Assembly: GCA_039802265.1 (NCBI GenBank)
Contig: JBDRWI010000026.1
Span: 1 to 29,317 of the forward strand
From: a candidate division WOR-3 bacterium
GTDB lineage: Bacteria > Hydrothermota > Tepidihabitantia > SM23-42 > JAOAFX01
Length of the DNA: 29,317 bases
Direction: 5' to 3'
In this document: piece by piece, positions 1-29,317 of the stretch
Position numbering within the stretch: position 1 is the first letter of the stretch
Layout of the letters: each line of letters starts with the position of its first letter
Made by a program: the position numbers and the translations under genes
The notes under the pieces: model-generated
The model's database searches: none
What the model was told of the DNA's origin: nothing
Seen by the model: the letters and a program-made list of their open reading frames with translations, nothing else

Positions 1-1
1 T

Positions 2-289
2 GCGGTGAGGGGTCCACAGACCCTTGCCCATGCAGTGGGTGATGGCTTGAGAATTGCCCGAATGATTGATAAATATTTGAATGGTGGATTATTTGGTCAA
101 ATGACTGGTTTAATTCCTTCTAATCCTGTTTACTGGCAGATATATAACATACCAAGGATAAAGATTCCACACCGACCGGTTGCCGAGCGCATCAAAGATT
201 TTAAGTCAGTTGAGCAAACTGTATCAAAAGAAGATTTAAAAAACGAGGCAAAGCGATGCCTTGTCTGTCCATTACGCTACAGACCATAG
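2..289 (+). CDS. C-terminal fragment of an FAD/NAD(P)-dependent oxidoreductase (GltD/NfnB-like), 5'-truncated by the window edge
   Basis: Frame is open from base 2 (AVRGPQTLAHAVGDGLRIARMIDKYL), matching the GDxxxGPxTxxxAxxxG..AxxIDxYL end of the GltD-like FAD domain. It ends in a 'F..VE......EAKRCLxC' tail typical of these subunits. Confidence 0.7.
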   Translation, partial: AVRGPQTLAHAVGDGLRIARMIDKYLNGGLFGQMTGLIPSNPVYWQIYNIPRIKIPHRPVAERIKDFKSVEQTVSKEDLKNEAKRCLVCPLRYRP

Positions 290-339
290 GATTAAAGCAC
301 TTAAATTAGGCCAAGGCCGCTGAACCCAACCTCTATTTG

Positions 340-395
340 TTCTTGTATAGGAATTTGAAAAATTCCAATACAAGAATAATGAAAATTTTCATTAT
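340..395. repeat. Long hairpin (340-376) abutting a perfect 20-bp palindrome (376-395)
   Basis: TTCTTGTAT-a-GGAATTT-gaa-AAATTCC-a-ATACAAGAA, then ATAATGAAAATTTTCATTAT, which is its own reverse complement. Confidence 0.8.
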
Positions 396-409
396 AGAAA
401 AGAATATGG

Positions 410-509
410 ACAAGATACATCTGGGGTTTCTGATAGTCGCTGGAAAGTGCACAACTTTAAGATAGAGCGTCTCTGGGGGTTTCAGGGGTTCTCCCCTGAT
501 GTATCTTGT
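410..509. repeat. 100-bp element with 12-bp terminal inverted repeats (MITE/REP-doublet-like)
   Basis: ACAAGATACATC (410-421) / GATGTATCTTGT (498-509), continued inward by GGGG/CCCC. Internal hairpin TCAGGGG-ttct-CCCCTGA at 482-499. Confidence 0.6.
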
Positions 510-542
510 GGAGCATCTCAATTTGGAAGGTTTTTTGGTTGA

Positions 543-1388
543 TTATAGCCACTTCATAAGCAAAGGTTCTGGCCTCCGGTTTTCAAAGGTCAGGATGTAT
601 TTGAAGTTATAAGACCGGGCATATTCAATCGCCTCTTTTATTCCCTTACCCAGGTCTTCGGGGCGATGACAATCCGAGCCAATTGTAATTAATTCAATTC
701 CCTCTTCTTTTGCTATCTTCATAATATCGCCTGAGGGATAGAACTCGCCATATCGCCTTAAGCCGGCGGTGTTGATTTCCAGGGCAATCCCATTTTTTGT
801 CATAGATTTGAAGATCGGGCGTAATATATCTTCAGGGATTTTCTTAATATCCTCACCATAAAAGGCAAGTCCATATTTTTTATAGACATCAAGGTGGGCA
901 ATCGCATCAAATTCCTTAGATTTGACTAACTCTTTTAGAGTTTTGTAGTAATTAACAAGCAAATCAGCAGCACATTTTTGGGAAAAGTATCTGTCACACT
1001 CTTTTGAACTATCAATACAGATATGGTCAAGGCAATGGATACCGGTCAGGAGGTAGTCCAGTTTAAGACCATAAATTATCTCTTTTAAGCGCCGGGTGAC
1101 ACCTGAAAAATATCCTACCTCCAGTCCGAATTTTATTTTCAATCCCTTCTTTTTGTAGTAATCTTTTAGCCGGGATGTCTCTTCTGCCAGAATTAAAAGA
1201 TTTCCTCTATTGAGAGGTAGATTTTCATTTTCCAGTCTTATGAGATTGTCATTCCTTGCCGGATCCAGTTCGCAGTGATTGGTGATGCAGATTTCTTTTA
1301 AACCCAGTTTTAATGCCTGTTCGGCATATTCTTTTAAGGTTCCCTGGGCATCAACCGAGTGATTGGTATGGATGTGATAGTCTATCAT
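543..1388 (-). CDS. PHP-domain phosphoesterase, histidinol-phosphatase HisJ/HisK family
   Basis: Motifs DYHIHTxHSxD, GLEVGY, GIHC, AHLD, LEINTAG and GSDCH; 281 aa. Confidence 0.85.
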   Translation of the reverse strand: MIDYHIHTNHSVDAQGTLKEYAEQALKLGLKEICITNHCELDPARNDNLIRLENENLPLNRGNLLILAEETSRLKDYYKKKGLKIKFGLEVGYFSGVTRRLKEIIYGLKLDYLLTGIHCLDHICIDSSKECDRYFSQKCAADLLVNYYKTLKELVKSKEFDAIAHLDVYKKYGLAFYGEDIKKIPEDILRPIFKSMTKNGIALEINTAGLRRYGEFYPSGDIMKIAKEEGIELITIGSDCHRPEDLGKGIKEAIEYARSYNFKYILTFENRRPEPLLMKWL

Positions 1389-2041
1389 CAGGAGAGGATG
1401 ACCTTTTCGTCAAGTGGTTCAAAGCGGTCAGCCTTTTCTTTCAGGTCATAGGCAGTATTTTCCGGAAATGAAAATACCTCAACTCGCTTATGCTTATTCT
1501 TTACAAATTCCACCAGGGGGACAAAGTCACCATCACCCGATGCCAGAACTATTGTATCAACAAAGTCAAGTATCCCCAAAATATCAAGGGCAATGCCCAT
1601 ATCCCAGTTTGCCTTTGCTGAACCATCGGCACGGGTGCGGACATCCTTTATCTTGACAATATAGCCAATATGTTCAAGGCTCGTGGCAAACGGCTTTACA
1701 TCGCCTTCCGGGGGCTGAACGATATAGGCGTATGCCTTTATTAGATTTCGCTCACCCACAATCAAGCGCAAGAGTTTCTCGTAGTTGACCTTGGCTGAAT
1801 AGGCCATCCGTGCTGAGTAATAAAGGTTTTGAGAATCCACGAATATGGCAATATTTTCTTTTTTTGTTAGGTTGGAGTTTTGAAATAATATCCTCAATGA
1901 ATGAATCTCATCGTAAAGTCTATCAATAGATTCAATATTTCTTTCAAAGATAATTTTTATATCCTCTAAGAGTTTTATAATATAATTCATTGATTCATTC
2001 ATCAAATTGCCCCGGGCAAATTCCGTATTATTTGTCTCCAT
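1388..2041 (-). CDS. NYN domain protein (LabA/DUF88, PIN-like fold) with N-terminal helical extension
   Basis: IFVDSQNL, KANWDMGIALD, LASGDGDFVPL and L...ADRF motifs. AGGAGG upstream of the ATG. Its stop overlaps the PHP start (TGATG). Confidence 0.9.
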   Translation of the reverse strand: METNNTEFARGNLMNESMNYIIKLLEDIKIIFERNIESIDRLYDEIHSLRILFQNSNLTKKENIAIFVDSQNLYYSARMAYSAKVNYEKLLRLIVGERNLIKAYAYIVQPPEGDVKPFATSLEHIGYIVKIKDVRTRADGSAKANWDMGIALDILGILDFVDTIVLASGDGDFVPLVEFVKNKHKRVEVFSFPENTAYDLKEKADRFEPLDEKVILS

Positions 2042-2060
2042 ATATCCTCCTGTTAAATTA

Positions 2061-3332
2061 TTATTTTTCTAATTCCCGACGTTTTGAAATGGGGAGGTAG
2101 TCATATAATGTGGGCTGATTCTTCTCGCCGGGGGCATTTGTCCAGATCAGGATAAATTCGCCGGTCCCCCGGACATCTACAAATATAAACTCAAGCCCAT
2201 TGTAGTATTGCCAGTGCTCAAATGGCTTTGACTCTTCATTACCAATCGTGCTCTTTTCCGTCTCATCAGGCATGCCAAATTTGATATAAATTCTACCCCG
2301 GTCAGTCTTGAACCCTGGTTTTGTACCTTCAGAGTAATGGGCATCGGCGTACTCAAATCTCGGGGCAATCTCAGAGTAATTATGTCTCTCCCAGAATTTT
2401 TTTAAATATAGTCTCTTACCTTCTTCATTGAGCGAGTTGAAATATTTGTATTCACGAGGGCTGACAAAGTATTCAATCTCCTGATAATAAGGCAGGTCCT
2501 CAAGGGCAACTTCCCTTTTGGCGGGGCGTTTTATTTCAAAAGGGACCTCTTTTTTTGTTAAACTGCTGGTAGAAGAATCAGAGACTGTGACCTGAAGTTT
2601 ATAAATACCGTCCGGAATTGACTCAATGTTTATTCCAAAATTGACCGCCTGCGTTGGATATCTTTTTTCAAGTCGTCTTGAAATCTTGCGGACTGGCTTT
2701 CCCTCGGTGTTAAGAATCAAATAGGTGATTTGTAATTCAGTGGTATCCGGAATAAGGTCATAAACTTCATAATAGACATAGAGATTTTTATTGTTCCCTT
2801 CAAAGCGGTGGTTTGGTAAGGGGACTATTCTTAAATTCCCCTTGGTCAGATAACCTCCCGAGGTATCCATGGTTATCTCGCTTGCCAAAAGTAAATCACT
2901 TATTTTGTAATTCTGTGCTTCAACTTCAATCGTTTTCTTTAAAGAACCACTATCAGCACCAGACGAGATGGCAACAGAATATTCATATTTACCTTCAGGA
3001 ATATACAAACCAAACTGCACAATAAACTTCAGCTTCTCCTTTGCAGCCTGGGAAAAAGATGGGATGGTAAATTGTCGATAGAGCGTATCAATTAAGGAAT
3101 CGGTTTTTTGAAGATCTACAAGTTTGAAATCAATTCTTGATTTAGCAATGATGCCGCTATCAGTCTCCGCGTATGACAGTTCTTGATAGGGTATGGCACA
3201 GTTGAATTCCAGATAGAAGAGTTCTTCTCTTATGCTCCTTGTTGAATCCTGAAGAATAATTGAAGCACGATAGACGACGGGGTCAACATAAAAATTCAAA
3301 GGTCGGGCTACCAAAAGAAGTAGTAACATCAT
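2061..3332 (-). CDS. GWxTD domain-containing protein (exported)
   Basis: C-terminal 'KKFW...RFEYAD..Y....PGFKTDRGRIYIKFGMPDE...EHWQY...FIFVD..GTGEF'. Short hydrophobic N-terminus. ATGA overlap with the upstream GWxTD gene. Confidence 0.85.
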   Translation of the reverse strand: MMLLLLLVARPLNFYVDPVVYRASIILQDSTRSIREELFYLEFNCAIPYQELSYAETDSGIIAKSRIDFKLVDLQKTDSLIDTLYRQFTIPSFSQAAKEKLKFIVQFGLYIPEGKYEYSVAISSGADSGSLKKTIEVEAQNYKISDLLLASEITMDTSGGYLTKGNLRIVPLPNHRFEGNNKNLYVYYEVYDLIPDTTELQITYLILNTEGKPVRKISRRLEKRYPTQAVNFGINIESIPDGIYKLQVTVSDSSTSSLTKKEVPFEIKRPAKREVALEDLPYYQEIEYFVSPREYKYFNSLNEEGKRLYLKKFWERHNYSEIAPRFEYADAHYSEGTKPGFKTDRGRIYIKFGMPDETEKSTIGNEESKPFEHWQYYNGLEFIFVDVRGTGEFILIWTNAPGEKNQPTLYDYLPISKRRELEK

Positions 3333-4378
3333 ATTCTATCTCCTTCCGGGTTTAAAAGGATATATTCGCCAAAGCCATAGCGGTCATAAAAGATAAACTT
3401 CAAATTCAACCGATAATACAACCAGACCTCATAGGGTTTTGTTCCAATTTCGTAGGGACGTGATTGGATCTCATCAGGTGGACCATATTTTACATAGATC
3501 CTGCCCCGATCACTCCGCCAGCCCTTATCGCAAAAAGAAAAATTCTTCTCAGCATAATCAATGCGTTCAAAATATTCCACTTCCTTCTCGTTAAATTCGG
3601 TATTTGGCGTGGGGTCGTGTTGCTTCCAGAATTGTCGCCATAAAGAATCTCTTTCTTCAATTGCGGCGGACTTGAGTCGGGCAATTTCGTTAGGTGTCGC
3701 AATGTATTCAAGTTGAACGACTTTGGTACGCCAGAGTTTATCATCCTGATAGAACGGTCGCGAAATCTCAACCGGGAGATTTACCTCATCAATTTTTTTC
3801 CCCGCAGATGAGACGATAAATTTTACGCTGTACCTACCTACAGGAATACCCCCGGTTAAAATCACGAGGGAGTCATCATAATTATCGCCTCTTAAAATAA
3901 CCTCTTTTTTCTCTTTTTCCAGCACCACGGTAATTCTATCCGCAAGTCCTTTTTTATTTATTACCGTGAACCTTAAAAATAGTGTATCATTGGAATTTAG
4001 ATACCGGATATTTGCCAGAAATTTTATGGGTCGGATTTTCTCATAGACATTGAGTATTTCCTGTGCCTGTAGGTCAATGACACGCAGATTGAACGAACGG
4101 GCAACACCGGGAAGATTTATCTTTACTGAATCAATAATATTGAGCGTATCTTTCTCTTTGTTGCGTATCCAGTAGTCACCAGCGACCTGGTTCTTTTTTT
4201 CATCAAAGATTTTTAATTGGATCTCATAATGGGTGGAATAGATAGAATCATTGGTAATAAATCTCAATTCCTCGGGTGGGATGCTTAAATAGATGGTAAG
4301 TTCTGTAACCAAGTCACTTACCGGATTAAAAGATGCCTGCCATTCAATGGTGAAAAATATCCAGCAGAGCAAACTCAT
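3329..4378 (-). CDS. GWxTD domain-containing protein (exported)
   Basis: 'QFWKQHDPTPNTEFNE...EYFERIDYAEKNF....GWRSDRGRIYVKYGPPDEI...YEVWLY'. ATGA overlap with the lon stop. Confidence 0.9.
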   Translation of the reverse strand: MSLLCWIFFTIEWQASFNPVSDLVTELTIYLSIPPEELRFITNDSIYSTHYEIQLKIFDEKKNQVAGDYWIRNKEKDTLNIIDSVKINLPGVARSFNLRVIDLQAQEILNVYEKIRPIKFLANIRYLNSNDTLFLRFTVINKKGLADRITVVLEKEKKEVILRGDNYDDSLVILTGGIPVGRYSVKFIVSSAGKKIDEVNLPVEISRPFYQDDKLWRTKVVQLEYIATPNEIARLKSAAIEERDSLWRQFWKQHDPTPNTEFNEKEVEYFERIDYAEKNFSFCDKGWRSDRGRIYVKYGPPDEIQSRPYEIGTKPYEVWLYYRLNLKFIFYDRYGFGEYILLNPEGDRI

Positions 4379-6744
4379 TTCCGCCTTTTATCTTTCCTAA
4401 GGGGTGGCTTATGGTTATCTCTAAAGACCAAATTTAATGCCTGGTCAATTTTCTTTGTGAAATAGAAGGCAAGCCCACTCTGCACGTGCTTCGGGATTTC
4501 CAGCAAATCCTTTTTGTTCTCTTCGGGTAGTAAAATCTTTTCTATGCCAGCCCGTTTTGCAGCAATTACCTTCTCTTTTATCCCACCTACTGGCAGGACC
4601 CGGCCAGTGAGGGTGATTTCTCCAGTAAAGGCAATCTTCGGGTCAATCGGTTCATTTCGAAATAAAGAGGCAAGGGACATAATAATAGCCAACCCTGCAG
4701 ATGGACCGTCCTTGGGTATGGCGCCAGAAGGAATATGTATATGAAGGTCATACTCGTCAAGGTTCTCTTTAATTCCCCAGTTTGCAAGTTTTGTTTTCAG
4801 ATAAGAAAGGGCTGCCTGACATGACTCCTTCATCACATCACCCAAAAGTCCGGTAAGGATCAACCCCTTCTTGCCTTTTACCTTCAGTGATTCAATAAAG
4901 ATTATTTCTCCCCCGGTTGGTGTCCAGGCAAGTCCGGTTGCCAGTCCAATTTCACCTTTACGGGCTGCAACTTCTGAAAAGACCTTGGGTGGTCCAAGAA
5001 ATTCATTAAGGTTGGAGCTATTTACAACCACGCCCTTTCTCTTTCCTTCGGCAAAGCGGCGGGCAACCTTGCGACAGATTGAACCGATTTCCCTTTCTAA
5101 GTTCCTCACCCCGGATTCCTTTGTATAATTAGCAATTATCATCTTGATTGCCTCATCCGTAAATTTTATATTTTCCGGTTTTAATCCACTCTCTGAAATC
5201 TGCCGGGGGATGAGATAGCGGCGGGCAATCTCCAGTTTTTCCTCAAGGATATAACCGGGCAGTTCAATGATTTCCATCCGGTCTTTCAAGGCGGGGATTA
5301 TAGGATCAATGAGATTTCCGGTAGCAATGAACATTACCTTTGAGAGATCAAAGGGAACTTCCAGATAATGGTCACTAAATGCATAATTCTGCTCCGGGTC
5401 TAAGACCTCCAGGAGTGCTGATGAAGGGTCACCACGGAAGTCGGTTCCCACTTTATCTATTTCATCAAGCATAAAGACCGGATTATTAGTTCCACAGACC
5501 TTTATCTGCTGGATAATCCTGCCGGGCAGGGCACCGATATAGGTCCGCCGGTGTCCTCTTATTTCTGCCTCATCTCTAATTCCGCCCAGTGAAATACGCA
5601 CAAATTTTCTTCCTAAGGCGCGGGCAATTGACTTTCCTAAAGAAGTCTTTCCTACACCCGGAGGACCGATAAAACAAAGGATTGTACCCTTGGAATCGGG
5701 TTTCAGTTTCTTCACTGCCAGATATTCAAGGATTCGCTCCTTTACCTTTTCTAAGTTATAATGGTCTTCATCCAGTATCTTCTTCGCCCTGACTATGTCG
5801 TGATTATCTTGAGTGGATATTGACCAGGGCAGAGAGATCAACCAGTCCAGGTAGGTTCTTGATACTGTATATTCAGCAGCCTGGGGTGGTATCTTGGCAA
5901 GCCTTTCCAGTTCTTTCTGGGCTACCTTTTCAACCGACTCGGGCATCTTTGCCTCTTGGATCTTTTTCCTTAATTCCTCAATTTCTCTGGTGTGTTCATC
6001 AGTTTCTCCAAGTTCCTTCTGTATTGCCTTGAGTTGTTCACGCAGATAGAACTCGCGTTGCCCTTTATCCAGTTCATTCTTTACCTGAGACCTGATCTTT
6101 GCTCCGAGTTCTAAAATGCTTATCTCTTTTTGTAGTAAAGGAATGAGTTTCATAAAACGGTCTTTCGGGTCAACAGTCTCAAGTATCTGCTGTTTTTCAG
6201 AAATTTCCAGATTTGTATAACTCGTCACAAAATCAGCAAGGCGGTCAGGGTTGTCGATATTCAAGACCACGGCTCCCAGTTCATCAGGGAGATAGGGTGC
6301 CAAAGAGACGAGTTGCTGGAACATTGAAACGACATTGCGCATCAGTGCCTCAAGCGCTACATTCTTTTTATATTCCTGCGTATAGAGTTTAATCCTTGCC
6401 TTCAGATAGGGTTCTACCTGAATAAATTCCTCAACCCGGAATCGCTTTAAACCCTTTACCAGAAGCCTTATTGTTCCGTCCGGGAAACGCAACATCTTGG
6501 TTATCTGAATCACGCAGCCCACGTGATACAATTCATCAGGTTTTGGCTCCTCAATCTCAGGATTACGCTGGGTCAACGCCCCGGCAATTTTGTTGGTGGT
6601 TAAGATTTCATCAATTAACTTTACCAGTTTGGGAGTCTGAATGATAAGGGGAACAATCTGGTCCGGAAAGATTACCCCCCCTTTAATTGGAATGATTCCC
6701 AATTCATCAGGAATGACTACAGATTTTTCTTCCATATCATTCAT
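4375..6744 (-). CDS. lon: ATP-dependent endopeptidase La (LonA)
   Basis: Lon N domain, Walker A GPPGVGKTS, RGHRRTYIGALPG, Walker B MLDEIDK, catalytic PKDGPSAG and VGGIKEK; 789 aa. Confidence 0.98.
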   Translation of the reverse strand: MNDMEEKSVVIPDELGIIPIKGGVIFPDQIVPLIIQTPKLVKLIDEILTTNKIAGALTQRNPEIEEPKPDELYHVGCVIQITKMLRFPDGTIRLLVKGLKRFRVEEFIQVEPYLKARIKLYTQEYKKNVALEALMRNVVSMFQQLVSLAPYLPDELGAVVLNIDNPDRLADFVTSYTNLEISEKQQILETVDPKDRFMKLIPLLQKEISILELGAKIRSQVKNELDKGQREFYLREQLKAIQKELGETDEHTREIEELRKKIQEAKMPESVEKVAQKELERLAKIPPQAAEYTVSRTYLDWLISLPWSISTQDNHDIVRAKKILDEDHYNLEKVKERILEYLAVKKLKPDSKGTILCFIGPPGVGKTSLGKSIARALGRKFVRISLGGIRDEAEIRGHRRTYIGALPGRIIQQIKVCGTNNPVFMLDEIDKVGTDFRGDPSSALLEVLDPEQNYAFSDHYLEVPFDLSKVMFIATGNLIDPIIPALKDRMEIIELPGYILEEKLEIARRYLIPRQISESGLKPENIKFTDEAIKMIIANYTKESGVRNLEREIGSICRKVARRFAEGKRKGVVVNSSNLNEFLGPPKVFSEVAARKGEIGLATGLAWTPTGGEIIFIESLKVKGKKGLILTGLLGDVMKESCQAALSYLKTKLANWGIKENLDEYDLHIHIPSGAIPKDGPSAGLAIIMSLASLFRNEPIDPKIAFTGEITLTGRVLPVGGIKEKVIAAKRAGIEKILLPEENKKDLLEIPKHVQSGLAFYFTKKIDQALNLVFRDNHKPPLRKDKRRK

Positions 6745-6758
6745 TCTTTATTATGACC

Positions 6759-7208
6759 TCACTCATCTGTTCCATCTTCAATCGGAATTATTCGCTCTTT
6801 CTCCACGGGGAATTTTATCGTTAAGATTCCGTTTTCCAATAGGTATTTACCCCGTCTTATTTCAATCGGCAGGGGTAGGTCTATGCGTCGTTCAAAGCGG
6901 CCGTAAGAAATTTCAAAGTTATGAAAGACAATATTATCGCCAGTGGTTAGATTTACGGGATTCTCTTTTGTCCCCGAGACAATTACAAAATAACGCGCCA
7001 CATAGATCAAGATATCTTCAGTTTTTACACCCGGTAATTCCATATTTATGATTATCGTATCATCAATTACATAAAGGTCAAAAGGTGGTTCCCAGTTAAC
7101 AAAGTCGGTAATAAATGGCGCAAAGGTTTCTGCCATTTCTGTCTTCTCAAAGACAATCTTGAAATCGGAATGCCGGCCCTTTTTTATACCTGATAATGAA
7201 TGCCTCAT
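6759..7208 (-). CDS. Hsp20/alpha-crystallin family small heat shock protein
   Basis: WEPPFDLY, ELPGV, SGTK, EISYGRFERRIDLP and ENGILTI motifs; lies directly upstream of lon. Confidence 0.9.
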   Translation of the reverse strand: MRHSLSGIKKGRHSDFKIVFEKTEMAETFAPFITDFVNWEPPFDLYVIDDTIIINMELPGVKTEDILIYVARYFVIVSGTKENPVNLTTGDNIVFHNFEISYGRFERRIDLPLPIEIRRGKYLLENGILTIKFPVEKERIIPIEDGTDE

Positions 7209-7216
7209 ACTTAAGA

Positions 7217-7244
7217 ATTATATTCTAAAAATCTGTTCCGTCAA
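7217..7244 (-). promoter_or_regulatory. sigma70-type promoter of the hsp20-lon operon (apparently leaderless)
   Basis: Minus strand TTGACG-N16-TATAAT; 8 nt separate the -10 from the hsp20 ATG, with no Shine-Dalgarno. Confidence 0.75.
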
Positions 7245-7265
7245 GATATATATTTAAATTCCCCC

Positions 7266-7293
7266 TTGACAATTCCTTTGAATTGACTATAAT
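7266..7293 (+). promoter_or_regulatory. sigma70-type promoter of csp
   Basis: Perfect TTGACA (7266-7271)-N16-TATAAT (7288-7293). Confidence 0.85.
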
Positions 7294-7365
7294 AGGTCAG
7301 GCTTTGACCGTAGAGGTGCCCTTATTAAATTTAAAAAGGGCGATTAAGGCTCGAAAGGAGGAACT

Positions 7366-7578
7366 TTGGTCTACGGAAAAGTGAAGTGGTTCGATGGTAA
7401 AAAGGGCTATGGTTTTATACAGAAAGAAGACGGAACCGGTGATGTCTTCGTTCATTATCAAGATATACTGGGCGAAGGTTATCGGGTCCTTAGAGAAGGT
7501 GAGAGAGTTAAGTTTGAAATTACGCAGACCCCGAAAGGGGATAAAGCCATAAAAGTCGAACGCGCTCCAAACGAATAA
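7366..7578 (+). CDS. csp: Cold shock domain protein (CspA family), TTG start
   Basis: GKVKWF, RNP1 KGYGFI, RNP2 VFVHY; 70 aa; AAGGAGG just upstream of the TTG. Confidence 0.95.
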   Translation: MVYGKVKWFDGKKGYGFIQKEDGTGDVFVHYQDILGEGYRVLREGERVKFEITQTPKGDKAIKVERAPNE

Positions 7579-7598
7579 AGGACTCTTTAGAGTCTCAG

Positions 7599-7633
7599 AT
7601 TGGGGGCTGGCGCAAGCCAGCCCCCAATTTTTT
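7599..7633 (+). terminator. Rho-independent terminator of csp
   Basis: 13-bp stem ATTGGGGGCTGGC/GCCAGCCCCCAAT with a GCAA tetraloop, followed by a T run. Confidence 0.9.
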
Positions 7634-7793
7634 CATAAACAATAATTCAGGCGCGGCAAAGACATAAAATTCTCACGAATTAACTCAAAAATCGCCTAAT
7701 GGGGTTAAGATAGTAAGCCTTTTATAAAAAAAGCAAAGAAGGGACCTGTTCATTCTAAATCGTTTAACTGCACTCACCCAGTACTTTTTTTAC

Positions 7794-7821
7794 TTGACAC
7801 AATCAAATATTTAATTAATAT
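7794..7821 (+). promoter_or_regulatory. sigma70-type promoter
   Basis: TTGACA (7794-7799)-N16-TAATAT (7816-7821), then an AAGGAG RBS before ATG 7847. Confidence 0.65.
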
Positions 7822-7846
7822 TAAAATCAGGTAAAGGAGATTAAAG

Positions 7847-8554
7847 ATGTTGAGAGATTATGGATACATTTTGATTAAAAAAGGAGTAATCTTATTTCTA
7901 TTTGTTCTGTTCATCAGCCTAAATTTAATATGTAAAAGTCCAGACGATTACAAACCCGAAGTAGATTCTCTCCTACCTCCACCAGCTCCACCTGTTCTAC
8001 TCACCCCGCCCGACAGTTTCGTTCATATGCCGCTGGGGTGGAATAAACTTTTCATTTCCTGGGAGGCAATTCCAGACGTAGAGTTTTATGAAATAAATTT
8101 TTCAGGAGATTCAACCCCAGCTTGGACACTAAAGATAGATACAAATTTTCTGAATCAGAACTGGTTTAATCAGCGTGATAGATTTATTTGGAAGGTCAGG
8201 GCTTATAGTCCGCAATGGGAGTATTATACAGACTGGTCAACGCCAAGGTTTTTTGAGGTAAGGGATACATTTCCACCCCCCGAATTGATATATCCTCCTG
8301 ATGATACATTATTCATAGTTGATACGCTACCAGCGGATATAAGTCTACAATGGACTGAAATACCGGAGGCAGAATTCTATGAATTTCACCTTTACTTTGA
8401 TACTTTATTACTCTATGAATTGAATCTTACTGTAAATTATTATATCATAACTGTTGATACTACAGGAGGCTATTACTGGGAGGTGCGCGCTAACAACAGA
8501 CACTGGGAATTTCCCACTCGATGGTCAAGTAAAAACTGCTTTTTTGTCAATTAA
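7847..8554 (+). CDS. Exported/lipoprotein with two tandem fibronectin type III-like domains
   Basis: KK plus a hydrophobic segment ending in Cys (LNLIC). Two internal repeats 'PPxLxxPPD...xW..IP..EFYE...W.VRA....WE..T.WS'. Confidence 0.65.
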   Translation: MLRDYGYILIKKGVILFLFVLFISLNLICKSPDDYKPEVDSLLPPPAPPVLLTPPDSFVHMPLGWNKLFISWEAIPDVEFYEINFSGDSTPAWTLKIDTNFLNQNWFNQRDRFIWKVRAYSPQWEYYTDWSTPRFFEVRDTFPPPELIYPPDDTLFIVDTLPADISLQWTEIPEAEFYEFHLYFDTLLLYELNLTVNYYIITVDTTGGYYWEVRANNRHWEFPTRWSSKNCFFVN

Positions 8555-8633
8555 ATAGCCAGTCCGACACATTCAAAATTGGAGATTTCCGTTTGTTTTA
8601 TTTGGAACGGATAAAATGAATAATCAGAACTGA

Positions 8634-8661
8634 TTGACACCCCTGAAATTTAGAGTATAAT
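8634..8661 (+). promoter_or_regulatory. sigma70-type promoter of rlpA-ispE (apparently leaderless)
   Basis: Perfect TTGACA (8634-8639)-N16-TATAAT (8656-8661); 6 nt to ATG 8668. Confidence 0.85.
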
Positions 8662-8667
8662 TGGTGA

Positions 8668-9015
8668 ATGATTCTTCTTATTGCCTTTTCCTGTTGCTGT
8701 CTCTTTGGTGCGCAGGGCAGTTCCTATGTAGAATATGGATTGGCAACTTATTACGGAGATCAGTTCCATGGGAAGAAGACTGCCTCCGGAGAGGTATATA
8801 ATAAAGATGATTTCACCTGTGCCCATAGAAAACTTCCCTTTGGAACAAAAGTAAGAGTTACGAATCTAAAAAACAAAAAAAGTGTGGTAGTAAGGGTAAA
8901 TGACCGTGGTCCCTGGGTAAAAGGTAGGGTAATTGATCTTTCTTACGCCGCTGCAAAAGAAATTGATATGATTAAAGACGGAATGGTTAGAGTAAAGATT
9001 GAGGTCTTAAAATGA
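8668..9015 (+). CDS. rlpA: RlpA-family lytic transglycosylase (DPBB domain only, no SPOR)
   Basis: [39 protein letters not shown] and [10 protein letters not shown] motifs. Confidence 0.92.
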
Positions 9016-9869
9016 CCCGGATAAGTGCCTTTGCTAAGGTAAATTTAGGCTTAAAGATTCTAAACAAACGAGAGGATGGGTATCATAATATTGAGACAAC
9101 TCTTACAACGGTCAGTTTGAGTGACAAATTATTGATAGAAAAGTCTTTAGAGGGCATAACAGTTGTCTGTCCTGCTTTAAAGATACCAGCCGAAGAAAAT
9201 TTATGCTATAAGGCTGCAAAGTTGTTTTTAAGTTACTATAACCTGCAAGAAGGAGTAAAAATAACAATTCAAAAGAATATCCCGGTAGGGGGTGGGCTGG
9301 GTGGTGGTTCGTCAGATGCTGCCGGGGTTATTAAAGGGCTGGCTCAATTATTTGCTCTCAAACCTTCTTATGAAGAGATGATAAACCTCGCCAAACAGAT
9401 TGGTTGTGATGTTCCGTTTTTTTTAACAGGCGGCGCGGCTTATGCTCGGGGCAGGGGTGATGAGTTGAAATTTTTTAAACTTCCCAAGATGTCACTGATT
9501 ATATATTACCCGGGTTATCCAATCTCTACAAAATGGGCTTACGAGGAATACGACCGCCTGGTCTTGACACAAACACCAATTCTGGGTAATATAACACCTG
9601 AGGAGAAGAGAAAGAAGGCAAGGACGGGATTTTCACTCGATAATGATTTTGAAAAGGTTGTCTTTAAGGCACACCCCGATTTATTGGATGTGAAGAGTAA
9701 TCTTTTAAATGCCGGCGCGTTTATGGTTTCTTTATCGGGAAGTGGTTCCTGTCTTTTTGCGGTTGTTGATGAGCATACTAAAAAGAAGGTAATTAAATAT
9801 CTGTCAGGCATTGGCGCAGTGTATTTTGAAGCCGAAACCGTACCAGCGTCTATGCCCAATAACTACTAA
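9012..9869 (+). CDS. ispE: 4-diphosphocytidyl-2-C-methyl-D-erythritol kinase
   Basis: AKVNLGLKI...[35 protein letters not shown] and LSGSGS motifs. Confidence 0.96.
9564..9592 (+). promoter_or_regulatory. Putative promoter inside ispE serving tRNA-Gln/prs/rplY
   Basis: TTGACA (9564-9569)-N17-TAATAT (9587-9592) within the variable [10 protein letters not shown] loop of IspE, about 290 bp upstream of the tRNA. Confidence 0.55.
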
Positions 9870-9879
9870 CTATCTTTCC

Positions 9880-9950
9880 TGGGGCGTCGTCTAATGGCAG
9901 GACCCAGGATTTTGGATCCTGTTGCGGAGGTTCGACTCCTCCCGCCCCAG
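9880..9950 (+). tRNA. tRNA-Gln (anticodon TTG), CCA not encoded
   Basis: Acceptor stem TGGGGCG/CGCCCCA, anticodon arm CAGGA-TT TTG GA-TCCTG (anticodon 9912-9914), T arm GGAGG-TTCGACT-CCTCC. Classic ispE-tRNA-Gln-prs position. Confidence 0.96.
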
Positions 9951-9978
9951 TTTTGCTTGTCTTGAATTGAGGGTAAAA

Positions 9979-10929
9979 ATGGCTGAGATAATGTTATTTG
10001 CGGGTACTACCAGTGCCCAGTTAACAAGGGAGATATCTGAAAGGATCGGGGTACCGGTCAGTAAAAGCTCGGTGACAAAATTCGCCGATGGCGAACTGAA
10101 GATAAAGATTGAAGAAAATATCCGGGGGCAGGATGTATTTGTTGTCCAGACAACAAACCCACCTGCGGAAAATATTCTTGAATTACTACTCTTTTTAGAT
10201 GCCGCAAAGAGGGCCTCAGCGGAAAGAATTACCGCGGTGATTCCCTATTTTGGATATGCCCGCCAGGACCGGAAGGATGAACCAAGGGTACCCATCTCGG
10301 CAAAGTTGATTGCCAATTTATTGAGTGCGAGTGGGGCAAATAGGATACTGACTATGGACCTGCATGCCGAACAGATTCAGGGTTTCTTTGATATACCGGT
10401 TGATCATTTGTATGCTGCGCCGGTTTTTATTGAATACTATTCCCGGCGCAGTCTCTCTGATTACGTAATTGTCTCCCCGGATGCAGGCAGGGTAAATCGG
10501 GTAAGGGCATTTGCCCGACGCCTGGGAAAGGATGTACCGATCGCAATAATTGATAAACGGCGAACCGGACCGAATCAGGCGATAGTTTTGAATGTCATTG
10601 GTGAGGTAAAAGGAAAGAATGCGATTATTTATGATGATATGATTGATACGGGGGGAACAATCGTGGAGGCGAGTGAGGCGCTCTATAATAATGGGGCAAA
10701 AGAGATATATGCCTGCGTTGTCCATCCACTCTTCTCAAGGGACTGCTCAACCCGGGTCCTTAATTCTCATATTCAAGAAATCGTCGTGACCAATACCCTT
10801 TCTATTGCTCCGGAAAAATTAAATCCAAAAATTAAAATCATTTCTATCGCCGGTCTTCTGGCCGAGGCAATAAAAAGGATTCACAAAAATGAGTCAATAA
10901 GTTCTTTGTTCAGGGAGGTTGAAGAATGA
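9979..10929 (+). CDS. prs: Ribose-phosphate pyrophosphokinase
   Basis: FADGE, PYFGYARQDRK, DLHAEQIQGFF, VSPDAG and DDMIDTGGT motifs. Start moved to ATG 9979 because the track start (9922) lies inside the tRNA. Confidence 0.97.
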   Translation: MAEIMLFAGTTSAQLTREISERIGVPVSKSSVTKFADGELKIKIEENIRGQDVFVVQTTNPPAENILELLLFLDAAKRASAERITAVIPYFGYARQDRKDEPRVPISAKLIANLLSASGANRILTMDLHAEQIQGFFDIPVDHLYAAPVFIEYYSRRSLSDYVIVSPDAGRVNRVRAFARRLGKDVPIAIIDKRRTGPNQAIVLNVIGEVKGKNAIIYDDMIDTGGTIVEASEALYNNGAKEIYACVVHPLFSRDCSTRVLNSHIQEIVVTNTLSIAPEKLNPKIKIISIAGLLAEAIKRIHKNESISSLFREVEE

Positions 10930-11588
10930 AACTGGAACTTGTCGGTTACTTATATGAAAGGAACAAAAAAGGCGATGTCAAGCGAATCCGCCGCGAAGGT
11001 AAAATTCCGGGGGTTTTGTATGGCCATAAAGAGCAAAGCAAAAGAATCTATGTTCAGGAAAGAGATTTTAAAAAAATCCTTGAGGTATTAAAAAAAGAGA
11101 CGGTAACCATAGAGTTGAAGATAGACAACGAGAGTTTTCCCTGTCTGATAAAATCCATTCAACAAAATCCGATAACTGGCCGGCTATTACATATTGACTT
11201 TCAACATATCAGTAAAAAGGAGAAGATAAAGGCAACGATTCCAATCCATCTGGTTGGTGAGGCACCCGGTGTTAAGAAGGGTGGACTCCTTGACCAGCAC
11301 CTTTATGAGGTGACTATTCGCTGTTTCATTGACCGGATGCCATCACATATTGATGTTGATATCTCAAATCTTGAACTCGGAAAGACCATTCACCTAAAGG
11401 ATATCATGTTGCCGGATGTTGAATTTGAGGCAAAGCCTGATACACCGGTGGTTTCTGTACTTGCCTTAAAGAAAGTAGAGGCCGCAAAGCCGGCACCAGA
11501 GGTGCCAGTAGAAGGGGCAAAAGAGGCAGCGCCAAAAGAAGAAGAGGTGAAAGAAGAAAAGGCACCAGATAAAAAAGAAGAAAAATAG
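10926..11588 (+). CDS. rplY: 50S ribosomal protein L25/Ctc (long form)
   Basis: RREGKIPGVLYG, LHIDF, GEAPGVKKGG, IDVDISNLELG and acidic/Lys-rich tail; follows prs. Confidence 0.95.
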   Translation: MKLELVGYLYERNKKGDVKRIRREGKIPGVLYGHKEQSKRIYVQERDFKKILEVLKKETVTIELKIDNESFPCLIKSIQQNPITGRLLHIDFQHISKKEKIKATIPIHLVGEAPGVKKGGLLDQHLYEVTIRCFIDRMPSHIDVDISNLELGKTIHLKDIMLPDVEFEAKPDTPVVSVLALKKVEAAKPAPEVPVEGAKEAAPKEEEVKEEKAPDKKEEK

Positions 11589-11616
11589 CCCAAGTGGCTT
11601 ATAAAAAGGAGCAGCG

Positions 11617-13113
11617 ATGAAAGAATATAAAAACTTTATAAATGGTAAATTTGTTGATTCAAAATCGGGAAAGACCTTTGAGGATAGAAATCCGGCAAAC
11701 TGGGACGAGGTCATCGGAATATTTCCAAAGTCAAATATTGAAGACCTAAATGAGGCAGTGGAGGCAGCCAAAAAGGCATATCCCAAATGGCGCTCTATTC
11801 CGATTCCTAAAAGGGCAGAAATAATGCGTAGGGCAGCAGAGATAATGATTGCAAAAAAAGAAGAGGCGGCAAGGCTTATGACGCGCGAAATGGGTAAGGT
11901 AATAAAGGAGACAAGAGGCGATTATCAGGAAGGTATTGACACCGCCTTATTTGCTGCAGGTCAGGGGCGCCGGTACTTTGGTTATACTGTTCCTTCAGAA
12001 TTGCCTGACAAGATCTGCTTTACGCGCCGGGACCCAATGGGTGTCTGGGGTTTGATTACTCCCTGGAACTTCCCGGTAGCGATTCCCTCCTGGAAGATAT
12101 TCCCCTGCATCTTAAGCGGGAATACGGCAGTGATAAAACCCGCAACCGATACCCCGGCATCAGCCGGTGAATTAGTTCAGGTACTTTATGAGGCAGGACT
12201 GCCCGAGGGGGTGCTGAATATTGTCTATGGGGGCGGTGGAGAGATCGGCGAAGGGATGCTCAACCATCCGGATATTGTTGGTATTTCATTTACCGGCTCC
12301 TCAGAAATAGGCAGGAGGATCGGTGAGGTTTGTGGTAAAACACTGAAGAGATGTTCACTGGAACTGGGTGGCAAAAATGGACAGGTTGTGCTTGCCGATG
12401 CCAACCTTGACCTGGCAATAGAAGGAGTACTATGGGGTGCCTTCGGAACAACCGGACAGCGTTGCACCGCCACCTCAAGGCTTATCCTGGAAGAACCAAT
12501 TTATGATAAATTTATTGAGATGCTTAAATACCGGGTGGAGAAATTGAAATTAGGTAATGGACTTGACGAAACTGTAGATGTTGGACCACTGGTAAGCAAG
12601 TCCCAGCTTGAAACTGTGGCAAGTTATGTTGAGATCGGAAAAAGAGAAGGAGCAAAATTATTGACTGGCGGCGAGAGATATTTAGAGGGTGAATGTGCCA
12701 AGGGTTGGTTTTACAAACCTACCGTCTTCATTGATGTCCTGCCCACGATGAGAATTGCCCAGGAGGAGATATTTGGACCGGTCCTTTCTGTAATAAAGGC
12801 AAGAAATTTCCAGGAGGCGATTGAGATCCTCAATGGAACAACATATGGTCTGTCTTCCAGTATCTATACTAATGATTTAAACAGGGCACAGAAGGCGATT
12901 GAACTTGCCCAGACCGGAATTGTCTATATCAATGCGCCAACTATTGGGGCTGAATGTCATCTTCCTTTTGGCGGAATGAAAAACACCGGCAACGGCCATC
13001 GTGAAGGAGGCTGGACTGCCTATGAGATATTCACCGAGGTGAAGACCGTATATATTGACTACTCAGGGCAACTGCAAAAGGCACAGATTGATACCTGGAA
13101 GAAGGATGGTTGA
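11617..13113 (+). CDS. NAD(P)-dependent aldehyde (semialdehyde) dehydrogenase
   Basis: ITPWNFP, SFTGS, catalytic Glu in LELGGKN, catalytic Cys in GQRCTA, EEIFGP, and PFGG.K.TGNGHREGG. Confidence 0.95.
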   Translation: MKEYKNFINGKFVDSKSGKTFEDRNPANWDEVIGIFPKSNIEDLNEAVEAAKKAYPKWRSIPIPKRAEIMRRAAEIMIAKKEEAARLMTREMGKVIKETRGDYQEGIDTALFAAGQGRRYFGYTVPSELPDKICFTRRDPMGVWGLITPWNFPVAIPSWKIFPCILSGNTAVIKPATDTPASAGELVQVLYEAGLPEGVLNIVYGGGGEIGEGMLNHPDIVGISFTGSSEIGRRIGEVCGKTLKRCSLELGGKNGQVVLADANLDLAIEGVLWGAFGTTGQRCTATSRLILEEPIYDKFIEMLKYRVEKLKLGNGLDETVDVGPLVSKSQLETVASYVEIGKREGAKLLTGGERYLEGECAKGWFYKPTVFIDVLPTMRIAQEEIFGPVLSVIKARNFQEAIEILNGTTYGLSSSIYTNDLNRAQKAIELAQTGIVYINAPTIGAECHLPFGGMKNTGNGHREGGWTAYEIFTEVKTVYIDYSGQLQKAQIDTWKKDG

Positions 13114-13193
13114 TGGGTTAAGAGCTGAATAATAAAAATAACAAAAAACTCCCAAACATCTAAATGCCTAATAAAGGGTAAGAAAGGAGTTTT

Positions 13194-14522
13194 ATGAGAA
13201 AACCGAAGATAGTTACTGAACTTCCTGGACCAAAGGCAAGGGTTCTTCTCAAAAAAGACGCAAAATTTATTTCTCCCTCCTATACCCGGTCCTATCCGGC
13301 AGTTATTGAACAGGGTAAAGGGGTGTGGGTTAAGGATGTTGATGGAAATGAATTTTTGGATTTCACCTCCGGAATTGCAGTTCTTTCAACCGGACACTGC
13401 CATCCTGAGGTTGTTGAGGTAATAAAAAGGCAAGTTGAGCGTTTGATTCATATGTCGGGAACAGACTTCTATTATCCATACCAGATTGAACTTGCCGAAA
13501 AACTTGCCGAGATCGTTCCGGGAGGGAAAAATAAGAAGGTCTTTTTCGGAAACTCAGGTGCTGAGGCAGTAGAATGCGCAATGAAACTTGCCCGATATAT
13601 CAAAAGGAGGCCGCGCTACATAGCATTTACCGGTGCATTCCATGGTCGGACCTTTGGTGCATTATCCCTCACTTCATCAAAGGCGGGGCAGCGCCGGTTT
13701 TTTGGTCCTTTGTTACCCGATGTGACGCATGTTCCCTATGCCTATTGTTACCGTTGTCCATTCAATCTCTCCTATCCCTCCTGTGCTCTGGAATGCGTGA
13801 AGTATATAGAAGAGGTCGTCTTCAAAAAGATCGCACCACCCGAGGAAATTTCAGCAATATTTGTTGAACCAATACAGGGTGAAGGTGGATATGTAGTGCC
13901 ACCTAAGGGATTCTTACCGGCACTCCGTGATTTATGCAGCAAGTATGAGATATTACTGGTTGATGATGAAGTTCAGGCCGGAATGGGAAGAACCGGAAGG
14001 ATGTTCGCAATTGAGCATTATAACACCAAGGCCGATATGTACTGCATTGCCAAGGGGATTGCCTCGGGACTGCCCCTTGGAGTATGCGTTGCCAATGCCG
14101 GTTTGATGGAATGGCCACCCGGCGCCCATGCCTCAACCTTTGGTGGGAATCCTGTCTCCTGCACTGCAGCCATGAAGACCATTGAACTATTGGAAAATGG
14201 GTTGATTGATAATGCCGCAAGACTCGGTGAGATTGCACTGAAGAGATTGAATGAATTAAAAGAAAGATATGAATTTATCGGTGATGTCCGGGGAAAGGGA
14301 TTGATGATAGGAGTGGAGTTTGTTGCTGATAAAAAATCAAAGACCCCGATAAAAGATAGAAGGGATGCAGTTGTTTATGAGGCATTCAAGCAGGGACTCT
14401 TATTGCTTGGGGCAGGTGAGAGTGCAGTAAGAATAATACCGCCTCTGGTGATAAGCGAAGAGGAACTCCAGGTCGGGCTTGATATCTTCGAGAGTGTATT
14501 AAAAAAGGTATTTAAGATTTAA
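13194..14522 (+). CDS. Class III PLP aminotransferase (4-aminobutyrate/ornithine/lysine omega-aminotransferase-like)
   Basis: NSGAEAVE, FHGRT, EPIQGEGG, DEVQAGMGRTG, PLP-Lys in IAKG, STFGGNP and RGKGLMIG motifs. Confidence 0.92.
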   Translation: MRKPKIVTELPGPKARVLLKKDAKFISPSYTRSYPAVIEQGKGVWVKDVDGNEFLDFTSGIAVLSTGHCHPEVVEVIKRQVERLIHMSGTDFYYPYQIELAEKLAEIVPGGKNKKVFFGNSGAEAVECAMKLARYIKRRPRYIAFTGAFHGRTFGALSLTSSKAGQRRFFGPLLPDVTHVPYAYCYRCPFNLSYPSCALECVKYIEEVVFKKIAPPEEISAIFVEPIQGEGGYVVPPKGFLPALRDLCSKYEILLVDDEVQAGMGRTGRMFAIEHYNTKADMYCIAKGIASGLPLGVCVANAGLMEWPPGAHASTFGGNPVSCTAAMKTIELLENGLIDNAARLGEIALKRLNELKERYEFIGDVRGKGLMIGVEFVADKKSKTPIKDRRDAVVYEAFKQGLLLLGAGESAVRIIPPLVISEEELQVGLDIFESVLKKVFKI

Positions 14523-14653
14523 AGTAAACATTTTCGGCCTGGCTAAAAATATTTAATTTTGATATCCACTGGAAAAGGCACAACTCTTAATGCGGTTAAC
14601 TTTATCCGAGTTTTTAAAAAAAAGATCCAAATTAAAATTGGGGATGATTCAAA

Positions 14654-14684
14654 TTTAAAGGGGGCTTTTTAAGCCCCCTTTAAA
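14654..14684. terminator. Hairpin between convergent genes, probable bidirectional terminator
   Basis: 14-bp stem TTTAAAGGGGGCTT-ttt-AAGCCCCCTTTAAA. Confidence 0.75.
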
Positions 14685-14708
14685 GAAACCTCGTGGCAAT
14701 ATCCCGTG

Positions 14709-15200
14709 TTATGGTGTTCTATAAAAACCAAACCAGCACCGGGCAGTATCGCAGGTTCCGTCACCATAGTCATCATAAGAAATGAATTGCAAGAGTGCCT
14801 TGGCATTGTTAGCAGGTTTATTCAACATATAACCAACCACTGTATCAACAGGTAGCGGGATTTCTTCAATCACTGTGGTATCCACTTCTTCCGGGTCAAC
14901 AATTCCCTTAATCTTAACATACATCGGGACTTCTATTGGACCAAGGAATCTTTCCTTTCCATCCGATGAGTAATATTCCAGGACCATTCTATCAATTACG
15001 CAATCAACAGAGTTCCTCGGCACGAAGTGAATCTCCTCAATTTTAATCGAAGCCCTGACCAAAGAGTCAATATCAATATAGGCCGCAATTGGTTTTATAT
15101 AGGTAATATCTATATCCGGCCTCACCTTCACCGATTCCTTGGTAAAATCGCAGGCAACGAAGATAAAAAGGCAAGCCATTAAGGCAAAAATCTTTTTCAT
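14709..15200 (-). CDS. Hypothetical lipoprotein
   Basis: MKK plus hydrophobic core plus lipobox FVAC; AGGAGG RBS; own promoter. No family recognised. Confidence 0.75.
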   Translation of the reverse strand: MKKIFALMACLFIFVACDFTKESVKVRPDIDITYIKPIAAYIDIDSLVRASIKIEEIHFVPRNSVDCVIDRMVLEYYSSDGKERFLGPIEVPMYVKIKGIVDPEEVDTTVIEEIPLPVDTVVGYMLNKPANNAKALLQFISYDDYGDGTCDTARCWFGFYRTP

Positions 15201-15223
15201 CAAACCTCCTTTATAATCTTACT

Positions 15224-15251
15224 ATTTTATCCAATATTTCCCATTTGTCAA
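15224..15251 (-). promoter_or_regulatory. sigma70-type promoter of the lipoprotein gene
   Basis: Minus strand TTGACA-N16-TAAAAT, then a short leader with AGGAGG. Confidence 0.75.
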
Positions 15252-15258
15252 GTGGGAT

Positions 15259-16515
15259 TCAAGATCTATCAATAGAATCTCCCGATTTGATTATCCGAAG
15301 GTAAGAGTTGGTCAAATCAACATCGGGATGAATGGTGCAATTTTTACCGATCACCATCCTGGACGGTATCTTTGCACCTTTACCGATGACACTGAGTTCA
15401 GTTTCAATTGATAATCTCTCTGGTTTTTCTCCAACACCGATTTTTACCTGGTCACCGATTTTGACATTTTTATCAATTATTGCTTTCTCAAGAAATGCCC
15501 CCTTTCCAATCTCTGTATTGTGGAAGACCACCGAATCCTTTATTATTGTCTCTGGACCAATCTTCACACCGGGCGAGAGAATTGAATTTAATACCGCCCC
15601 CTCAATTTCACAACCCGAGGAGATAAGAGAATTTTTTATCTTTGCATTTTTTCCGATGTATATCGGTGGTCGGTCACCAATCTCACCCTTTACTGAAAGG
15701 TTTGTTTTTATTCCCCATCTTTCTATATCCAGTCCTGAGTTGATATCAAGGAGGTCCATATTTGCCCGCCAGTATGCAGGGACTGTCCCGACATCCCGCC
15801 AATATCCCTTAAACTCATAGCCAAAGACTTTCTTTTTCTCAAGCATCATTGGAATAACATTTCGCGCAAAATCAGTTCCGCCCCTTTTTGCTGACTCAAT
15901 CAGCGTCTCCTTTAGAATTTCTTTTTTAAATAGATAGACTCCCATTGAGGCAAGGTTTGACCTTGGTTTTTTGGGCTTTTCTTCCCAGTCAATGATTCTA
16001 TTTTCCTTGTCAATGAGTGCGATTCCAAAGTTGTGTGCCTCTTCTTCAGGAACACCTATCAGGCAGACTATACCATCGGCATCTTTTTTTTGTTGATAAA
16101 GAATCAGTTCTTCATAGTTCATATAGTAGATATGGTCACCGGACACGACCAAGACCAATTCAGGAGAAAAATCTTCAATAAAACCGAGATTCTGATATAC
16201 CGCGTCCGATGTTCCTTTATACCAGTCAGAACTTTCTTCCCCGGTCTTGGGCGGAAGGATTTCAACAAGGCGCGTTCTACCAAATAAATCCCAGGGACGG
16301 CCATTGTCAATATGCTCCATCAGTGATAGTGGTTTATACTGGGTTAATACCCCCACGACATCAATACCCGAATTGGCGATGTTGCTCATCGTGAAGTCTA
16401 TTATCCGATATATTCCCCCAAACGGAATTGCTGGTTTTGCCCGCTTCTTGGCTAAAATTCCCAGCCGGGAACCTACACCACCGGCCAAGAGCATTGCAAT
16501 AATCTCTTTTTTCAT
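15259..16515 (-). CDS. glgC: Glucose-1-phosphate adenylyltransferase
   Basis: LAGGVGSRL...RAKPAIPFGGIYRIIDF, WYKGT, SGDHIY, EEKP, ASMGVY, YWRDVGT and a C-terminal beta-helix. Confidence 0.93.
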   Translation of the reverse strand: MKKEIIAMLLAGGVGSRLGILAKKRAKPAIPFGGIYRIIDFTMSNIANSGIDVVGVLTQYKPLSLMEHIDNGRPWDLFGRTRLVEILPPKTGEESSDWYKGTSDAVYQNLGFIEDFSPELVLVVSGDHIYYMNYEELILYQQKKDADGIVCLIGVPEEEAHNFGIALIDKENRIIDWEEKPKKPRSNLASMGVYLFKKEILKETLIESAKRGGTDFARNVIPMMLEKKKVFGYEFKGYWRDVGTVPAYWRANMDLLDINSGLDIERWGIKTNLSVKGEIGDRPPIYIGKNAKIKNSLISSGCEIEGAVLNSILSPGVKIGPETIIKDSVVFHNTEIGKGAFLEKAIIDKNVKIGDQVKIGVGEKPERLSIETELSVIGKGAKIPSRMVIGKNCTIHPDVDLTNSYLRIIKSGDSIDRS

Positions 16516-17750
16516 CTCAATGTGCTTCCCGGGGGTATTTCTTTTTCTTTGATCGTACCCGTGGAATAGACCACTGTATTGGCGCCGATCTTCGTTCGGG
16601 GTGGAACAAAGACTCTTTTTCCCAGGACTGTAATACCTGATTTTAATAAATCACCGAATTCTTTTGAAGGAATTTCAAATCCAGTAGTTCCAATTGATGC
16701 AGACTCACCAATTTCTACATTCTTATCGCAGATAACATTCTTAAGATAGACATTTTTTTCAATTTTTGTATTATGAAGAATTATTGAATTGACCACGCAG
16801 GCTCCTTCTTTCACTACAACTCCTGGCGAAAGGATAGAATTCCTAACCGTTCCGTTGATAATACAACCATCACCAATTGCCGAATTTTTAATGTCTCCAG
16901 AAATTCGCGCCGGGATTCGGTCTTGATGTTCACATCCCTCTATCAAATTTGTTCTTACTGGCCAGTTTCGCATTAAATCTTTATTTTTTAAATAGTCCAT
17001 ATTGGTTTTAAAATACATATCAATTGTCCGGGCATATCCCCAGAAGTCGTTAAACCGGTAGCCATATATTCTTGGCCTTCCCGCTAATTTGGCTATGATA
17101 TCCCGACCAAATTCGTGAGAATTCTCACGGGCATTTTCCTTGAGTAATTCCAGCAGTAACTCAGTTTGAAAGAGATATACGGTCATAGATACCAAATTGG
17201 AGGGTGGCTCCTTTGGTTTTTCCTGATAATCTACCAGCCTATTCATTTTATCAAGTATGCCGTATCCAAACCAGGGTGTTTTTTGTTTTACTCTGGTAAA
17301 GCAGATGGTTACAAGCGCATCATTTTCAATGTGGTATCTGTACAAAAGCCGGTAATCAAAATGGTAGATATGGTCGGCCGCGGCAATAAGAACATATCTG
17401 GGCTTAAACTCTTCAATATATGAGATATTCTGGAATACTGCATCGGCGGTACCCTTGTACCAGTCAGATTCTTTAATTCCCTGGTATGGGGGGAGTATTC
17501 GGATTCCCCTCTTTCGACCAATAAAGTCCCAGTGCTCACCACTCCCAATATGGCGCATTAGACTGTAAGGACGATACTGGGAAAGGATACCCACATTATC
17601 AATACCAGAAATCATCATATTGCTGAGAACAAAGTCTATAAAGCGATAGATACCAAATATCGGAACCGCTGCCTTTGGTCGCTTTTCCGTGAGGGTGAGT
17701 AATTCGTCAACCCTGCCTCCCGCCAGGATCATTGCCAGGACATCATTCAT
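16512..17750 (-). CDS. Divergent ADP-glucose pyrophosphorylase paralog (GlgD-like subunit)
   Basis: Same fold as GlgC, but the Gly-rich loop reads LAGGRVDEL (no GxRL Arg), RPKAAV replaces RAKPAV, and FWGYART replaces YWxDxGT. ATGA overlap with glgC. Confidence 0.8.
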   Translation of the reverse strand: MNDVLAMILAGGRVDELLTLTEKRPKAAVPIFGIYRFIDFVLSNMMISGIDNVGILSQYRPYSLMRHIGSGEHWDFIGRKRGIRILPPYQGIKESDWYKGTADAVFQNISYIEEFKPRYVLIAAADHIYHFDYRLLYRYHIENDALVTICFTRVKQKTPWFGYGILDKMNRLVDYQEKPKEPPSNLVSMTVYLFQTELLLELLKENARENSHEFGRDIIAKLAGRPRIYGYRFNDFWGYARTIDMYFKTNMDYLKNKDLMRNWPVRTNLIEGCEHQDRIPARISGDIKNSAIGDGCIINGTVRNSILSPGVVVKEGACVVNSIILHNTKIEKNVYLKNVICDKNVEIGESASIGTTGFEIPSKEFGDLLKSGITVLGKRVFVPPRTKIGANTVVYSTGTIKEKEIPPGSTLR

Positions 17751-17771
17751 AATTGGTGTTAAATGAGCTTA

Positions 17772-18692
17772 TCAATCAAATACGATCTCTGCAGGGTGAA
17801 TATAGTTAACAGGATTTACCTTTATGCCTGAGACATGAACTTCATAGTGAAGATGGGGGCAGGTCGTCCTTCCGGTTCTGCCTACCAGGGCAATTACCTG
17901 ACCCCGTTTCACCAGGTCTCCAGCCTTAACCAGGATTTTTGAACAATGGGCGTACCGGCTTAAAAATCCGTAGCCGTGATCTATATCTACTACATAACCA
18001 TAGCCCATATTCCAGTCAGCATAAACAACAACACCCTCGGCACTGGCCAGGATTGGTGTTCCAGTCGGTGCACCCAGGTCAATGCCCTCGTGCATTTTGA
18101 CCGTGCCGTCTATCGGGTCCACCCGATAACCAAATCCGGAGCCGACCACTGTCCCCGGGACCGGATTTATTGAGGGAATGTGTTTCCAGAGGTCAAATTT
18201 TTTGTTTATCTCATCTTCCATCTCCATTAAACTTCTGCATCTGAGGTTCATTTGTCCCCGTAGCCTATCTACAGATTGATAAAGATTATCTAAGATTCGG
18301 GCGGTCGGTTCAGCGATTCCATCCGGTATTCTACTTGTTTTACTACCTCCAACTCCCATTGCCCAGATGTCCGGTGCAATCTGGGCAATTTGGAGAAATG
18401 AACGTTCGCGGCTATCCTGAACAATCTGTTTTTCGATTTCCTTTTCAAATTCAATTAATGTTGCCTTCAAATTCTGTAGCTTGGATAATAATTTTTCATT
18501 CTCCTGTTCTGCCAGTTTTATCTTCACTTCAGTGATGGTAAAACGGGTGTTTTGAATAAAAAAGAAAATTGCACCAGCACTCAAGATAAAGAAGAGTGTA
18601 GAAATAATTATAACAGTTTTTAACGAAATTTTAAAACTATAGCAAAAATTGTATCTTTTGGAAAGCAGGATTATATCCAAATTCCCTTTCAT
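17772..18692 (-). CDS. M23 family metallopeptidase (N-terminal TM + coiled coil + LytM domain)
   Basis: HEGIDL, YAH and PHLHYEV motifs. Start reassigned to ATG 18692 because the track GTG (18716) lies inside the promoter. Confidence 0.92.
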   Translation of the reverse strand: MKGNLDIILLSKRYNFCYSFKISLKTVIIISTLFFILSAGAIFFFIQNTRFTITEVKIKLAEQENEKLLSKLQNLKATLIEFEKEIEKQIVQDSRERSFLQIAQIAPDIWAMGVGGSKTSRIPDGIAEPTARILDNLYQSVDRLRGQMNLRCRSLMEMEDEINKKFDLWKHIPSINPVPGTVVGSGFGYRVDPIDGTVKMHEGIDLGAPTGTPILASAEGVVVYADWNMGYGYVVDIDHGYGFLSRYAHCSKILVKAGDLVKRGQVIALVGRTGRTTCPHLHYEVHVSGIKVNPVNYIHPAEIVFD

Positions 18693-18701
18693 AACATTGT
18701 A

Positions 18702-18729
18702 ATTATAATCATCCACCTCAATTTGTCAA
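18702..18729 (-). promoter_or_regulatory. sigma70-type promoter of M23-glgD-like-glgC (near-leaderless)
   Basis: Minus strand perfect TTGACA-N16-TATAAT; 9 nt to ATG 18692. Confidence 0.8.
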
Positions 18730-18733
18730 GGAC

Positions 18734-18761
18734 TTGCATTTTAGAGAATTTTTTTTATAAT
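18734..18761 (+). promoter_or_regulatory. sigma70-type promoter of the der operon (apparently leaderless)
   Basis: TTGCAT (18734-18739)-N16-TATAAT (18756-18761); 5 nt to ATG 18767; no SD. Confidence 0.7.
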
Positions 18762-18766
18762 TTTAT

Positions 18767-20041
18767 ATGCCTACCGTTGCCATTGTGGGTAGAAAGAACG
18801 TCGGGAAGTCTTCAATCTTCAACCGTCTGCTTGGAAAGAGATTGAGTATCGTTCATTCAGAGCCGGGGATTACCCGCGACCGGGTATATGGTGAGGTAAC
18901 TTGGTGCGGTAGGAGATTTAATCTCATTGATACTGGAGGTTTCTTCCCTCAGGAAGATAACATCCTTGCCGCCAAGATTACCCGCCAGATTGAACTTGCC
19001 CTGAAGGAGGCAGATTTAATATATTTCGTTGTTGACGCCAAGGCAGGTCTTTTAGTTACGGATGAACTTATCGGGAGTTATCTGAGGAGATTGAACAAAA
19101 AGATATTCCTTTTGATAAATAAAGTTGATAACCGTAATGATACCTTAAAAACTATGGAATTTTCCAAACTGGGAATTACCGATTTATTCAATGTCTCGGC
19201 TGAGGCAGGAATAGGATTTGGAGAGGTCCTGGATGAAACAATCAAGAATCTTCCGGAGACAGAGACAGTAAGAGAAAAGAAGTGCCTTAGACTTCTTATT
19301 CTTGGCCGACCCAATGCTGGTAAATCAACCCTTTTAAATACGATTCTCAATCAGGAAAGGGCAGTGGTTGATGAACGACCGGGAACTACCCGAGATTTAT
19401 TAAATGCGCGTTTTGTTCATAGAAATAAAGAATTTGAAATCATTGATACCTGCGGTCTAAAAAAAACATCGGCGATAAGAAACCCGATAGAATTCTATTC
19501 GGTAATGCGGGTCATGCGGGTAATTGATGAAGTTGATGTAGCTGTGATTGTCTTTGATGTCTTGCAGGGTGTGGTAAGGGAAGATTTAAGAATTGCCTCA
19601 CTGGTTTTGTCAAAACAAAAGGGAATGGTAATTGCACCCAACAAGATAGACCTGCTCAAGAAGGTATCATTGACCTCGGTAATATCTGCGGTACGCAATT
19701 CCTTCTATTTTATTGATTTCGTGCCTATTGTTCCAATTTCTGCAAAAGATAATATCGGAATTGATAAACTCCTCAATACCTGTCTGGATGTCTATCTTGA
19801 AGCCGGGAAGGTTTTAGACCGAAAGACCCTGGAGGCAATCATTGTCAATCTCAAACCACCGTCTCAGGGTGAAGTGATAAAAATAAACCAGATTAAGAGC
19901 CGCCCTCCAATCTTTGAGGTGAGTATTACCGCGGAAGTAAGGGAGAATTACATAAAATACCTGCGCAATGTGATTCGTAACTACTTTGGATTTTGTGGTG
20001 TGCCGGTATTGATAAAGACAAGGGTGATTAAAAAAAGATGA
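18767..20041 (+). CDS. der: Ribosome biogenesis GTPase Der/EngA
   Basis: Two G domains (GRKNVGKS, PGITRD, DTGG, NKVD; GRPNAGKS, PGTTRD, DTCG, NKID) plus a KH-like tail. Confidence 0.96.
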   Translation: MPTVAIVGRKNVGKSSIFNRLLGKRLSIVHSEPGITRDRVYGEVTWCGRRFNLIDTGGFFPQEDNILAAKITRQIELALKEADLIYFVVDAKAGLLVTDELIGSYLRRLNKKIFLLINKVDNRNDTLKTMEFSKLGITDLFNVSAEAGIGFGEVLDETIKNLPETETVREKKCLRLLILGRPNAGKSTLLNTILNQERAVVDERPGTTRDLLNARFVHRNKEFEIIDTCGLKKTSAIRNPIEFYSVMRVMRVIDEVDVAVIVFDVLQGVVREDLRIASLVLSKQKGMVIAPNKIDLLKKVSLTSVISAVRNSFYFIDFVPIVPISAKDNIGIDKLLNTCLDVYLEAGKVLDRKTLEAIIVNLKPPSQGEVIKINQIKSRPPIFEVSITAEVRENYIKYLRNVIRNYFGFCGVPVLIKTRVIKKR

Positions 20042-20631
20042 TTATTAAGGTAATGGTTTCTCTTCTCATCGGCTTTATATTCGGGATGATACCTTTTTCC
20101 TACATTATTGGAAAGATAAAGGGGATCGATTTAAAAAGGTCCGGGAGTGGCAATATCGGGGCGACAAATCTCGGTCGGATTCTTGGTTTAAAATTTTTCA
20201 TACTTGGTTTTCTCCTTGATGGCGCAAAAGGATTGATTCCCGTTGTTATTGCCCACCAGGGGCAGTTAATGCCTGCCATTGCCGGTGTTGGGGCGATAGT
20301 TGGACATATCTTTAATCCACTGTTTAAATTTCGGGGCGGAAAGGGTGTCTCTACTACAATCGGTGTTATATCCGGAATTGTACCAAAACAATTTTTTATC
20401 TCTTTGGGTGCCTGGTTAATCGTCTATTTCTGCACCTTTATTGTATCCCTGGCGTCAATTACATTTGCAATAGTTCTTTTGTTTACTACACTGATTTCTG
20501 CTGATACAACTCAGATGGTGAAGGGTTTGATTCTATTGATAGTAGTTCTAATAATCATTGCTCATCGCTCAAATATAAAACGGTTGCTTAAAAAGACTGA
20601 GCCAAAGACAATCTTCTGGAGGAAAGGATGA
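20038..20631 (+). CDS. plsY: Glycerol-3-phosphate acyltransferase PlsY
   Basis: GSGNIGATN, LDGAKG, GH...FRGGKGVST and HRSNIKRL motifs; hydrophobic protein. Confidence 0.96.
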   Translation: MIIKVMVSLLIGFIFGMIPFSYIIGKIKGIDLKRSGSGNIGATNLGRILGLKFFILGFLLDGAKGLIPVVIAHQGQLMPAIAGVGAIVGHIFNPLFKFRGGKGVSTTIGVISGIVPKQFFISLGAWLIVYFCTFIVSLASITFAIVLLFTTLISADTTQMVKGLILLIVVLIIIAHRSNIKRLLKKTEPKTIFWRKG

Positions 20632-21617
20632 ATATTGCTATATTGGGCTGTGGGAACTGGGGGACAGTATTTGGTATCATTCAACACCGAAATTGCCACC
20701 GAATAAAAATCTGGGAATATGATAAAAAGAGGGCAATCTATGTTCAAAAGACCCGGGATAATCGTCCATTTCTTTTTGGTTACAAAATTCCTAAAGAAAT
20801 CCTTGTTGACTGGCAATTGGAGAATGTATTGAGAGACTGTGAACTTATAGTATTTGCCATACCCTGCCAGAAACTGCGTGGGGTATTGCAGGAGTTAAAG
20901 AAGTTGAAGACAAAAGATTGTATATTCTTGAGTTTAATAAAGGGAATTGAAATAAAAACTCTTCAATTGCCATCTGCTATCATAAAGAATGAATTGAAGA
21001 TTGAGGATTGCTATGTCCTTTCTGGACCCTCAATTGCCAATGAAGTCATCAGGGGTGAGCCGACCGCGGTTGTGCTTACCGGGAGAGAAAAAAAACAGGC
21101 GCTCAGACTCCAAAAGGCACTCTCTACTCCGAATTTAAGGATTTATTTCAATGCAGATTTAATAGGTGTTGAAATTGGTGGGGCGGTGAAAAATGTCTTG
21201 GCAATTGCGTGTGGCATAAGTGATGGTTTAGGATTGGGGAGTAATACCAAGGGTGCCCTGATTACCAGGGGAATTGTAGAAATACAGAGGCTGGGAATAA
21301 AAATGGGGGCACAGCCAAAGACATTCTGGGGACTTTCCGGGCTCGGTGATCTGGTGACAACATCCTTCAGCAGAGAATCACGCAATCACCAGTTTGGTTG
21401 GATGCTCGGTAGAGGCAAATGCCTTGCGGAGATAAAAAAGGAGATGGTAATGGTGGCTGAAGGGGTAACCACTGTCAAGGCTGTGATTAAACTCGCCCGT
21501 ATTTATAATATTGAAATGCCTATCTCACAGGAAGTTTATGAAGTTATTTATAAAAATAAATCACCAAAAGAGGCAATTAAGAGTTTAATGTCCAGACCCT
21601 TAAAGGAGGAAGGATGA
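20628..21617 (+). CDS. gpsA: NAD(P)H-dependent glycerol-3-phosphate dehydrogenase
   Basis: GCGNWGT, KGIE, LSGPSIA, GVEIGGAVKNV, GLSGLGDLVTT, SRN and VAEG motifs. Confidence 0.96.
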   Translation: MNIAILGCGNWGTVFGIIQHRNCHRIKIWEYDKKRAIYVQKTRDNRPFLFGYKIPKEILVDWQLENVLRDCELIVFAIPCQKLRGVLQELKKLKTKDCIFLSLIKGIEIKTLQLPSAIIKNELKIEDCYVLSGPSIANEVIRGEPTAVVLTGREKKQALRLQKALSTPNLRIYFNADLIGVEIGGAVKNVLAIACGISDGLGLGSNTKGALITRGIVEIQRLGIKMGAQPKTFWGLSGLGDLVTTSFSRESRNHQFGWMLGRGKCLAEIKKEMVMVAEGVTTVKAVIKLARIYNIEMPISQEVYEVIYKNKSPKEAIKSLMSRPLKEEG

Positions 21618-21946
21618 TGGAAAAAGAATTTTATTCAATAAAGGAAGTTGCGGAGATGCTGGGTCTTCCAGTCTATATACTCCGCTACTGGGAGAAGGAA
21701 TTTGCCATTTTAAAACCGAGGCGGAATCGTCTGGGCAGGAGGTTCTACACAAAAAGAGACATTGAAATCATCCGGTTGATAAAGGTAATTCTCTATGAAC
21801 AGGGTTATACTATCGCCGGGGCAAAGAAGAAACTTGCTACAATAAAAGAAGGACCTGAACAACTTGTTCTCCCCTTGCGGGATACAACGAAGATAATAAA
21901 GGAGGTAAAAAAAGAGTTGATGGAAATCAGCACCATGCTGGAGTGA
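21614..21946 (+). CDS. MerR-family HTH transcriptional regulator (small, no sensor domain)
   Basis: YSIKEVAEML.LP.YILRYWEKEF..LKP.R...GRRFY...DI...LYEQGYTIAGAKK. Confidence 0.9.
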   Translation: MMEKEFYSIKEVAEMLGLPVYILRYWEKEFAILKPRRNRLGRRFYTKRDIEIIRLIKVILYEQGYTIAGAKKKLATIKEGPEQLVLPLRDTTKIIKEVKKELMEISTMLE

Positions 21947-22010
21947 TGGGGTGGCAACTTAAATTGCATTTGAGCGAAATTCGTGAAAAGGAGTATGAAT
22001 AATCTTCTGG

Positions 22011-22038
22011 TTGACAGATTCTTTTTATTAGGTAAAAT
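22011..22038 (+). promoter_or_regulatory. sigma70-type promoter of the porV-like gene (apparently leaderless)
   Basis: TTGACA (22011-22016)-N16-TAAAAT (22033-22038); 7 nt to ATG 22046. Confidence 0.75.
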
Positions 22039-22045
22039 CACAAGT

Positions 22046-23065
22046 ATGAAGTTGAGAGCGCTATTGATTTTTATCTGTTTTGTTGGTTCATCCTATTCAG
22101 CCAGAAGACCAGGGGCAACATTTTTATTAATCCCTCCCACTGCCAGGGCAACCGGGATGGCATATGCCTGGACTGCCATTGCCAATGATGCCTCAGCAAA
22201 CTATTACAACGGTGCCGGACTTGGGTTTCAATATCTGCCGAATTTTAGTATAACCTATTTCAAATATCTACCCGGCTTCAAATCTGATATGAAGTATCTC
22301 TATCTTGCTGGTTCTTATCCTCTGATAAACTCTGCCTGGGGGTTTGATTTTATATATTTCACACTGGGTAAAACTCCTGTAATTGATTCTCAAGGGCGTT
22401 TTCTCGGTGAGTATATTATATGGCGTTCCGCAGTGAAACTGAATTATGCCCGAAGGATAGGTAACAATCTATCCCTGGGCTTTGGCGTTAAATATGTGTA
22501 TCAAAAATATGGACTATTTCGGTGGGACTGGTCTCCAAACTATCCCATATATACTGGATGGGACACCGGTGGCACTGGCTCTGCCTTCGGGTTTGATTTT
22601 AATTCTCTGGCGCGGATTTTGTCCAATCTATCCCTCGGTGCCGTCATTCATAATCTTGGTTCTATATCTTATACAGATGATGGTTCAAGCGCTCCCCTAC
22701 CCTGTTTATTAAGACTTGGCATCTGCTATATTCCGATGCAACTTGATAATCTTTCAATTATAATCTCCGCTGAGCTAACCAAAATTCTAACCGGAATGTT
22801 TGTTGACCAGACCAAATCATTTACCGAGAATTTAAAATATGAATTTGTTGAATCGGCTTGGAAGGGGATCGGTGGGGAGATTAATCTCGCCAGAGTTCTT
22901 GCCTTGCGCCTTGGCTATTTTTATGACTCTGAAGGTGCAAGAAAGGGAATAACATACGGTGGTGGCATTAAACTTGAGCGATTAGAGTTTGATATTGGGA
23001 TAGATGAGAAGATCTACGAATTTCCCACTCCAAACCGCAAGGTTTCGCTGACTTATTGTTTTTAA
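22046..23065 (+). CDS. PorV/PorQ family outer-membrane beta-barrel (T9SS shuttle-like)
   Basis: Signal peptide MKLRALLIFICFVGSSYSA; FLLIPPTARATGMA.A..AIANDA.A.YYN.AGL hatch motif; LRLGYFYD; terminal Phe. Start moved from 21983 to 22046. Confidence 0.85.
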   Translation: MKLRALLIFICFVGSSYSARRPGATFLLIPPTARATGMAYAWTAIANDASANYYNGAGLGFQYLPNFSITYFKYLPGFKSDMKYLYLAGSYPLINSAWGFDFIYFTLGKTPVIDSQGRFLGEYIIWRSAVKLNYARRIGNNLSLGFGVKYVYQKYGLFRWDWSPNYPIYTGWDTGGTGSAFGFDFNSLARILSNLSLGAVIHNLGSISYTDDGSSAPLPCLLRLGICYIPMQLDNLSIIISAELTKILTGMFVDQTKSFTENLKYEFVESAWKGIGGEINLARVLALRLGYFYDSEGARKGITYGGGIKLERLEFDIGIDEKIYEFPTPNRKVSLTYCF

Positions 23066-23079
23066 AAAAAGCCAGGATT

Positions 23080-23937
23080 TTACTGAATTATTATCTCTAT
23101 CTTTGAATATTTGGGCAATAAGCCGGGCGTGAACCGGGGTGCAGTCTTGATTGCCTTTTCCGGCAGGACCGTCCTTTTTACAATCTCCTGCATTATTACT
23201 TCGCCCCTTGTCTTTGCCAGTGTCTCATTTTCTGAAACGGAATATACGACAACCTCTTTTTTGAATCGCTCTTTGATAATGTTGGCAATTTCATCAATAT
23301 AGACATTTGCCTCCGGACCAAGGACTGAAGAGTTTTCATTAAAGAGGACACCGGATGAAATGGCAATAACCTTGCTCTGCTGTTCGTCATATACAATTCC
23401 ATTGAATTTATAGGAACGACCGGTAATCCTTGTTGGATTGCCAATGGCATCAAACGCAGTAAAGACATAATTATAGACCTCACCCATATTACACATCTCC
23501 CCGCTATCGGTTCGGCCATCCCACGCGATAGTCGGTGGAGGCAGTCCACGCTGGGAGTATTTTCTGACGACCTCGCCACTGGCATTGGTAATAACCAATT
23601 CCCAGGAGGAGACGGTCTTTTCAAATTTAGGAATGAATAAGGCAATACTGCCGTACATCAGCCTACCGACAAGCGGGACCCTGAGGTATTCGCTATGGAG
23701 GTAGAGGATTGGAGTATTTAAGGCATCAATTGTGTTATATAATTTATCATCAAAGATATATTTCTCCTGAGAGATTACCGAATCCAGTGGGGCAAAGCCA
23801 TTGAGAGCCGGTGATAGATATATCTTGGGTTCAGTTATCTTCATCTTCAATTCACCTTTTATTACCTCTTCACCAATCTCATGTTCACCCTTCTTTGCCT
23901 CTTGGGTAAGTAAGAAAAATATTAAAAATAGATTCAT
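23080..23937 (-). CDS. Exported protein with FlgD-like Ig module and degenerate OmpA-C-like domain
   Basis: Short hydrophobic N-terminus after a GAGGAG RBS; 'WELVI.N.SGEVVR.....P..IAWDGRTDSG...Y.Y...A.DA.GN'; then 'SGVLF..NSSVL.......IDEIA.II'. Last gene of the Ton operon. Confidence 0.55.
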   Translation of the reverse strand: MNLFLIFFLLTQEAKKGEHEIGEEVIKGELKMKITEPKIYLSPALNGFAPLDSVISQEKYIFDDKLYNTIDALNTPILYLHSEYLRVPLVGRLMYGSIALFIPKFEKTVSSWELVITNASGEVVRKYSQRGLPPPTIAWDGRTDSGEMCNMGEVYNYVFTAFDAIGNPTRITGRSYKFNGIVYDEQQSKVIAISSGVLFNENSSVLGPEANVYIDEIANIIKERFKKEVVVYSVSENETLAKTRGEVIMQEIVKRTVLPEKAIKTAPRFTPGLLPKYSKIEIIIQ

Positions 23938-23947
23938 AATCTTCTCC

Positions 23948-24856
23948 TCAGCCAAGGACAAACTTGAAGGTAATAATTCCCCATTGAACTTCCTGAACCA
24001 CATCCTTGGGCAGGGGCGCAAAGAGCCATTTCTTAATACTATTTACCACAGTCTGGTCAAGGTCAGGATAGCCAGAGGAGACCTCTATCCTGACATTCTC
24101 CCGAACACTGCCATCAGGATTTACATCCACCCTTATCTTTACTACACCGCAGATTCCCCTCTGGAGACACCAGGCTGGATACTGGGGGAGGAATTTTTTC
24201 AGAATTTCGCGATTGGCAATTGGACCCGCAAGGGAAATACTTGTTCCCTTTGTCTCTACCTTCAGTTTTTCTTCAACCTTTGCCTCAACCTGTTTGCCAA
24301 TCTGGGAGGTCGGGGTTGAGGGGGGTGGCTTCTTTTCAATTTTTATCGTTGGTGTCTGCGCCTGCCGACCTATACCACCTATCTGTCCGATTCCAACCCC
24401 ACCTTCACCACCTGCTCCGCGCGGTAGATTCTTTGCCAGGGAGATCGGTTTTTCCGCTAAGATTTCATCGGTTGATTTCATTGTGCCATTCTTTACACTG
24501 CCGATTTTTATTACTTCACCCACACCTTCAGTAGGTGCATATCGTTCAAGGTCAATCTTTGCCTGACTTCGGTCAAGTTTTACATTCAAGTCAATTGCGG
24601 GAGTGACAATATCACCACCGCCATAAGTTCCTGAAGAAGGGGCTGGTGTTTCACTGACCTCACCCCATATTGAACCTTTTGATACAACCTTGGCAACCTC
24701 AGGTCTATAAGATTGGTCAAGGAAGGTCACCTCTTTTATATCCTCATAACTTCCTAAGGAGGTAGAGCCACCCTTAGAGAAGAGGAGGAATAAGAGGATA
24801 TGGAAGACAATTGATATTGCAATCCCGAGGTCAAGTCTTTTATCCTTAAACATCAT
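23948..24856 (-). CDS. tonB: Energy transducer TonB family protein
   Basis: N-terminal TM with S-x3-H (SIVFH), Gly/Pro-rich linker, and TonB_C domain 'PQYP......GVV...V.V.PDGSV...SSGYPDLD......KKW.F.P'. Confidence 0.85.
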   Translation of the reverse strand: MMFKDKRLDLGIAISIVFHILLFLLFSKGGSTSLGSYEDIKEVTFLDQSYRPEVAKVVSKGSIWGEVSETPAPSSGTYGGGDIVTPAIDLNVKLDRSQAKIDLERYAPTEGVGEVIKIGSVKNGTMKSTDEILAEKPISLAKNLPRGAGGEGGVGIGQIGGIGRQAQTPTIKIEKKPPPSTPTSQIGKQVEAKVEEKLKVETKGTSISLAGPIANREILKKFLPQYPAWCLQRGICGVVKIRVDVNPDGSVRENVRIEVSSGYPDLDQTVVNSIKKWLFAPLPKDVVQEVQWGIITFKFVLG

Positions 24857-25245
24857 TCACCCTTTGGTTTTTTTGTTGCGCAGGCGATGCGCTTTGCCCC
24901 GGCCCGTTTAATCTTTGCCAGAATCTCCAGAACATCACGATGTAGTACACTTTTATCTGCCCTTATCACAAATAGTTGATAAGGGTCCTGGTTGACCGCC
25001 TCAGAAATGATACTCTCCAGATTTTCCGGTGCAATGGGCTGGTCATTAACAAAGAGTCGATTATCTGCAGTAAATGTAATCGTGAAGTTCTCCTCGGTCT
25101 TTGTCTCAGCGGTATGTGCCTTGGGAACCTCAACCGGGGTATTGGTATGGGTCATTGTCATTGGCGCGAGAACCATCATCATTAAAACGACCATCAAGGC
25201 AACCGCGGCCATTGGTAGAATTTCTACATTCTCCATCCTCTTCAT
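24853..25245 (-). CDS. exbD: ExbD/TolR family protein lacking the conserved TM Asp
   Basis: TM helix then 'VEVPKA', 'LFVND', 'IRADKSV....V..IL..IKRAG..RI'. The TM starts ILPMAAV where the family has xxPLIDV. Confidence 0.85.
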   Translation of the reverse strand: MKRMENVEILPMAAVALMVVLMMMVLAPMTMTHTNTPVEVPKAHTAETKTEENFTITFTADNRLFVNDQPIAPENLESIISEAVNQDPYQLFVIRADKSVLHRDVLEILAKIKRAGAKRIACATKKPKGE

Positions 25246-25655
25246 CTTCTACTCCTTAATAAGGCAAGTTCTCCTGCACCCTTCTGTTTTGCAAGGTCAA
25301 GGATTTGAATGACCCTTTCATAGGTTACTAAAGAATCGGTTGAGACAATTACCCTTCTTTCGAGACTGCGGGCAAGGAGCTGGGGAAGGAGTTCTTCCAA
25401 TCGTTCATAGCTTACCAATTCTTCATTTAATAATATACCGCCATCGTCTAAAAGATGAATATTCACCTTTATATCACTCACCTCAGTCGCACCACCCGTG
25501 GCAACACCAGGTGCATTTACAAATATCCCGGATTCAAAGAAGAGGGGAATTGCAACAATGAAACCGATTACCAAAGATAGTGCTATATCCACCAGGGAAT
25601 TGAGTATCAATCCCTGGGGTTCGGGCCCAAATTTTAAGCGCCTCTTCCTTCTCAT
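25242..25655 (-). CDS. exbD: ExbD/TolR family protein
   Basis: Basic N-terminus, TM with Asp (NSLVDIAL), periplasmic 'ILLNE...D..VTYERVIQILDLAKQ.G'. Confidence 0.88.
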   Translation of the reverse strand: MRRKRRLKFGPEPQGLILNSLVDIALSLVIGFIVAIPLFFESGIFVNAPGVATGGATEVSDIKVNIHLLDDGGILLNEELVSYERLEELLPQLLARSLERRVIVSTDSLVTYERVIQILDLAKQKGAGELALLRSRR

Positions 25656-25656
25656 C

Positions 25657-26364
25657 TTAGAATTTCCAGGATGTATCCTCTGGTGGTGGCGTAGGAGCTG
25701 GCTTCGGTGTCGCTATCGGATCAGGATTTACCGGGGCAGCCTTCTTCCTAAAATTTTCCAGCACCACAATCAGCCTGTCTGTTACTCCATCAAGGCTCAT
25801 TGCCAGTTCATTGCTCTTTTTTGTATAATAGTTGTAGAAGAATAGCGTTGGGATACCGATGAAAAGGCCGAATGCGGTGGTCAGCAGTGCCTCGGCAATA
25901 CCCGCAGAAATCACTGCTGGGCCACCAGAGCCGGTAATGGCAATATTGTGGAATGCCCTTATCAGTCCTGTAACAGTGCCTAATAGTCCCAATAGTGTTG
26001 CGGCATTAGCCAGTGTTCCCATCCCACCAAGATAACGGTCAAATTTTAGCTTCTCTTCAATGATATAACTTGATAAGACCTCATATAGACTATCCGCATC
26101 AAGGTGAGAATTCTGGAGGGCAACCGCAAACAATCCAAAGAGTGGATTTTTTTTCTGATTGGCATAGGCAAGTGCACCATTTAAGCCCTGACTTCTTAAG
26201 ACCTGACTGAATCGCAAAAAGCCAGTCCGTGAATCAAAGTTGTTTCTCACAAAATACAAGAAACGCTCAATTATTAAGGCGAGGGCAATTATTGAACAGA
26301 CAAGTAGAATCACCATCACAATACTACCCTTGAAGATATCAATTAATGGTTGACCAAGTATCAT
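25657..26364 (-). CDS. exbB: MotA/TolQ/ExbB proton channel family protein
   Basis: LLGLLGTVTGLIRAF and GIAEALLTTAFGLFIGIP motifs; AGGAGG RBS. Confidence 0.93.
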   Translation of the reverse strand: MILGQPLIDIFKGSIVMVILLVCSIIALALIIERFLYFVRNNFDSRTGFLRFSQVLRSQGLNGALAYANQKKNPLFGLFAVALQNSHLDADSLYEVLSSYIIEEKLKFDRYLGGMGTLANAATLLGLLGTVTGLIRAFHNIAITGSGGPAVISAGIAEALLTTAFGLFIGIPTLFFYNYYTKKSNELAMSLDGVTDRLIVVLENFRKKAAPVNPDPIATPKPAPTPPPEDTSWKF

Positions 26365-26378
26365 TCTTTAACCTCCTT

Positions 26379-28964
26379 TCATTTAAGATAAATTACTTTT
26401 TCTATCTTCTGATAATTATTGCTCTCTAATTGCACAAAATAGACCCCGGAAGATAAATTCTTGGGCATAAGCAAAAACTCATTTTTACCAATCCTCGCCC
26501 TGCCCAATTCCTCTTTTTGGATTAATCTTCCGGTTATATCATACAATTTGATCGCAATGGGACGGCCATCTGGAGAATTGAAATGAATCCTTAAGAGGTT
26601 CTTTGTCGGGTTTGGGAATATCTTCTCAAATAAGAAAGGACTGGGAATAGGGGTTTCTTCACCCATCGGACCGCCTGCCATTGGTGTTTTGGTTTCCTTA
26701 GGGAATTCATATAACCCAATCTCGCTACAAACAACCCGCTTACCCTTGATTTTTGAAATATCAATAATTATCTCCCCATCAGCATAGGTATTCTCGGGCA
26801 ACCAGACTGAAATCCTCTTTAAATGATTCGGTTGAATAAATGTAGTATCCAATCCAACTCCATCCACAATCAGCGCCTGAATTATCCTGCCGATGCCTCT
26901 CTTTTCCGGTTCGTAGCGTCCATCTTCAGATGGACGGGCATTCTTATCCGTCCAGTTAAAACTGGACGCTACAATTTCTCTGTTTGTGGTTGAAGGTAAA
27001 AGGTTTAAGGTGTTAAAGTTTGCGCGTCCTGTTAAATTGTCATGCTGAACTTGTTTCAGCATCTCATCTGTGCGATGAATCGCACCGCTACAATTTTGCG
27101 TTTCACGGTTCACGGTAGACGGTTCACGACTTGTAGGAGCAGGGACTTCAGTCCCGTTATCCCCTGATAACCCTTCATATCCCTTAATAACCCCTGATTC
27201 CCCTTTTGCCTCTAATTGCCTCAAATTGCCCCCAATTGCCTTAATCTGCCCCAAATTGCCCTTGCTCACCTGATTCTCAAAATAATACGCCAAGTCCAGC
27301 CGATAAATCTTATCCGCGCTCAAACCCGTAAACTTATATCTCAAATTCTCATACCCCCAATCGGTAGTCTGATATGGCAAATCCCCAAATATCCAATAAC
27401 CATCCCTTTTTAGACAATACTGAGATTGAGTTGGCTTACCCAAATCGGCATAGAATCCTGGTACCGCAGGAACGGTGATTTTCTCAAATTCAATCCGATA
27501 AGGGGCTGAATCACCTTCAGTCCAGGCAATATATAAGCAGGTATCATTTAAATCCTGACGGAATAAGGCTGTTGGATGGGCAGAGAGCTCCGGAGTCACT
27601 TTTACGGTTTCTGGAGCACCCCAGGTCGCACCGTTAAATCTTGAATAGTAAATATCCCCGTTTGCCCAGATTGTATACCAGGCCGCAACATTTACCGGCT
27701 CACCAAACCGGTTAAAAGGCAGTGGCTGATAAACAGTCTTGATGCTATCCCAGCCCAGAGCTGTTTTACTACGACAGGAGATAGAATGGATATAGGTTGT
27801 ATCAGGATACCGATTGTCCCAGACCAAATGTAATCTATCTCCAAAAGACTCAATATCAGGATAATAAGAGCCATCAAAGGTAAGGGTATCAGTTTTTGGT
27901 TTTTCTGACCAGACCCTATTCTGCCGATAACGGTATCTAATCCTTGGTGCACCGGGCGCAGTCTCATAGGCGATATGAATCACACCCTGATTATCTATGG
28001 TCAAACTTGGACAGGGACTGGGCGATTCCTCATAAACCCAGATTGTATCTAATTGTATGTAGTTAAAAATAGGGATAGAATCAAGAGCGTGAAAGTTGCC
28101 ATACCAGACTGCAAAACGATGAGGATAGTTTTTACCCATCGGTGACATCCAGGTCACATGGATGGTATCCAATGAATCTATACCTGCTGAAGGCGCCGGG
28201 ATTGCATATAGGGGAATACCAACCGAGACTGAGTCAATAGACATAAGAAGTGCAGGTGTAGTCCAGTGGTTATTGATGAATTTCGTAAAATACAACTGGG
28301 CACTACCAAATCCACCGGGACCTACCCATCGTCCAAATAGACAACAAGGATTATGCTGTGAATCCAAGACCAATGTTGGATATTTGCCGAAGTCAATGGC
28401 GGTCCCTTCCCAGGTAAAGCCTTCATTATTGGTTGAAATAAACTTTATTCCTTCTTCAGTAGTGTATGCCAAAAAGATTTCTCCAGTAATTGGGTTACGA
28501 ACAATCCTTGTGCCATTGTTATATGCCGTAGCAAAGGGTGAATTTGAAACACAGGGGAGCGTCACTCTGCTACTATCAGAGAAACCAGATTCATTCCCCA
28601 GACTATCAAAACTGGTCAATTTATATTCATAAGTATACCCAAATTGGACCGTAGTATCAAGATATGTAGTATCTGTAGGTTCGCCAATTACTGTCCACGG
28701 ACTCCATTGTAAAACAGTTGATTTTTCTTTTCTATAAACCCGATAACCCTGTAGGTCGGGCTCGGTATTCTTTGCCCAATATAATCTGACATCATTATCT
28801 TCCAGGAAAATTTTTAATCCAGTCGGCGCTGCCGGAATGCTATCCCTAATGCGGTGGTGAAGTAATATTTGATTCATAGCAAATTGATGGTCATAGTCAA
28901 AGGCATTCCAGCCACTTCTAAAGTGAAAAATTGTCCAGCAATTTGTTGGCTCGCCTGCGGGGGG
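26379..28964 (-). CDS. C-terminal part of a large T9SS-cargo protein (Fn3, beta-propeller-like region, repeat-derived insert, T9SS C-terminal sorting domain); in a different frame from its N-terminal part
   Basis: Frame is open from 28964. Fn3 'PAAPTGL...LYW..NTEPDLQGYRVYR...YLD...Y.Y..TSFD..GNES..S'. CTD 'FPNPT...I.LYDITGRLI...LSSGVYFV.L......KVI'. No signal peptide at the track ATG (28877). Confidence 0.8.
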   Translation of the reverse strand, partial: PPAGEPTNCWTIFHFRSGWNAFDYDHQFAMNQILLHHRIRDSIPAAPTGLKIFLEDNDVRLYWAKNTEPDLQGYRVYRKEKSTVLQWSPWTVIGEPTDTTYLDTTVQFGYTYEYKLTSFDSLGNESGFSDSSRVTLPCVSNSPFATAYNNGTRIVRNPITGEIFLAYTTEEGIKFISTNNEGFTWEGTAIDFGKYPTLVLDSQHNPCCLFGRWVGPGGFGSAQLYFTKFINNHWTTPALLMSIDSVSVGIPLYAIPAPSAGIDSLDTIHVTWMSPMGKNYPHRFAVWYGNFHALDSIPIFNYIQLDTIWVYEESPSPCPSLTIDNQGVIHIAYETAPGAPRIRYRYRQNRVWSEKPKTDTLTFDGSYYPDIESFGDRLHLVWDNRYPDTTYIHSISCRSKTALGWDSIKTVYQPLPFNRFGEPVNVAAWYTIWANGDIYYSRFNGATWGAPETVKVTPELSAHPTALFRQDLNDTCLYIAWTEGDSAPYRIEFEKITVPAVPGFYADLGKPTQSQYCLKRDGYWIFGDLPYQTTDWGYENLRYKFTGLSADKIYRLDLAYYFENQVSKGNLGQIKAIGGNLRQLEAKGESGVIKGYEGLSGDNGTEVPAPTSREPSTVNRETQNCSGAIHRTDEMLKQVQHDNLTGRANFNTLNLLPSTTNREIVASSFNWTDKNARPSEDGRYEPEKRGIGRIIQALIVDGVGLDTTFIQPNHLKRISVWLPENTYADGEIIIDISKIKGKRVVCSEIGLYEFPKETKTPMAGGPMGEETPIPSPFLFEKIFPNPTKNLLRIHFNSPDGRPIAIKLYDITGRLIQKEELGRARIGKNEFLLMPKNLSSGVYFVQLESNNYQKIEKVIYLK
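26913..26972. repeat. Inverted pair of GTAG-type REP hairpins (REPIN-like) inside CDS
   Basis: GTAG-CGTCCATCT-tc-AGATGGACG (26913-26936) and, on the minus strand, GTAG-CGTCCAGTT-tt-AACTGGACG (26949-26972). Confidence 0.8.
27038..27065 (+). repeat. TGTC/CGTC-type REP-like palindrome inside CDS
   Basis: TGTC-ATGCTGAA-cttgt-TTCAGCAT-CTC; read as EMLKQVQHD on the coding strand. Confidence 0.75.
27070..27155. repeat. Two further GTAG-type REP hairpins separated by a 7-mer tandem repeat
   Basis: Minus strand GTAG-cg-GTGCGAT-tc-ATCGCAC (27070-27091); GTTTCAC GGTTCAC GGTAGAC GGTTCAC (27100-27127); plus strand GTAG-gagca-GGGACT-tc-AGTCCC (27133-27155). Confidence 0.75.
27161..27260 (+). repeat. Two adjacent degenerate 10-mer tandem repeats inside CDS
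   Basis: CCCCTGATAA CCCTTCATAT CCCTTAATAA CCCCTGATTC (27161-27200), then TCTAATTGCC TCAAATTGCC CCCAATTGCC TTAATCTGCC CCAAATTGCC (27211-27260). Confidence 0.85.
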
Positions 28965-29317
28965 TCATAATGGTCAAATACATCCCAGATTGGGTCAAAG
29001 CCCATTGTAAGGGTATCATAAAGCCCGGTATCGGGAAACCAAACGCCATAAAGAGAATCAGGGTAAGAATGGTAAGGGATTTCATCATAAGCATCATAAA
29101 TGTCCCACAAAGCACCAGCAACAGAGCCCTCGCACCAGGGGCCACCATCAAAAAATTCAGGAATAGTTATTGAATTATCCCAAGGATTCTCAAGATTCCA
29201 ATAATTTAGACTTCCCCCATTTATTCCATGATGTGTGCTAATAATGAGCGAGTCTGCACCTGTCCCAACTCTTGCTCTTCCAGAAAAAAAGTGAGCCCAA
29301 CCTTCACCATAGCCGAT
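28874..29317 (-). CDS. Zinc metalloprotease (gluzincin-like) domain, 5'-truncated; N-terminal part of the frameshifted T9SS-cargo gene
   Basis: Frame is open to the window edge: IGYGEGWAHFFS...WNLENPW...EGSVAGALWDIYD...D.L..GFDPIWDVF. EGWAxFF is the third-ligand helix that follows HExxH; the HExxH itself is not in the window. Confidence 0.65.
   Translation of the reverse strand: MGYGEGWAHFFSGRARVGTGADSLIISTHHGINGGSLNYWNLENPWDNSITIPEFFDGGPWCEGSVAGALWDIYDAYDEIPYHSYPDSLYGVWFPDTGLYDTLTMGFDPIWDVFDHYDPPQASQQIAGQFFTLEVAGMPLTMTINLL

Follow-up and report, generated by a model that had tools for sequence, protein, structure and literature searches.

The host gene and its domains

The window, i.e. the whole stretch of 29,317 nucleotides analyzed here, harbors an 832-codon open reading frame (ORF; 26379-28877, minus strand) that encodes Fn3-like, propeller-like, jelly-roll and sorting domains. 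A tblastn search with an intact homolog, L301, revealed a break in the frame of this gene at a homopolymer of six bases (28959-28964, minus strand), two bases longer than in L301, apparently a frameshift in the assembly. The 5′ part of the gene (28961-29317, minus strand; 66% identity to residues 575-691 of L301) runs off the contig end. An initial sequence-only reading had assigned the ORF to T9SS cargo; the type A sorting domain (26391-26621, minus strand; PF18962 at 49.7 bits and TIGR04183 at 41.7 bits, each above its cut-off), which carries no repeats in this gene, bears this out, but the ORF covers only the 3′ portion of a cargo gene of about 1,475 amino acids that is frameshifted in the assembly. 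The genome encodes the T9SS components SprA and PorV, both over cut-off, while GldM/PorM was not found in its 89% complete assembly. The host protein is likely secreted.

The jelly-roll, for which structure prediction suggests a sugar-binding, CBM/malectin-like domain, is encoded in two halves: a first half with a predicted CBM35/malectin-like fold (27276-27458, minus strand) and a second half (26703-26897, minus strand). The model of the insert-bearing domain itself had a mean pLDDT of 52.8 and gave uninformative Foldseek matches, and the fold was taken from the model of an empty paralog. Between the two halves lies an insert of 378 nt, or 126 codons (26898-27275, minus strand), predicted to split the domain at one strand-strand loop and to be disordered (modelled without structure, pLDDT under 50). 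The earlier proposal of a disordered insert within one beta-sandwich thus agrees with the predicted structures.

Composition of the insert

Nine repeat units belonging to about seven families tile the insert. Every block listed in the sequence-only reading stands at its position, and the description as an in-frame mosaic of short repeats laid end to end holds, with two corrections: its "about eight blocks" are nine units, both halves of the first pair belonging to one family, and its bounds (26913..27260, about 116 codons) were too narrow. Block A (26913-26972, no strand assigned) is an inverted pair of GTAG-tagged REPs, A1 and A2 (halves 26913-26937 and 26948-26972). It is followed by a 7-mer run (B, 26988-27021, plus strand), a TGTC-tagged hairpin (C, 27038-27065, plus strand), a GTAG REP present in several phyla (D, 27070-27091, minus strand), another 7-mer run (E, 27102-27128, minus strand), a GTAG-tagged hairpin with its tag 5 nt from the stem (F, 27133-27155, plus strand) and two 10-mer runs (G, 27158-27204, and H, 27206-27260, both minus strand). 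Blocks A, D and F display the REP layout, in which a GTAG tag precedes a short stem-loop. Tandem Repeats Finder delimits B and E as 7-mer arrays and G and H as 10/20-mer arrays at these same coordinates, and five of its nine rows for the whole window lie in the insert.

Among the coding 400-nt windows of the genome, based on our own gene calls, the insert ranks first for repeat elements, and its predicted folding beats that of all 100 shuffled versions (z -4.4). An Rfam scan of 26300-27800 gave no match at E-values up to 1. The gene frame is free of stops across the insert, versus 8, 14, 8, 4 and 7 stops in the five other frames, and all nine blocks sit in their stop-free phase (chance of about 8e-4 under random phases). 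The encoded peptide is hydrophilic, with E, G, S, N, D, K and R accounting for about 59% of residues. As with Rickettsia palindromic elements, palindromes lie in frame within a protein gene, and the earlier view that these are DNA-level rather than protein-level repeats is supported.

Distribution of the repeat families

Copies were counted at 20 nt or more, a threshold at which 29 of 300 controls had one copy and none had three. Six of the nine blocks have at least three other copies in their own genome, nearly all intergenic. The suggestion of the sequence-only reading that the loop gathers many repeat families is supported. All other own-genome copies of A2 (three), D (six) and F (three to four) are intergenic; for G and A1, no other copy of this length was found in the assembly. 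The block A pattern occurs in 14/48 genomes and that of D in 15/48 (reversed controls, 0), four of 68 assessable D copies lie in long ORFs, and F has six matches in 4/120 genomes. TGTC hairpins show a high shuffled background and were therefore excluded from enrichment counts. GTAG hairpins are at chance level in non-cargo genes (28 versus 31 expected). Runs of 7-mers occur in 30/191 sorting-domain genes versus 3/1,613 other genes, with a density of 13 per 100 kb in cargo genes versus 6 per 100 kb in intergenic DNA. Mosaics of multiple families are also present between genes.

Enzyme genes beside the repeats

The identification of the GTAG blocks as REPs holds for two of the three families, which have RAYT neighbors in relatives; for F, no partner was found among 30 Y1 loci. 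The block A family flanks a RAYT gene in relatives, in G002:C41 and G010:C18, with L143 (NF047646, 98.5 bits for a cut-off of 80) and L147 as its RAYT loci. In L284, tandem copies of D immediately precede a RAYT-like gene that scores 25 bits and is cut by the locus end. A RAYT gene is found within 1.2 kb of two of 117 D loci and adjoins just one, which counts against the explanation that we favor below. The 89% complete assembly revealed no cognate RAYT for A, D or F, and its three Y1 genes are without these REPs. When the blocks were compared by BLAST with the 30 Y1 loci, nothing matched, F included; the cognates of A and D came from pattern searches.

Most of the blocks without GTAG tags go with two other gene families, a point that the sequence-only reading had overlooked. 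Hairpins of the block C family lie on both sides of a gene on contig C19 for a single-domain GIY-YIG protein of 99 amino acids (PF01541, 68 bits); neither NCBIfam nor PDB searches yielded a family name for it. The short runs go with four-helix-bundle genes (PF05635/TIGR02436): the E family flanks one such gene (C14:2466-2780) on both sides, inverted, and the H family flanks another (C14:1430-1741) in inverted orientation. Runs similar to G, judged by eye, flank two more (C14:3367-3666 and L344), also inverted, and a short run loosely matching B lies behind a fifth (C23:31926-32249). Overall, a 7/8/10-mer run lies in at least one flank of 22/30 four-helix-bundle loci versus 24/249 control genes, and both sides carry runs in 12/30 versus 2/249. 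GxxExxY (PF13366) was not found in the genome. Remnants of DUF559 are flanked by another palindrome family, which is absent from the host insert but occurs in relatives' loops.

The loop reads as a catalog of repeat families pointing to their enzymes, and these neighborhoods suggest mobilization of the repeats by RAYT, Ssn-like nucleases and four-helix-bundle proteins. The pairing of four-helix-bundle genes with inverted 7-10-mer repeats is apparently undescribed as a system, no account of it having been found in the open-access main texts searched; it may represent a further sequence-specific system of mobile DNA alongside RAYT and Ssn.

Turnover of the loop in homologs

The loop is empty in nine paralogs from the same genome, no long insert was found in 23 further proteins, and most paralogs of the jelly-roll domain lack a mosaic, the empty site being ancestral. 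All 23 insert-bearing rows form one clade (support 100/99), in which every member keeps at least 30 insert residues. These counts leave aside L022, whose mosaic is deleted, the empty-type L016 and L026, loci without a second-half match, and G008:C53 and four control loci at contig edges; the tree also omits L021 and L295, and kin are non-independent in every count. Genes can hold up to three mosaic loops besides the sorting domain.

In the 25 loci with both half-domains, inserts span 90-378 nt and differ in block sets and order, yet their length is a multiple of three in 24/25 and they are stop-free in 23/25. Over eight pairs, changes by codon position amount to 35/39/46 in the inserts versus 119/72/237 in the flanks, and synonymous to non-synonymous changes to 30:90 versus 238:190 (p 2e-9), so that the codon positions of the insert carry neither a purifying nor a diversifying signal. 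Together, the maintained frame and the neutral-looking substitutions argue that selection holds the frame and not the peptide. Inserts were mapped against the nine host-insert blocks only, other families being read by eye and uncounted; on this basis, 8/24 match none of the nine, and the opening of the loop may therefore predate the arrival of the repeats. Steps of gain, copying and loss are visible in these loops, where selfish non-coding repeats, filtered for frame alone, have clearly given rise in nature to 30-126 residues of novel protein sequence.

Signs of recombination through the mosaics

Strings of several blocks together with their spacers recur intact in other loops and genes. An Ig-domain loop and a jelly-roll loop about 2 kb apart share 260/305 identical nt in G001:C9 and 146/161 in L297, each loop being the other's best match. 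Between the host insert and that of G009:C51, from another genus, 15/235 mosaic sites differ versus 36/134 flanking third positions, and identity between the two genes drops to about 60% in the sorting domain, a pattern read as patch exchange.

Among the 24 loci with a second half-domain, five have lost the first half with a break in the mosaic; two of these deletions start from another mosaic loop, and only two of the five are repeat-to-repeat. None of 53 empty-type loci shows such a loss, a control biased by its E-value cut-off of 1e-12, which disfavors half domains; at one empty-type locus, a 30-residue deletion begins at the jelly-roll loop. The deletions leave half a jelly-roll, and 3/5 products are frameshifted or gene fragments. 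Independent contigs tile the junctions of an in-frame loop-to-loop deletion in C62, and 2/4 runs show another in-frame skip from one loop to the next. The near-identical strings in distant loops (two cases) and the five deletions ending in a mosaic point to ectopic recombination, as the earlier idea of a recombination hub had anticipated. By giving far-apart loops of modular secreted proteins a shared homology, the mosaics would open a route to domain deletion and swapping in bacteria, without introns.

Comparison with known systems

Rickettsia palindromic elements are selfish palindromes translated in frame, a single long family being scattered over many conserved genes, whereas the host insert stacks many short families in one loop. 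In the mosaic intergenic regions of Neisseria, proposed as recombination substrates, different repeat families are interleaved near surface-protein genes; these regions are intergenic, much longer and free of any reading-frame filter.

Intragenic REPs are already known, including clusters of 43-82 codons. According to Di Nocera, De Gregorio and Rocco (2013; PMC3733652), GTAG- and CGTC-tagged REPs are read in frame, chiefly in DNA repair genes and further cytoplasmic ones; a dimer contributes 20-30 residues and a cluster 43-82. Their proposal is that insertion into loops is neutral, and they describe most REPs as unassociated with other repeats. The host insert shares with these the tagged hairpins read in frame within genes. 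In contrast to the REPs alone of that account, it comprises some seven families, linked to three kinds of protein unrelated to one another, spans 126 residues, lies in a secreted-type protein and is copied between loops. The open-access main texts searched gave no matching description of a mosaic of many families that lies in a mature domain and is copied from loop to loop, though the table of intragenic REPs in PMC3733652 might include mixed clusters.

Block A alone resembles a BIME or REPIN, as an inverted REP pair whose family flanks RAYT; BIMEs, as presented in PMC3333891, are intergenic mosaics and belong to one REP system, whereas the host mosaic is coding and multi-system. Block C, with its 5′ tag, hairpin and 3′ tail and its position on both sides of a single-domain GIY-YIG gene, recalls the Ssn nucleases and their NTS/SRM sequences (Chenal et al. 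2025, PMC11893778). By eye, its tag and tail fit the degenerate SRM pattern published there, while stem positions deviate. The same study reports that NTS clusters adjoin variable surface-protein genes and that NTS are rarely found within genes (2%).

Origin of the mosaic

The insert is probably a patchwork of repeats in a tolerant loop, spread by their own enzymes and then copied and lost by ectopic recombination. The jelly-roll loop likely tolerates any stop-free in-frame filler, and such tolerance would allow repeats to accumulate and turn over there. The repeats would first have been spread by their own small enzymes, and multi-block strings later copied between loops and genes by ectopic recombination, both steps being likely; gene conversion together with repeat- or hairpin-promoted deletion may generate the patterns seen. 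For the host the effect would be close to neutral, any loss or swapping of domains being incidental, and the blocks are likely tolerated passengers that double as recombination joints. Against this explanation stand the heptamer excess in cargo genes, for which plain tolerance is insufficient without copying or targeting, the lack of an enzyme partner for F among the Y1 loci and the loose matching of G and B to four-helix-bundle flanks.

It is unlikely that, in this lineage, the repeats of RAYT, Ssn-like GIY-YIG and four-helix-bundle systems have been co-opted as translated intron-like joints shuffling domains among about 190 secreted proteins. That mosaics are a selected device, kept by the lineage in loops of its many secreted proteins as universal joints through which domains are removed, exchanged or grafted in the manner of translated introns, is decidedly unlikely: the concentration of 7-mer runs in cargo genes, the genes with up to three mosaic loops plus a sorting domain and the in-frame loop-to-loop events would fit, but the products are half jelly-rolls, mostly frameshifted or fragmentary, mosaics of several families are also intergenic, jelly-roll paralogs mostly lack them, no dedicated recombinase was linked to the locus, and the host gene is itself frameshifted in the assembly.

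Quite improbable, too, is an enzymatic landing pad in which blocks were inserted singly by RAYT, Ssn-like and four-helix-bundle systems favoring hairpin or repeat DNA. Enzyme genes of the families, F aside, occur elsewhere, block order is variable, and E. coli TnpA-REP, which recombines BIME strands in vitro (Ton-Hoang et al. 2012, PMC3333891), cleaves and joins them even away from the REP; intact multi-block strings with spacers in different loops and genes are nevertheless unlike single insertions, and copying of such strings from other loops accounts for part of the mosaic.

The sequence-only reading had also proposed a functional hypervariable linker ahead of the sorting domain, which finds no support: the insert lies inside a domain and is neutral at the amino-acid level. 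A disordered surface loop shielding or tuning a carbohydrate-binding domain would account for the hydrophilic composition, the frame kept in 24/25 loci and the 30 or more residues retained throughout the clade, but it is very unlikely given the substitution pattern, the four-fold length variation, the same peptides in unrelated loops and the common empty paralogs.

Finally, that the insert is an assembly chimera of collapsed repeats, as feared earlier, is barely credible and largely refuted: the genome is a 110-contig assembly and none of the contigs from the four runs covers the insert in full, but the blocks are shorter than 60 nt, the frame is open, six blocks occur in the same order in another genus, and overlapping independent contigs about 5% diverged from the window bridge the block junctions (26853-27061, 26700-27097, 27072-27201, 27087-27242 and 27206-27292).

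A repeat mosaic within a predicted jelly-roll loop

The insert spans 378 nt (126 codons; 26898-27275) of the open reading frame 26379-28877 on the reverse strand. Every repeat listed by the sequence-only reading was recovered in place, namely, in gene direction, two 10-mer runs (block H, 27211-27260, then G, 27161-27200), a GTAG hairpin (F, 27133-27155), a 7-mer run (E, 27100-27127), a second GTAG hairpin (D, 27070-27091), a TGTC hairpin (C, 27038-27065), another 7-mer run (B, 26988-27015) and an inverted GTAG pair (A2/A1, 26913-26972). The predicted folding of this stretch beats 100 of 100 shuffled versions, generic detectors place the insert at the top of the genome's coding 400-nt windows for repeats, and all nine blocks lie in stop-free phases (probability about 8e-4).

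The frame ends C-terminally in a T9SS type A sorting domain and is an incomplete gene: compared with the intact 1,475-aa homologue L301, two extra bases in the six-base homopolymer 28959-28964 split a large cargo gene (one ending in such a domain) into ORFs 28874-29317 and 26379-28877, and its 5' part runs off the contig. The split may be a pseudogene lesion, a slippage switch or an assembly error. SprA and PorV were detected in the genome and GldM was not, in an assembly of 110 contigs (the window being contig C26) that is 89% complete. Directly downstream of the cargo gene (21983-26364), a PorV-like gene adjoins a TonB/ExbBD-like cluster and a FlgD-Ig/OmpA-like gene.

The same domain lacks the insert in nine paralogues of this genome and in 23 further proteins of the homologue search set. 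An empty paralogue was modelled as a beta-sandwich (mean pLDDT 80.7) matching malectin-like and CBM35/CBM22 jelly-rolls (Z 11-13, rmsd 2.6-4.2 over about 120 residues), malectin being the lead of the structure-atlas search. In this model the insertion point falls in the turn joining strand 63-70 to strand 78-84, and the insert has pLDDT under 50 in the model of the insert-bearing domain; it is thus predicted to form an intradomain loop. The models agree with the suggestion of a disordered loop splitting one beta-sandwich, and place the insert within the jelly-roll; they do not support a linker ahead of the sorting domain, one of the possibilities that this reading had named.

Probable exchange and deletion between loops

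The explanation that we consider probable is that a tolerant loop would gather repeats, likely spread by their own enzymes, that versions in frame and without stops would persist, that shared strings would let loops convert each other, and that the DNA between two loops with common strings would occasionally be deleted. On contig C9 of the related genome G001 and at locus L297, the multi-block string of the jelly-roll loop is nearly repeated in an Ig-domain loop lying about 2 kb upstream (260/305 and 146/161 nt, respectively), the gene-mate being in each case the closest match, above any other insert; the self-comparison covered five loci, and such pairs were absent from three. The window and a contig from another genus (G009:C51) have six blocks in common, identically ordered, and differ there at 15 of 235 nt; outside the mosaic 36 of 134 flanking third positions differ and the sorting domains are about 60% identical.

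The first half-domain is lost at 5 of the 24 loci having the second half, with the break within the mosaic. On contig C62 of the window's genome and at L294, the Ig-loop mosaic is joined to this one, dropping about 440-450 residues; the other three loci have a non-repeat left end or lack the upstream gene. No such break occurred among 53 empty-type loci, in a control search that disfavours half domains. The C62 junctions are covered by overlapping public contigs that give no long-range phase; public contigs also reveal a further in-frame skip between two loops in two of four runs and a G009-type allele (A and B replaced) alongside the window type in three, all four runs coming from one study that may include the source sample. 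Such exchanges could also be ascribed to a shuffling device maintained by selection, which we judge unlikely; the joint reading, repeats co-opted as shuffling joints plus a new enzyme-repeat system, is likewise unlikely.

Earlier publications describe REP dimers and clusters of up to 82 residues within genes (PMC3733652), BIMEs (PMC3333891) and, between genes of Neisseria, interleaved mosaics of repeats. In open-access main texts, neither a coding-loop mosaic drawn from several repeat systems nor copying from one loop to another was found described.

Repeat families and their candidate enzymes

Elsewhere in the genome, BLAST gave 31 locations for the blocks; 27 lie between genes and four in other cargo genes, with no match in non-cargo genes. 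Six of nine blocks have at least three other copies of at least 20 nt, a number reached by none of 300 randomly drawn gene pieces; G has no further copy of that length, and the other match of A1 is 16 nt long. An intergenic multi-family mosaic with block E recurs at four places (G000:C4:52815-53251, C4:56355, C16:19415 and C88:1043), directly behind promoter-like sequence at the three examined in full.

Using our own gene caller and sorting-domain profile (191 of 1,804 called genes), we counted 49 heptamer runs in 30 of the 191 sorting-domain genes, 48 of them within the sorting domain, 4 in 3 of the 1,613 other genes and 21 between genes. GTAG hairpins, observed versus expected, numbered 22 versus 7 in cargo genes, 28 versus 31 in other genes and 49 versus 5.5 in intergenic regions. 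Multi-family mosaics also occur between genes. Taken together, the loop represents the extreme of a genome-wide habit and is unusual in that its mosaic belongs to the mature protein.

We infer the enzymatic steps from gene neighbourhood and, by analogy, from biochemistry published for other systems (PMC3333891). Block A copies flank a RAYT gene in two relatives (L143:1456-2322 and L147:1387-2349). These belong to two genera, and the gene occupies the same site in both, with a heterodisulfide-reductase-like gene on each side; the corresponding gap of L134 contains REPs only, and the REPs of L143 share the reading frame of the transposase ORF. Within the order, 15 of 48 genomes contain block D, which also occurs in several further phyla; a RAYT is present at 2 of 117 loci, in one case directly behind tandem copies. 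For block F, with 6 matches in 4 of 120 genomes, no enzyme partner was found, and the Y1 genes of the window's genome lack blocks A, D and F. Block C copies lie on both sides of a 99-aa GIY-YIG gene, a layout shared with the Ssn nucleases, whose SRM hairpins are already published (PMC11893778). Two further Y1 transposase sequences were observed, one fused in frame to jelly-roll, mosaic and sorting domain in the protein P0009 (a rearrangement or a chimeric contig), the other a domain inside a 1,148-codon open frame (L074, G055:C89:1278-1574).

Families of blocks E and H flank four-helix-bundle genes in inverted orientation, with a looser match for G and B. Among 30 loci fetched of 82 matches (L333-L362), 22 had a flanking run and 12 had runs on both sides, versus 24 and 2 of 249 control genes, respectively; no description of this pairing was found in open-access main texts. 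The membrane-protein operon at G000:C14:1200-3900 (L305) has three four-helix-bundle genes placed in gaps between consecutive genes, and around each of the three lies a separate inverted family of 7- or 10-mers. Stacking of the blocks in the loop by enzyme targeting is improbable.

Turnover of the loop

Both half-domains were present at 25 loci from related genomes and metagenomes, with inserts of 90-378 nt. The loop is empty in paralogues, and block sets and orders vary: 16 of 24 mapped inserts share window blocks in differing subsets and order, and eight match none. Frame was kept with one exception (24 of 25 are multiples of three, 23 also stop-free). Insert-bearing domains form a single clade, and thus the loop opened once, with turnover afterwards.

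In eight chosen pairs, substitutions by codon position were 35/39/46 in inserts (30 synonymous, 90 non-synonymous) and 119/72/237 in flanks (238 and 190), the patterns differing at p 2e-9. In these sequences, selection acts on frame and the absence of stops rather than on the peptide sequence; a functional variable loop is very unlikely. At L028 (G011:C8) and G011:C20:3530-3979, an empty-type jelly-roll appears, from its peptide, to carry an insert resembling block F in another of its loops.

Support from public contigs

That the insert is a chimera of collapsed repeats, a possibility raised earlier, is extremely unlikely, since independent overlapping public contigs, which differ from the window by about 5%, cross all of the block junctions, although no single one covers the full insert. 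Close homologues of the host protein carry the label candidate division WOR-3, and the public read sets that match the window best are hot-spring metagenomes.
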